Notes: generated from the sequence alone by a model not told the origin. 64,000 bases of DNA from Scenedesmus sp. PABB004 (GCA_014905635.1 JABVCE010000014.1:310001-374000), one strand, 5' to 3'. Positions 1-64,000 are shown, counted from the first letter of the stretch. Program-made: numbers and translations.

Positions 1-2416
1 TCGGGCTCCGCCCCGCGCCGCTGCGGCGGCTGCCGCCGTGCAGGCTGCCGCTGTGCAGGCCGCTCGCGTGCAGGCCGCCGCCGGCGTCGCTGGGCACGGT
101 CGTGAAGGTCACCGCCGCGCCGCGCCCGGCGGCGCCGCCGGCGCTCGACGCGTGGCGGCTCGCGCTCGCGCGCAGGCGGCGGCTGAGCTCGTGGTCGCGC
201 AGGATGGCACTGATGTGGTCCGCCAGCTGGTCGCCGGCGGCGAGGCGCTCCTCGCCGCGGATGGTGTCCTCGTCAATGACCACGCGCACCGCGCCTGCGC
301 ACGCGCGCGCGGCGCCAGCGGCGACGGCGGCGACTGAGCAATTGCTCAGTCTTGCTTGCAAGCGCGGCACACGCGAGTGAGCCGGGGCTCGGCGGCCGCG
401 GCCCACCCACCGTGCTCGTCTGGCGGCGCCGCCGCCGGCGCGCGCAGCTCCGCCGCGCGCGCGCCGCCGGGCGCCGGCTGCGGCGCCTGGGGCTGCTGCG
501 CCAGCGGCTGCTGCGCGCCCGGCCCGCGCGCCGGGGGCAGCGCCTCCAGCATGGCGGTGGCCTCCTCGAGCGTGCGGCGCATTGCCTCGGTGCGCTCGCG
601 CTCCACCCTGCGCGCGGTGGGCAGGCGGCGCGTCGGCGCGCCGTGCTGCCTTCAAACTGCCGCGCCGGGGCCGGCCGGCGCCCGCGGGCGCTGTCGCCGG
701 CGCCCCACCTCAGGTCCCACTCCAGCTGACCCATCTGGTGCCACATGCACCCGGCGCCTGTGAGGCTGACGAGCGGCGCGCAGCACGGCGGCGTGGCGGC
801 GACCGCGCGCGGCTGGCAATCAGCAGCCGCCTGCCCGCACGCGGCGCAGCACTGGCCGCCGGCGGCGCGCTGTGGGGCGCGCGGCGAGGCGCCGCAGCCG
901 CCGCAGCAGTGCACAGGCGGCGAGGGGGGCTGCCGCAGCACCTCCGCCGTGCGCGGCGGGGGACTGGCGGGGGGCCAGCCGGGGCTGGCGCCGCGCGGCG
1001 ACGCCGCGTCGCACGCGCTCGGCGCGGTGTCGAGCGCGCTGAGCGCGGCGGCCAGGGCCGCGCGGACCTCCTCGGTCGTCGTCGTGAGCTCTGGGATCGC
1101 CGTGCTCGCGGCCGCGAGCGCCTGCGTCTGGCGCTCCTGCGCCGCAGCGGCGCCGGCGGGTCGCGGCGTCACCGCTGGCTGCGCCAGCCGCGCGCCGCGC
1201 GCACGCTCCGCGCCGACATCGCACCATGACCTGGCTCGTTGCCAGGCAGATGGCCCACAGGTAGTCGAGGCAGGCCTGGCCGAGCGCGAGAAGCTGGCGG
1301 TAGTGGCGCGGCGTGAGGCTCGCGGGGTGCTCGCCCTGAACGCTGCCAAACGCGACCTGCGGCAGCAGCCCCTCCAGCGCGCCCACGTCGCCGCGCGCGA
1401 CCTGGCGGCGGCGGCGGCGCCGCCGGCGGGCGTGCTCCGCCGCGGGCCGCCGCTCGATCAGGCGCCGCGGCCGGCTCAGCAGCACCGGCGGCCGCCAGCC
1501 GCACCAGCTGCGCGACGTCCACGCCAAACACGAGCCGCCAGCTGATGTCGAGCCGGTGGCGCTGCAGCGAGTGGCGCCGCGCCGCCGCGTCTTCCGCCTG
1601 GCGCGCGGCGGCCGCGGCAGCGCGCGGTGCGCGCGCGCCGGCGGTCAGCTGGCAGGGCACCCCTGTGCGCGACGCCTCCCGCCCCTGCGAAGCGCCCCGC
1701 GCGCCTCGAGGCTGTCCAGCGCGGCATTGTAGTGCCGGTCGGCCTTCTCCAGCGCCTCGCGCGCGGCCGCCACGCCCGCCAGCATGCCCTCTGTCAGCAG
1801 CGCGCCGCGGCCGCGCAGCTGGCCGAGCAGGCGGCCGCCCTGGCCGAGGTAGTCGCCGGCCGCCGCCTTCCAGCTGCGCGCAAGGGCCAGCGGGCAGCGG
1901 GCGGCTCGCCGTGGCAGCGCGGGCGCTGCAGCGGCGCGGCCGCCCCCTGCGTGTGCGCGCGGCGCGCACCTCTCGGCCGCCGCGAGCGCGGTGACGTAGA
2001 CGGCGAACAGCTTCGCGTGGCTCTCCCGCATCTGCCACAGGTGCTCCACCGCCAGCTGCACCAGGCGCAGCAGCTGGACGTAGTCGGCCGCGCTCAGGGG
2101 CGCGGCCTCGCCGTCGACGCCGCCACACTGCAGCGCCGGCACGAGCGCCTCGAGCGCGGCCGTGTCGTTGCGCCGCACCTGTTGCCGGAGCGGCCGGGGG
2201 TCGCACGCAGCAATCAGACCAGCTGGGGCCCGGCGGGCGGGGCGTCCGGCGCGGGCTGCGCCGGGCGGCGCCGCCGCGCGCCGCGCAGCAGCGCCGCACC
2301 AGCTCGTCCGCGTCGACGCCGTGCAGCAGGCGCCAATCAAACGGCGACGTGCGGGGGCTGAATCGGAAGCGCGACAGGTCCAGGGCGGCGTAGATGTCGC
2401 AGCCGGGGGGCTCCAT
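1..2416 (-). CDS. DZIP1/Iguana-like protein with two Dzip-like N-terminal domains (multi-exon; 3' end runs off the window's left edge)
   Basis: ATG at 2416 (MEPPGCDIYAALDLSRFRFSPRTSPFDWRLLHGVDADEL). After splicing it reads VRRNDTAALEALVPAL...YVQLLRLVQLAVEHLWQ, resembling the Dzip-like_N pattern (FxF..DWR.l..vD...D...L...LxQL.vEyL). A second copy reads DISWRLVFGVDVAQL|VARGDVGALEGLLPQVAF...QLLALGQACLDYLW. Further exons at ~346-720 and <295 (VRVVIDEDTIRGEERL...) have no stop before base 1. Confidence 0.65.
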
Positions 2417-2840
2417 TTCGGGAGGTCAAGCGCGAGCGCGCGCTCCGCCGCCGCCGGGCGGCCGCTGCTCCAGCCGCAGACGCGGGGCGCCGATGGAGTT
2501 GTGCGCGGCACCCCCGTCTGCGGCGCTGGGAGGCGAGGCGTGCGGCCGTGCGCGCGGCGGGCGACAGCGCCGCGCAGCGCACGAGAGGTCGGCAGCCGCC
2601 TGCGGCCCAGGCTGCGGCGTCGAGCGCTTGGCTGTGCGGTGAGGCGTGGTGCCCGCCGAGCTGAGCCCTGGCGCGGAACTGGCCGGCCGCTGCACCGCGC
2701 TTTGCAGTCTCGCCCCGCACGTCGCCGCACACCCGCGCACCCCGCCGGCGCCGCCCCGGCACCGCCGGCCCTCAGAGGGAGGGGGAGCCCCCGCGCCCCG
2801 CACCCAACTGCCCCGCGACCGCGCGCACGCGGCGGGCGGC

Positions 2841-4603
2841 TCACTGCCGCGCGGCGGCGGCGCGCTTTGCCACAAACTCGACGCCCTTCTGGATGGACCC
2901 GCCAAGCTCGGGCAGCATGGTGTCGTAGTTGCGCTGCTCCAGCTCGTTCATCGCCCCCAGCGGCAGGAACTCCTCGACGCCGCTGCGGCCCAGCCGCACG
3001 GGGCTGCGCGGCGAGGGGCGGCGGCGGCGCGGCGAGGGGCGTCGGCGCGCGGGCGCCGGCGAGCGGGGCGGCGGCACACGGCCGGCGTGCGGGCTGCGCG
3101 CGGCGCGGCGGCGCGGCGGCGCGCAGCGCGCCTGGCGAAGAACGGCAGCGACGTGAGCGCGCTCGCGACGTAGGTGCACTCCACGACTCCGCTCTCGCCC
3201 GCCATCGCGCGCAGGCACGACTCGGCGAACCGCGCCGCCGCCCAGGCCATGCTGAGCGTCGCGCTGCCCGCGCCGGCCTTGGCGTTGACCACCTCCGTGC
3301 CGGCGTCCTGGATCCGCGCCATGAGCGCCGCGGCGCGCTGCGCGTCCAGCGACAGCGCCGGCTTGGCCTGCGGCGCGCGGCGAGGCCGGGCGGCCGCGGG
3401 TCGGGCGCGGCGGCCGGGCGGCCGCCGCTGCCGGCCGCGCACGCCGGCCGTTGCATTAGCCGCCGCCGCGGCCGTCGCCCCGGCCCCCACGCGCCTGCGA
3501 CAGCAGCGGCAGGATCGTGGCGCCCGCGTGGCCGCCGACGACGGGCACCGTCACGTCCTTGGGGTCGGCGCCCAGCAGCTCCGCGACAAACGCCTCCGCG
3601 CGCACCACGTCCAGCGTCGTCACGCCAAAGAGGCGCGCAGGGTTGTACGTGCCTGGTCGCGGGCGCGGCGGCGGGCGGAGGCGCGCGCTGGGCGGGGGCC
3701 GCCCGCGCGCGTCCGCCGCCCGCGTCCCGCGTCCCGCGCCGGCGGGTTTGCAGGACGCGCGCACGCACGCACCCGCGCGCTTGAACACCTCGGCCGCGAT
3801 CGGCACCGTGGAGTTGACCGGGTTGGAGATGATCGCGACCCACGCGTCGGGGCAGGCCGCCGCGATCGCCTCGCAGAGCGTGGCCACGATGCCGGCGTTG
3901 ATGTTGAAGAGGTCGTCCCGCGTCATGCCGGGCTTGCGCGGCACGCCTGGGAGGGAGGGTCCGCGGGGCGGGGGCGCGCGGGCGAGTGGCGGAGGGACTG
4001 AGGGGGGAAGGGGTGAGGGAGAGACGAGGCGGGATGGGGTGGGGAGCGAGGCCGGCGCGGGCGCGGCCCAGCCGCGCAGCTCGGCGCAGCCGCACGCCGG
4101 CTGGCCGCTGGCGGCGCCCGGGCTGCGGCACCCGGGCTGCGGCGGCGTCACGCGGCGGCGCGCGGCGCGCGGCGGCGGCGCACCCGCGGGGATGACAACG
4201 AGCTGGCAGCCGCGCAGCGCGTCGAGCAGCTGCGCCTGGCCCGTGTAGCCGCGCACGCGCGGCGCGGTGCTGATGTGGCTGAGGTCGGCCGCCACGCCCG
4301 CGGTGTTGGCGACGTCATAGAGGCTCAGCTCGCCGATGAGGGGGCTGCCCTTGAGCAGCAGCGCGAGCGGCTGCCCGATGCCGCCCGCCGCGCCCAGGAC
4401 CGCGACCTTGGCCTGCGGGGACGCGGCCAGGCCCCCAGGCGGAGAGCAGCGGCGTCGGGCGCCGGCCCCGGGGCGGCCGGCGGCGCCGGCGGGGCGGCGC
4501 ATGCCGCAGCAGCGGCGGCCGCGCCCCGGCCGCGCCCGCGCGCGCGCGCCTTGGCGCCGCCACCCGGCAGAAAGTGCGCGGCCAGGCGCTTCACACGCTC
4601 CAT
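2841..4603 (-). CDS. MDH: NAD-dependent malate dehydrogenase, peroxisomal/glyoxysomal type (6 exons)
   Basis: Motifs [100 protein letters not shown]. The N-terminus [11 protein letters not shown] contains a PTS2 nonapeptide (RV-x5-HF). Stop at 2841. Confidence 0.95.
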
Positions 4604-5272
4604 GGCGGGACGCTCCGCGGCGCGGGGATCGGCCGCGACGGCGTGCCGTGTGCGTGCGGGCGGGCTGCTCGCGCTGGGGGGGCGACGGGGGGCGCGGGAC
4701 GGCGTGCTGTCGAGGCGCTGGTATGGCGGGGCGACGTGTGCGCGGGCGCTGGGGTGCGGCGGCGCCGTTGGCGGCGGCTGCGGTTTGCCGACTGTGCCGG
4801 CGCGTCCGGACGTCTGTTGGAGCGGCAAGGTCTTTTGCATCCCTAGCTGCTCGCACCAGGTCCCGGCTCCCCAGAAATGCCAGGAGCCGGCTCTCAGGGC
4901 TCAGCTGCTGGCGGAGGTGCTTGTGCGGCCAGCGCGCCGGCTCGGGCGGCGGCCGCGCGCGGCGCAAGTCGCCGCGCCACGCCGTGGGTTCGACGCGGCG
5001 GCCATCCCAGCTGATGAGAGAGGCAGCTCGGCGCAGCGCAGTTGTGGGGGCCGTGCCGGCGGGCGGAACCGCACGCGGCGGTTGAGCCATTCTGGGCCCT
5101 GCCGCCCCCCTGCGGGCCCCCGCCACTCGCCGCGGCCCCCAAAACGACGCACTCCTCGCCCTCCGCCCGCACGACCCCGGGCGCGCCCGCCCGACAGCCC
5201 CCACCGCCGCGGCAGCGCCGCCGCGCAGCGCATCCCACTCCCGCCGCGCAGCGCATCCCACACGCGGCAGCG

Positions 5273-6711
5273 ATGCGTCCCCCCGCGTCCACAGCGGCGG
5301 TGCTGCTGCTGGCGACGACGTCGCTCCTCCTGGCCGCCGGCGGCGCCGCGGGCGCGGACCTGTGCCTGCTCAAGCTGAGCGTGAGCGCGCAGCAGAGCCC
5401 CTGGGCGGGCGGCGGCAGCATGACCGTCCCCACCGAGGCCTTCATCACGAGCAGCAAGATCAACGCCACCGGCAACGTCTACCTCGCGGTCCCCACCAAC
5501 GCGAGCTGCCCGCCGGAGCTCACGGCGGCCAACGCCGCGTCCGTGCTCGAGCGGTCGGCGCTCGCGCTGCCGGTCGGCGACGACGGCGTCGCGTTCAAGC
5601 CGTCCGACATTCGCTCCAACATCACCGCCGACCCCACCGACAAGACGGCGCCACCCCTCGCTGTTTTTGACTTTTACGATCTCGGCTTTGGCCTCACGGG
5701 TGCGCGCCGGGTTGGGGTCTTGCGCGCGGCGCGGCGCGGCCAGCTGGCGGCAACCCGCGGCGTGGCGGCGGTTTATGCGCGCCGCGCGCGCACCTGCGGC
5801 CCCGCCGCCGACCCCGCCGCCGCACGCCGCGCCGCGCCGCGCAGGCAACGAGCCGCTCGGCCCCGGCGCGGTGACCGTCGGCGCCGGCACGGCCGCCGAG
5901 GCGCGGGCCGCGGCGCAGCCGCTGTGCGCGCAGGTCGTGCTGCTCGGCGGCGCACTCAACCTCACGAGCGTGCTGGGCCCGCGCACGGCGGACGTGAAGC
6001 ACGTGGCGTACAACCGGACCATGGCCGCCGGCATCAGCGTCAAGAAGGCGCGCCGCCCGCCGCCGGCGCCAGCCGCCCCGCGCGCCCGGCAGCCCCCGCC
6101 CGCTCCGCCGGCCCTGGCCGCCGCCGCCGTCGCCGCGCCGCCGCTGCCGCCGCGGCTGCGCCGCCGCCGCGCCGCGCCCAGCCGCGCCCCGTGCCGCCCC
6201 GTCCCGCCCGCGCCGCGCCGCGCGCCACGCTGCGCAGAGCGGCGCCGAGCTCGGCGGTCTCACGCTCGTCGTGGTGAACGCGACCATATTCCTCAACGTC
6301 TCCCCCGAGACCGTCCCCGGCGTGCAGATGAGCCGCGCCAAGTACCTGCTCTCCGGCGACCTCGTCGCGACCGCCGACCTCTCCGACATTGACTCCTGGG
6401 AGGCGGTGCCCGCGGCCGAGGCCGACTGGGCGGCCGTGCCGCGCCTCGACGCGCCGGTCGTGATCGCGCCGGACGAGCCCGGGCCGCGCGCCAAGGCGCG
6501 CGTGCTCGGCGTGAACTCCACGCTGCCGCAGGAGTGCCGGCCGAGCCGCGTCGTCGGCGCGGGCGGCGCGCTCGCGGACACGCCGTCCGACGCGCCCGCG
6601 GGCCAGACCGGCGCGGCCAAGTCGGGTGCCGCGGGCGGGCGCGGCGCCGCGGCGGCGGGCGCCGCGCTCGCCGCCGCGGCCGCGGCGGTCGCCGCGCTGC
6701 TAGCGCTGTGA
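5273..6711 (+). CDS. Secreted/cell-surface protein of unknown function (signal peptide, hydrophobic C-terminus, possible GPI anchor; 3 exons)
   Basis: Signal peptide [28 protein letters not shown]. Coding-like exons at ~5273-5700, ~5845-6047 and ~6238-6711, with N-glycosylation sequons (NAT, NAS, NIT, NLT, NVS, NST). Ends [30 protein letters not shown]. Confidence 0.75.
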
Positions 6712-7148
6712 GCGGGTGCGGTCGAGGCGGGGAACGGGACGCGCGCGCCGCCCCGGGATCGGGCCGTCGCGCGCCGGTCGGCTCATGAGCTGTTCGGCCG
6801 GTGCGCGTTCGTGTGTGTGTCCTGTGTTGGCGTGTGCTGTCGCGTTGGCGTGCATCCATCAAATTCGTGTTGTTGGTGGTGGGCTGGGGCGGCTCTGCTG
6901 AACGCGCGGGCTGCTGCGCCGGGGCGGTCTCGCCGCGGGCGGCTTGTGTCAAACACTGAGCCGCGCGCGCCCCTGCGCCGCCTGATGCCGCCGCCAGCCC
7001 CCGGGCAGCCGCCGCACCCGCAACTCCCCGCCACCAGCTCCAGCGCGGGGCGCAGTGGAGGGGGGCGCCGCGCCTCGCCGCCGCTGCGTCCGTCCTCTAG
7101 CCGCCTGCGCCGAGAGCGGTCCGCCGCGGCGCGTGCTGTCGAAGCGCC

Positions 7149-10100
7149 ATGGAGCGTGGTATCGCCATCCGAGTGCGTGCGAGGCCGCCTGGACGGGCGC
7201 GGGACTGTCGCCGGCCGGCGCCGCCAACCGCCGCGTCCCGCTGCTGGCGGCCCCTGCGCGCACGCGGGGCCGCGAGCAGGCCGGCTCGCGGCTGCTTTCG
7301 ACGCTCAGCTATCTGAATCACCGCACACGCCGCCCCGCAGGCGGCCCTGGTGGCCGTGGGCGCGCTGCACGCGGCGGCGTTTGTCGCGCTGCTGCTGCAA
7401 CTGCCGGCGCTCTTCGGCCCGCGCGGGCTGCAGCCCGTGTCGGCCTACCTGAGAATGGCCGCGGAGATGCTGCCGGGGGACGGCGCACCGGGGTGCGCGC
7501 AGCACCGGCGCCCGCACCGCAGCGTGTGGGTGCAGCGCGGGGGCGCCGCACAGCAGCGCCCAGCCAGCGCGCGCTCACCCGGCGCGGCGCCGCAGGCGCG
7601 CGTGGGCGCTGCTGCGCTCCCACCCCACGCTGCTGTGGCTGCACCCCGCGCTGGGGCTGAGCGCGGAGGGCATGCTCGCCGGCCTCTGCGTGGCGGGCGC
7701 TGCCGCCGGCGCCGCCGTCGCGGCGGGCTGCCTGAGCCCGCTGCTCTTTGCCACGCTCTGGGCGGCGCTGCTGAGCGCCGTGGGCGTCGGCCAGGCGTTC
7801 CTGCCGCAGCCGGGGTGAGCGCGCGGCGGCGCTCGCGGCGCCGGCGCCCGCCGCTCGCGCGGCGCGCCGCCCCGCGCCTCACGCGCGCCGCCGCCCTCGT
7901 CGCAGGGACGCGCTGCTGCTCGAAGTGACGTTTGCCTGCATCTGGGTGGCGCTGGGGCTGCGCGGCAGCGACAGTGAGGCGGCGCCGGAGCAGGCGGCGC
8001 ACCCGGCGGCGCACCCGGCCGCGCTGCTGCTGCGCTGGCTGCTGTTCAAGCTGCTGCTGGCCTCCAGCAGCGCCAAGGCGGCGGTCGCGTGCGGGGGCGC
8101 CCAGAGCCTGGCGGAGTGCTCCGCCGTCCTCGCCGCGCAGGGCCAGCCGCACATGTTCACGTCGTGAGTGCGGCGACGCGCCTGCAGCGGCCGCCCCCGC
8201 TGCCGGCGCGCGCGCGTGCGCGCGCCTACGCTGCCGCCACGCCCCCGCTGCCTGCAGGCTGGCGCAGGCACTCGCGCCGTACCTGGGCCCACCAGCGGCG
8301 GCGCTGGCCCTGCTGGAGCTGCCCGCCGCGTTTTTGCTGCTGGCGCCGCTGCCGGCGCTGCAGCCGCCGCTCGCCGCGGGCCTGCTGGCGCTGCAGCTGC
8401 TGCGCGCAGCGCTGGGCGCGGGCTCGCTGTGGCACCTGGCGGCCGCGGTGCTGTGCGTGGCGGTGCTCGACGACGGCACTGTCGCACGCTGGCTGCCCGG
8501 CGCTGCGGGGGCGGCCGCCGGCGACGGCGCAGCGCCTGGCGCCGGCAGCGCCGAGCTGCTGAGCTTCAAGGCCGGCGGCCTGCACAAGCGCAGCGCCTCG
8601 ATGGACAGCCTCGCGAGCCTGCTGTCAGGTGGGCGGCGGCGGGCCGGCGCGGCGTGCCGGGGTAGCTGCGGCGGCGGGGCGCGCGAGTGCGAGCATGACG
8701 TGTGCTGCGCGCGGCGAGCTGCGGCCGTGCGCTCGCCCTCTCTCTCGCAGAGCCGGAGCAGGCGGTCTCGGGCCCCGGCCAGCAGCAGCGCGCCGGGCTG
8801 CTGGGCAGCGCGGGCGTGCGCGCAGCGGGCGCGGTCGCTGCTGCGGTGGCGGGCGTCGCGCTCGGCTACAGCCCAGCTGCCTGGCTCAGCCTGGCGCCGC
8901 TGCTGCGCGTGGCGGCGCCGTGCGCGGCCGCGTGGTGGCTCGTGCGGCTGGCCCTGGCCGCGAAGCAGCACGTGCAGGCGGCGCTGGTCGCCTCGGCGGC
9001 GGCGGTGGCCAAGCTTGCGGAGCAGGCGGCCGCGGCCCGGAGAGCGGCGCAGGCAGCGGCCGCGGGGGCAGGCGCGGCACGCGGCACGCCCGCCAACGGC
9101 GTGGCGCACCCGTCGCCGTCGCCGGCCAAGCCACCCGCGTCGGCCGCGGCGGACACGCCTGCGGCGGAGGCCGCTGCCGAGGCAGCGGAGGGCGGCGACG
9201 CGGGCAAGGCGAGCGCCAGCAGGCGCCGGACGGCGGCCAAGGCGGCCAGCAGCGGCCCCGCCACGCCCCGCCGCGGCAGGGGCAAGGCGGCTGCCGCCGC
9301 GGACGGCGCGGACGACGCCGGCGACCACGCCGAGCCGGCGGCGGGCGCGGCCGGCAAGGCCAAGCGCGCGCCGGCGCGCGGCAGGCGCACCTCGTCCGCG
9401 GCCGCGGAGCCAGCAGCGGTGGACGGCGCGATTGCCGGGGGAGACGGGGCGACGCCGCCGCGCGCAACTGCGGCGGCCGCGCGCGCGGCGGCGCCGCAGA
9501 CGCCGCCCACGCCCACGCCCGGTGTGCCGGCGGCGGGGGCGGCGGCGCCCGCGGGCCCCGGCCTGGTGGCCCTGCTGCGGCCGCGGCTGCAGGTGCTGGC
9601 GGCGCTGCTCGCGGCGGCCGCAGTGCTAGGCGTGTTTGCCGCCGGCCTGCCGGCGGTGCTCGTGCCGGCCGGCTACTCGCAGGCGACGCTGGGGTGCGCC
9701 CGCGCCGCGGCGCGCCGCGGGGAGGGCACGCCGCGCCTCGCCGCGCCTCGCCGCGCCTCACGCCGCCGCCGCGGCCGCTGCCGCGCGGCGCAGGTCGGTG
9801 CCCGGCCTGCTGCCGGCCTACCGTGCGGCGCGCAACCTCGGCGCCGTGTCGGGCGCCGCCGGCGTGCACGGCGCCTGGCAGGCCGCCGCGGTGGCGGCCG
9901 CGTCGGGGCAGGCGGGCAGCCACCTGGTGTTTGAGCTCGCCACGAGCGCCGACGGCGCCGCGTGGAGCCCGGTGCGCTTCCGGTCCGGCCTCAGCGGCGG
10001 CGCCGCGGCGGGGCCGCTCGCGCTCGCGCGCGGGCTGCACGAGCCGCGCCTGGCGGGCCGGCTCGCCGCCGCGGGCGCGGGGCGGCTCAGCGACAACATG

Positions 10101-10713
10101 TGGCTGCTGCCGCTCGCCAACATGGTGCTCGAGGTGCGGCGGGCTCTCGACGCGCCCTCGTTCCGGCCTGTGCCCGGCGCCCGGCGCCCGGCGGCCAGGC
10201 CCGCGCCCGCTCCCGGCGCCGCCGCCCGTGCTCGGCCCGAGCTGCGCTCGGCGCCGCGCCGCGCCCGCAGGGCGCGCCGGAGCTGGGCCCGCTGCTCGCC
10301 GACGCGCCGGCGCCGCGGGGCTGGGTGCGCGTCGACCTCGTGCGCTACACCCCCGCGCCGGGCGCGCCGGGCGGCTGGGACGTGGCACACGTGTCCGAGG
10401 TGCTCCCAGTCATCCCCCGCGGCGACCCGGACCTCAAAGACACGCTCGCCGCGCTCGGGGCCCGCGGCGGCGCCGGCGGCGGCGGGTGCGCGCGCGCGCG
10501 CGCGCAGGGGGCCAGCGCGCGCCGTGGCGCGCTGCGCGCTGCGCGGCGCGGCCCGGCCGCCTGCGGGGCGGCCAGCCGAAGCCGCCGACCCGCCGCCGCC
10601 GCAGGTGGGGCGCCTGGGACGTGGTCGCGGCACTGCCGCACGCGCCGACCATCGCGGCGGTGCTGCTGGCGGGCGGCCTGCTGCTGCGCCGCGCCGCTGG
10701 CGGCGGCGCGTAG
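7149..10713 (+). CDS. Lipase maturation factor (LMF1/LMF2)-like multi-pass membrane protein, divergent
   Basis: Spliced product contains AFVALLLQLPALFGPRGLQPV, HPTLLWL, VGVGQAFL, DALLLEVTF, LLLRWLLFKLLL, LLELPAAFLLLAP and LHEPRLAGRL, resembling LMF motifs (QxxGLxGxxGlLP, GQxFL.F.WDxLLLE, RWLLFRLM, PRLDWQ). Start inferred from MERGIAIR|AALVAVG. Stop TAG at 10713. Confidence 0.75.
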
Positions 10714-10827
10714 CGGGCAGCGCCGGCGGACCAGCACTGTGGCGGGCTGCGGGGAGGGGGGACGGAGCCCGCGCGCTTGCGAGCGCGGGGCGCGGGGGGC
10801 GGACGCGGGCGAGGGGCCGCGAGCCGG

Positions 10828-11363
10828 TCACCGCGCGGCGCGCCGGCGGCCTGCAAACGTGCCGAAGCGGCTGCCGCCGCCGCCCAACACCCAGCGCGGC
10901 GCGAACGTCGCGAGCGCAAACTGCTCGCGGCTGTACGCAATCGCCGCGTTCGTGACGCCAAGCGGCGCGCCGGCGTCGACGGCCACCCCGATCGCGTGCC
11001 CTGAGTTTTCAGCTGCCGCTCGTGTGGCCCACGCGCGCTCCTCGGCGAACGAGTACGCGCCGCGGCCCCACTGCGCGAGCCGCCGCGCGGCGCCCGGGTG
11101 CCCTGCGGCGCACCGCGGCCGGGCGCGCGGTCAGCCGCTGAGCGTGCGCGCCTGCCGGACCTGCTCGCTGCGCGCATGCACGCGCAGCGGCCAGCGCAGC
11201 ATGCCTCTGGCTGAACGCGCCCATCGCGCGGGCCTGCCTTGCGCCGCACGCGCCCCACGCGCCGCCGCTGCTGCCGGCGCTCACCCAGCAGCTCCGACCG
11301 CGCGCAGGCGGGGCCCGCAAGCGCTGCCAGCAACAGCACCACCAGTGCTATCACGTTGCGCAT
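10828..11363 (-). CDS. Small secreted protein / putative prepropeptide (~117 aa, 2 exons: 11363-11285, 11102-10828)
   Basis: MRNVIALVVLLLAALAGPACARSELLG|HPGAARRLAQWGRGAYSFAEERAWAT...RFGTFAGRRRAAR*. Clear signal peptide. The GT-AG intron has a GCTGAC branch-like site and keeps the frame. Confidence 0.6.
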
Positions 11364-11663
11364 CGCGGCACGACCAGCGGCGGTGGGCGTCGGCCGCGTC
11401 GGCGGCGGCGGGGAACGCGGCCGGCCGTGTGCTCAAGAGCGCGCTGGCCGGGCTGGCAGGCGTCGTGGCCAGCCCTGGCGATGTGTCGGAGCACAACTGT
11501 GCGCCGTGCGGCGCGCCACGGTGGCGGTTGTCATTGCAGTGAGGGTTCGGCGGCGGCCCGTGTCGCAGGGCCGCGGCCCCAGGCGGCTTGCCCAGCGCTT
11601 GATCGCCCAGGCCAGCCCAGCGCAGCAGCAGCACCCGCCGGCAACGGTGCAACGCCAGCAACG

Positions 11664-13075
11664 TCACGCCCGCCCCGCGCCGCCGCCGCTGCGCTCGGCG
11701 GCGCGCGCGGCGCTGCGCATCTTGACAAACGGCAGCAGGCTGCCCGCGACGAGCCCCGCCGCGATGCTGCCGAGGTTGCGCGGCTCGGTCGACTCGCCAA
11801 ACCACCAGATGCCGACCGCGGCGACGAGCACCTTGTTGAAGCTGCCGACGAGGCTGTAGAATGTGGCGGTCGTGAGGCTGACAAACCAGATGGAGCTGAG
11901 CGAGATGACAAACCCCAGCGCGCCGCCGAGCACCGCGAGCGCCTGGAAGCCGCGGTCGTACAGCGCGGGCTGGCCCCAGAAGCCCGAGAGCTCGGCGCGC
12001 ATGAGGACGAGCAGGCCGATGAGCGGCAGGGAGAGCAGGTTGTTGTAGTAGACCATCGACATCTGGTTGAGCGGCCGGTGGTCGTGCGTCGCGACAGACG
12101 CGCGCTCGGTCACGCGCGAGAGGTAGAGCGCGTAGCCAGCGGTGAACACGTTGTTCACCTGAGCGGCGACGCGGCGGGGTCGGCCGCGGCGGCAGCGGCG
12201 GCGGCGCCCGGCCGGCACAGACGCGGCCGCCGCGGGCCCACCATCTGCCAGCCGTAGCCCGCCCAGCTGAAGCGCAGGTCGGTCGCGCCGCCGGCAAAGA
12301 CGGACGCGACCATGAGCGCGAGGCAGACCCACACGTGCCACGAGTATGAGCGGCGAAAGAGCGCCCAGTCTCCGGCGATGATGAAGAGGTTGCTCAGGTT
12401 TTTGAGCACGCTCACCATGCCCACGCCGACGAGCTGCAGCGCGTAAAAGTTGGTCGCGAGCATGCCGACGAAGATGAGGTTGACCGGCACCCACAGCCGC
12501 ACGAGCTCCCAGCTCAGCGGCTCGACCTCGGCCCACCCGAGCGCGCCCGCGCCGCGCACGAGCGCGACCGCGAGCGCGCAGTGGAAGGCGAGCAGCGCGT
12601 GCAGCGCGTGGAAGTCGTAGTGCACGAGGACCTTCTTGTTCAGCAGCGTCAGCGCCGCGCTGCTCACGCTGTAGAGCGCGCCGCTCGCGAGCGCGGCGGT
12701 GCTCGCGGTGATGCTGCCGCGCGCCGCCTCGCTGCGCGGGAGCAGCCCCGCGCCGCCGCCGCCGGCGCCGCGCGCCGACGCGCGCGGCAGCAGCCCCGCG
12801 CCGCCGCCGCCGGCGCTGCTGCCGCCGGCGCCGCCGCCGAGCAGCGGCGAGCGCTCGCCGGGCCCGGCGCCGGCGTGGGCGTGCACCTGCAGCGCCGCCG
12901 CCGCCGCCGCCGCGGCCGCGCCGAGCGCGACGCCGTGCTGCGTGGGGTGCAGGCCGGGCGCGTGGCGGCCGCCGGGCGGCGTCGGGCCGCGCTCGATGTC
13001 GAGCGCCACGTCGAAGCCGCCGGCGCTGCTCTGGTACGCCGCGCCGTAGTCGGGCCCGCTGGTGCTCTTTTTCAT
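11664..13075 (-). CDS. Golgi GDP-mannose transporter (GONST1/VRG4-type nucleotide-sugar transporter; 2 exons: 13075-12242, 12158-11664)
   Basis: Motifs YSVSSAALTLLNKKVL, WVPVNLIFVGML, VLKNLSNLFIIAGD, SMVYYNNLLSLP and TTATFYSLVGSFNK (GxLNK-type GDP-sugar motif), with about 10 TM helices. Confidence 0.9.
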
Positions 13076-13547
13076 GCCGCGGCGCCGCCCGCCCGCATCC
13101 AGGCGCGGCCCACGCGCCCGCCCGCGCTGCGCTCAGCCGCCGCCGCTGCGGCGGCGCATCTGGCGGCGGCCGGCCGTGGCGGCGCGCGGGCGGCGCTGCT
13201 GCTCCGCTGCCGTCGCCGCCGCCGCCGCAGCAGCGCAAGCCGCCGGTACCAGGCGGTGTGTCTGGGACCACAGACGCTGTGGGCCGCAGCGCGGTGCGGG
13301 GGGCGGGCCCCTGGCTGACGCGGCGGCGGGCGTGCGACGGTTGATGTGAGCGGTTGGCTCTGCGCACGGGGTCACCGCAGGTGCTGGCAGCACGGTGCGC
13401 GCAGGCTCCGTGTGAGCCGGCCCCGGGCGGGCCAGCACGAGCCGAGGTTGCAGCTGTCGCGGCGCTTCTGCTGAAGCGCAGCTCGCTGCGCCGCGGCCAG
13501 GCCGCCGCGCGCTTTCCCCGCCGGGCCACACCGTTCTCACCCGCGGC

Positions 13548-16500
13548 ATGCTCCGCCCCCGCCCGGCCCCCCCGCTCCGCCCCCGCCGCCGCGTGCCGGC
13601 GCCGGGGCTGCTGCGTCCGCCGCCGCTGCTGCCGGTCTTGTCGCTCCTGCTGCTGCCGGGGAGGGCCATGGTGGCGCCGCGGGAGGCGCCGTTGGGCGAG
13701 TGGGAGAGCCCCATCACGTCGGAGCTGATCACGTCCAAGGTGCTGCGCCTGTCGGCGCCGACGCTGCTGAGCGAGGCTGTGACGTGGATCGAGTCGCGGC
13801 CCGGCGAGGGCGGCCGGAGCGTGCTCGTCGCGAGATCGGCCGCCGACGACGCGGCGCGCGACGTGACGCCGGGGCCGGACAGCGCCGGACAGCAAGGTTG
13901 GAACGTTAGAACGCGTGTCCAGGAGTACGGCGGCGGCGAGCACCTGGTCACGGACGACGGGCGTGTGTTCTTTTCCAACTTTGCGTGAGTGCAGGGCTCG
14001 GGGCTCGAGCCCCGCCGGCGGCGCGCCGCGCCGGGGCCGCGCCCGAGGCCGCCGCGCCCCCCGCGCCCGCGCCCCGCAGCGACCAGCGCGTGTACATGCA
14101 GGGCCTCGCACCCGGCGCCGCGCCGCGCGCGCTCACCGCCGAGGGCAGCGGCCAGCGCTTTGCCGGCTACGCCCTCGACGGCGGCCGCGGCCGCCTGCTT
14201 GCGGTGTGCGAGGACCACAGCGCCGAGGGGCAGGAGGCCGTCAACACCCTCGCCGCGATCGGTGCGCGCGGCACGCGCAGCGCACGGCGGCGCGGCGGCG
14301 GCGCGGCGATGGCGCCGACCGCCGCCGCTGGCGCCGCCGGTGCCGCCGCAGACCTCGCCAGCGGCGCCGTGACGCAGCTCGTCGGCGGCCACGACTTTTT
14401 CAGCGCGCCGGCGCTCAGCCCGGACGGGCGGCGCCTCGCGTGGGTGGCGTGGGACCACCCCAACATGCCGTGGGATGAAACGGCGCTCTACGTGGCAGAC
14501 CTGGGCGACGACGGCAGCGTTCTGGGCGAGCCCAGGCACGCGCGCGCGCGCGCGCGGCGCAGCGGCGCCGCCGGCCGCGCGCGCCGCCCCGCGCGCGCGC
14601 GCCGGGCGCCGGCCGACCCCCGCGCCGCGCGCAGGCAGGTCGCGGGCGGCGCGGGCCAGAGCGTGCAGCAGCCGCGCTGGGGCCCCGACGGCGCCCTGTA
14701 CTACGTGGGCGACGCGAGCGGCTGGTGGAACCTCTACCGCCTGCCCGCCGGCGGCGGGGAGGAGGTGCGGCCCCGCCGCGCCCCGCCGCGCCGGCCGCCG
14801 CGCCCCTCACGAGTATGCCGCGCCGCGCGCCACGCCGCAGCCGGCGAAGGCGCTGCTGCCGATGGCGGCCGAGTTTGGGCAGCCGCCCTGGCTGGTCGGG
14901 CAGCAGAGCTACCAAGTGATTGCCGGCGGCGCGGCGGTGGTCGCCGTGTTCGACGACCCGGCCGCCGCCGGTGCGCGCGTGCTCGCCCCCGTGCCGCCGC
15001 CGCCGGGCCGCCTGGCCGGCGCGGCGTGCGGCAGGCGCGCCGCGAGCCCGCCGCCGCCGTTGCCGCCGCCGCCGCCCAGGCTCGCAGCTGGGCGTCGTCG
15101 ACACCGCGGCGTCGGCGCTGACCGTGCTGGACACCGGCTTCACCTCGTTCGGCCGGCTCTGCGTCGCGGAGCGCCCGGGCGGCGGCCTCAGCGTCGTCAC
15201 GACCGCCGGCTCCGCCTCGGCGCCGCAGGCGGTGGTGCAGCTCACGGTGCGCGCGCGCCCGCGCGCGCCGCCGCCGCCGGCCCGCGCCGCGCGCACACCG
15301 CGCCGCGCGCGCACGGCGCCCGCGCACGCCGCCCGCCGCGCCGCGCGCGCGCAGGTGCCCGACCTCGCCGGCCTGCTCGCGAGCGGCCCGGGCGACTGGG
15401 GCGTCCTGAAGCTCTCGGCGCAGCTCGACCTCGACCCCGGCTACCTCAGCGCGCCGAGTCGCATCGAGTTCCCAACAGCAAATGGCCGCACAGCGTTCAT
15501 GAACTTCTACCCCCCCACCAACAAGGCGCGCCAAGCACGCGCGCACGCGCATGCCCGCACGCGCCAGCACGCGCGCGCGCCTGCACGCGCAGCCCGCGCA
15601 GCCTGCGCCCGTGCTGGTGGCGCGGCCTGCGCCCGTGCTGGTGGCGCGGCGGCCGCGCGCCCTGCGAGCCCCGCCGCCGCGCCCGCCGCCGCCCGCCGCG
15701 CGCCCCCGCCGCGCGCCGCGCCGCGCAGGACTTTGCCTTCCCGCCGGGCGAGCGCCCCGCGCTGCTGGTCAAAATCCACGGCGGCCCCACGAGCGCCGCG
15801 TCGACGGCGCTGGCCCTGAGCTACCAGTTCTGGACCAGCCGCGGCTTTGCGATTGCCGACGTCGACTACGGCGGCAGCACGGGCCTTGGCGTTGCATACC
15901 GCAACCGCCTGCGCGGGCAGTGGGGCGTCGTGGACGTCGACGACGTGTGCAACGCGGCGCGGCACCTCGCGGGCGCGGGCCTCGTCGACGGCCGCCGCCT
16001 CTGCATCGACGGCGGCAGCGCCGGCGGGTTCACCACGCTCGCGGCGCTCGCCTTCAGGTGCGCGGCGACCCGCGGCGGCGCGGCGCGGCGCGGCGGCCTG
16101 CGGGCGGCGCCGGCGCGGCGCGGCGCGGCACGCGCTGGGGGGCGGGCCCCCCCGCAGCGGCTCGGCGCCGCGCTGCGCCCACCCACAACCTCCCCCCACC
16201 CCTCAGGGACGTGTTCCAGGCGGGCGCGAGCCACTACGGCGTGGCGGACGCCGAGCTGCTCGCGCAGCACACGCACAAGTTTGAGAGCCGGCGAGTCGCG
16301 GCGCGGCAGCGCGCGCGCGCGCGCGGCGCGGCAGCCGGCTGGGGCGCGCGTGGCCGACCCGCGCCCTGGCCGCCCCCGCAGTTACCTCGACTCCCTGATC
16401 GGGCCCTATCCTGAGGCCAAGGAGATCTACCGCGAGCGCTCGCCCATCCACGCCGTCGACCGCGTCACGGCGGCGTGCGCCATCTTCCAGGCGCGGCCGC

Positions 16501-17204
16501 GGCGCCGCGGGCGCGCCCCCGCCGCGCGGGCGGCGGCCGCGTCGTCGCGCGTCACGCCGCGCACGCCGCGCACGCCGCGCCGCGGCCGCAGGGGGACGAG
16601 GACGCGATCGTGCCGCCGGAGCAGGCGGAGGTGATGTGGCGCGGGCTGAAGGCCAACGGGTGCGGCGCGCCCGCGGCGACGCACGCTGCCTCGTCCCGCC
16701 GCCCGGCGCTTGCCGAGCCGCCCCGCACCCGCCCCCGCACGCCCGCGCGCCCGTCGCCTCGGCCCCCGCGCCTGCGCCCCCCGGCAGCGTGCCGACGACG
16801 CTGATGATGTTCAAGGCGCGCCGCGCCCCCTGACCGCGCCGCTCGCCGCGACCGCTGACCGCTGACCGCGCCGCTCGCCGCCCGCGCCGCCCGGCCGCCT
16901 GCCGCACGCTGTGCCGCGCCACGCGCTCAGCACCGCGCGCGCCGCGCCGCCCGTCTCATGCCGCGCCGCGCCGCCTGGCCCGCGCCGCGCCGCGCAGGGC
17001 GAGCAGCACGGCTTCCGCAAGGCGCCGAGCATCCGCGCCGCGCTCGAGGGCGAGCTGCACTTCTACGGCCGCGTGCTCGGCTTCCCGAGCTCCTACGACC
17101 CCGCCCTGCAGCCCATGACCATCGACAACCTCCCCGGCGGCGGCGGGCCGGGCGGCGAGGCAGCGCACGCCGCGGCGGCGCCGGGCGGCAAGGACGAGCT
17201 GTGA
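13548..17204 (+). CDS. S9 family peptidase (dipeptidyl aminopeptidase/acylaminoacyl peptidase-like; 13 exons), C-terminal KDEL
   Basis: [52 protein letters not shown], nucleophile GGSAGG, catalytic Asp [13 protein letters not shown] and catalytic His [11 protein letters not shown]. Ends PGGKDEL*. A second in-frame ATG lies at 13668. Confidence 0.93.
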
Positions 17205-17412
17205 GGGGTTCGGTGCGTGGCGACCGGGGTTCTGGCGCGGCGCACGCGCCCCGCCGCCGGTGACGAGGCGTTGCGCGAGCCCGAGCCTGCCGTGATCGCT
17301 GCCCCTCGCGCCGATCAGTTCCCTCGAGCGGCGCTGCGCGAAGAGGTGCAGCGGCTGCCACGCAGTACCGGCCCCCCGCAACTCTTGTGCCGCAGCTCCG
17401 CCGCCGCGCAGG

Positions 17413-18827
17413 ATGCAGCCACGCCAGCTCGACGCCACGCAAGTGCGGCCGGCCCGGCCACAGTCACTCCCCGCGTGCGCACGGCAGGAGCGGGCGCACG
17501 GCGGCAGGAGCGAGCGGGCCGCGGCGCTGCTGCCGCCCGTGCGCCGCAGCGCCCGCCTGCCCTCCGCCGAGCGCCGGTGAGTGTGTGACGTGACGGCAGC
17601 GCTGAGGGAGCCACCGCGGGCTGCGGCATGCTGCGCCGGGGCGCACCGCTGCTCTGGCCGGGTGACGCTCCGCTGCGAGCAGCGGCGCCCGGGTGACGCG
17701 ACGCGCTGCCGCGCACCGCCGCAGCCCCGGCGGCGCCGCCGCCGCGCTCGGGCCGTCTCCGGGCGTGCTGGCGACCTTTGTGTCGGAGCACCTGCTGCCG
17801 GGGCGGCCGCGGGCGCCGCGCCCGGCACGCCGCTCCACTTCCTCGCCGCGCACGGCGCCGGCGCGTTTGCCGCGCCGCTGCTCTGGGCGTGGGCGATCAC
17901 GTCGGCCATGCGCGCCCTCGCGGCGCACGCGCGCGCCTGGTGCGCCGAGAACACGCACCGCCCGATCTCGAGCGAGGTGCTGGGCATGCTGCCGTCGGCG
18001 CTCGAGGGCCCGACGGTGGCCACCGTCTGGGCGGTGCTGGCGCTGCGGTGCGCGGCGTGCTGGGGCCTGAGGCGCCCACGCGCGCTGGGCCGGCGGGGCG
18101 CGCCAGGGGCCGGGCGCGCGGCTGCGGTGCCCGCCGCCGCCGCGGCGCGCCCTGCCCACGCCCCGCGCCTGCCGCCCTCAGGCTGCTGCGCAACGCGGCG
18201 TGGCTGCTGGACCAGTACGTTCATGCCTTCAGCCCCTCCTTCAATCGCACCGTGGGCGCGTGCGCGGCGGTGCCGCCACAGCGGCGCCGCGCGGCCGCGC
18301 GGCCGCCCCGCGCGGGCGCGCGCCGGGGCGGCGCCCCGCCGCAACCCCGCCGCCACCGCCGCCGCCGCGCAGACGCGCTGGTCGAGGCGGTCTGCCAAGC
18401 GCTGTTCCACATCGACGCGGTGCTGCTCAAGGTGCGGGCGCTGCCTCAGCCGGCGCCGCCGTGCGGCGCGCGGCCTCGCCTGCTCCCGGCCCGCGGCGAC
18501 ACCTTCCCTGCTTCCCGCTCGCCCGCAGGTGTACGCGCTGCTCACGGTGGCATTTATCACGGGCGTGCTCGTGCGCTGGAAGACGATCGCGTTGGAGTTT
18601 TACTTGCTGCGCCGCCAGGTGAGCCTCGGCGGCGAGGGCGAGGCCCGCCGTCGCGTCCCCATGACGTGGTCTGCAACCGGCGCCGCGCCCGCCCGCCCGC
18701 AGGCCGAGGACGAGGCCGAGGCCGCGGCCGCGGCGGCCGCGGGCGGGGCCCGCGCGCGCACGCACATGCTGGGCACGCTGGACGACGTGGAGCGCCTGCT
18801 CGTGCCGCTCGACTCGTGAGGCGCCTG

Positions 18828-18860
<33 letters not shown>

Positions 18861-20339
18861 GCCGCCTGGTTTAGGGGGCCGCGGCAGCCTCTGCTGGGGC
18901 CGCTGCAGCGACCGGCCGCCGCCGCGACCACCGCCGCCGCTCCACAGCGTGAGCAGCTGGCTCGCGTACCTCGCGGCGGCGCTGGTGTGCGCGCAGCTGC
19001 TTGGCGTGAACCTCGCGCCGCTGCTCGCGGTCGGCGGCGTGAGCAGCATCATGATCGGCCTGTGAGTGCCGCGGCCAGACGAGATAGGGCCTTGCTTGCG
19101 TTGACGGCCAGACGCTCGGGCTCACCTGGCGTCGCGCGCCGCGCCCGCCGCGCTCACACGCGCAGGGGCACGCAGCAGCTGCTGCAGAACACCCTGATGG
19201 GTCTGTCCCTGGTGCGCGGGCGGGCGGCCCAGCGGGGTGTGTGTGTGGGGGGGGGGGGGGGGGGGGGGGGCACGGCGTGCGGCGCCCCCCCCCCCCCCCC
19301 CCTCCGACACACACACGCGCGCGCCCATCCGCCGCACCGCGCGCAGTTCCTGACGCGGCCCTTTGTCGCGGGCGACAGCGTGACGCTGCAGTCGGGCGGC
19401 GTCCTGCTGAGCGGTGCGCGCGCGCCGCCGTGCGGCGCCCCGCCCGGCCCCGGCCCCGCGCCGGCCCCTGCGCCGCGCGGCCGCGCACACGTGACCGCCG
19501 GCGCCGCGCACACACACAGGCGTCGTGGAGGCGGTCACGCCCATGCGCACGACGCTGCGCACCGACGACGACGCGGTGCTGACCATACCCAACAAGGCAC
19601 GCCGCGCCGCGCCCGCCTCAGCCCTGCGCCCGCCTGAACCCTGCGCCTGCGGCTCCGTCGCCTGGCTCATGCGCGCCGCGCCGCGCCGCGCCGCGCCGCG
19701 CCGCGCCGCCAGACGGTGGCCGACATGATTATTTTCAACCGGTCCACCAGCCTCAGCCGCAGCCGCCTCGCCAAGGCCAACCGGCGCGCAGAGGCGCTGA
19801 AGCTGCGCGTCAAGCTGCCGCACGCGTCGGTGCCGCGCCTGCCGGAGCTGCAGGCGGCGATCGAGGCGGTGCTCTGCGGCGGCGGCGCGGGCGGCGACGG
19901 CGGCGACGCGGGCGGCCGCCCCAGCGCCGCCGACCTGGCGCGCCTTGGCAGCGCCAGCCCGGGCGATGCCGGCAGCGGCAGCGACGCCGGCAGCAGCCTG
20001 GGGTCTGTGTTTGGGGAGGAGGGCGCCGCGTGGGCGCCGGGGCGCCCCGAGCTCGTCCGCCCTGGAAGCGTCGTGCTTCAGCTGACGAGGATGACCGACG
20101 CTGGGCTCGAGCTCCTGGTCAAGGGGCAGCTGCGCGTCGACCCGGCCAGCCCGGCGGTGCAGGTGGGCGGTGTGGTGTGCGTGCGCGGCGGGCGGGCAAG
20201 CGGGGCGCGGGCCGCCCGCCCGCGGGGGCACCCGGGCGGCACCCGACGCCCGTCGCCGCCCGCCTGCGGGCCGCAGGCGATGCAGCTGGAGCTGTCGCAG
20301 CGCGTGCGGGAGTTTGGCGCGACGCTGGTCAGCATGTGA
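17413..20339 (+). CDS. MscS-like mechanosensitive channel (multi-exon; 5' start uncertain, 17413-17700)
   Basis: LLGVNLAPLLAVGGVSSIMIGL..TQQLLQNTLMGLSL|FLTRPFVAGDSV...GVVEAVTPMRTTLRTDDDAVLTIPNK|TVADMIIFNRS matches the MscS TM3 and beta-domain signature. Stop TGA at 20339. Confidence 0.85.
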
Positions 20340-20409
20340 GGCGACAGCGAGTGGGTGGGAGCTGGAGCTGGAGCCGCAGCGCGCGCTGTGTGCACGTGCT
20401 GGCTAGCCC

Positions 20410-21130
20410 GCGATGTCGCCGCCGCCCAGCCCCCGCACGCGGGGCCGCTGGGACTGCGGCTCGCCGGCGCGTGCGCGTGAGCGACTGACTGCTTGGGGAG
20501 CTCGCGGGGAGCTGCGCGGCCGGTTTGGCTCGGTTGTAACCGGGGAGCGCGCAGGACGGCATCGAGTGGCAGCACGCACCGCCCGCCACGGGCACGCGGC
20601 AGCTGCCGCGCTGCGTCTGCAGACGCAGCGCACCCGGGCTGGCGCGACAGAGCTCGGGGGCCGCGTCCCGGCGACGCGGCGGCCCTGGTCGCCGCTGATC
20701 ACGGCGGTCGCCTCTTGACACCGGGCGCTGGTCCCGCCGAGGCCGGGTGAGCCCGTCCCAACGCGCGCTTCAGCCGCCCGGGCCGCCGCGGGGCAGCGAG
20801 TCGGCGAGCTCGGCCGGGCGCCACGGCGCGCCGGGCTGCAGCGGGCGCGAGGGGCCGCGTTGACGAGAGCGGCAGGACGTCGTCGCCCCGGGCCAGGGCA
20901 CGGTTCGGCGCTCCGGACGGAATTGTGGTCGCAGCATAGCTTGCATGACATTTCCGTGTGCCGCACGCGGCGGATGGCGGCCTGCGCAGCGAGCTGGTTG
21001 GGGACGCGACCGCCGGGCTGGCAAAAGTCCGCCACCCCTCCTCGCGCTGGCGCTCAACTACAGCGGCCCCGCGCCGCTCACCCTCAGTCTGTCAAGTCTG
21101 TCAGGTCTGTCAGGTCTTCCTTCCTGCGTC
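20410..21130 (+). repeat. Left arm of long inverted repeat (~720 bp)
   Basis: Reverse complement of 24194-24898. I count about 4 substitutions over the first ~660 bp, then indels near the inner end, where the left arm has a 3x GTCTGTCAR expansion. Confidence 0.97.
20535..20539 (+). terminator. TGTAA chlorophyte-type polyadenylation signal (candidate for the MscS-like gene; mirror copy at 24769-24773 for TSR1)
   Basis: TGTAA lies ~195 nt after the MscS stop and ~245 nt after the TSR1 stop on the respective sense strands. UGUAA is the known chlorophyte poly(A) signal. Confidence 0.55.
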
Positions 21131-21459
21131 AGACATGAAAGGTCGATTACAGTTCTGTCTGAGCCACAAAACTGTGTCCGCACCTTGGCGCGTACCATGA
21201 TGCGGCCTCCTGCGCCCAGCCAGCCACAGTGCGCAGCAGCACGAAACAGTCGCCAAGCACGGGTGGAACGGGGTGGACGCGCTGTGCGTATGTGTGCGCA
21301 ATGTAGGTTTGAGGGTGCGCACAGAGCAGGTTCAGGCCCTGCGCGCACGCTGAGCGAACCGCGCCGGCGGCGTTCATGCGCCGTGTGCGGCTCGCTAGAT
21401 CGGCTTGCTGCCAGCAGCAGCCAGCCGCAAAACTCCTCCGTTTGTTCTGTGTGTGTTTG

Positions 21460-21480
21460 AATCAATCAATCAATCAATCA
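21460..21480 (+). repeat. (AATC)5 microsatellite
   Basis: gaatcaatcaatcaatcaatca, read directly. Confidence 0.9.
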
Positions 21481-22893
21481 GCGCGCTGCGCTTATCTGAG
21501 CACACTCGTGTTCAAACAAGGCGGCAGCACGCCGTCAACGCCCAGTATTTCTAGAGGTCAACAGGTCCAGAAACCTGGCCTGGTGAGGGCCCTTGCAAAT
21601 CCATTGCAACGGCCCAGTCAGCAGCGCGGCGCCCAGTGCTGGGCGCCCAGTGCTGGGCGTGCGAGCGGGGGGACAGGCAGAGCCCGCGCTCAGGCCCCGC
21701 AGGCGCGGGCCGGGTGAGGGCTGGCTGGCGCGCTCCTGAGACCAGGCCAGAGACCAGGCCAGACCCAGCAGAACACACACACACCCGCACACAAGCACTC
21801 AGCTCTGCTGCTCTCAAAGCAGCAGCAGCCTCTGCACGCTCTGCAGGCAGGGGCCGGGGGCGCCGACTATGCAGTGCCGCGCGGCGCATGGGCAGCTTGG
21901 TGGTGCGCTCCAGGCAGGGCCAGCAGAGACAGCGGGCCATGCTTTCTTGTGGCCAGGCCGTGTTTGAATGCACAGCCGGTGTCAAGCAAATCAATCACCA
22001 GCCGCGCCGTCAGGTCGCAGCGTGGCAGCAGCCGCAGGAAGCGTGCCGCCGCGAGGCGCAGGGGGATCGAGCGTCGCCTGGGCGGTCGTGGTCGTGGCCG
22101 CCGGACAGCACTCAACGCAAAGCATGTGCGCTCACAGGGAAGCCATTGTGATCAGCACCTAAAACACGGACGGACAGAGCATAGTACGTGTGTGACAACC
22201 CGGCGCGATGATCGCACCGCGGGGAATGGAGCGTGCACTGAGCATGCCGTTGCCGTCGTGTCGCTGCCCCCAGGCGCAGGGGCACCACGCCTCTCCGCGA
22301 CAAGCACCCGCGGCCCTCGGGAGGCTCGGTGCTTGCTAGCACAAGCATGGCGCGCTTCCGGCGTGCGGCCCAAAGAAATGTGGTGCCTCCTCAGTACATT
22401 TGATACTGATGATGCGTGTGCACGCTCTGCGCGCAGCGCCTCACCAGATGCTGCGTGCAGTGGCCAGCGCCATGCTGCGCTGCTGTTCGATATCCGCCCG
22501 TCTCGGTCCGTGTGCTGGATGTTTAAACAATGCCACCCATGCCGTCCAGCTCGCAGGTACGGCGTGGTGGCAACAACAAAGGCCACCCGCGCCGCCGCAG
22601 CGCGTGCGCTCCGCTCACCCGCCGCACGCGGGCGGGTGCACACAGCACACACAACAGGAAGCAGCTAAAAGAAAGAAGTCGATGATGCACCAGTGCCGCG
22701 CTCCAGGCAGTGCACTCGGCTGCAGGGCTGCGGCCCGCACGTGGCTGGCCGGCGGGCGCGCCAGTCGCGTGCGGCGCACGCGCGAGCCCGAGCGCAGGTA
22801 TTGCAAGCTCATGCAGACCGACTCAGCCAGACCGATACAGTGCTGCTGGTTGCAGAAAGAAACTGCCGCGCCGGGGGCGCAGCGCGCGGAAGC

Positions 22894-23760
22894 TCAGGTG
22901 CTGGCTGGCTGCCAGCAGCTCGTGACCTCCTCGCCGTCGGCGTCCGTGTGGCAGCCCGCCGGCGCCTGCGGCGCGCACGCGACGCCGGCGGCGCGCAGCT
23001 GCTCGGCGCGCATGATCGCCGCGCCCAGCTGCATCGCGAGCTTGGTGCGGCGGATCGTGTCGGCCATCTCCTGCTCCGCCTGGTCCAGCACGTCCGCCGC
23101 CGCGGCGCAGTCGGGCGGCAGGCTGCAGGCCGCCTGCAGGCTCGCCATGGTCGCGCCCAGCGACTGGCACGCCAGCCCGATCGCGGTGTCCAGGTACGCG
23201 CTGCGGCGCTGCGCACACGCGGGGCGGGGCGGGGCGGGGCGGCGTGAGGCGCGCGCGCGCTGCGCGCGGGCGCAGCCAGCCGCCGCCGCCGGCCGGGGCG
23301 GCGCCTCACCTGCTGCACGGCGCTCTGCGGCTGGGCGCGGGTGGCGTTCCACGCCTGCTGCAGCTGCGCCGCGGCGGCGATGCCGTCCGCTGCCGTGGGC
23401 TGGGCGGTGAGCGCCGCCGCCGACTCGCTCGCCGCGCAGCTCAGCGACTCGGCGCCGCGCGGGCGGGCGTACGGCGCGTAGCGCGGCGCCGCCCAGCGGT
23501 GGCGCTCGCAGAGCCCGCTGGAGCTGCTGGACGGCTGCTCGGCCTGCGGGGTAGACGGCAGGGGCGGCAGCGCGTTCAGCAGCGGGACGCGTCACCGGCA
23601 TGCGTCACCGGCATGCGCGGCGCATCACCGCCGCCGGGCGCCGCCACGCGCGCGCGCTGCTCTCAGCTGTCAGGCGCACCTCGCGCGTGATCAGGGCGAG
23701 CTGCTTGGCCCCCGGGGCCACGAGCAGGGCGGGCGGGGCGGCCATGCGCGCAGAGGCCAT
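22894..23760 (-). CDS. Orphan hypothetical protein (~209 aa; exons 23760-23680, 23543-23310, 23208-22894) inside the inverted repeat
   Basis: Three exons joined by phase-0 GT-AG introns give an open frame: MASARMAAPPALLVAPGAKQLALITRE|AEQPSSSSSGLCERHRWAAPRYAPYARP...|RRSAYLDTAIGLACQSLG...DVLDQAEQEMADTIRRTKLAMQLG...WQPAST*. No recognisable domain. Confidence 0.65.
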
Positions 23761-24193
23761 GTTTGGTTTGCCAGGAATCGCCTGCGCGCGGTCGGAAGGG
23801 GCGCACATTCGCTCAGACCAGCTCGTCCCGGCGCCCGGGAGCGGCCAGCGTGGGGTCAGCGCGGCGGTGGTGCGGCCGGCAGTGACACAGCTGCCCCCGA
23901 CCGCTGGGGGCCACGCGCCGCTCGCGCGGCGTGTCTAGGCGCCGGCAGGCGCCTCTGACCCCCGACCCCAGCGCCGCGTGCGCGCCCCGGGACCGCTGCC
24001 CAACGGGGCCAGCCGGCAGCGGGCGGCGCCGATGGCGCGCCCGGCCGGCCGAGCGCGCCGCGCGCAGTCGCCTCGCACCTGTCAGGCAGCTAGGGCGCGT
24101 TCCGGCGCGTCGGCGCAGGCCGCGAGCGGCGCAAACGAGCAGGCCGGCGGGGTGTCGGGGTGTCGGGGCTCGAGGCTAAGCGCGGGGCTGCGC

Positions 24194-24898
24194 GACGCAG
24201 GAAGGAAGACCTGACAGAACTGAGGGCGGGCGGCGGCGGGGCCGCTGTAGTTGAGCGCCAGCGCGAGGAGGGGTGGCGGACTTTTGCCAGCCCGGCGGTC
24301 GCGTCCCCAACCAGCTCGCTGCGCAGGCCGCCATCCGCCGCGTGCGGCACACGGAAATGTCATGCAAGCTATGCTGCGACCACAATTCCGTCCGGAGCGC
24401 CGAACCGTGCCCTGGCCCGGGGCGACGACGTTCTGCCGCTCTCGTCAACGCGGCCCCTCGCGCCCGCTGCAGCCCGGCGCGCCGTGGCGCCCGGCCGAGC
24501 TCGCCGACTCGCTGCCCCGCGGCGGCCCGGGCGGCTGAAGCGCGCGTTGGGGCGGGCTCACCCGGCCTCGGCGGGACCAGCGCCGGGTGTCAAGAGGCGA
24601 CCGCCGTGATCAGCGGCGACCAGGGCCGCCGCGTCGCCGGGACGCGGCCCCCGAGCTCTGTCGCGCCAGCCCGGGTGCGCTGCGTCTGCAGACGCAGCGC
24701 GGCAGCTGCCGCGTGCCCGTGGCGGGCGGTGCGTGCTGCCACTCGATGCCGTCCTGCGCGCTCCCCGGTTACAACCGAGCCAAACCGGCCGCGCAGCTCC
24801 CCGCGAGCTCCCCAAGCAGTCAGTCGCTCACGCGCACGCGCCGGCGAGCCGCAGTCCCAGCGGCCCCGCGTGCGGGGGCTGGGCGGCGGCGACGTCGC
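24194..24898 (-). repeat. Right arm of long inverted repeat (~705 bp)
   Basis: Reverse complement of 20410-21130. The ORF track shows near-identical peptides on opposite strands (e.g. 20493..20750+ vs 24558..24815-). Confidence 0.97.
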
Positions 24899-25016
24899 CG
24901 CCAGCCGCGGCGCCTGACGGCGGACGGCCGCCCGCCGCGGACCGGCCAGCACAGCCCGCGCCGCAGCTCCCACGCCGCAGCTCCAGCTCCGGCTCCCGCT
25001 CAACGCGGCGCCGCGC

Positions 25017-27878
25017 TCACGCAAAGCTCGCCATGCCCAGCGCCGGCGCGGCGCCGCCGTGCGCGTCCGCGGCCGCCTCGCCGCCGCCGCCGCCGGGGGT
25101 GGGCCACTTGGGAAAGACGCGCTTGTAGAGGCTCACGCACACGGCGTCGCGCTGCGCGACGGGGCCGTCGAAGCGCGCCTTGAACGCGCCGTGCGTGCCG
25201 AGCGGCTCGGTGATGCGCCCGCGCCGGCCCGACTTGGTCCACAGCTCGAGCGGCTTGAACCAGCGCACGTCGTCGGGGCCGAAGAACATGAGCCGCACCA
25301 CCGCGCGCGTCTTGTTGACCCGCACCGGGTAGCCAGAGAGGACGACCTTCTTCACCACGACGCGGTCGGGGTCGACGCTGCGCAGCGCGCCCGCCGCCGC
25401 GAGCCGGGGGCGGCACCCGGGCTCGGCCTGCGCGCGGCGCGGCGGGCGGCGCGGCGCGGCGGGCTCAGCGGGCGCCGGCGCGCGGGCGCGCGCGGCCACG
25501 GGCGCGCGCGCCAGCCAGGGTTCAGCGCCCCCTGGGCCGCACCTTGAACGCGAGCAGCGGCAGCGGCGGGTAGCTGATCGGCGCGTAGACCGCGCCGACG
25601 CCGGGCTTGCCGGGGTGGAGGAAGCGCTCCATCTTGTGCTTGTCCGACCCGCCGCCGTCGTCGCTGAGCACGGGGCGCCCGCGCCACGCGCGCAGGCCCG
25701 TGACGAGCAGCAGCTCCTCCTTGGACGCGACCGCGTCGGCGTAGCCGGGCGCCTTTTTGAGCGAAAAGTTGACGACCGAGAGCTTCGCCTCGTGCTGCAG
25801 CAGGCCGTGCACCGTCAGCGGCGGCGGCCCCGCGCGCGGCGGCGCGCCGGGCGCCGGCGGCGGCGGCGGCGGCCCCGCGCGCGCGACCGCGGCGGCCGCG
25901 GCGGCCGCCGGCACGCCGGACAGCACGACCGTCACGTAGCTGCCCGGCGGCACGGCGCAGGGGTCGGTGCCCGCGGTCGCGCGCGCCTGGCGCGCGGCGG
26001 GCGGGGCGGGGCGGGCGGGGCGGGGCGGGCGCAGGCGGCGGGTGGGCGCCGCACGCGCGTGCGCGCGCGAGGGCACGCCTGGCGCGCCCCGGCCGCGCGG
26101 CGCGCGCCCCGGCCGCGCGGCGCGCGCCCCGCGGGGGCGGCTGGCGACTCACCGCCGCCTCGCGCGCGCGCTTGTGGGTACGCTTGAAATTCTCAAACGC
26201 AAAGACCCGGCCGTACTCAAGCGGCAGGCCCTCGCGCGCGTCCCAGGGGCTGCTGCGGAAGCTCTTCAGCCCCCTGCGCAGCGCCGGCCGCGCGCGGCGC
26301 CGCCGGCCAGTGGGCGCGCGCGGCGCGCGCTGGGGCCAGGCCGCGTCGCGCGGTGCGCAGAGCGCGCGGCGTGCGCGAGCGGGTGCGGGCGCCGCACCTG
26401 TACTTGGCAAAGCGCTGCCGCGCGGGCACGTCCTGCGGCGTGTCCACCTCGTCGGGGAACTCAGCGTCCTCCGCCTCGGCCTGCGGCGCGAGAGCCGCAG
26501 CACGGGCCGGGCCGGGCCGGGCCGGGCGGGGTTGAGCAGCGGCGCGTGCAGGCGGGCGCGGCGCTGCGCGGCGCAGCGGCGCCAGCGCCGCGCACCAGGC
26601 GCTTGGCTTTGAGCTCGTCGCGCAGGCGCCGCGCCGCGGCCTCCTCGGCCGCCTCGTCCTCCTCCATCGCCGCGCCGTCAGACTGCTCGCCCTCGCCGTC
26701 GCCCAGCGCCGCGCCGTCGTCGTCGTCGGCAGCGCCCGAGCCGCCGCCCTCGCTCAGCGGCACCGCCATGGCGGCGTCTGTGGCAGCGACGGCGCGCGCG
26801 GCACGGCGCGGGCGTGAGCAGCAGTTGGCGCGCATGCGTGCGGCGGGCGTGGGCCGGGCAGGAACCGGCGGCGAGCGAGGGAGCGCGCGGCGATCGGCGG
26901 CAGAAGTGTCCCATGGGTCCGACACAGGCGGCCAGGTGGAGTGTGGCGGCCTGCTTTAAGCCACGGTGTGCGCTCTGCCCTCCGCGTCCCCGCGAGCGGG
27001 GCCGCGTGCGGCTGCGGTGGGGCGCGCACCGCAGCCGCTGCGGGCGGGGGCGCGTGCGGCGCTGCACGGCGCGGCGCGGCGCGGCGCGGCGCGGCGCGGC
27101 GCGGCGCGGCGGGGCGTTGCGTGGCGCGGTGCGCGCTCACCCTCGCCGTCAGAGGCGCTGTCGTTGTCCTCGCCCGAGCTGCCCTCGTCGTCGTCCAGGA
27201 TCCAGGCAGCCTGGTACTCGCTGGTGCCTGCCAGCGGGGGGCGCAGCACGAGCGCGCAGGCGGGCGGGCGGGGCGCCGTCGGGCGCCCGCCGCGGCGCGG
27301 CGGCGCGGCGCGCGGGCGGGCGCGGCGGGGCCCCGCGCACCCGCTGGCAGGCGGCGCTTGCGCATCTTGCGCCCCGCCGCGGCGGCGGCAGCGGCGTCGG
27401 CGAGCTCCTCGTCGGTGGGCCACGTCTGCTCGCCTGCGCGGCGGGGCGGCGGCGGCGGCGGCACGAGCGCGTCGGCGGCGGCACAGGGGCCCGCGCGCAG
27501 GCAGCGGCGCGCGCGGCGCCGCGCCTCCCCTCCCTCCCTCCCGCCGCCGCACCGGCGAGGGGGTCGGGCTCATTCTCGCGGACGCACGGCTCCTGCTGCG
27601 CCGGGTCGGGCAGCGCCAGCACCGGCGCGGCGCCGCCGGCGTCGGCCATGTCGGCGTCGCCGGCGCCCGGCCCACGCTGCCCCCGCTGCTGCTGCTGCTG
27701 CTGCTGCTGCTGCCCGCCGCCGGGTCCGCCGGCGTCCATGTCGGGCGGGCCTTCGATGCGCGCGATGCGAAAGTCGCCGCCACCCGGCAGCGTGATGAGC
27801 TGGTTGGCCGACAGCCCCGCCGCGCGCACAAAGCCCGTGAGCCGCAGCTCGCCCAGCTGCTGCTGCGCGTCGCCGCCC

Positions 27879-27917
<39 letters not shown>

Positions 27918-29067
27918 TGCAGCGGCTGGCTCGGCGTGAACGCCGCGTGCTGCACCACGATGTACGGCCGCTGCCGCCGCCACACGGGCAGCGTGGGCAT
28001 GCAGTCGGCGAGGCTGCGCAGCAGCTGCTGCACGTCCTGGCCGCTGTCGCCGCACAGCAGGCGCATGTCGCCGGGCAGGTGCGCCGCCAGCGCCTTCTCG
28101 GCGCGCTTCTTGGCCGCCGAGCGGCGCTTAAGCTCGGCCGCGGCCGAGCCCTTGCCCGCGGCGCCGGCGCCCGCGTCGTCCTCGCCGTCCACGCCCATCG
28201 CGTCGACGCCGCCCGGCTGCTGCTGCGGCTGGCTCAGCACGACTGCCATCGTCGTGGGCAGGCCCATCGCGCGCAGCACGGCGAGCGCGGCCTCGCCCGC
28301 GGCGTCGACCGGCGCCGCGCCGTCGTGCCCCGGCAGCAGCAGCAGCAGCACCTCCGCCGCCTTGGCCACGTCCACGATCGCCAGCGGGTCCTGCGTGTGC
28401 GGGGCGGGAGGTGGGCGGCGCGCGCGGCGGCGGGCGCGCGCCGCCTCCGCCTCCGCCGCCCTGCCCCCGGCGCGCCGCAGCGGCGCTCACGTCGCGGTCC
28501 GGCGGCGGCGGCAGCAGCGTCAGCCGCACGCGGCGCCGGCCCTGGACCGCGATCGTGACCAGGCCGCCGCCGCCGCTGTCGTCAGCGGGCGCGCCGCTCG
28601 CCGCCGCGAGCAGGGCCGCCCACAGCGGCGCCGCGTCGACGTCGGACGTGAGCGGCAGCAGCGCGACCACGACCGGCGCGCTGTGCCGGCGCCGCTCCTC
28701 CAGCAGCGCGGCGCGCTTGGCGTCCCTGCGCAGGCGCGGGGCGGGCGGCGCGTGGGCGCCGGCCCCGGGGCGGCCGGCGGCCGGCGGCGGCGGCCGGCGG
28801 CGCACCGCTGCTGCTTCGCCGCCGCCGCGCGCTCCAGCTTGTTGCCATGCCCTGCGGCCTTCACCGACGCCCGGGACGCGCCGCCGCCCTCCTTCTTGGC
28901 CTTGTGCTTGTCGCGCGCGCTCTTGCCCGCGTGGCGGCCGGCCTTGTGCGACTGCGATGCCCCGCCCCGGCGCGCGTGAGCGTCGCGCCGCGCCGCCGCC
29001 GCGCGTGGCGCGCCGGGCCGCGGCGCCGCACCTTGTTGCGCTGCCCGTGCGCCGAGGGGCCGCCCAT
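25017..29067 (-). CDS. TSR1: Pre-rRNA-processing protein TSR1 (40S biogenesis; multi-exon)
   Basis: [145 protein letters not shown]. Confidence 0.95.
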
Positions 29068-29550
29068 GCTGCCGCGCCGCGCCGCCCGCCGGCGGCTGCT
29101 GCTGCCGCGCCGCCCGAGCGCGCGCGCGTGTGCAACTGAGCAACCACTGGCGACGGTTGTGTGGGCGCCGCGCCGCGCTCGGCGGCTGGCGGCGTGTTTG
29201 GCGAGTAACATGGCTACAGCCGACGCCGCACACGCGCCCGAGGGCTCCCGCCGCTCCACAGAGCCGTCCCTGAGTGTGTAGTGCTGCCGCCGAGTTGTTG
29301 TCGAAGTTGGCGCGTTGAGGAGTTGCTGCACCGTCCGCCGCTGTCCGCCGCGCCGTCCGCGGCGCTGAGCAGGTGCGCCGCGCCCGTCCCCGCGGCCGCC
29401 GTGTGACGCACGCCGGCGGCTCGGCGGCGGCCGCGGCGCGCCGGGCACGCGCCGGGCGGCGCGCGCGAGAGAGCAGCGCGGCGCTGCGGCGCGTCCCCGC
29501 CGGCGGCCCTCCACCCCGCACGGTGCGCCCCGCGCCCGCGCAGGGACAGG

Positions 29551-32159
29551 ATGGCAGGCACGGCGTGGTCCGCGGGGCAGCGCATCGCCAGCCTGGAGGG
29601 CCTCGCCGCCAAGCTGGGCCGCCTGGAGGCGCAGGCCGAGCTGCTCGACGCCTGGCAGGAGGAGCGCGACAAGGCGCGGGCGGCGGCGGGGCCGGCCGGC
29701 GCCGGCACTGACTCGCGCGCCGCCCGGCCGCCAGCGCACTGCACACGCCGCGCCAACCCCAAGCGGCCCCGCCGCGCGCAGGTGGACCTGGTGAAGGCCT
29801 ACGAGGGTGGCGCCGCGCTCGCGGACCAGGCGCGCGGGGCGGGCGGGGCGGGCGGCGGGAGGGCGGCGCGCCGCGCACAGCCCGCCGCGCAGCCCGCGTC
29901 ACGCGCGCGCCCGCCGGCCGGGCGAGCGCGCGCCGGCCGTCGACCAGGCAGCAAACACACACCCTCCCCTGCGCACGGCCGCCCGCGCCCCGTGCCGCCG
30001 TGCCGCTGCGCCGCAGGTGGTGGAGCTCAAGGGCCACATCCGCGCGGTGGCGGACGCGGAGCTCGAGGGCGACGACGCGCTGCTCGCGCTCACCGCCCGC
30101 CACGCGGCCGCCCACGCGGCGCGCCTCGTGCGGCAGGCCGCCGACCCGTGCTGCCCGCCGAGCAAGGCGCGCGCGCGGCGCTGCGCCGCGCCGCCGCGCG
30201 CTGCGCCGCCCCGGCGGCAGCCCAGGCCTGTCGTGCGCCCGCGCGCGCGCGCGCGCGCAGGCGAGCCAGGTCGTCGCTGACCTCGCCGCGGCGACGCTGT
30301 GCATGCTCAGCCAGCGCCCCGCCGCGCACGAGCCGCTGTCGGCGAGCGGCGCCGTGCCGGCGCTGCTCGCGCTGCTGGACCCGGCGCAGAGCGCGTGCGC
30401 CGTCGACAACGCGGCCAAGGCGCTGGGCAACCTCTCGGCCGACGCCGCCGCGCGCGGCGCCATCCGCGCCGGCGGCGGCGTCGGCGGCCTCGCGCGCCTG
30501 CTCCGCGACGACGCGCCGGGCGTGATGCAGGCGTCGGCGGCGGGCGCGCTCGCGCTGCTCGCGGCGCGCGACGGCGTGGTGCAGGACTCGCTGCGCTACC
30601 TGGGGGCCATCCCGCTCCTCGTCGGCCTGCTGTCCAGCGCCGAGCCCAACGTCGCCGAGGCGGCGCGGTGCGTGCGGGCGGGCGGCGGCCGCGCCGCGCC
30701 ACGCGCGGGCGGCGGCCAGGCCGCGGCCGTGGCGCGCGCACGCGACGCCTGACAGCGCACCCCGCCCGCGCCCGCAGCTGCTGCCTGGTCGCGCTCAAGC
30801 ACGGCAACGCGCGCAACGCGGCCGACGTGCTGGGCGCGCTGCGCGCGAGCCCGGCGCTCGCGCGCGACTACTGGCGGCTTAAGGACGCGCTGCGCCTGCT
30901 GGACGAGGCCCCCAGCGCCGCGCTGCTCGGCCGCGCCGCGCTGCCGGGCGCGGGCGGCGACGGCGGCGACTGGACCATCCCCGCGGGGCGGCCGCCGCCG
31001 GGCGGCGCCGCGCGGTCCGCGGCGGTGCGGGAGCTGCTGATGGACCAGGTGCGTGCCTCTGCGCTGCATGCTGCTCTGGGGCCGGGCCCGTTGAGGCTTG
31101 CGGCCGCCGCGCCTGGCGCGGCGCGGCGAGCCCACGCGCGTGCGTGCGACCGCGGCGCCGCAGGTCTGCGAGGAGGCGCGGCGCGAGGTGGCCGCGGCGG
31201 CGGTGGAGGTGGTGGAGGCGGTCGAGGCGGAGGTGCTGCACCGCAAGATCAGGCGCGCGCCGCCCCGCGCCGCGTCCAAACCAGCCGGCCGCACGCCGTG
31301 CGCCGCACTACGCCCACCCGGCCGCGGCCGCCGCCCGCGCGCGTGCCCTCCCTCGCGCAGCCGCGCGCAGCGCCCGCTCGGGGCCAGCCTGGACGCCTCC
31401 ATCGCGCTGCTCAAGGCGTCGCTCGCGGACACCAAGGCCGCCGCGGCGCGCAGGGCCGCCGCCGGCAGCGCCTGCCGCCCCGCGAGCGCGTGCAGCCCCG
31501 CCCGCGGCGCGGGCGCGGGCCGCGCCGGCGGCGGCGCCGAGGGGCCCGCCGCGCGCGCGGCGGCGGGCAAGCACCTGCTGCGCTACTCCGCCGACGAGGT
31601 GGCCGCGCTGCTGCACGCGGCGGGCTTCTCGCCGTCCGACACGCACCCGCTGCGCCGCGCGGGCGTCAATGGCGCGCAGCTGCTGCTGCTCGGTGAGGCG
31701 CAGCTCATGGAGCTGGCGGGCCTGCCCAAGCACAAGGCGCGCCGCCTGCGCCGCCTGCAGGTGCGCGCGCAGGACCGACCGCGCCGCCGCCGGGCGCCGG
31801 CTGAGCCGCGGCTCGGCGTGGGCTGAGAGGCTCGCGCACGCCGGACCGACACCCGCCCCGCCCCGCCCCGCCCCGCTGCCGCGCGCCCCGCTGCCCCGCC
31901 CCGCCAGGACGCGATGCGGCTGTACGACTCCATCGCCACGCGCGTCGCGCAGCCGCGCCTGACCGACGTCGAGCTGCGCCTCTGGCTCGCGGGCCGCGGC
32001 TGCTCGGCCGGCGAGGCGGGCCGCGCGCTGCGCCTGCTGCGGCGGCTCGTCGTCGACGACGAGGCCGCGCCCTGGCTGAGCGCGTGGGAGTGGGCGGTCG
32101 GCTGGGCCTGGGTCGTGCACGCGCTGGAGGTGTACGGCGTGGACTGGCGCGACGCGTGA
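29551..32159 (+). CDS. Armadillo-repeat + SAM domain protein with a degenerate EF-hand-like C-terminus (true start may be upstream, ~29210)
   Basis: ARM repeats (SGAVPALLALL..NAAKALGNLSAD; GGGVGGLARLL..AAGALALLA; LGAIPLLVGLL). SAM-like segment YSADEVAALLHAAGF...GVNGAQLLLLGEAQLMELAGLPKHKARRL. Stop at 32159. Confidence 0.7.
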
Positions 32160-32579
32160 CCGGGGGCGCGGCGGCTCGGAGCTCCGCGCACGCGTGGCCT
32201 TGCTCGAATAAAATAGAATAAGCGCTGCGGTCTCGAGCATGGTTTGAGGCGGGGGACGGAGAATAAGGCGCGCAGCCCGCCGCGCGGCGGCGCAGCGAGG
32301 GCTTTGCGCGCGCGCGGCGCCGTGTGGGCTGTGAGCCTTGCTCTGCGCTCGCGCCACCGCAATCGCGCCACCGCTCCGGCGCTCACGCGCGCGCTCGGAC
32401 GCCTGGCGGGCGCGACCAGGCAGCGAACAGCGGCGACAGCAGCGGCAGCAGCAGCGCCCGCGCGCCGGGGTGCAGGGCGTGCCAGCGACCGCGCGGCGCC
32501 GGCGTGGGGCAGGATTGCGGTGCCCGATACTCGGAGAGGCTGCGCGCGGGCTGTTCCGGCTCGGGCGGCCGAGAACGCG

Positions 32580-33283
32580 ATGGCGCGCCCCCGCCGCTCC
32601 ACGCGGGCGCCCTCCCGCTACGTCGCCGACTCCATCGACCCCGAGGACGACGAGGAGTTCGCCGCCGCGCTGGAGGGCCGCACGCTGACGCGCAAGCGCC
32701 GGCGCGGCGCAGAGGCAGCGGCAGCGGCAGCGGGCGGCGACGACCCCGGCGCGGCGGCAGCCGCTGCCGCCGCGGCCGCGGGCGGCACGGAGGAGGAGGG
32801 CGACCCCGGCGCGGCGGCAGCAGCCGCGGCGGCCGCGGCCGGGGGCGGCGCCGAGGAGCACGACGAGGACGACCCGGGCGCCGCGGCGGCGGCCGCCGCC
32901 GCGGCCTGGGGCGGCGGCGCCGAGGAGGACGGCGGCCCCGCCGCCGCGGCCGCGGCCGCGGCCACGGCCGCCGCCGCGGCCGGGGACGAGGTGGAGGACG
33001 GCGACGCCGCGCCGGCGGCCAAGAAGGCGCGCAAGGCGCCCAAGAAGCCACGCGTCAACAACCGCCGGCTCTGCGCCAGCCGGGCGCGCGCTGCCTACGG
33101 CCTGAGCGACAAGGACCTGTGGAGCCTAACAGACGTGGAGTATGCGCCAAATCCCTACTACCCCCGCAGCGCGGCGCCGATGCGGCTCTACCTCGTGCGC
33201 GAGCTCCAGGTGCGCGGCGCGCCCCGCGCGCTCGGGGCTGCCCCTGGCGCGCGGCCGCCCTGCCGCCCTGGCCGCCCGGCGCT

Positions 33284-33347
<64 letters not shown>

Positions 33348-36207
33348 TGAGCGTGAGAGTGCGCGCCGCCGCAGGAGCTGGCGCGCGCCAAGGCGGAGCG
33401 CCTGGCCGCGCTGGGCGCGACCAAGGAGGAGCGCGCGGCGGCCAAGGCGGCCGAGGCCAAGGCGCGGCACGAGGCAGCCAAGGCGGCTGCGGCGGAGGCG
33501 CTGGCGCGCATGCGTGAGCCGCGGCGGCGCCGGCGCGCGCGCGCCGCTGCCCTGGTGCTGCCCCCCCCCCCCCCCCCCGCGTGTCGGCGGCCCTGCCCAG
33601 CCACACCTCACGCGCGCCGCCGCGCCCCGGCCCGCGCAGCGGGCCACGGCGCCAAGGCGGCTCGCACGGGCGACGACCGGCACGGCTCCGTGGCACTGCC
33701 GGACACCACCCTGGACAAGGTCATGGTCTGCATTGCGCGCACGCTGGAGCCCGGCGGCGTGCGCGGGCCCAGCCTCGTCGCGCGCGACCTGGGCAGCGCG
33801 TCGCTGGTGCGCCGCGCCGCGCCGCGCAGTGCGGCGCCGCGCAGCGCCGCGCAGCGCGGCCCGCTGCCCGCCCTGGCCGCGCGCCCCGCGGCGGCGGCGG
33901 CGCGCCCTGCAGCTGCTGCGCCCGACCTGCGCCTCGCTGCTCCCGGCGCTCTCTCGTAGGTCTGCTGGGACTTCCACAACGCGGCGGGGGCCGGCTTTGC
34001 CGCGCTGGCGGAGGAGGTCGCGCGCAGGCCGCAGGTGGTCAGCCCAAGCAACGTGGGCTGGTATGACATCACGCGCACCTCGGTGCTGCCCGCCCTGTGG
34101 GCCCTGCCCGGCGACCCGGCCCTCGGCGGCTGGCCATTCTGGCAGTCCGTCGTGAGCGCGCCCGCGGCGCTGACGGTGCCGCAGCTGAAGGCCGCTGCGC
34201 GGCACCTCGGCTTGACGGTGAGCGCGCCGCCCCTGTCGCCACTGTGCTGCCGGCGGCGGGTGCGGCGCGCTCGCAGCCCTGAGCGCGCCGCTGCTGCGCG
34301 CCGCAGGTGACCGGCACCAAGGCGGAGCTCGTGCTGCGCGTGCTCGGAGGCTTTGGGCTCTCGGCGCCGACTGTGGCACCCGCGCAGCTGCTCCGCGCGC
34401 TCCTGCTCGAGCGCAGCAGCGAGTTTGTCGCGTACGAGGTGCCGTGGCCCGGCAGCCGCAACTGGCGGGAGGACTCGCCGCTGTTCAAGGCAGTCTGTGA
34501 CATCCAGTGCTCGGGGAGCGAGGTCTGCGATCTGCGAAACGCCACGGTGCGGCGGGTCTGGCGCTCGCTGCAGGGTGTGCGCCGCCTGGTGCCGCGGCAG
34601 CCCGCCGCGACCGGCCGCGCCGCCGCGTCACAGCCCGCCGCGACCGGCCACGCCGCACGCCGCGCCCGCAGGCCAAGGGCCTCGCCGGGCTGCGCGCGGC
34701 GCTCACGGCCGCGGGGCTGGCGAGCATGCCCGAGCTGCTCGCGGAGGCGCAGCGCGCACGGGCGCGCGCGGAGGCGGCGCGCCGCGCGGAGGAGCTGCGC
34801 CGCCAGCAGGCGGAGGAGCGCCGCCGCCAGCAGGCGGAGGAGAGGCGCCGCCAGCAGGCGGAGCGCGACCGCCAGCAGGCGGAGGAGCGCCGCCGCCAGC
34901 AGGCGGAGCTGAACCGCCAGCGGGCGGAGCTGTACGGTCAGCAGGGAGGGCCGTACGGCCAGCAGGGGGAGCCGCACGGCCAGCAGGGGGAGCCGTACGG
35001 CCAGCAGGGGGGGCTGTACGGCCAGCAGGGGGGGCTGTACGGCCAGGGAAAGAAGAAGAAAAAGCGGGGCGGGCGCCGCAACAGGGGCCGCCGCACGGGC
35101 GAGTTTGGCCAGGCGCCGCCGCCAGCCTGGCCGGGGGCGGCCGAGGCCGCCGCGGCCGCCGCCGCGGCCGCCGCGGCCGCCGCCGCGGCCGTCGCGCAGC
35201 CGGCGCACGGCGCAGAGGGGCTCGGCGCGCCCGCCGCGCCGGCGGCCGAGGGCGGTGCAGGCGAGGCCGCGCCTGCGCAGCCGGCGGCCGGCCTGGAGGG
35301 GGTCAGCGTGCCCGCCGCGCCGGTGGCCGAGGGCGGCGCAGGCGAGGCCGCGGCCGCGCAGCCGGCGCACGGCGCAGAGGGGCTCGGCGCGTCCGCCGCG
35401 CCGGCGGCCGAGGGCGGCGCGGGCGAGGCCGCGCCTGCGCAGCCGGCGCACGGCGCAGAGGGGCTCAGCGTGCCCGCCGCGCCGGCGGCCGAGGGCGGCG
35501 CGGGCGAGGCCGCGCCTGCGCAGCCGGCGCACGGCGCAGAGGGGCTCAGCGTGCCCGCCGCACCGGCGGCCGAGGGCGGCGCGGGCGAGGCCGCGCCTGC
35601 GCAGCCGGCGGCCGGCCTGGAGGGGGTCAGCGTGCCCGCCGCGCCGGTGGCCGAGGGCGGCGCGGGCGAGGCCGCGGCCGCGCAGCCGGCGGCCGGCCTG
35701 GAGGGGCTCAGCGTGCCCGCCGCACCGGCGGCCGAGGGCGGCGCGGGCGAGGCCGCGCCTGCGCAGCCGGCGGCCGGCCTGGAGGGGCTCAGCGTGCCCG
35801 CCGCACCGGCGGCCGAGGGCGGCGCGGGCGAGGCCGCGCCTGCGCAGCCGGCGGCCGGCCTGGAGGGGGTCAGCGTGCCCGCCGCGCCGGTGGCCGAGGG
35901 CGGCGCGGGCGAGGCCGCGGCCGCGCAGCCGGCGCACGGCGCAGAGGGGCTCGGCGCGTCCGCCGCACCGGCGGCCGAGGGCGGCGCGGGCGAGGCCGCG
36001 CCTGCGCAGCCGGCGCACGGCGCAGAGGGGCTCAGCGTGCCCGCCGCGCCGGCGGCCGAGGGCGGCGCAGGCGAGGCCGCGGCCGCGCAGCCGGCGCACG
36101 GCGCAGAGGGCCTCGGCGCGCCCGCCGCGCCGGCGGCCGAGGGCGGCGCGGGCGAGGCCGCGGCCACGCAGCCGGCGGCCGGCCCGGAGGGGCTCGGCGC
36201 GCAGTGA
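32580..36207 (+). CDS. Multidomain protein: XPA C-terminal-like + F-box-like + SAP domain + repetitive C-terminus
   Basis: XPA-C-like LCASRARAAYGLSDKDL..PNPYYPRSAAPMRLYLVREL. F-box-like LPDTTLDKVM..DLGSASL|VCWDF. SAP LTVPQLKAAARHLGLT|VTGTKAELVLRV. NLS-like KKKKKR. Stop at 36207. Confidence 0.65.
34932..35047 (+). repeat. 21-bp coding tandem repeat (GQQGGxY/GQQGEPx, ~5.5 copies)
   Basis: tacggccagcaggggg... units encode YGQQGGP/YGQQGEP/HGQQGEP/YGQQGGL. Confidence 0.9.
35197..36204 (+). repeat. 81-bp coding tandem repeat, 12 full copies plus a partial (27-aa unit QPAHGAEGLSVPAAPAAEGGAGEAAPA)
   Basis: Unit starts at 35197 and 36169 are exactly 12x81 apart. Two interleaved variants (HGAEGL vs AGLEGV). 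Confidence 0.97.
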
Positions 36208-36741
36208 TGACGCAGTGATGGTGCACATGCAGGTGCGACGAAGCGACGCATGACCGGCAGGCGGCGCGGCAGGTTGGACCGGCGAGGCGGCCGGGCGAGT
36301 GGCGGCAGGCATGCATGTACAACAGGTTTGAGCGAGTGCGGGTTGGCCAGCGTTTGCTGGTGCGTTGCTGGTGAGGGTCCCAGAGTGGTGACGATTGAGT
36401 TGAACGATTGAGTTGACCGCGTTGCGACGCCAAAACCCCAGACCGCGCTCGGCTGCGCGCGCCGGCGCTCCTAGGCAGCCCCGCTGCGCCCCGAACAGCC
36501 GCCCCAAACCGCGCCCGGCGCCGCCGCGCTCCCAGGCACGCCCCCGCCAGGCGGCCCCGCGCGCGTTTGAACGACCCGCGCCGCCGTGCTGCGCGCGCCC
36601 CCTCGCGGCACCCTCCGCGCATGCCAGGCCGTCACTGAGCGCGCGGCCGGCCCCTGCGCGCGCGCCGGCGGCCGCGCCGCGAGCGCCGGCCACGAGCAGC
36701 GGCCGCGAGCAGCGCCGCCGCGCCGCCGCGCCGGCCCCACG

Positions 36742-39700
36742 ATGAGCTCCGCCAGCGGCACGTCCGGCACCTCGGGCAGCAGCTTCGGCACCAGCGATGG
36801 CGGCAGCAGCGTGGGGAGCGAGAACACGGACGCGCGCGCGCTGAACGCGCTGCAGGCCGGCGGCGCCGAGGGCGACGGTGCGGACGACCTGGGCGAGAAC
36901 AACAAGAGCCTGCAGGAGGGGGTGCGGAACAGCAGCGCCGGCGCCGCACCGTGCCGCGCCGCGCCGGCCAGCGCGCGCTGCCGCGCCGCGCGCCGCTCCG
37001 CGCGCGCGCGCCGACGTGCGCCGACGTGCGCCGCTGCTGCGCGGCCCTGCTGCTGCGGCTGCACCCCAGGTGTTTGCGACCATCTTCACGCTCACCAAGA
37101 ACCGCGCGCTCGACGCCTCGCTGCGCCTGTCGGCGCTCAAGGTGGTCGTCGAGTTCCTGCAGGTGCGCCGCCGCGTCCTGCGAGCGCCGCGCGCCCTACG
37201 GGCGCAGCGGCCGGCGCGCGCGCGGCCGTCCTGCAAGCCGCTGCCGGCCCGGCCGCCTGCCCCGACCGCCGCGCGCAGCTCTTTCGCGTGCTGTTCAACT
37301 CCTCGTTCGCGTGGAGCATCCGCAAGGTGCGCCCGCCGGGCACCGCGCCGCGCTGGGCGCCGCCGAGCCTGCACGGGCTGCTGACGCCGACTCGCCGCGC
37401 AGGAACTCTGGATCTTCAAGGCCGTGCAGTGGCTGCTCTTCCGCATGCTCGTGCGACCCCCGCCGCACCGACGCGCGCGCGCCCGCCGCAACCGCCGCCG
37501 CGCGCGCCGCAGCCACGCGCGCGCCGCGCGCCTGCGCCCACTGCGCCCGCCGCCCGAGCCCGCGTCGCCCGCGCCGCCCGCGTCGCCCGCCAGGTGGTGC
37601 CCAAGGGCTATGGGAGCTACATCACGCTGTTCTACGTCCTCGCCGGCTTTGTGCTCGTCAGCCTCGTCGGCGCGGCGTGGATCTCGCTCGTGCTCAAGGG
37701 CAGCGACGCGAGCAACACGTGGCTGCGGCGGTGCGCGCCCGCCGCGCCTGCCGCGCCCGCCGCGCCCGCCGCGCCCGCCGCGCCCGCCGCGCCTGCCGCG
37801 CCTGCCGCGCCTGCCGCGCCCGCCCGCCGCGCCGCGCCGCTCAGCGCCCGCGCCGCCGCGGCGCGCGGCGGCAGGCTGATCTCCGCGCTGCAGCTCCTCG
37901 CGCTCGTGGTCTACACCATGGCCTGGTGCGTGCCGCATTGACGGGGGCGCGCCCCGCCCGCTGGCAGCGGCGGTTCAGCTCCGCGCGCGCGCCCCCGGCC
38001 TGACCGCCGCCGCCGCCGCCGCTGCCCGATCGCCGCCGCCACTTCTGCCGCCGCCGTGCGGCCACAGGCCGGCGATCCTCGACTACAACATCTACCTCTT
38101 CGACTGCTCCTGGACCGACCTCGCGTCGGGCGGGCGCCCGATGCACCTGGGCTTCCCCGAGCAGAGTGCGGCCCGCGCCGCGTCGCGCCACGTGGGCCCG
38201 GCGCGCGGCGCGCGGCGGGTGCGGCAGCCGCGCCGAGCCCGCGCGCGCGCCCGCCGCCGCCGCCGCCGCGCCGCGCAGGCTGCCTGGCGATGCAGCACAT
38301 GGCGCACATGCTCTTCTCGGGCGTCGTGTGCGTCGTGTTTGCCGCGATGACGCTGCTCATGGTGCGCGCGGCACGTCCACCGCTGCGCCCCGGCGGCGCC
38401 GCATGCCCGAGCGCCGCCGCCGCGGACCGCGCGCGCCGCGGACCGCGCGCGCCGCGGACCGCGCGCGCCGGCGCCGCCGCCGCGCAGTCGATGGGCATGT
38501 GCGACGCCAACCCGATGACGCGCAGCGTGCTGTCCAGCCCCGACGCCGCGACGTGCTTCAAGCTGCTCGGGCTCAAGATCGCGATGGTGCGCCAGAGAGC
38601 TGACGCGCCTGGACACGGCCCCGCCGCCGCGCGCGCCGGCCCCGCCCGCGCGTGACGCCGCGCCCGCCCCCGCGCCGCGCAGGTCGTCGTCAGCACCGCG
38701 CTCGACGACCTCGGCCGCGTGCAGGTGGTGCTCATGGCCGTGTTTGTGTCGGGCATCGTGTTCTACCACGTCCAGGAGGTGCGGGGGGGGGGGGGGGGGC
38801 TTGTGCGCGTCGACGCGTGTGTGCGACCGCGCGTCGAGGGCCGGCGCCCGGCGAGCGCGGTCGGCAGGCCGCGCCCCGGCCCGCCGGCCCGCCGCGCCGC
38901 GGCCGCCCCGGTCGCCGCAACGCCGCCGCCGCGCCGCTGGCGCCGGCGCGCCCGCGCCGCGCAGCTGCCGTATTACGAGGTGACCGTCAACCTGGTCTGG
39001 AGCGGCCTGTGGACGGGGCTGCTGTTCGTGACGGCCATGCTGCTGACCCTCGAGTTCACCAAGCAGCGCCACACCGACGACGCGCTCTACGCCGGCCGCC
39101 TCACCTGGGTGCGCGCGCGCGCCCGCGCCGGCCGCTTGCGCGGCCCGGCGCCGCGCGCCCTCGGCGCGCGCAGCAGAGTGACGCGAGCCTGCCGCCGCCC
39201 CGCCCCGCCCCGCCGCCGCGCGCAGGCCGTCCTGTACGGCATCTGGCCCGCGGTCGCGCTCGGCGCCGCGGCGGTGTGGGCGCGCATGGGCCTGGTGCGG
39301 CGCGTGAACCGCAAGCTGTGCGCCGCGTTCTCGACGCGCAAGGAGGCGGCGCTGGCGGCGGCGAGCAGCGCCGACGCGGCGGCGCGCGCGGCGGGCGCGA
39401 GCGTGGTCACCATCATGGTCGACCTGCGCGGCGTGCATCGCTTCAGGGACGTGCGCCAGGTCAGCATCCTCGCGCGCGGCATGCGCCGCTGGGACGAGGA
39501 CGGCGTGCCCGACCCCGACGCGGCAGAGTACGGCGAGTTTGTGCTGCGGGTGAGCCGCCGACGCATCCGCCGCCGGAGCTCGCGGCGCCGCCCGCGCCGC
39601 GCGCCGCCGCCCGCGCCGCGCGTTGAGCGCCCCGCCGCCGCCGTGGCGCCGCCGGCGCAGTGCGGGCTCGCGCGGCTCGTGGGTCACCCGGGCCTGCTGG

Positions 39701-42700
39701 TCATCCAGTCCAACTTCCTGATCGAGGTGCGCAAGGACGGCCAGGCGGCGCGCACGTGCATGACGGCCGCGGCCAAGGCGGGGCCGTCGCTGCTGGACAG
39801 CTACCAGCTCTACGTCGCGGCGCAGCTCGCCAAGCAGCTCAAGCGCGGTGCGCGCGCGCCGGCCGGCCGCGCGGGCTGGGTGGGGGGAGGGGGCTGCGCG
39901 GCGGGGCGGCGCGCGCGGCGGGGGCTCGCGGGGCCGCGGGGGGGGGGGGGGGGCGGCCAGCTAGCCGACGCGCGCGCGCGCGCGACGGTGCGCGCGCAGA
40001 GGGCGACGGCCTGGACCTGCTGGGCTATGTCGAGTTCCAGCGCAACTACAGGTCTGCAGCGCCGGCCGGGGCTGTCAGCGCCGGGGCTGTCAGCGCCAGG
40101 GCCGTGCCAGCCGTCGCGCCGACGCCGCGCGCCGCCGCCGCCGCCGCGCCGCCGCAGGGCGTGCGTGCGCGCGCACCAGATGGCCCTCATGGCGCAGCGC
40201 CAGTTCTGGAACGCGCTGCTGCGCGACGCGGTGTCGTTCGTGGACCTGCAGGCGCGCCGGCCGCGGTGGCGGCGGCCTGGGCGCCGCGCGCCGCCTGGCG
40301 CGCGAGCCTGCTGCCGCGCGCGTCGCCGACCGGCTGCCCGCCGCCCCGCGCGCGCGCGCGCTGCGCAGAGCAAGGTCGCCGCGATGCAGCAGACCGAGGA
40401 GCGCGCGCTCACGATCTACCGCCGGTGAGCGGGGGGTGCAGGGCGCCGGCGCCGCGCCGGCCGGGGGCGGCCCCCGCTGCGCGCGGCGCGGGGCGGACGC
40501 CCGCCCACCCGCGCCCCGCCCCGCCGCCGCCGCTGCCGCTGCCCCGCAGCGTTCTGGAGCGCTACCCCAGCAACGGCAAGGTGCGGCGCGCGGAGCAGAC
40601 CGCACGGCCGCCGGCGGCCAGTGTGGCTGAGCGGCGCACGCAGCGCGCTGGCCGGCGCCGAGCCGCCACACACACACACATCCACATCCAACACACACAC
40701 GCGCATCCAACACGCGCGCCCGCCAGGTGCTCAAGGTGTATGGCCGCTTCCTGGAGTACGTGCGCAACGACCCCTGGACGGCGGCGCGGTACTACGACGA
40801 GGCGGTCAAGCGCGGCACGAGCGAGAGCCTGCTCGCGATGACCGCGGGCCAGGCGACCGCGGAGGGCCTCGCCGCGGCGGGGCCGATCGACGAGCGCGCC
40901 GACGGCCTGGTCATCATCAACGCGCAGGGCAGCATCATGATGGTCAACGCCGCGCTGCTTGGCATCACGGGGTACGACAAGGGCGAGCTGGAGGGCAAGA
41001 ACGTCAACGTCCTCATGTGCGCGCGCGGGGGCCGCGGGGCGCCGGGCGGGGCGGCAGCAGCGGCGGCGGGTGGGGCAGGCGCGGGCGCCGCCGGCCGCCG
41101 ACGGCTGCCCGCGCGCCGCCGCCGCCGCGCAGGCCGCAGCCGTTCAGCTCGCACCACAACAGCTTCCTGCAGCGCTACGTCGACAGCGGCGTGCCGCGCA
41201 TCCTCAACCGCACGCGCCCGATGGTCGCGCTGCACAAGGCGCGGCGCCGCCGCGCGGCGCCGCCGCGGCTGCCCGCCGCGGCCGCTGCCACTGCTGCCCG
41301 CCGCGGCCGCCGCCGCCGCTGCCCGCCGTGGGTGGCCAGCTGCGCGCGTGCTGCGCTCACACCCTGAACACGAGCCCCGGCGCCGCCGCCCGGCAGGACC
41401 GGTCCATGTTTCCCATCAGCCTCTGCGCGACGCGCCTGAGCGGCCTCGGCGCCGACACGCTCTTCATGGGCGTGGTGCGCCGCCTGCCGCCCGCGACGGT
41501 CGACGGCGCCGTGGCGGTGCGCTTCTGGACCAACGGCGCGGGCATCGTGCTCTGCGCCGACCGCGCCGCGGGGGACGCGTTTGGCGTCGAGCCGGGCGAC
41601 CTGGTGGGCCGGACGTTCAGCAACCTCTGTGTCGAGGTGGAGCGCGTCACGCGGTGCGGCGGCCGGCGGGGGTTCAGGGCGCGGCAGCATGCTGGGGGCG
41701 CGCGCGCTGCGCCTGGCCGCCGCCCACGCCCGCCAGCCACCCTCGCCGCGCCTGCGCCCGCAGCTTCCTGGCGGACGCGATCAAGGCGGCCGAGGCCGGC
41801 GGCGACGGCTGCGACGCGGCGACGCGGCCGCGGCTGCGCACGCAGATGCAGCACACCTACCTGCCGCCGGTGGAGGTCGAGCTGGCGATCGAGTTTGGCG
41901 GAGCGACGGACAGCGCCAACGACTGCCGCAGCGTCGCGGTGCAGGTGCGCGGGCGGCGCACGTGCTGCGCTCCAGTCTGCTACGCCTGGCTGGCTGCTCG
42001 CGCGGCGCCGCCACCCACCCGGCGCCGCCTGGCCGCGCGCCGCCCGCCGCCGCCGGATGCGCGCGCACGCCCCCGCAGGCGGTCGTGCTGGCCGACGCGG
42101 CGGCGATGATGGTGCTGGACCACAAGGGCCGCCTCGCATACGCGACCGACAAGCTCGCCGCGATGCTGGGCCACCCGGTCGCGTCGCTCGCCAAGATGGA
42201 CCTCTGCGCGCTGCTGCCGCAGCCGTACTGCCAGATGCACGGCGGCTGGTTCAAGGACCTCAGCCACAAGCCCGGCCCCACGAGCTGCCGCGCCGGCGGC
42301 GTGGTCCACCTGCTGGCGGCCAACGGCACCAAGGTGGGCAGGCGTGCCGCGGCGGGCGGTGGCCAGGCACGCAGAGAGCCGGCCCGATCCCACACCGCCG
42401 CGCCCGCCGCGCCCGCCGCGCCCCGCCCGCCCGCCTGCCAAGGTGCCTGTGACGCTCAAAATGTCCGTCAAGGAGGACGCCGCGTCGGGGCGCACAACGC
42501 ACGTCGTGCAGGTCGGTGCCGCGGCGAGGGGGTGGCGGCGCGGCGCGGGCGGCCGCAAAAGAGCGTCTGCTGCCGCGGCTGTGGCGAGCGCGCGCCGCCG
42601 CGCCCGGCCGCAGGTCATGCGCGCGAGCGAGTCGCAGCGCCTCGACCAGCAGCGCCTGCTGCTGCGCATCAACCACAAGGGCACCATCCTGGGCGTCAAC

Positions 42701-45700
42701 GCCGGTGCGCGCCGCGCGCGCTGGGCCTGGCGCGCTGCCGCCGCCGCCGCCGCCGCGCGGCTGCCGCCGCCGCGCGGCGCGCCCCGGCCGGCCTCACGGC
42801 CGCGCGTGCGCGCGGTGCCTGCGCAGGCGCGCCCAAGGCGCTGTTCGGCTTTGAGGTGACCGAGCTCGTGGGCCGCCCGCTCGCGGCGGCGGTGGACGTG
42901 TTTGGGCGCTTCCGACACGCCTGCGGCGAGGACGGCTCGCTGCTGGGCCTCCTGGCGGCGCACGACCGCGGCGAGGAGGCGGGCGACAAGGCCGGCGGCG
43001 GGCACCTGGAGGGCGCGTCGTGGCGCGTGGGCGTGCACCTGCCGGTCAAGAGCGACGACGACATCGCCACGCACGCGGCGCAAATGGCGGCTGACGCCGC
43101 GGGCTCCAAGGCGTGCACGCGCTGGCCGCCGCCGCGGCGGGAGCGGCGCGCCGGCGCTCTCTGCTGCGGGCGCGGCAGCGCGCGCGCGCCCACGCCGCGC
43201 CGCGCCGCGCCGCCCGCCGCCGCCCGCAGGGCGCCGCCGCCGCGCTGGCGGGCTCCGGCGCGCTGGCGAGCGGGCTGCTCCACGCGCTGCAGCAGCGCAA
43301 CCGGCTGCGCGCGGCGTGCATGAGCCTGCACCTCTTGGTGTCGGAAGACGCGGTGGCCCCCGACGGCGACGCAGCGGCCGCGGACGGTGCGGCGGTCGCG
43401 CAGGTGCGCGCAGCGCCGCAGCGCGGCGCTCGCTCGCCCGCGCGCACGCCCAGCATTGCCCGCGCGCCGCCGCAATCGCCGCCGCCGGCATGCGCGCGGG
43501 CTCAGGTGTCGCTGCACCGTGCGGACGCGCTGTCGGCGGTGCTGGAGCTGGACAAGCACATGGCGATCACGCGCGGCGACGACGGCGCGGGGCTCATGTT
43601 TGGCGTGGGCGCCCGCCACCTGGTCAAGAAGAGCTTCCCCAAGTGAGCGAGGGCGCCCTGCCGCCCGGTCCCTGCCGCCGCGCGAGCCCGCCGCAGAGCT
43701 GCCACCCTGCACCGCTTGACCGCCGCCACCGCGCCCGCCGCCGCCGCGCCTGCGCCAGGCTGGTGGGCCTGCCGGGGACGACCACGTTTGAGGACCTGCT
43801 GGGCGCCAAGGGCGCCGGCGCCAAGAAGGGAGCGATGAAGGCGGGTGGCGGCGTGGCGTCCGCGTCGCGCATGGGCGCGCCGCGCCAGCTCACCGCGCAC
43901 CACCTGGCCGACGGCAAGCCGCTGGCGCTGGAGATGCAGGTGCGCCGGCGGCCGGCGAGGCACCCTGGCGCCGCGCGCGCGGCGCCGGCCGGCGGGGCGG
44001 CCACGGCCCGACCGGCCGTCGCCGCCGCCGCCGCGCAGGCCATGAGCTATGCGCAGGGCGGCAAGACGCGCTGGCTGGTGCGGCTGCAGCTGCACGACCC
44101 CGTCAGCGCCAGCATGCCGGCGCTGCTGGCCCTGCGCGAGGGCAAGGCCACGGCGGGGACGGCGGCCAAGCAGGCGCTGGTCGACGCGGAGCCCTCTGCA
44201 GCCGCGCTGACGCTCGCGCACACCGACGGCGACGGCAGCCACAGCGGGCGCAGCAGCCGCAGCGGGGGTGAGCCCGACGGCGAGGGCCGCGACCCGCCGC
44301 CGCGGCATGGCAAGGCGCCCGCCAAGCTCGAGTCCTTGTGAGTGCTCCTGCTCGACGGGGCGCGCGGGCGGGGGCGCGGCGCTGCTGGGCGCGAGAGCGG
44401 CTGGCTGAGCTGCCGCCGCCGCCGCCGCCGCGCAGCAACCGCACCTCGGATTGGGTGCGCGAGACGAGCGCGCTGCCCAAGTCCCAGGCCGGCTCCCCGC
44501 CGCGCCGCGACGGCGGCCTGCTTGCCGAGCGCGGCCGGCTGGGGCAGCTGGCGGAGGATGAGCCAGAGGAGGAGGGCGCCGCTGTCTACGTGTCGGCGCG
44601 GCCGGGCGGTGGCCGGGGCGGGCAGCAGACGCCCGGCCCCAGGTGGGCGCAGCAGGGCAGGAGCAAGTCGTTTGCCGACGACGACGACGAAGAGGCGGCG
44701 TCGGAAGAGGCGGCGGCGGCGGCGCGCAAGGGCTTTGCGCTCGGCGCCGCCAGCATGGCAGAGTCGGCCAGCGCGGCCGGCAGCGCCAGCGTCGGCGACG
44801 GCGCGAGCGAGGCCGGCGGCGGCAGCATCAGCAGCGCGGCGGAGACGGGCCACGACGAGGAGCTGGCCGTGGACACGCGGTGCGCGGCGGCGGGGCGCGG
44901 CCCTGGCCCGGCCCCTGCGTGCCCGCCGCGCGCCCGCTGCGCGCCCGCCGTGCAGCGCCCTGCCAGCTGAGCTCTGCCGCCCGCGCCGCGCCCTCCGCCG
45001 CAGGCGCGCCAAGCGGCTGCGCAAGCTGTTCCGCATGCTGCAGAGCAACGTGGCGCAGGCGGCGGCCAACCGCTGGCGCCGCCACACGCTGGCGCTCGTC
45101 GCCATCGTGCTCGTGGCGCACGTGGCCTGCTTCGCCGTGCTCACCACGCAGATCACCGGCCGCAACGCGTGAGCGGGCCGCAGCGCGCGGCGCCGGCGCG
45201 GCGCGCACCCGCCGCCCGCACGCGCCGTCGCGCGCGGCCCCGCGGCCCCGACGCGCGCCCGCCCCGCCCCGCGCCGCAGCAACGCGCAGGCGGTTTCGGA
45301 CATCGCGCGGCTGCTCGCCTACAGCCAGCAGGCGGTGCTGCGGTGCGCGGCGGGCGGGGCGCCGCCGGCGCACCGCGCGCCGCCGCCGCGGCTGCCGGCG
45401 CGCGCGGGCGCGCTGGGCCCGCCGCCCACGCGCCGCTGCCGCCGCCGCGGCCTGCTGCGCGGCACAGGGCCAACTTCATGCAGAAGTGCTGGATGCAGGA
45501 GTTCCAGGCCTGGTGGGTCTGCAACGACGCGAACAAGGCCATGTACAAGACCAAGGCGCGTGGCGCACGCGCCGCGCGCTGTGTGCAGCCGCCGCCAGCC
45601 GCCGCTGGCCGTGCAGCCGCGCCGGCCGGCGCCGCCGGCGCCCACCACGCGCCGACCACCGCGCGGCGCCCACAGTTTGTGAAGAACATCGGCCTGACCC

Positions 45701-48700
45701 ACGACATCCACCAGGAGCTCTACCTCGGCGCCGGCTCCGCGCTCCGCCCGTTCAAGGACCCCCGCCTGCTGGTGCGCCGCCGCGCGCGACCGCCGCACCG
45801 GGGCGCCTGCCCGCGCGCGCGGCCCGCCGCCATGGGAGGGCGCCTGGCTGCGCACGCGCGCGCGCGCGGCCCATGCGATATAACAACATAACAACACGCC
45901 GCCGCGTCTGCGCCCGCGTCCCCCCGCGGCGTGCGCGCAGGACTACTGGACCTACACGACGCAAGCCGAGGTCAGCCTGCTCACCGCGACCGACACCGGC
46001 GTCAACCAGCTCGTCAACGGCACGCGCAGCCTCTGGGTGCGCCGCGCCGCGCCCCGCGCCGCCGCGCGTGGGCAGCGCCACGCGGCGTTCGCCGCCGGCG
46101 CCGCCGCCGCCGCGCTGGCCCGCGGGCCGCGAACCGCGCCGCGCCGCGCGCCGCGCGCCGCAGGAGATGGGCAACGTGTACGTCGCCAGCGGGCGCGAGC
46201 TGTCGTTCTCCGCCGACGACTGGCGCGCGGCGATGATCAACACCTCCGCCTGGCAGGCGCGTGGCGGCGCGCGGTGGCTGCATCATCCGCGACCCGGCCG
46301 CGGCCGGGGCCGGGGCCGCGCGCGGCGGCGCGGCGCGGCGCGGCGCGGCGGCGGCTCCGGCGGCCGCGCGCGGCCCCGACCCGACCGCGTGGCGCCCCCT
46401 CCGCCGCCGCCGCCCCGGCCTGCGCAGTACATCATCAACAACGGCCCCGGCCGCCTCTACTCTGGCTACGCCTGGAGGTGCGGCGGCAGCGCAGCACGTG
46501 CTTGTGCGCCACGCGCCCACGCGCCCTCGCGCCCACGCGCCCTCGCGCCCACGCGCCCCCGCCGCGCAGCCTCGATACCTTCTGCGACTACACCTGGCAG
46601 GACCTCACGCGCCTGAGCACGGTCATGATCGTGCTGCTCATCGTCGAGGTGCGGGGCGGCGGGCGGGCCCCGCACCCGGCGCCGCCGCCGCCGCGCGGCT
46701 GGCGCGGGCGCGCAGCGCAGCGCGCCGCGCTGGCCGCCCACGGCCGCCGCCCACGCACGCCGCGCCAGGCGGTGCTGGTGCTGCTGAGCTGCATGGTCTA
46801 CGAGTTCGTGCTCATCCAGCGCGCCAACGTGCAGCACCAGCGGGTGAGCTGGCCTCACCGCCTGCGCCCACACGCGTCACGCGCCTGCGCGGACGCGTCG
46901 GCGGCGCCGCTGACGCGTGCCATGCCGTGCTGCCGACGCGCCGCAGCTGTTCAGCGTCTTCCTCGCGCTCCCGAGCGCCACGGTGCGCGTCATGGCGACG
47001 CGGCAGCTGCAGGTCGACGACGAGGCGCGCGAGGAGGTGGACGACGACGACCTGGAGCTAGTCGACGCCGGCGGCGGCGGCGCGGCCACCACCAACGCCG
47101 GCGGCGCGACGACGACTGACGGCGACGGCGACGGCGGCGGCGACAAGAAGGCCAGCAAGTCGGTCCGCATGGACGTCGCGGGTGCGTGGCGGGGCGGGGC
47201 GGGGCGGGGCGGGGCGGGCGCGCCGCGCGCTGCCGCCGGGCCGCGGCGAGCGCGCCCCTGCTCACCCGCGCAACCGCTGTCGCCGCGACCTGCCGCCGCC
47301 GCGCAGCCGACGACGACGAGGACGACGAGGGCGCCGCCGCGGGCACGCCGCGCAAGCCCAATGCCGGCCGCGCGGGCGCCAAGCCGTCCAAGGCCGCCGC
47401 CGCCGCCGCGAGCAAGGCCGCGAAGAAGCCGCCGCTCACGGGCTTTGCCAAGCTGCGCAAGGCGCTGACCAAGGCGGCCTTTGGGTGGCTGGACCCCAAG
47501 TTCAAGCGCAACGGCAAGAAGCTCATGAGCTCGAGCGCCGTGGTCGCGCGCTTCATGGTGCGCTGGGGCCGGGCCCGGGCCGCCGCCGCCGCCGCTGCCG
47601 CTGCGGGTGGCTGCGAACGGCGCGCGGCCGCCGGCCGCTGCACGCGCTGGCTGCCGCCGGGGCGGCGCCCCCATGCGCGCCGCCGCCGCTCGCGCAGGTG
47701 CCGCTGCTGCTCTGGCTGCTCGCGGTCGTGGTGCGGGGCGCGCCGGCGCGCCGCGGGCCTGCTGTCTGACTGACGGCGGCTGGCGGCCGCTGCGGCCGGC
47801 TGGGCGCGGCGGCGCCGCCGCCGGCCCGGGGCGCGCCCCTGACCCGGCACGCCGCCCCGCCGGCGGTCCGCAGGTCATCTTTGCCGTGAGCAACCAGAAG
47901 CTGCAGGGCCTGCAGGGCCCGCTCGCGAGCCTCGACCTCTCCGCGCACGTGATGTACCGCCTCACGCGCGTGCGCCTCGCCGCCAACCAGCTCGCGTTCG
48001 CCACGACCGCAGCTGACAATGCAATGCACCGCGCCGAGCTCGTGTCGCGGCTCGCCAAGCTGCGCCAGGAGTACACGACGCTGCTCTACGGCGGCGAGAT
48101 GATGCTGCAGGCGAGCCACCGCGCGGGCTGCCGGGGCCGGGCGGGGGCGGCGGCCGCGCGCGCGGCGCCGGCCCGCGCGCTGACGCGCCGCCTTGCGCGC
48201 GCGGCTGCAGGCCAACGTGACCTTCGACCCTGTGGCGCCGCCGAGCGCGTTCAGCGACAGCCGCATCGCGGGTGCGCGGCCGCCGACGCCGCATGGCTCT
48301 GCCGCGCCGCGCCGTGAGCGCGGCGCGCTCCGCCGACCGGCGCGCGCCCGCCCGCCGCCGCGCCGCGCGCGCAGACGTGTTTTTCAAGACCAAGTCCTGC
48401 CTGCGCAGCGACCAGTCGACCTGCTACACGCCCGACAGCGAGTGGTACACGATCACGCACTCGGGCATCGACGCGATGGTGCGATGCGATCGCGCGGCGC
48501 AGCGGCGGCGCGCAGCCCGCGACGCGCGGCAGGGGCCGACGCCTGCGGCGCCGCCGCGTGTCGCGGCGCCGCAGATGAACCGCTTGTTCGACGAGATGAC
48601 GACCTTTGCGAACCTCCCCGACGAGCTCGCATTCGCGACGCACCCCAGGCGCGCGCGGCGGCGCGCCGCGGCTGCACGACCTGGCCGGGCCCACGCCGCG

Positions 48701-49531
48701 CGGCTGGCTGGCGCCGCGCGGCTGGCCGGCGCGCCAGCGTGCCTCAAACGCCCGCCCTCAACGCCCGCCCCGCCCGCCGCAGCTACATGTACACCGTGCG
48801 CGTGGTGGCTGCGGACCTGTACGACGCGCTGCTGGGCGCGGGGGAGCTGTTTGTGACGTGGACGATCGACCGGTGCGCCGCGCGCACAGCGCGCGCCGCC
48901 GCCGCTGCGCTTGCCGCTCCGCGCGTGCGCGCGCGCGTGCCCTGCTGCTGCCGGCCCCCGACCCCCCTCACCCCTTCGGACCCGCCCGCCCGCCCGCCCG
49001 CCCTTGTCACACAGGTTTGTGAGCGTGAAGCAGCTTCACATCATACTGCTCGTCATCAGCCTAGCCGCGATCGCGCTCTTCCTGGCGCTGCTCGTGCGGC
49101 CCTACGTCCGCCTCCTGCGCCGCGACTCGCGCGCGGTCGCGGGCATCCTCAGCCAGCTGCCGGCCGAGGTGGACGTGGAGGGGCACGTGAAGAGCATCGT
49201 GCTCGGCATCACCCGCCCGCCGCCTGCGTCCGCGGGCGACGCGTCGATGCTCGCGCTGAGCCTGCCGCGCGGCGGCACGCCGGGCGGCTGGCCGGGCGGC
49301 GGCGTGATGGTGCCGGGCGGGCTGATGGTGCCGGGCGGGCTGATGGTGCCGGGCGGCCTGCCGGGGGGCATGATGATGATGGCCCCCGGCCCGGGTGGCG
49401 GCGCCGCGCCGGGCGGCGGCTGGTTTGGCGCGCGCCGCGCGTCCGGCGCCGGCGAGCAGCAGCAGCTCGGCGGCGGCGGCTACGGCTACGGCGCGGCGCC
49501 GCACGGCGGCGCGAGAGCGGCCGCCGAATAA
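36742..49531 (+). CDS. TmcB/TmcC (tiny macrocysts)-like multi-pass membrane protein with several PAS domains (~43 exons)
   Basis: N-terminal TM block (VFATIFTL..KVVVEFLQ, LPYYEVTVNLVWSG). TPR-like region (VLERYPSNGKVLKVYGRFLEYVRNDPWTAARYY). PAS domains (DGLVIINAQGSIMMVN..GYDKGELEGKNVNVLMPQPFSSHHNSFLQRY; LDHKGRLAYA..LLPQPYCQMHGGW). Later TM and extracellular segments, and C-terminal LLRRDSRAVAGILSQLP. Stop TAA at 49531. Confidence 0.85.
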
Positions 49532-50450
49532 TGCCGCGCGCGGGATGGCCGCGCCTCGCTCTGTGTGTCATAATGATGGTGCTTCCTCTCTCGCCTCCCC
49601 TTGATCTGTCGCTCCTCCTCCCCTCACCCCTCATGCCTCTCACGCGTGACCTCGCGCGGAGGATCTGTCTGGGCCTGCATTCTTCGTCTTCTCAGGACTC
49701 TTGACCAGCCAGCAGCGTGTCGGGAGGTGATGAATGACCCCTTGCCTGCACTCATGATCGCAGCACACAGCGCAAACGTGCGCGCGCAGGTGGGATGACG
49801 GGCGGCACTGCACTGCATGCGGGCGCGCGACGGGGGACCTGCACGGGCGTGTGGGCGCGCCGGAACAATAAGCAGCCGGGGCGTGCGAGTGGGGCCGAGT
49901 GGACTGAGCTGCGCGCGTGCTCGGCCAGCGCTGGCCGTGCGCCGGCTCGCGCGCCAGTGGCGGCTCCGCCGGGCAGCTCGCGCATGTGACGCCACGAGCT
50001 TCACCAGAGCGAGCCAGCGCGCCACAGCACCAGCTCCCTGACCCGGGGCCCCGGGCGGCAGCACGCCGCCGCCGCGCTCGGCGGCGGTTGAGCGTGCCGA
50101 GCCGCGCCGCCGCGGCGCTGCCTCCCCACTCTCCCTCCGGCCTGCGCTGAGCAGACCTCGCGCCCTCCCCGCGGCCAGCCCTCGCTCACGGCCGCAGCCA
50201 CGGCCGTCGAAACCATCGCCCGCGCCTGCAGCCCCGCACAGCCGCAGCAGCGTGCCCGGCTGGCCTGCTTTAGGGCGCTCAGTGTCGTCCGGAGCGCGCC
50301 CGCGTCGCTGCCAGGCCGCGGAGTGCTCGGCAGAGGGCAAGGGCAGCACTGCTGCTGCTGCTGCTGCTGCTGGCTCCCCTGGGCCGCGTGGCGGCGGCTC
50401 GCGGGCGGCATGACGGGATCGGCGTAACGACGGCGGCCGCGCCTGGGCGC

Positions 50451-51332
50451 ATGGCGGCGCCGGGCGGCGCCGGGGCGCGCCGGCGCCGCTGCCGCGGCGC
50501 AGCCGCCGGCGCGGCCGCGGCGCTGTGGCTGGCCTGGCTGGCGGCGGGCGCGGCCGCCGCCAGCGCCGGCGCCGGGCCCTGCCCCGACCCGGGCGGCCTC
50601 TCGCGCGCGCCGCCGGGCTGCACGGCGCTGCGCAAGGTGTGCGTCGACCACAGCGCGTTCGTGCTGTACGCCAACGAGCACAACCCGCGGCACGAGCTCT
50701 TCGCCGCGCTGCCCCGCCTCGACCTCTCCAACGTGACCCTCGACTACTTCGGTTTCGGCGACGTCTGGGGCACCGAGTTTGCGCACCCGCCGCCGGCGCT
50801 GCGCCCCGCGACGGGCGGCGAGGAGACGCACGAGCTCGCGCACCCCCAGTTTTCGCGCTGCGCGCTGCCGCTGGTCGTGTACGCGAGCCACCTCTACCGC
50901 TACGGCCGCTTCTTCGCCGGCACCGTCGCGCCGCTGCACGCGATGCAGGCCGCCGGCGCGCTCGACCGGCGGTGCGCCGGGGGCCGCGGCGCGCCTGCGC
51001 GGTGGCGGCGGCGGCAGTCGCAGCGGCAGCGGGCGCAGCAGCAGCAGCAGGTCGCTGCGGCGGCGCCGCCGGCTCACCGCGCACGTCCGCGCCGCCGCCG
51101 CAGGCACAGCCTGGTGCTGGACACGTACGGCATGGCGCTGGAGCCGTTCCACCGCTTCCTGCTCGCGCCCTTCACGCCGCACAGCGTGACGACGCTCGGC
51201 CACCTCAGCGCGCGGCTGCCGCTCGCGACGCCCGAGACGTACACGCCCGACGGCCAGCACGGCCGCTGCTTCTGGTGCGGCCGCTGGGCACGCGCGGCGC
51301 GGGCCGCTGGCGGCGTCACGGCGCGTGGCGGC

Positions 51333-51373
<41 letters not shown>

Positions 51374-52237
51374 GACGGGCGGCGCCCGCGGCCGCAGGAA
51401 CCTGCTGGCGTGCCAGTTCACCGACGCAGCGAGCGCGGCGCGGCCGCGCGCGCTGGACAGCCCGCTCTGGTCCACGGGGCAGGCGGTCTTCGCACACTAC
51501 CGCGACCAGCTGCCGCCGATCGACCCGGAGTTTGCGGACACTAGCAAGCTGCGGGTGCGCGGCTGGGCGGCAGCGAGCGCGCACGCGGCCGGCGACGCGG
51601 CCGGCGCGACGCGGCGGCGGCGACGTGGCCGGCGACGCGCTGCGCCGCAGGTGCTCATCGGCGTGCTGCCGCGGCGCAGCAAACTGCGCGCCATCGTCAA
51701 CCAGGACCAGGTGGGGCGCGGCGGCGCGGCGCCGGGGGCGGGCCGGCGGGCGGGCGCAGGCGACCCGCCCGCCTCGTGCCCACCCCGCCGCCGCGGCCGT
51801 GCGCGCACCAGGTGTGGTCGTGGTGCACCAAGTTCAAGCCGCCGCAGGGCGTGGCCAACTGGAACGGCACCGCCTGCCTGCTGCACGAGTTTGGCAGGCG
51901 CGGCGGCGGCGGCAGAGCCGGGCGCGCGGCCCTGTTCCTTTTCCACGTCGCGCCCGCGCACGCGCGCCACGCCCACGCACGCCGCGCCCGCGCCGCGCAC
52001 CGCGGCAGGGACCTGCTGGAGGACCTGGCGTACGCGAGCCAGGCCGACGTGCTGCTGGGCGTGCACGGCGACGCGCTCGCGCACGCGTTTTTCATGCGCC
52101 GCGCGTCGAGCGTCATCGAGGTGCGCCCGCTCAACTTCACCGGCGCCGCGCCCAACGCGCACATGAAGGTGCGGCGGCACGGGCCCCGCGCGGCGGCGGC
52201 GCAGGGGCCGCACGGGCGCCCGCGCGCCCGCGCGCCC

Positions 52238-52271
<34 letters not shown>

Positions 52272-53016
52272 GCGTGCGCGCGCCGACGCGGCGCGCCGCC
52301 GACGCCACCCGGCGCAGGACATGGCGCGCGGCGACGGGAACAGCGTGCTGTGGTGGGGCGTCGACGTCGTCAACCCCGCGCACAGCGCGCCGGGGCTGCT
52401 CGAGCTGCAGAAGCGCGGCGAGCCGAACACCTGGTGCGCGCCGCGGCGCGCCCGCCCCGGCGCCGCCGCAGCCCGCCGCAGCCCGCCGCAGCCCGCCGCG
52501 GCGCCCGCCGCGCCCGCCGCGCCCGCCGTGGTCCCACCGCCGCCGCCGCGGCGCCGCGTCGCGTCCAGGCCGCGCGAGCGCCACACCTTTGTGCGGCTGA
52601 TGGCCCTGCAGTACCTGCTGGAGCGCGTCGCGCTCACGCGCCGCGACGCGTCGCGCTACGCGGGCTTCAGGGACAAGGGCGAGACCCACATCACCGATGG
52701 GCTGGACAAGGTCCCCGACGCCGGCGCGCGCCGCGCGCTGCTCGGCGCGCCCGCGGCGGCGGCGCGGCGGCGGGGCCAGCGGCGGCTGCAGCAGCAGCAG
52801 GCGCAAACGCAGCAGACGCGGCCGCAGCAGCCGGCGCAGCAGCGGGCGGGGCCGGAGTGGCCGCCGGGCGTGCTCGGCCGGCACGCCGCGCCGGCGGCGG
52901 AGCCGGCGCAGCTGCCGGCGGGGTGGCGCGCCCGCCTGCTGGCGGCGCTGGCGGCGCGCTGGCCGCGGCCGCCCCAGCAGCAGCGGCTGCGCCTGCGGGG
53001 CGGCGGCGGCGACTGA
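50451..53016 (+). CDS. Glycosyltransferase family 61 (DUF563)-like protein, multi-exon
   Basis: N-terminal hydrophobic anchor, CTALRKVCVD, RAIVNQDQ and DVLLGVHGDALAHAFFMRRASSVIEVRP (GT61 GxHGAxLxNxxFM..S.VIE motif). Stop at 53016. Confidence 0.8.
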
Positions 53017-53247
53017 CGCGCGCGAGGGAGAGGGGTTCATCTGTGGGGCCCCTCGAATTGGGAGCTCGCGTGCACTGCTTGCAGGCGCGCCTGACCGCTT
53101 GACCGCACACTGTTTCCGGACGCGCGGCACGCGTGGCGTGCGTGCGCGCGGGGATTTGTTGACGGGCTGTGCAAATTGACAGCCCCGCCCCCGCCGCTCT
53201 CGCTCTCTCGCTCTCGCTCTCGCTCTCGCTCTGGGTCCCGCGCTCGC

Positions 53248-56906
<3,659 letters not shown>

Positions 56907-57817
56907 CGCCGCGCCCCGCTGCCGCCGCCGTGCGCGCGCGGAGTGCGAGCACGTGTGGGTTGTGTTTGTGGGCTGCTGTGCGGCTGATGTGCGGGGGCGG
57001 GCAGGGAGCGCGGCTGCAGCGGGGGCTCGAGCGACCTCGGTGGTGGACCTCGGCGGCGTTTCAATCAGCCCGCGCCCGCCACCAAAACCATGAGCAACAG
57101 CACATGCCGCCAGCCTGCGTCACCGCCGCAGCCGGCGGACGGATCAGGAGGAGGGGGTGGGTTTTGCGAGGTGCCGGGTTGCGTGCGTGCGTTGATGCGT
57201 GCGTTGATGCGTTGGGAGGGTTGACCCACCATCACGGGTTGACCCACCCACGACGACCAAGAGCCGCGCGCGGCACATCTCTGTGCTGCTCCGTGCCGCG
57301 GCGGCAGGTGGAATTCAAGGCGAAGCAGAAGAGAGGCGAGCCGTCGCGCAGCACAGCGGGTCGACCGTTGGCGCGCCCTGAGGCCGCGCCTCGGCGGAGA
57401 GGCCGTGAGGTGCAGAGAATTGGTGGTGGAGCGGTGATGCGTGATGCGACAACAAAACGCACGCGACAACAAAATGCACGCCCGCAGCTCGGTCAGGTCG
57501 GCAGCCGGCGGCTGCTTGTTGTGCGACAGAGAGCGCCCCGAGGCAGCCAGCACCCAGCTGCGCAAATCAAATCAGGCGCGGTGCAGAGCGGGGGTTTGCG
57601 GCGGTGAGGCGAGACGAGGTGACGCGGGCGGACCAGGTGCGGGATGCCGGGCACGCGGCACGCCTGGGCGCGTGGCCGCGCTGCTGGCGACTAGGTGCTC
57701 CTAGGTGGACCCACGGGGCCAGTGCAGACAGGCATGCGAGCAACAAGCCGCGACAAGCGCAGGCGCGGGGCCGCAGGCTGCGCGCCCGCCGCGCGGCGGG
57801 CGCCCCGCGCAGCGCGG

Positions 57818-58654
57818 TCACGCGCGCAGGCGCCGCCCGCCGCCCAGGCCGGCCTCGGCCTCGGTGCGGGCGATGACCTCCGCCCACGACGTGCCCGCGG
57901 AGGCCTTGCTCGCGACGCCCTGGACGTCGCGCTCGCCGCGCGTGGCGGAGCCGATCAGGCTGCTAGTGGCAGCCCAGTGCTTTGAGTGCTCGATGCCCTC
58001 GACCGTGGTGTGCAGGTCGAAGCTCCCGCGCCCGCCGCCGGCCTGCCGCAGGCGGCGGCCGAAGAGGTCGCCGCGGAGCAGCGCCGCCGCGTCGGGCACC
58101 GCCGCCGGCGCCGCGCCGCGCCGGCCGTCGACGCGCGCGGCGATGTCCGACACGACCGCGTTTGCCGCGGCGCGGCGGGAGACGTCCTGGACCTGGAAGT
58201 CGTTGAAGCCCTTGCCCGAGGGCCCGCCGGACAGCAGTCGGCGCGCGGCTGCGGGCGGCGGCGGGGCGGCGGCGGGTCGGGCGCCGGGCTGGTCGCGAGC
58301 AGCAGCGGAGCCGGCGGCCGCCGGTGACGCCGCGCTCGGGGCGCGGCCCCGGTACTGCAGGCAGCTGCGTGGGGGCACGCTGAAGCCTGAGCCGCGGCCG
58401 CGGGGCGAGCAGCGGCCGCGCCGCGCCGCGTGCGACGCGTCCAGCTGGCTCGTCAGCGGCGCGCCCGGTGCCGCTCCGCGCCGCGCCGCTGCCCGAGGGC
58501 GCTGCGTCTGAGCTCACACTCAGCCTCACCGGACGGCCAGCCGGCCACGCTGCCTGTGCGCGGCCCGCCAGGCTGCCAGCGGCCCACGCTCACCGCTTGC
58601 GGCGCCTGCGCTCGCCAGGAGCACCGTCAGCGCCAGAAGTCGCTGGGGACGCAT
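57818..58654 (-). CDS. Secreted prepropeptide-like protein (~209 aa; exons 58654-58594, 58386-57818)
   Basis: MRPQRLLALTVLLASAGAASG|FSVPPRSCLQY...AAARRLLSGGPSGKGFNDFQVQDVS...LFGRRLRQAGGGRGSFDLHTTVEG...GLGGGRRLRA*. The GT-AG intron has a GCTGAC branch-like site and preserves the frame. Confidence 0.65.
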
Positions 58655-59151
58655 CCCACGCCGCTGGCGGAGCGGGAATTGAGAGCTGTAAGCCTGCTGG
58701 TCGTCCTCTGGAGAGCTGTGATGCGCGCGACACGCTCGCTCGGCGTTGGCTGAGAAGGCAGTTGGGAGAGCAGTGCGGTGGTCTGGGCAGCGGCGCCCGC
58801 GGGAGGAGCACGCGCTGGGCGAGCGGCGCTTCGAGAGCGCGTCATCGTCGCGTACCAACCCGTCCACGCCATGTGGCGTGCCCGCGTCGGCCGCGGCAGC
58901 ACAAGCTGGCTCTGGGACGCCTTTTCGGCCGGCGCTTGTCGGCAGGCGAGCGAAGATTTGTCCTGCTGCTGCTCGGTTCGCGCGGGTTACGCCGGCGCGT
59001 TCGCTGCGCCAGGCCCCCAGCCGCCGGCTGGAGCTGCATGTGAGTACGCCACGCGCCATGGGCGGGCCCTGCGCGCCGTCCGCCGCCGCGCCGCCGCCCG
59101 CCACCTGGCGCGGGTGGGGCGCGGCCGGCGCGGGGGCCTCCCTCACGTCCG

Positions 59152-61385
59152 TCACCGCGCCACGCCCCACGTGAACAGCGGCGCCCGCGTCAGCACGCCG
59201 GCGCTGGCGTGGCAGGCGGGGGCGTCGTCGCCCTGCGCTGCGTCCGTCCCAGCAGCGCGCGCCGCGGCGCCTCCCCCGGACACGGCGGCGCCCCGGTCGC
59301 TCGGCTCGCCCTCCTCGTCTGCGGCGGGGCGGCCGGCGTCAGCGCGCGGGCGGTGCGGCGTGGCTCTGCGCGCGGAGGCCTAGGGTGCGCGGCTCAGCGC
59401 GCCGCGGCTCAGCGCGGCGCCGCGCCGCATGCCTGCCGCGCCCACCTGCGGCCATGGCGAACAGGTTCACGGCAGCGGGCGCGCCACCGCCGCCGCCGCG
59501 GCCGCGCCGGCCCGCCCTGCCGCCGCCGCGCCGCGGGACGGCGCCCGCGCGCGCGGCAGCGAGCAGCGCGGCGGAGCCCATCCCGTTGCTGACGACGGCC
59601 GCGCCGCCGCCGGCGCCCTCTAGCTGCTGCTGAAGCTGCTCCTGCTGGTGCTGCTCCTGCGGCAGCTCCCCCTGCTCCTGCGGCCGCTCCTGCGGCTGCG
59701 TTGGCTGCCGCCACGGGCACAGGCTGTCTGCGGGCACCGCCTCGCCCGCCGCGGCGACGCTCAGGCCGTCCGCGGCGGCGGCCACCGCCAGCAGCCGGCC
59801 GGCGTAGCCGCCCGGCATCGCCAGCAGCTGCGGCTCCGCCAGCCGGCCCGTGAGCAGCGTGTCGCGGGCAAAGGCGTAGCCGCGCACGCAGCTGTCGCGG
59901 CCGACGACGTGCAGCACCAGCTCGCCCGCGCCGGCGCCGGCGGGCGGGCGCACGCCCCAGGCCACGTCGTACACGGGTCCGGCGAGCTGCGCGACCAGCA
60001 GCGGGCGGCCCAGCGCGCGCACGTCCTGCGCGACGAGCTGCCCGCCCTTGCTGACGCACAGCACGAGGCACGGCTGCCCCGGCACGAACGCCGCGCAGCT
60101 GCCCATGTCGCCGGCGTGCACCTGGCGCAGGAGCCGGCGGCGGCGGCGGCGTGGGCGCGGGCAGCCGTGGACGGGCGGCGGCGCGCGCGCGGCCGCCGGC
60201 CTGGCACGCCCCTCGCGGCACCCCGCGGGCGGCCCACCTGCACTGCCGCGACCTCGGTCAGCCCGCGCCGCGCCGCGTCCCACAGCCGCAGCACGCCGTC
60301 GGCGCACGCCGTCGCCAGCCAGCTGGCGCCCTGCGCGGCGGCGACGCTGAAGATGTAGGCCGGAACGCCGCCCTCCGCCTCCTCCCCGTCGCTGCCGTTG
60401 TCGCCCTGCTGCGCCGCCTCGTCGCCGCCGCGCCCCGCTGCTGCTGCGGCGGCGGCAGCGCCCGTGGCGCCGCCGGCGCCGGCGCTGCGTGCCGCGCCGC
60501 GCCGCGCGCGCGGCGCGCCTAGCCGGAGGCCCGCCATGCCGGCCAGCGGTGACGGCGCCGCTTCGTGCAGCAGGCGGCCGGTGGCCAGGTCCCAGAGGAA
60601 CAGCGACTCGCCGCTCACGCTCAGGAGCAGGTCGGCGCCGCCGCCGCCCTGCCCTGGCTGCTGCTGGTCTGCTGGCTGCTGCTGGTCTGCTTGCTGCTGC
60701 TGGTCTGCTTGCTGCTCTGGTCGCTGCTGCTGCTCTGGCTCCTGCTGCTCTGACTGGTCTGGCTTCTCCTCTTGCTGCTCCCCCGGGCCCTGTGCTGCCG
60801 CCGGCGCCTCTGGTGGTGCTGGCGCGTCGCCGCCGCCGCCGCTGAGAAACCTCACCCCGTAGACCTCCTCGGGGTGGCCGCCCAGCGCCGCCAGCTCGAC
60901 GCCGGCATAGGAGTGCTCTGGCTGCGTGCCGACCTGCCACAGGCGCACGGTGTGGTCCGCGCTCCCTGGCGCGCACGGCGGCGCGTGAGGAGCGCGGCGC
61001 GTGCGCACGCCGCGCAGGCTACGGAGCCGCGGCCGCCCGGGCCCCCCTGCGCGCCGCCAGCGCACCCGATGCCAGCAGGCTACCGTCCTGGCTCCAGGCC
61101 ACGCGCAGCACCTCGGCGGTGTGGCCGCGGCAGCAGCTCGTCTGGGGCAGCAGCGCGCGTGCGGCGCTCGGCGGCCGCGCGCCGCGCACGGGCGCCGCCG
61201 CGCCGGACCGCCCGTCCCACCTGCTGCCAGGGTCCCTGCTCTGCGTGTCGCGCCCACACGCGCACGGTCTCGTCCTCGGAGGCCGACGCCAGCAGGCGAG
61301 TCCCGGCCAGCGGGTGCGGGGCGAGCGCGAAGACGCGGCTGGCGTGGCCCCAGGCCGGCTCGGGAAACGCGAGAGGCGCGATCAT
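59152..61385 (-). CDS. WD40-repeat protein (multi-exon; last exon/stop uncertain: 59152 or 59339)
   Basis: GHASRVFALA..LASASEDETVRVW, GHTAEVLRVAWSQDGSLLAS|GSADHTVRLWQ, GHPEEVYGVRF, LFLWDL, LATACADGVLRLWD. Confidence 0.85.
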
Positions 61386-61627
61386 GCCGCTGGGGCAGCT
61401 GCCGGCCGGCGAGCGCCTCTGAACGGCGGCGGCGGGCGCGCTGATGTGCCGCAGCGCTGCAGCGCGGCCGACCGCGGCGGCGCGGCGTGGCGCAGCTGAG
61501 AAGCGGGTGCGCAGGGCTGGCCAGTGGTGGCGCTCAAGCGCACAGCAGTCACCGCCGCCGCGCCGGCACTCGCGGCGCGCGGGGCTCAGCGCTGACCTGC
61601 GCCCCGGCCGCTCAGCAGCGGCGCGGC

Positions 61628-64000
61628 TCAGCAGAACACAAACGTGGGCGTCGCCTCCGCGGCCAGCATCTTGGCGGCGCGGGCGTGGCCGACGACGCGG
61701 GCGAGCGCGAGCGCGTCGTACGCGCAGAACGCGGTCGTGACCGTCGCGTGGTGGCCGCCGCCGTCGCCGCCGCCCTGCACGAGGTTGACCAGCTCCGCGT
61801 AAAAGTGGCCGTGCTCGGGCGGGCCGTAAAACACGACGTCCTGCGAGGCGGCGCCGTCGCGGCGGCGGCCGCGCGCGGGCTCGCGCGCGCGCGCGGTCGG
61901 GCGCGCCCCCGCGACGGTGCGCCCCGCGCGGGCCAGCCGCGCGGCAGCCGCGCGCACTCGCAGGGCGGCGCACACACCACGCACCCGTATGCCGCGCAGG
62001 CGGTAGCGGTGGTAAAAGTGCGCGCGCTCGCTGTAGAGCAGCAGGCGCGCGCGGCGGTTGAAGAAGAGCGCGCGCGCGCGCGTGGCCTCGCCGTGCGAGC
62101 AGTACTCGCTCAGCGCCGCGTAGTCGGCGTCCACGGAGCGCAGGAAGTTCCTGCTTGCAGGACGCGCGCGCGCGCGGCGCGGCGGCGGCGGCGGCGGGCA
62201 TGGCGCGGTCGCGTTTGATCGCGTCAGCAGTCCGGCGCGCCGAGCTGCGCGATGCACTGGCGGCGGCGCCTGCCCGAGGGGCAACCCCCGAGAGGCCGAG
62301 AGGCCGGGCCCCTGCGGCGCGCACCCTAAAAACCTCAACTCTAAACCCTAAACCCACCTGAGGCGCACAAAGTCAAAGTAGCTCGGCACGACCAGCAGCA
62401 GCCCGCCGCCGCCGCCGCCCTCGGCCATGAGGCGCGGCCAGAGCGCGGCCTTGAAGTGCTCGAACCGCGCGTCCGGCGCGCCCGCCGCCGACGGCGAAGC
62501 GAAGCGCTCGAAGAGCTGCCGCACCTGCGCCGCCGCCGGGCGCGGGCGCGGGGGCGCGCAGCGGCGTCAGAGCGCGCGCGGCGCTGCGCGTGCGCGCGTG
62601 CAGGCGGCGCAAGCACGCACGCGCACCTGCGGCACCACCTGGCCCAGCACGCCCGGCGGCTGCGGCACGAGCCGGACCTTGCCGGCGTGGCTGGTCGCGA
62701 GCGCGCCAAACGCGGCGTTGAGCTGGGGCGAGGCAAAGGACGAGGTCATGATGGTCTGAGGGGGGGTGGTGCGCAGGGACGGGTGCGGCGGGTGGGACGG
62801 GCGCGCGGCAGGGGCGGGCGGGTCGGAGCAGGTCGGCAAGTGGGGCGCGCTGCAGCCGCGGGCAGCGCGGCGCGGCGCGGCGCGGAACGGCGCGGCTCGG
62901 CGCGCGCCGCGCCTGGCGGTACAACGCCCCCTGGCTGGCGAGCAGCGGCAGGCGCACGCGCATGATGTCGGTGCCGTGCTGCGCCTTGGGCAGCTGGTTC
63001 AGCGCCTCCAGCACTGCCGCGGGCGGGGAGGCGCGTGAGAGGGCGCGCGAGCAGACACGTGCTGCGCGCGCGCAGCTGTCGGCCGCGGGCGGCGCCCCGC
63101 GCGGCGCGCACCCGTGACGACGTGCGCCCAGTTCTGCATCAGCATCACGTCCGCGCGCTCGACCACGCACACCTCGATGGAGCTCAGAAAGTCCGCCTCG
63201 CTCCCGGGCGGCGGCGCGCGCGCGGCCGCGCCGCCGCGCCCCCGGCGCCGGCGCCGCCGCCGCCGCCGCGCCCGCCGCGCCCGCCGCGCCGCCCGCCGCG
63301 GCCGCCGCCGCGGCCGCCGCGGCCGCCGCCGTCGGGCGCGGCGGCCGCTGCGGCGGCGGCGGCGTCCTCGGCGAGCTTGGTCGCGAGGCCCATGGGGCTG
63401 GCGACGATGATGTCGGCCTGCAGCAGGTCGGCAAAGAGCTTGATCTGCCCCCGCGTGATGCGGATGCCCAGCCTGCGCGCGGGGCGGGGCGGCGGCGCGG
63501 CGCTGAGCTGGCGCGCGGCCCGGCGGCGCGCGCGGCCGCGCGGCGACGCGCGGCGCGGAGCGGCGCGCGCCTGAAGTGGTCGTCCAGGTTGCCCGCAAAG
63601 AGCGCGCGGTGCTCGGCGGGCTTGGGCGCAGCCTTGCGCTTGGCGGCGGCGCCGCCGTCGGCGCCGCCGTCGGCGCCGTCCTCGCCCGCAAACTGCTCCA
63701 GGAACTTCTCCTTGCCCTGCGCGCGCGCCGCGGGGTTTGGGGTGTAGGCCGCAGGGGCGGGCGGGCGCGGTGGCTCACGCACGCAGGCGGGCAGACACGC
63801 GCGCGAGGGGGCGGCCCAGCGCCGGCGGAGCCGCGCCGCCGGCGCGCAGGGGGCCCGCGCGCGCGCCCCTCAACCCTAGCCCAGCCCCGCACCTGCACCG
63901 AGTCGGCGCGCGTCTCCCTCTGCGCGAGCGACACCAGGCGCCGCACGAGCGCAAACGCGGCGTTGCGCATCGGCACCAGTATGAGCGCCTTGGCCCGGGT
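61628..64000 (-). CDS. UTP25: U3 snoRNA-associated protein 25 (UTP25/DEF, DUF1253), 3' part; 5' end beyond the window
   Basis: TRAKALILVPMRNAA, LFAGNLDDHFR|LGI, ADIIVASPMGL, DFLSSIEVCVVERADVMLMQNWAHV, LNQLPKAQHGTDIMRVR, VPSYFDFVRLRN, LSEY, LLYSERAHFYHRYRLRGI, FYGPPEHGHFY. Confidence 0.93.
62323..62355 (-). repeat. Short degenerate telomere-type (TTTAGGG)n tract at the 5' end of a UTP25 intron
   Basis: On the minus strand the intron begins GT-GGGTTTAGGGTTTAGAGTTGAGGTTTTTAGGGT. Confidence 0.75.

Follow-up and report, generated by a model that had tools for sequence, protein, structure and literature searches.

A probable inverted duplication of non-coding DNA around a resident gene in Scenedesmus sp. 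PABB004

In Scenedesmus sp. PABB004, the gene HT031_004431 lies between two near-perfect inverted copies of a 0.7-kb sequence, which raises the question of whether the locus is a gene-carrying mobile element, an invertible switch, the scar of a past inversion, an assembly artefact or an inverted duplication of host DNA that does not move at all. We addressed this question in a 64,000-nucleotide stretch of DNA around the locus (the window; all coordinates refer to it).

An inverted-repeat search of the window returned two 663-nt arms (20410-21072 and 24236-24898) that are 99% complementary and spaced 3163 nt apart. With gaps allowed, the homology covers 20410-21130 for the left arm and 24194-24898 for the right arm (722 blastn columns at 96.7%, with MAFFT in agreement). 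Six substitutions separate the arms (20414, 20723, 20756, 20876, 21078 and 21080), and the first four fall within the 663-nt core, in agreement with the original observation of about 4 substitutions in some 660 bp. Two indels lie at the inner end, one of 1 nt at 21072/24236 and one that gives the left arm 17 nt more (21089-21105), where a 9-nt unit has expanded. Tandem Repeats Finder places this unit at 3.6 copies at the inner end of the left arm, the remaining subrepeats of the arms being short and two-copy only. The arms are a genuine inverted repeat and are non-coding. Codon periodicity is absent from 20355-22921 and 23760-25051, the adjacent exons showing a third-position GC of 0.95-1.0, and the segment holds no Rfam match at E<=1 and no tRNA gene. 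None of the 34 stop-to-stop ORFs across 20332-24914 matches Pfam at E<=0.01, which bears out the earlier statement that transposase, recombinase and reverse transcriptase are missing. Among dispersed repeats of at least 100 nt, the arm pair is the only one in the window, and a tandem array and a microsatellite account for the remaining long repeats.

The arms lie between two convergent genes. On the left lies the 3' part of an MscS-like gene (19495-20339, plus strand, stop at 20337-20339), recognised by a Pfam MS_channel_2nd match (E=3.4e-4 on 19495-19725) and by plus-strand GC3 periodicity up to 20355. On the right, the last coding part of TSR1 (25017-25814, minus strand, stop at 25017-25019) is identified by RIBIOP_C (E=2.9e-44) and minus-strand GC3 periodicity. 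The left arm begins 70 nt after the MscS-like stop and the right arm 118 nt after that of TSR1, and because of the inverted geometry both genes would read the same arm sequence in the sense direction. Each arm carries one TGTAAC in sense orientation for its flanking gene, at 20535-20540 (+), 196 nt past the MscS-like stop, and at 24768-24773 (-), 244 nt past the TSR1 stop. These hexamers are candidate poly(A) signals, as UGUAAC is given as the top hexamer near the poly(A) sites of Scenedesmus obliquus, at 52.1%, in the figures reported for that alga (PMC1868727). On the minus strand, a TGTAA at 21147-21151, 16 nt inward of the left arm, may likewise serve the interior gene as a poly(A) signal. 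TGTAAC may not be the general signal of Scenedesmus sp. PABB004, since TGTAA occurs four times in 64 kb and 11 of the 13 other non-coding gaps of the window lack TGTA or GTAA on either strand.

The DNA between the arms contains one transcription unit only. On the minus strand, exon 1 (23680-23760, ATG at 23760-23758), exon 2 (23310-23543, with GT..AG borders) and exon 3 (22894-23208, stop at 22894-22896) give the 209-aa hypothetical protein HT031_004431 annotated at NCBI; exon 2 matches that protein, the translation of exon 3 is 100% identical to it, and third-position GC is 0.95-1.0 in exon 2 and 1.00 in exon 3. The clean three-exon gene described beforehand is therefore confirmed, but to call it an orphan was too strong. 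A phmmer search of 1.84 billion cluster representatives found six other proteins at E<=1e-3, two of them at ~6e-11, and because these distant homologues include A0A383VWJ6 of Tetradesmus obliquus, HT031_004431 is not a strict orphan. The gene is complete, contains introns and is the sole copy found, sequence searches for copies returning just itself; its upstream (promoter) region, 23761-24193, is unique sequence without periodicity. Judged from these comparisons, it appears to be a resident gene for a small helical protein restricted to Scenedesmaceae. A related strain, 94-99% identical, is represented by Logan contigs in freshwater metagenomes, and codon reading by hand places 3 replacement and 2 silent changes in its exon 1.

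The interior had been described as less GC-rich than the flanks, and this is true of one part of it. The longest low-GC stretch of the window, 20900-22700, has 58-69% GC against 78.8% for the window overall, whereas the right third of the interior, 23000-24193, has 75-82%, as in the flanks. Most of the low-GC DNA is the non-coding stretch at 21131-22893 downstream of the interior gene (minus strand), a putative long 3' UTR or spacer in which GC varies between 49 and 80% in 120-nt windows, mostly below 72%, without periodicity. The related strain shows frame-breaking indels there of 1, 1, 4, 1, +1, 5, +4 and 6 nt, and 122 nt are replaced by 14 nt. This long spacer is atypical of the window and stands outside the duplication model set out below; possibly it is what remains of an insertion. 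The genome of Scenedesmus sp. PABB004 as a whole has an extreme GC content of 78.5% and is nearly repeat-free (1.31%).

Some homology between the two sides continues outside the sharp borders of the arms. A degenerate extension of the left arm (20356-20408), which holds (GGAGCT)n, is ~76% alike to 24944-24997 in inverted orientation, 24899-24943 having no counterpart on the left (a 45-nt indel), and weaker inverted homology thus runs to ~17-20 nt from each convergent stop. The local alignment of the two extensions has 42 of 55 columns identical and a score of 40; dinucleotide shuffles gave 22.1 +/- 3.9 and reached 40 in 0 of 500 cases. Controls drawn from the window reached that score in 0/2643, 12/2627 and 55/2975 trials, so that for an extension of 53 nt including a hexamer microsatellite one control equals it in 1.8% of random pairs. 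The (GGAGCT)2 dodecamer GGAGCTGGAGCT occurs within the window solely at 20358 (+) and, as its reverse complement, at 24979. At 20410/24898 identity jumps from ~76% in the outer 53 nt to 99.4%, and divergence within the repeat is greatest at its outer termini. Such a step, with the more diverged sequence on the outside, fits the edge of a gene-conversion tract and is the opposite of what is expected of transposon termini. The inner flanks are unlike each other, 340 of 500 shuffles reaching the score observed between 23761-24193 and the other inner flank.

The metagenome contigs bear on both the age and the reality of the structure. The left inner border is crossed by record 3 of run X1 and record 8 of run X2, and the right one by X1 record 7 (24076-24329); because the related strain, seen in these two runs, carries both interior/arm junctions, the repeat is older than the strain split. 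Over 20800-21008, 6 of 209 positions separate the related strain from the window, against 1 between the window's own two arms. Interior divergence between the strains ranges from 1.0% to 5.8%, and at 1.0% the 4 arm differences in 663 nt are not significantly below expectation. Some of the differences between the strains may also be errors, the contigs having depths of 2-6. With a repeat that predates the strain split, 1 difference between arms against 6/209 between strains and the identity step at 20410/24898, the suggestion of ongoing homogenisation is modestly favoured, and the sequence comparisons give modest support to gene conversion between the arms.

Palindromic joins are a known failure mode in long-read assembly, and the locus might accordingly be a fold-back or chimeric join. 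The Logan contigs on the locus are at most 636 nt long and none spans an arm; X3 record 19 extends 20 nt past 20410 against a junction threshold of 31 letters, and the outer arm/flank junctions are thus without independent confirmation at that threshold. An artefact of this kind is nevertheless extremely unlikely. The arms are not exact copies (6 substitutions, 2 indels) and are separated by a unique 3.1-kb spacer with a well-formed gene, both inner junctions are crossed by independent contigs from two metagenome runs, and an X3 piece covering 20390-20592 is 100% identical to the window, including the left-arm-specific T at 20414. An opposite-strand joint from 21105 to 24221, present in X1 and X2, was considered as evidence of inversion and rejected, a left arm without the window's 17-nt expansion in the related strain being sufficient to explain it.

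Could the locus be a mobile element? Pack-MULE, foldback and other long-TIR transposons have long inverted ends around host sequence, and here, too, 3 kb containing host-like coding sequence, without a transposase, are bracketed by long, near-identical inverted ends. A non-autonomous DNA transposon of this or a similar type, with 0.7-kb terminal inverted repeats and a host gene as cargo, would also find some encouragement in the base composition of the interior spacer, which is odd for the genome, and in a weak direct repeat, GCYAGCC, that matches at 6 of 7 positions one base outside either arm. This repeat is the best candidate for a target-site duplication (GCTAGCC at 20402-20408 and GCCAGCC at 24900-24906), but with its 6/7 match and 1-nt offset it lies at about chance level by a base-composition estimate, and reading of the flanks found no perfect duplication of 8-11 bp beside the arms; the earlier statement that a target-site duplication is lacking is upheld. 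Further objections come from the anatomy of the locus. No transposase, reverse transcriptase or recombinase domain was found in the 34 ORFs, degraded homology runs on past the supposed termini, which are then the least conserved part, and there is no further copy in 64 kb. Foldback elements have arms made largely of tandem subrepeats, from which these arms are not built. The supposed cargo is a whole conserved gene with introns and its own flanks, the sole copy found, with homologues in other Scenedesmaceae, and had the segment inserted here, just ~35 nt of the original DNA would separate two convergent stops.

Copy number, as far as contig depth gauges it, argues in the same direction. The depth of contigs, a rough proxy for it, is 6.04 (X1) and 2.8 (X3) for the arm and 3.6-5.5 and 2.6-3.0, respectively, for the interior and flanks, about that of single-copy contigs, which suggests a low copy number, although dispersed arm copies may exist elsewhere in the genome. 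An arm 22-mer has no match in JGI metagenome contigs. DIRS retroelements have inverted terminal repeats without target-site duplications, and inverted ends of several hundred bp without such a duplication are found here as well. Unlike in DIRS, however, no reverse transcriptase, RNase H or tyrosine recombinase domain occurs in the ORFs, and in place of an internal complementary region we found no internal repeat matching the arm ends and no other long repeat inside. The genome itself is poor in repeats, its repeat content being put at 1.31% in the figure stated by the genome report (PMC12571836). The claim of a non-autonomous cargo element is hard to maintain against these findings, and we consider it very improbable.

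We therefore favour, with a probability of roughly 60%, a segmental duplication, inverted and non-mobile, in which ~0.75 kb of non-coding 3'-flank DNA stands on both sides of the resident gene HT031_004431; the copies would be homogenised by gene conversion and the segment between them passively invertible. In this model, duplicate copies would have been placed right behind the stops of the convergent MscS-like gene (+) and TSR1 (-), and the arms would most likely serve as a common 3' UTR and terminator of the two genes, with one TGTAAC each. Intrachromosomal gene conversion would keep the copies 99% alike, leaving tract edges at 20410/24898, and resolution of conversion intermediates as crossovers may occasionally flip the 3.1-kb interior. 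As every gene would retain its own flanks, the event would be passive and almost neutral, and would not amount to a regulated switch. Inverted low-copy repeats around a unique, gene-bearing segment are the closest parallel in this respect, sharing highly identical arms for which gene conversion and recurrent passive inversion are expected; they differ in that here the arms are 0.72 kb long with a 3.1-kb spacer, lie in a haploid-sized algal genome and form the 3' flanks of convergent genes, inversion being a prediction.

The duplication itself may have arisen by template switching or as a by-product of one past staggered-break inversion, origins between which the data do not discriminate. The latter is a variant of the origin step just proposed, and gene conversion could have followed it. 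Single-strand breaks staggered around a ~0.75-kb single-copy segment near one stop, together with a second break beyond the HT031_004431 unit, would have turned that unit round and placed a copy of the segment at either breakpoint, the two copies in opposite orientations. The interior does comprise exactly one transcription unit, neither inner border cuts into a unit, non-repetitive DNA is duplicated in inverted orientation at the two ends of the segment, and transposon features are absent. Staggered-break inversions of Drosophila (for instance 2h and 2q of D. mojavensis; PMC3355041) similarly duplicated ~1 kb of single-copy DNA in inverted orientation around the segment without a transposon, but those segments measure at least hundreds of kb, against one 3-kb gene unit here, and their duplicates decay where the arms described here look homogenised. 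As arms born in this way should be uniformly alike, further events must be assumed to account for the 45-nt indel and for the divergence of the outer 53 nt, and we regard a past inversion as possible but unlikely.

A last possibility is a functional flip-flop, in which frequent inversion alters expression, for example because the interior gene comes to lie in tandem with the MscS-like gene rather than TSR1, or because read-through or antisense transcription changes. Two long, highly identical inverted repeats do surround unique DNA, the arrangement expected for NAHR inversion, and with 0.7-kb arms at 99% identity and 3.1 kb apart they form a competent substrate for homologous inversion; the signs of gene conversion further imply that the arms interact. 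In primates, inversions that arise through inverted repeats are reported to be frequently recurrent (PMC3961182). Several features nevertheless speak against a switch. Switches of the Hin/Gin/Flp type have an adjacent recombinase gene and short sites, while this segment has no recombinase gene inside (0/34 ORFs) or beside it, its neighbours being the MscS-like gene and TSR1, and its repeats are 0.7 kb long. In the methylotrophic yeasts Ogataea polymorpha and Komagataella phaffii, an induced inversion puts one of two MAT loci into silencing near a centromere or telomere. There, as here, inverted repeats bound a segment invertible by homologous recombination, yet the asymmetry, second gene copy and induction of the yeast system are not evident in Scenedesmus. 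Whichever way it faces, HT031_004431 retains its own downstream DNA and 433 nt of its own upstream DNA, and each neighbour retains the same arm, so that no on/off logic can be seen. We consider a functional flip-flop very improbable.

More ambitious still would be a recombination-active module, in which a conserved Scenedesmaceae gene flips between convergent genes (TSR1 being a ribosome-biogenesis gene), both orientations coexist in nature and hairpin small RNAs couple three genes. Were this so, transcripts that start at TSR1 or at the gene's own promoter and read through the two arms would give a 0.7-kb double-stranded RNA hairpin. The small RNAs cut from it would match the 3' UTRs of the two neighbours, and the expression of three unrelated genes would be coupled via one structural feature. 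With the arms as 3' UTRs common to both neighbours, flipping would do these no harm. We regard this as a far-fetched scenario. As it stands, the locus is an ordinary structural variant, and the evidence shows neither a new mobile element nor a regulatory switch. Small inverted duplications that bracket a gene are, to our knowledge, little documented in green algae, and they are raw material of recurrent inversion and concerted evolution. If the arms are indeed shared 3' UTRs, the locus would offer a clear natural example in which rearrangement duplicated a terminator and gene conversion preserved it, as well as a convenient place to measure the rates of homologous inversion and conversion in a Scenedesmus strain.

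The inverted repeat that the original prediction placed at 20410-21130 and 24194-24898 was confirmed by a repeat search, MAFFT and blastn. The inverted-repeat search delimits two arms of 663 nt (20410-21072 and 24236-24898), which are 99% complementary and spaced by 3163 nt, while the MAFFT alignment carries gapped homology across the whole of 20410-21130 and 24194-24898, with 722 columns at 96.7% identity in blastn. Base-by-base comparison locates the substitutions between the arms at 20414, 20723, 20756, 20876, 21078 and 21080, alongside a 1-nt indel at 21072/24236 and 17 additional bases in the left arm (21089-21105), which represent an expanded 9-nt unit. The window is 78.8% GC with zero N, and the arm pair is the only dispersed repeat of at least 100 nt within its 64 kb; apart from it, long self-matches come from a tandem array with an 81-nt unit and from a (GT)n microsatellite. 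Smaller inverted arrangements also lie outside the main repeat. A low-complexity hairpin at 19211-19338 in the region of the MscS-like gene, probably intronic, consists of (GT)n, about 24 G, a short spacer, about 18 C and (AC)n, with arms of 35-54 nt that are 72-91% complementary. Pentanucleotide arrays of the CGCGC/GCGCG type at 19672-19709 and 27056-27128, 7.4 kb apart, are perfect reverse complements over 38 nt and are most likely independent microsatellites.

The Scenedesmus sp. PABB004 genome is reported to comprise 39.8 Mb in 77 contigs, with 78.5% GC, 7,092 genes and 1.31% repeats (PMC12571836). Third codon positions are nearly all G/C in so GC-rich a genome, and exons are therefore visible by periodicity. 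Two genes converge on the repeat: a plus-strand MscS-like gene on the left (stop 20337-20339; its match to Pfam MS_channel_2nd, at E = 3.4e-4, narrowly clears the cut-off) and minus-strand TSR1 on the right (stop 25017-25019; Pfam RIBIOP_C, E = 2.9e-44). Third-position GC reaches 0.95-1.00 in exons 2 and 3 of the interior gene, HT031_004431, and the terminal exons of both neighbours show the same pattern. Codon periodicity is absent within 20355-22921 and 23760-25051, so that neither the arms nor the low-GC stretch of 1.76 kb is coding. Rfam returned 0 matches at E ≤ 1 and ARAGORN 0 tRNA genes, and a scan for bacterial-type promoters and terminators gave nothing meaningful for eukaryotic DNA. 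Further along the plus strand, GC-rich tandem repeats at 32741-33020 (periods 63/69 nt) and 34850-35046 (21/42/63 nt) are likely protein-coding, as all periods are multiples of three and lie inside coding periodicity. The array at 35147-36199 (81-nt unit, 13.0 copies, 90% matches, zero indels) may encode a 27-residue protein repeat, since its unit is divisible by three and adjoins plus-strand coding periodicity.

The interior had been described as less GC-rich than its flanks. This holds for 20900-22700, where GC is 58-69% (300-nt windows) over a longer low-GC run than anywhere else in the window, but not for 23000-24193, which is as GC-rich as the flanks. Both the length and the low GC of the non-coding spacer at 21131-22893 are unusual within the window, and it could represent either a long 3′ UTR or an insertion that took place long ago. 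Suppression of GC-biased gene conversion was considered as a source of its composition and rejected, because exons of the same interior hold third-position GC near 1.0. A 153-nt run at 54271-54423, within another low-GC patch, is a perfect (GT)76 microsatellite.

The three-exon gene noticed in the interior is real. Its model (minus strand; 23760-23680, 23543-23310 and 23208-22894) equals the annotated NCBI hypothetical protein HT031_004431 of 209 aa, encoded on a contig of 1,005,304 bp, and a query with exon 3 returned that 100% identical 209-aa PABB004 protein. The term orphan applies in part: there is no close paralogue or orthologue on record, and the protein itself was the sole match in word-indexed searches of 5.8 billion proteins, but distant homologues are detected by phmmer. 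Run exhaustively over 1.84 billion cluster representatives, phmmer gave six other proteins at E ≤ 1e-3, with E about 6e-11 for two. Tetradesmus obliquus A0A383VWJ6 is one of the six, and the remaining ones are JGI/IMG or Logan proteins. In their alignment the C-terminal half is conserved: two paired helices precede an acidic tail of the pattern E-D-G-E-E-V-x-S-x-W-x-P. AlphaFold2 with a 7-row alignment predicts confident helices at residues 78-97, 100-133 and 140-178 (mean pLDDT 63.8), with the N-terminal 76 residues predicted to be disordered. A Foldseek search of this model against the PDB gave no match at E ≤ 0.001, the ESM Atlas offered no usable feature match and structural neighbours all at TM ≤ 0.37, and Pfam returned only a sub-threshold Lipase_3 match (E = 0.047; it scores 14 bits where 22 are required). 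Among JGI metagenome contigs, a protein-guided scan on poly-Q patterns found a relative encoded in 0 of 597 stretches. HT031_004431 is thus best described as a real, complete, lineage-restricted gene that is apparently single-copy, rather than as a captured fragment.

The arms become highly identical 70 nt past the MscS-like stop and 118 nt past the TSR1 stop. Beyond this onset the outer stretches are also inversely related, with 42 of 55 columns identical between 20356-20408 and 24997-24944. The alignment score of 40 compares with 22.1 ± 3.9 in dinucleotide shuffles, none of 500 reaching 40; against real pieces of the window it was equalled or exceeded in 0 of 2643 comparisons with the left flank fixed, 12 of 2627 with the right flank fixed and 55 of 2975 in which both pieces were random. 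Within the window the dodecamer GGAGCTGGAGCT is confined to 20358 and, in reverse-complement form, to 24979. The inner flanks of the arms show no likeness, their score being matched by 340 of 500 shuffles. On this evidence, inverted homology probably extends nearly to both stops, to within about 17-20 nt of each, at about 76% identity and with a 45-nt indel before identity rises to 99.4%.

With inverted arms between convergent genes, the MscS-like gene and TSR1 each run into the same arm sequence in sense, directly past the stop codon. TSR1 functions in ribosome biogenesis and needs a working 3′ end, and the arms therefore most likely act as a 3′ UTR and terminator common to the two genes. In chlorophytes the poly(A) signal is usually TGTAA. 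A copy of TTGTAACC stands in each arm, 196 nt past the MscS-like stop and 244 nt past the TSR1 stop, and TGTAA occurs at four sites in the 64-kb window (20535 and 58687 on the plus strand, 21151 and 24773 on the minus strand). The minus-strand site at 21151, 16 nt interior of the inner border of the left arm, fits a candidate poly(A) site of HT031_004431 after a 1.74-kb 3′ UTR; if this motif ends the transcript, the interior (24193 down to 21131) would be exactly one transcription unit. In ESTs of Scenedesmus obliquus, UGUAAC is reported as the top hexamer before poly(A) sites, at 52.1% (PMC1868727). A general role of TGTAA in PABB004 is unsupported within the window: with only four sites, and neither TGTA nor GTAA on either strand of 11 of the 13 other non-coding gaps, it is perhaps not the general signal, and 3′ ends in an alga of such extreme GC content may depend on another signal or a degenerate one.

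Independent evidence on the structure comes from three freshwater-metagenome runs, here called X1 to X3, with small shares (0.17, 0.14 and 0.08 in the set), whose contigs were compared across 18000-27000. The records on the locus are Logan contigs of at most 636 nt, none of which crosses a whole arm, and joints with sides of 20-24 letters were disregarded because they resemble other GC-rich organisms or repeats. X1 and X2 contain a related strain with 94-99% identity to the window, whose contigs cover 21105-22725, 23619-23917 and 24076-24329 together with an arm piece at 20800-21008. The right inner border is crossed by X1 record 7 and the left by X1 record 3 and X2 record 8. Both inner junctions thus appear in independent data, so that faulty assembly does not account for the structure, and the repeat is older than the split of the related strain from PABB004. 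The left-border contigs of both runs were reported as an opposite-strand joint, 21105 to 24221, whose two sides measure 109 and 78 letters. This joint was rejected as a sign of inversion, since inner-arm variants travel with their own interior end in either orientation; the aligner placed the left arm of the related strain on the right arm because it lacks the 17-nt expansion and has right-arm alleles at 21072-21080. X3 supplies 100% identical pieces, for example 20390-20592 with the left-arm-specific T at 20414, which extends 20 nt past the border and so falls below the 31-letter rule for junction confirmation. Contig depth, which is not copy number, is 6.04 (X1) and 2.8 (X3) for the arm against 3.6-5.5 and 2.6-3.0 for single-copy neighbours, and suggests no high-copy arm family; an exact arm 22-mer had 0 matches in JGI metagenome contigs. 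In the related strain the spacer carries frame-breaking indels, and the 122 nt at 22270-22391 are replaced by 14 other letters, with small indels nearby. Judged by these indels and this replacement, the spacer is unconstrained.

The high arm identity had been attributed to recent origin or ongoing homogenisation, and the latter is likely. Of the 209 arm positions in 20800-21008, 6 separate the related strain from the window, and one (20876) separates the window's own arms from each other, which points to homogenisation after the strain split. The argument is a modest one, since the two strains diverge by anything from 1.0% to 5.8% in other parts of the locus and the contigs have depths of only 2-6. 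The step in identity within an older repeat also resembles the edge of a gene-conversion tract, and together these observations suggest gene conversion between the arms.

A non-autonomous cargo element, the other reading originally proposed, is unlikely. The reported absence of a transposase, recombinase or reverse transcriptase was borne out, with 0 of 34 stop-to-stop ORFs (20332-24914, both strands) matching Pfam at E ≤ 0.01, as was that of a target-site duplication, the best candidate being a 6/7 match with one base offset, estimated near chance. TIR transposons have such duplications and conserved termini, neither of which is found here. The termini of a transposon should be best conserved and should end the homology, and the reverse is seen. 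Foldback elements have arms made largely of subrepeats, whereas these arms hold 2-copy short repeats and a 3.6-copy 9-nt unit at the inner end of the left arm. DIRS elements have coding capacity and an internal complementary region; both are absent, and neither the repeat search nor blastn found interior sequence matching the arm ends.

The locus falls within the structural definition of an inverted-repeat-driven invertible segment, a class whose defining observation is the occurrence of both orientations. Resolution of conversion intermediates by crossover would flip the 3.1-kb unit. Since each gene would retain its own flanks, such inversion is expected to be rare, passive and nearly neutral, and it would not be a switch. 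The proposed switching has no visible logic. Recombinase-driven switches carry a recombinase gene, which this locus lacks. The yeast MAT flip-flop depends on asymmetric silencing and on two alternative loci, and no sign of either is visible here. The closest system in its workings is that of primate inversions by NAHR between inverted repeats, for which recurrence is described as common (PMC3961182), and the breakpoint duplications of Drosophila inversions are also close. The repeat could have originated as a duplication through a template switch, or through one inversion with staggered breaks, a process described as leaving inverted duplications of single-copy DNA at breakpoints (PMC3355041); the two origins are not separable without an outgroup. 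Literature found under the strain name holds no description of the locus and no genome structure at such a scale, and that on green-alga inverted duplications yielded nothing on repeats so small. The locus is best read as a small inverted segmental duplication, and thus of a known class, with the twist that two convergent genes have the duplicated sequence in common as their 3′ flanks.
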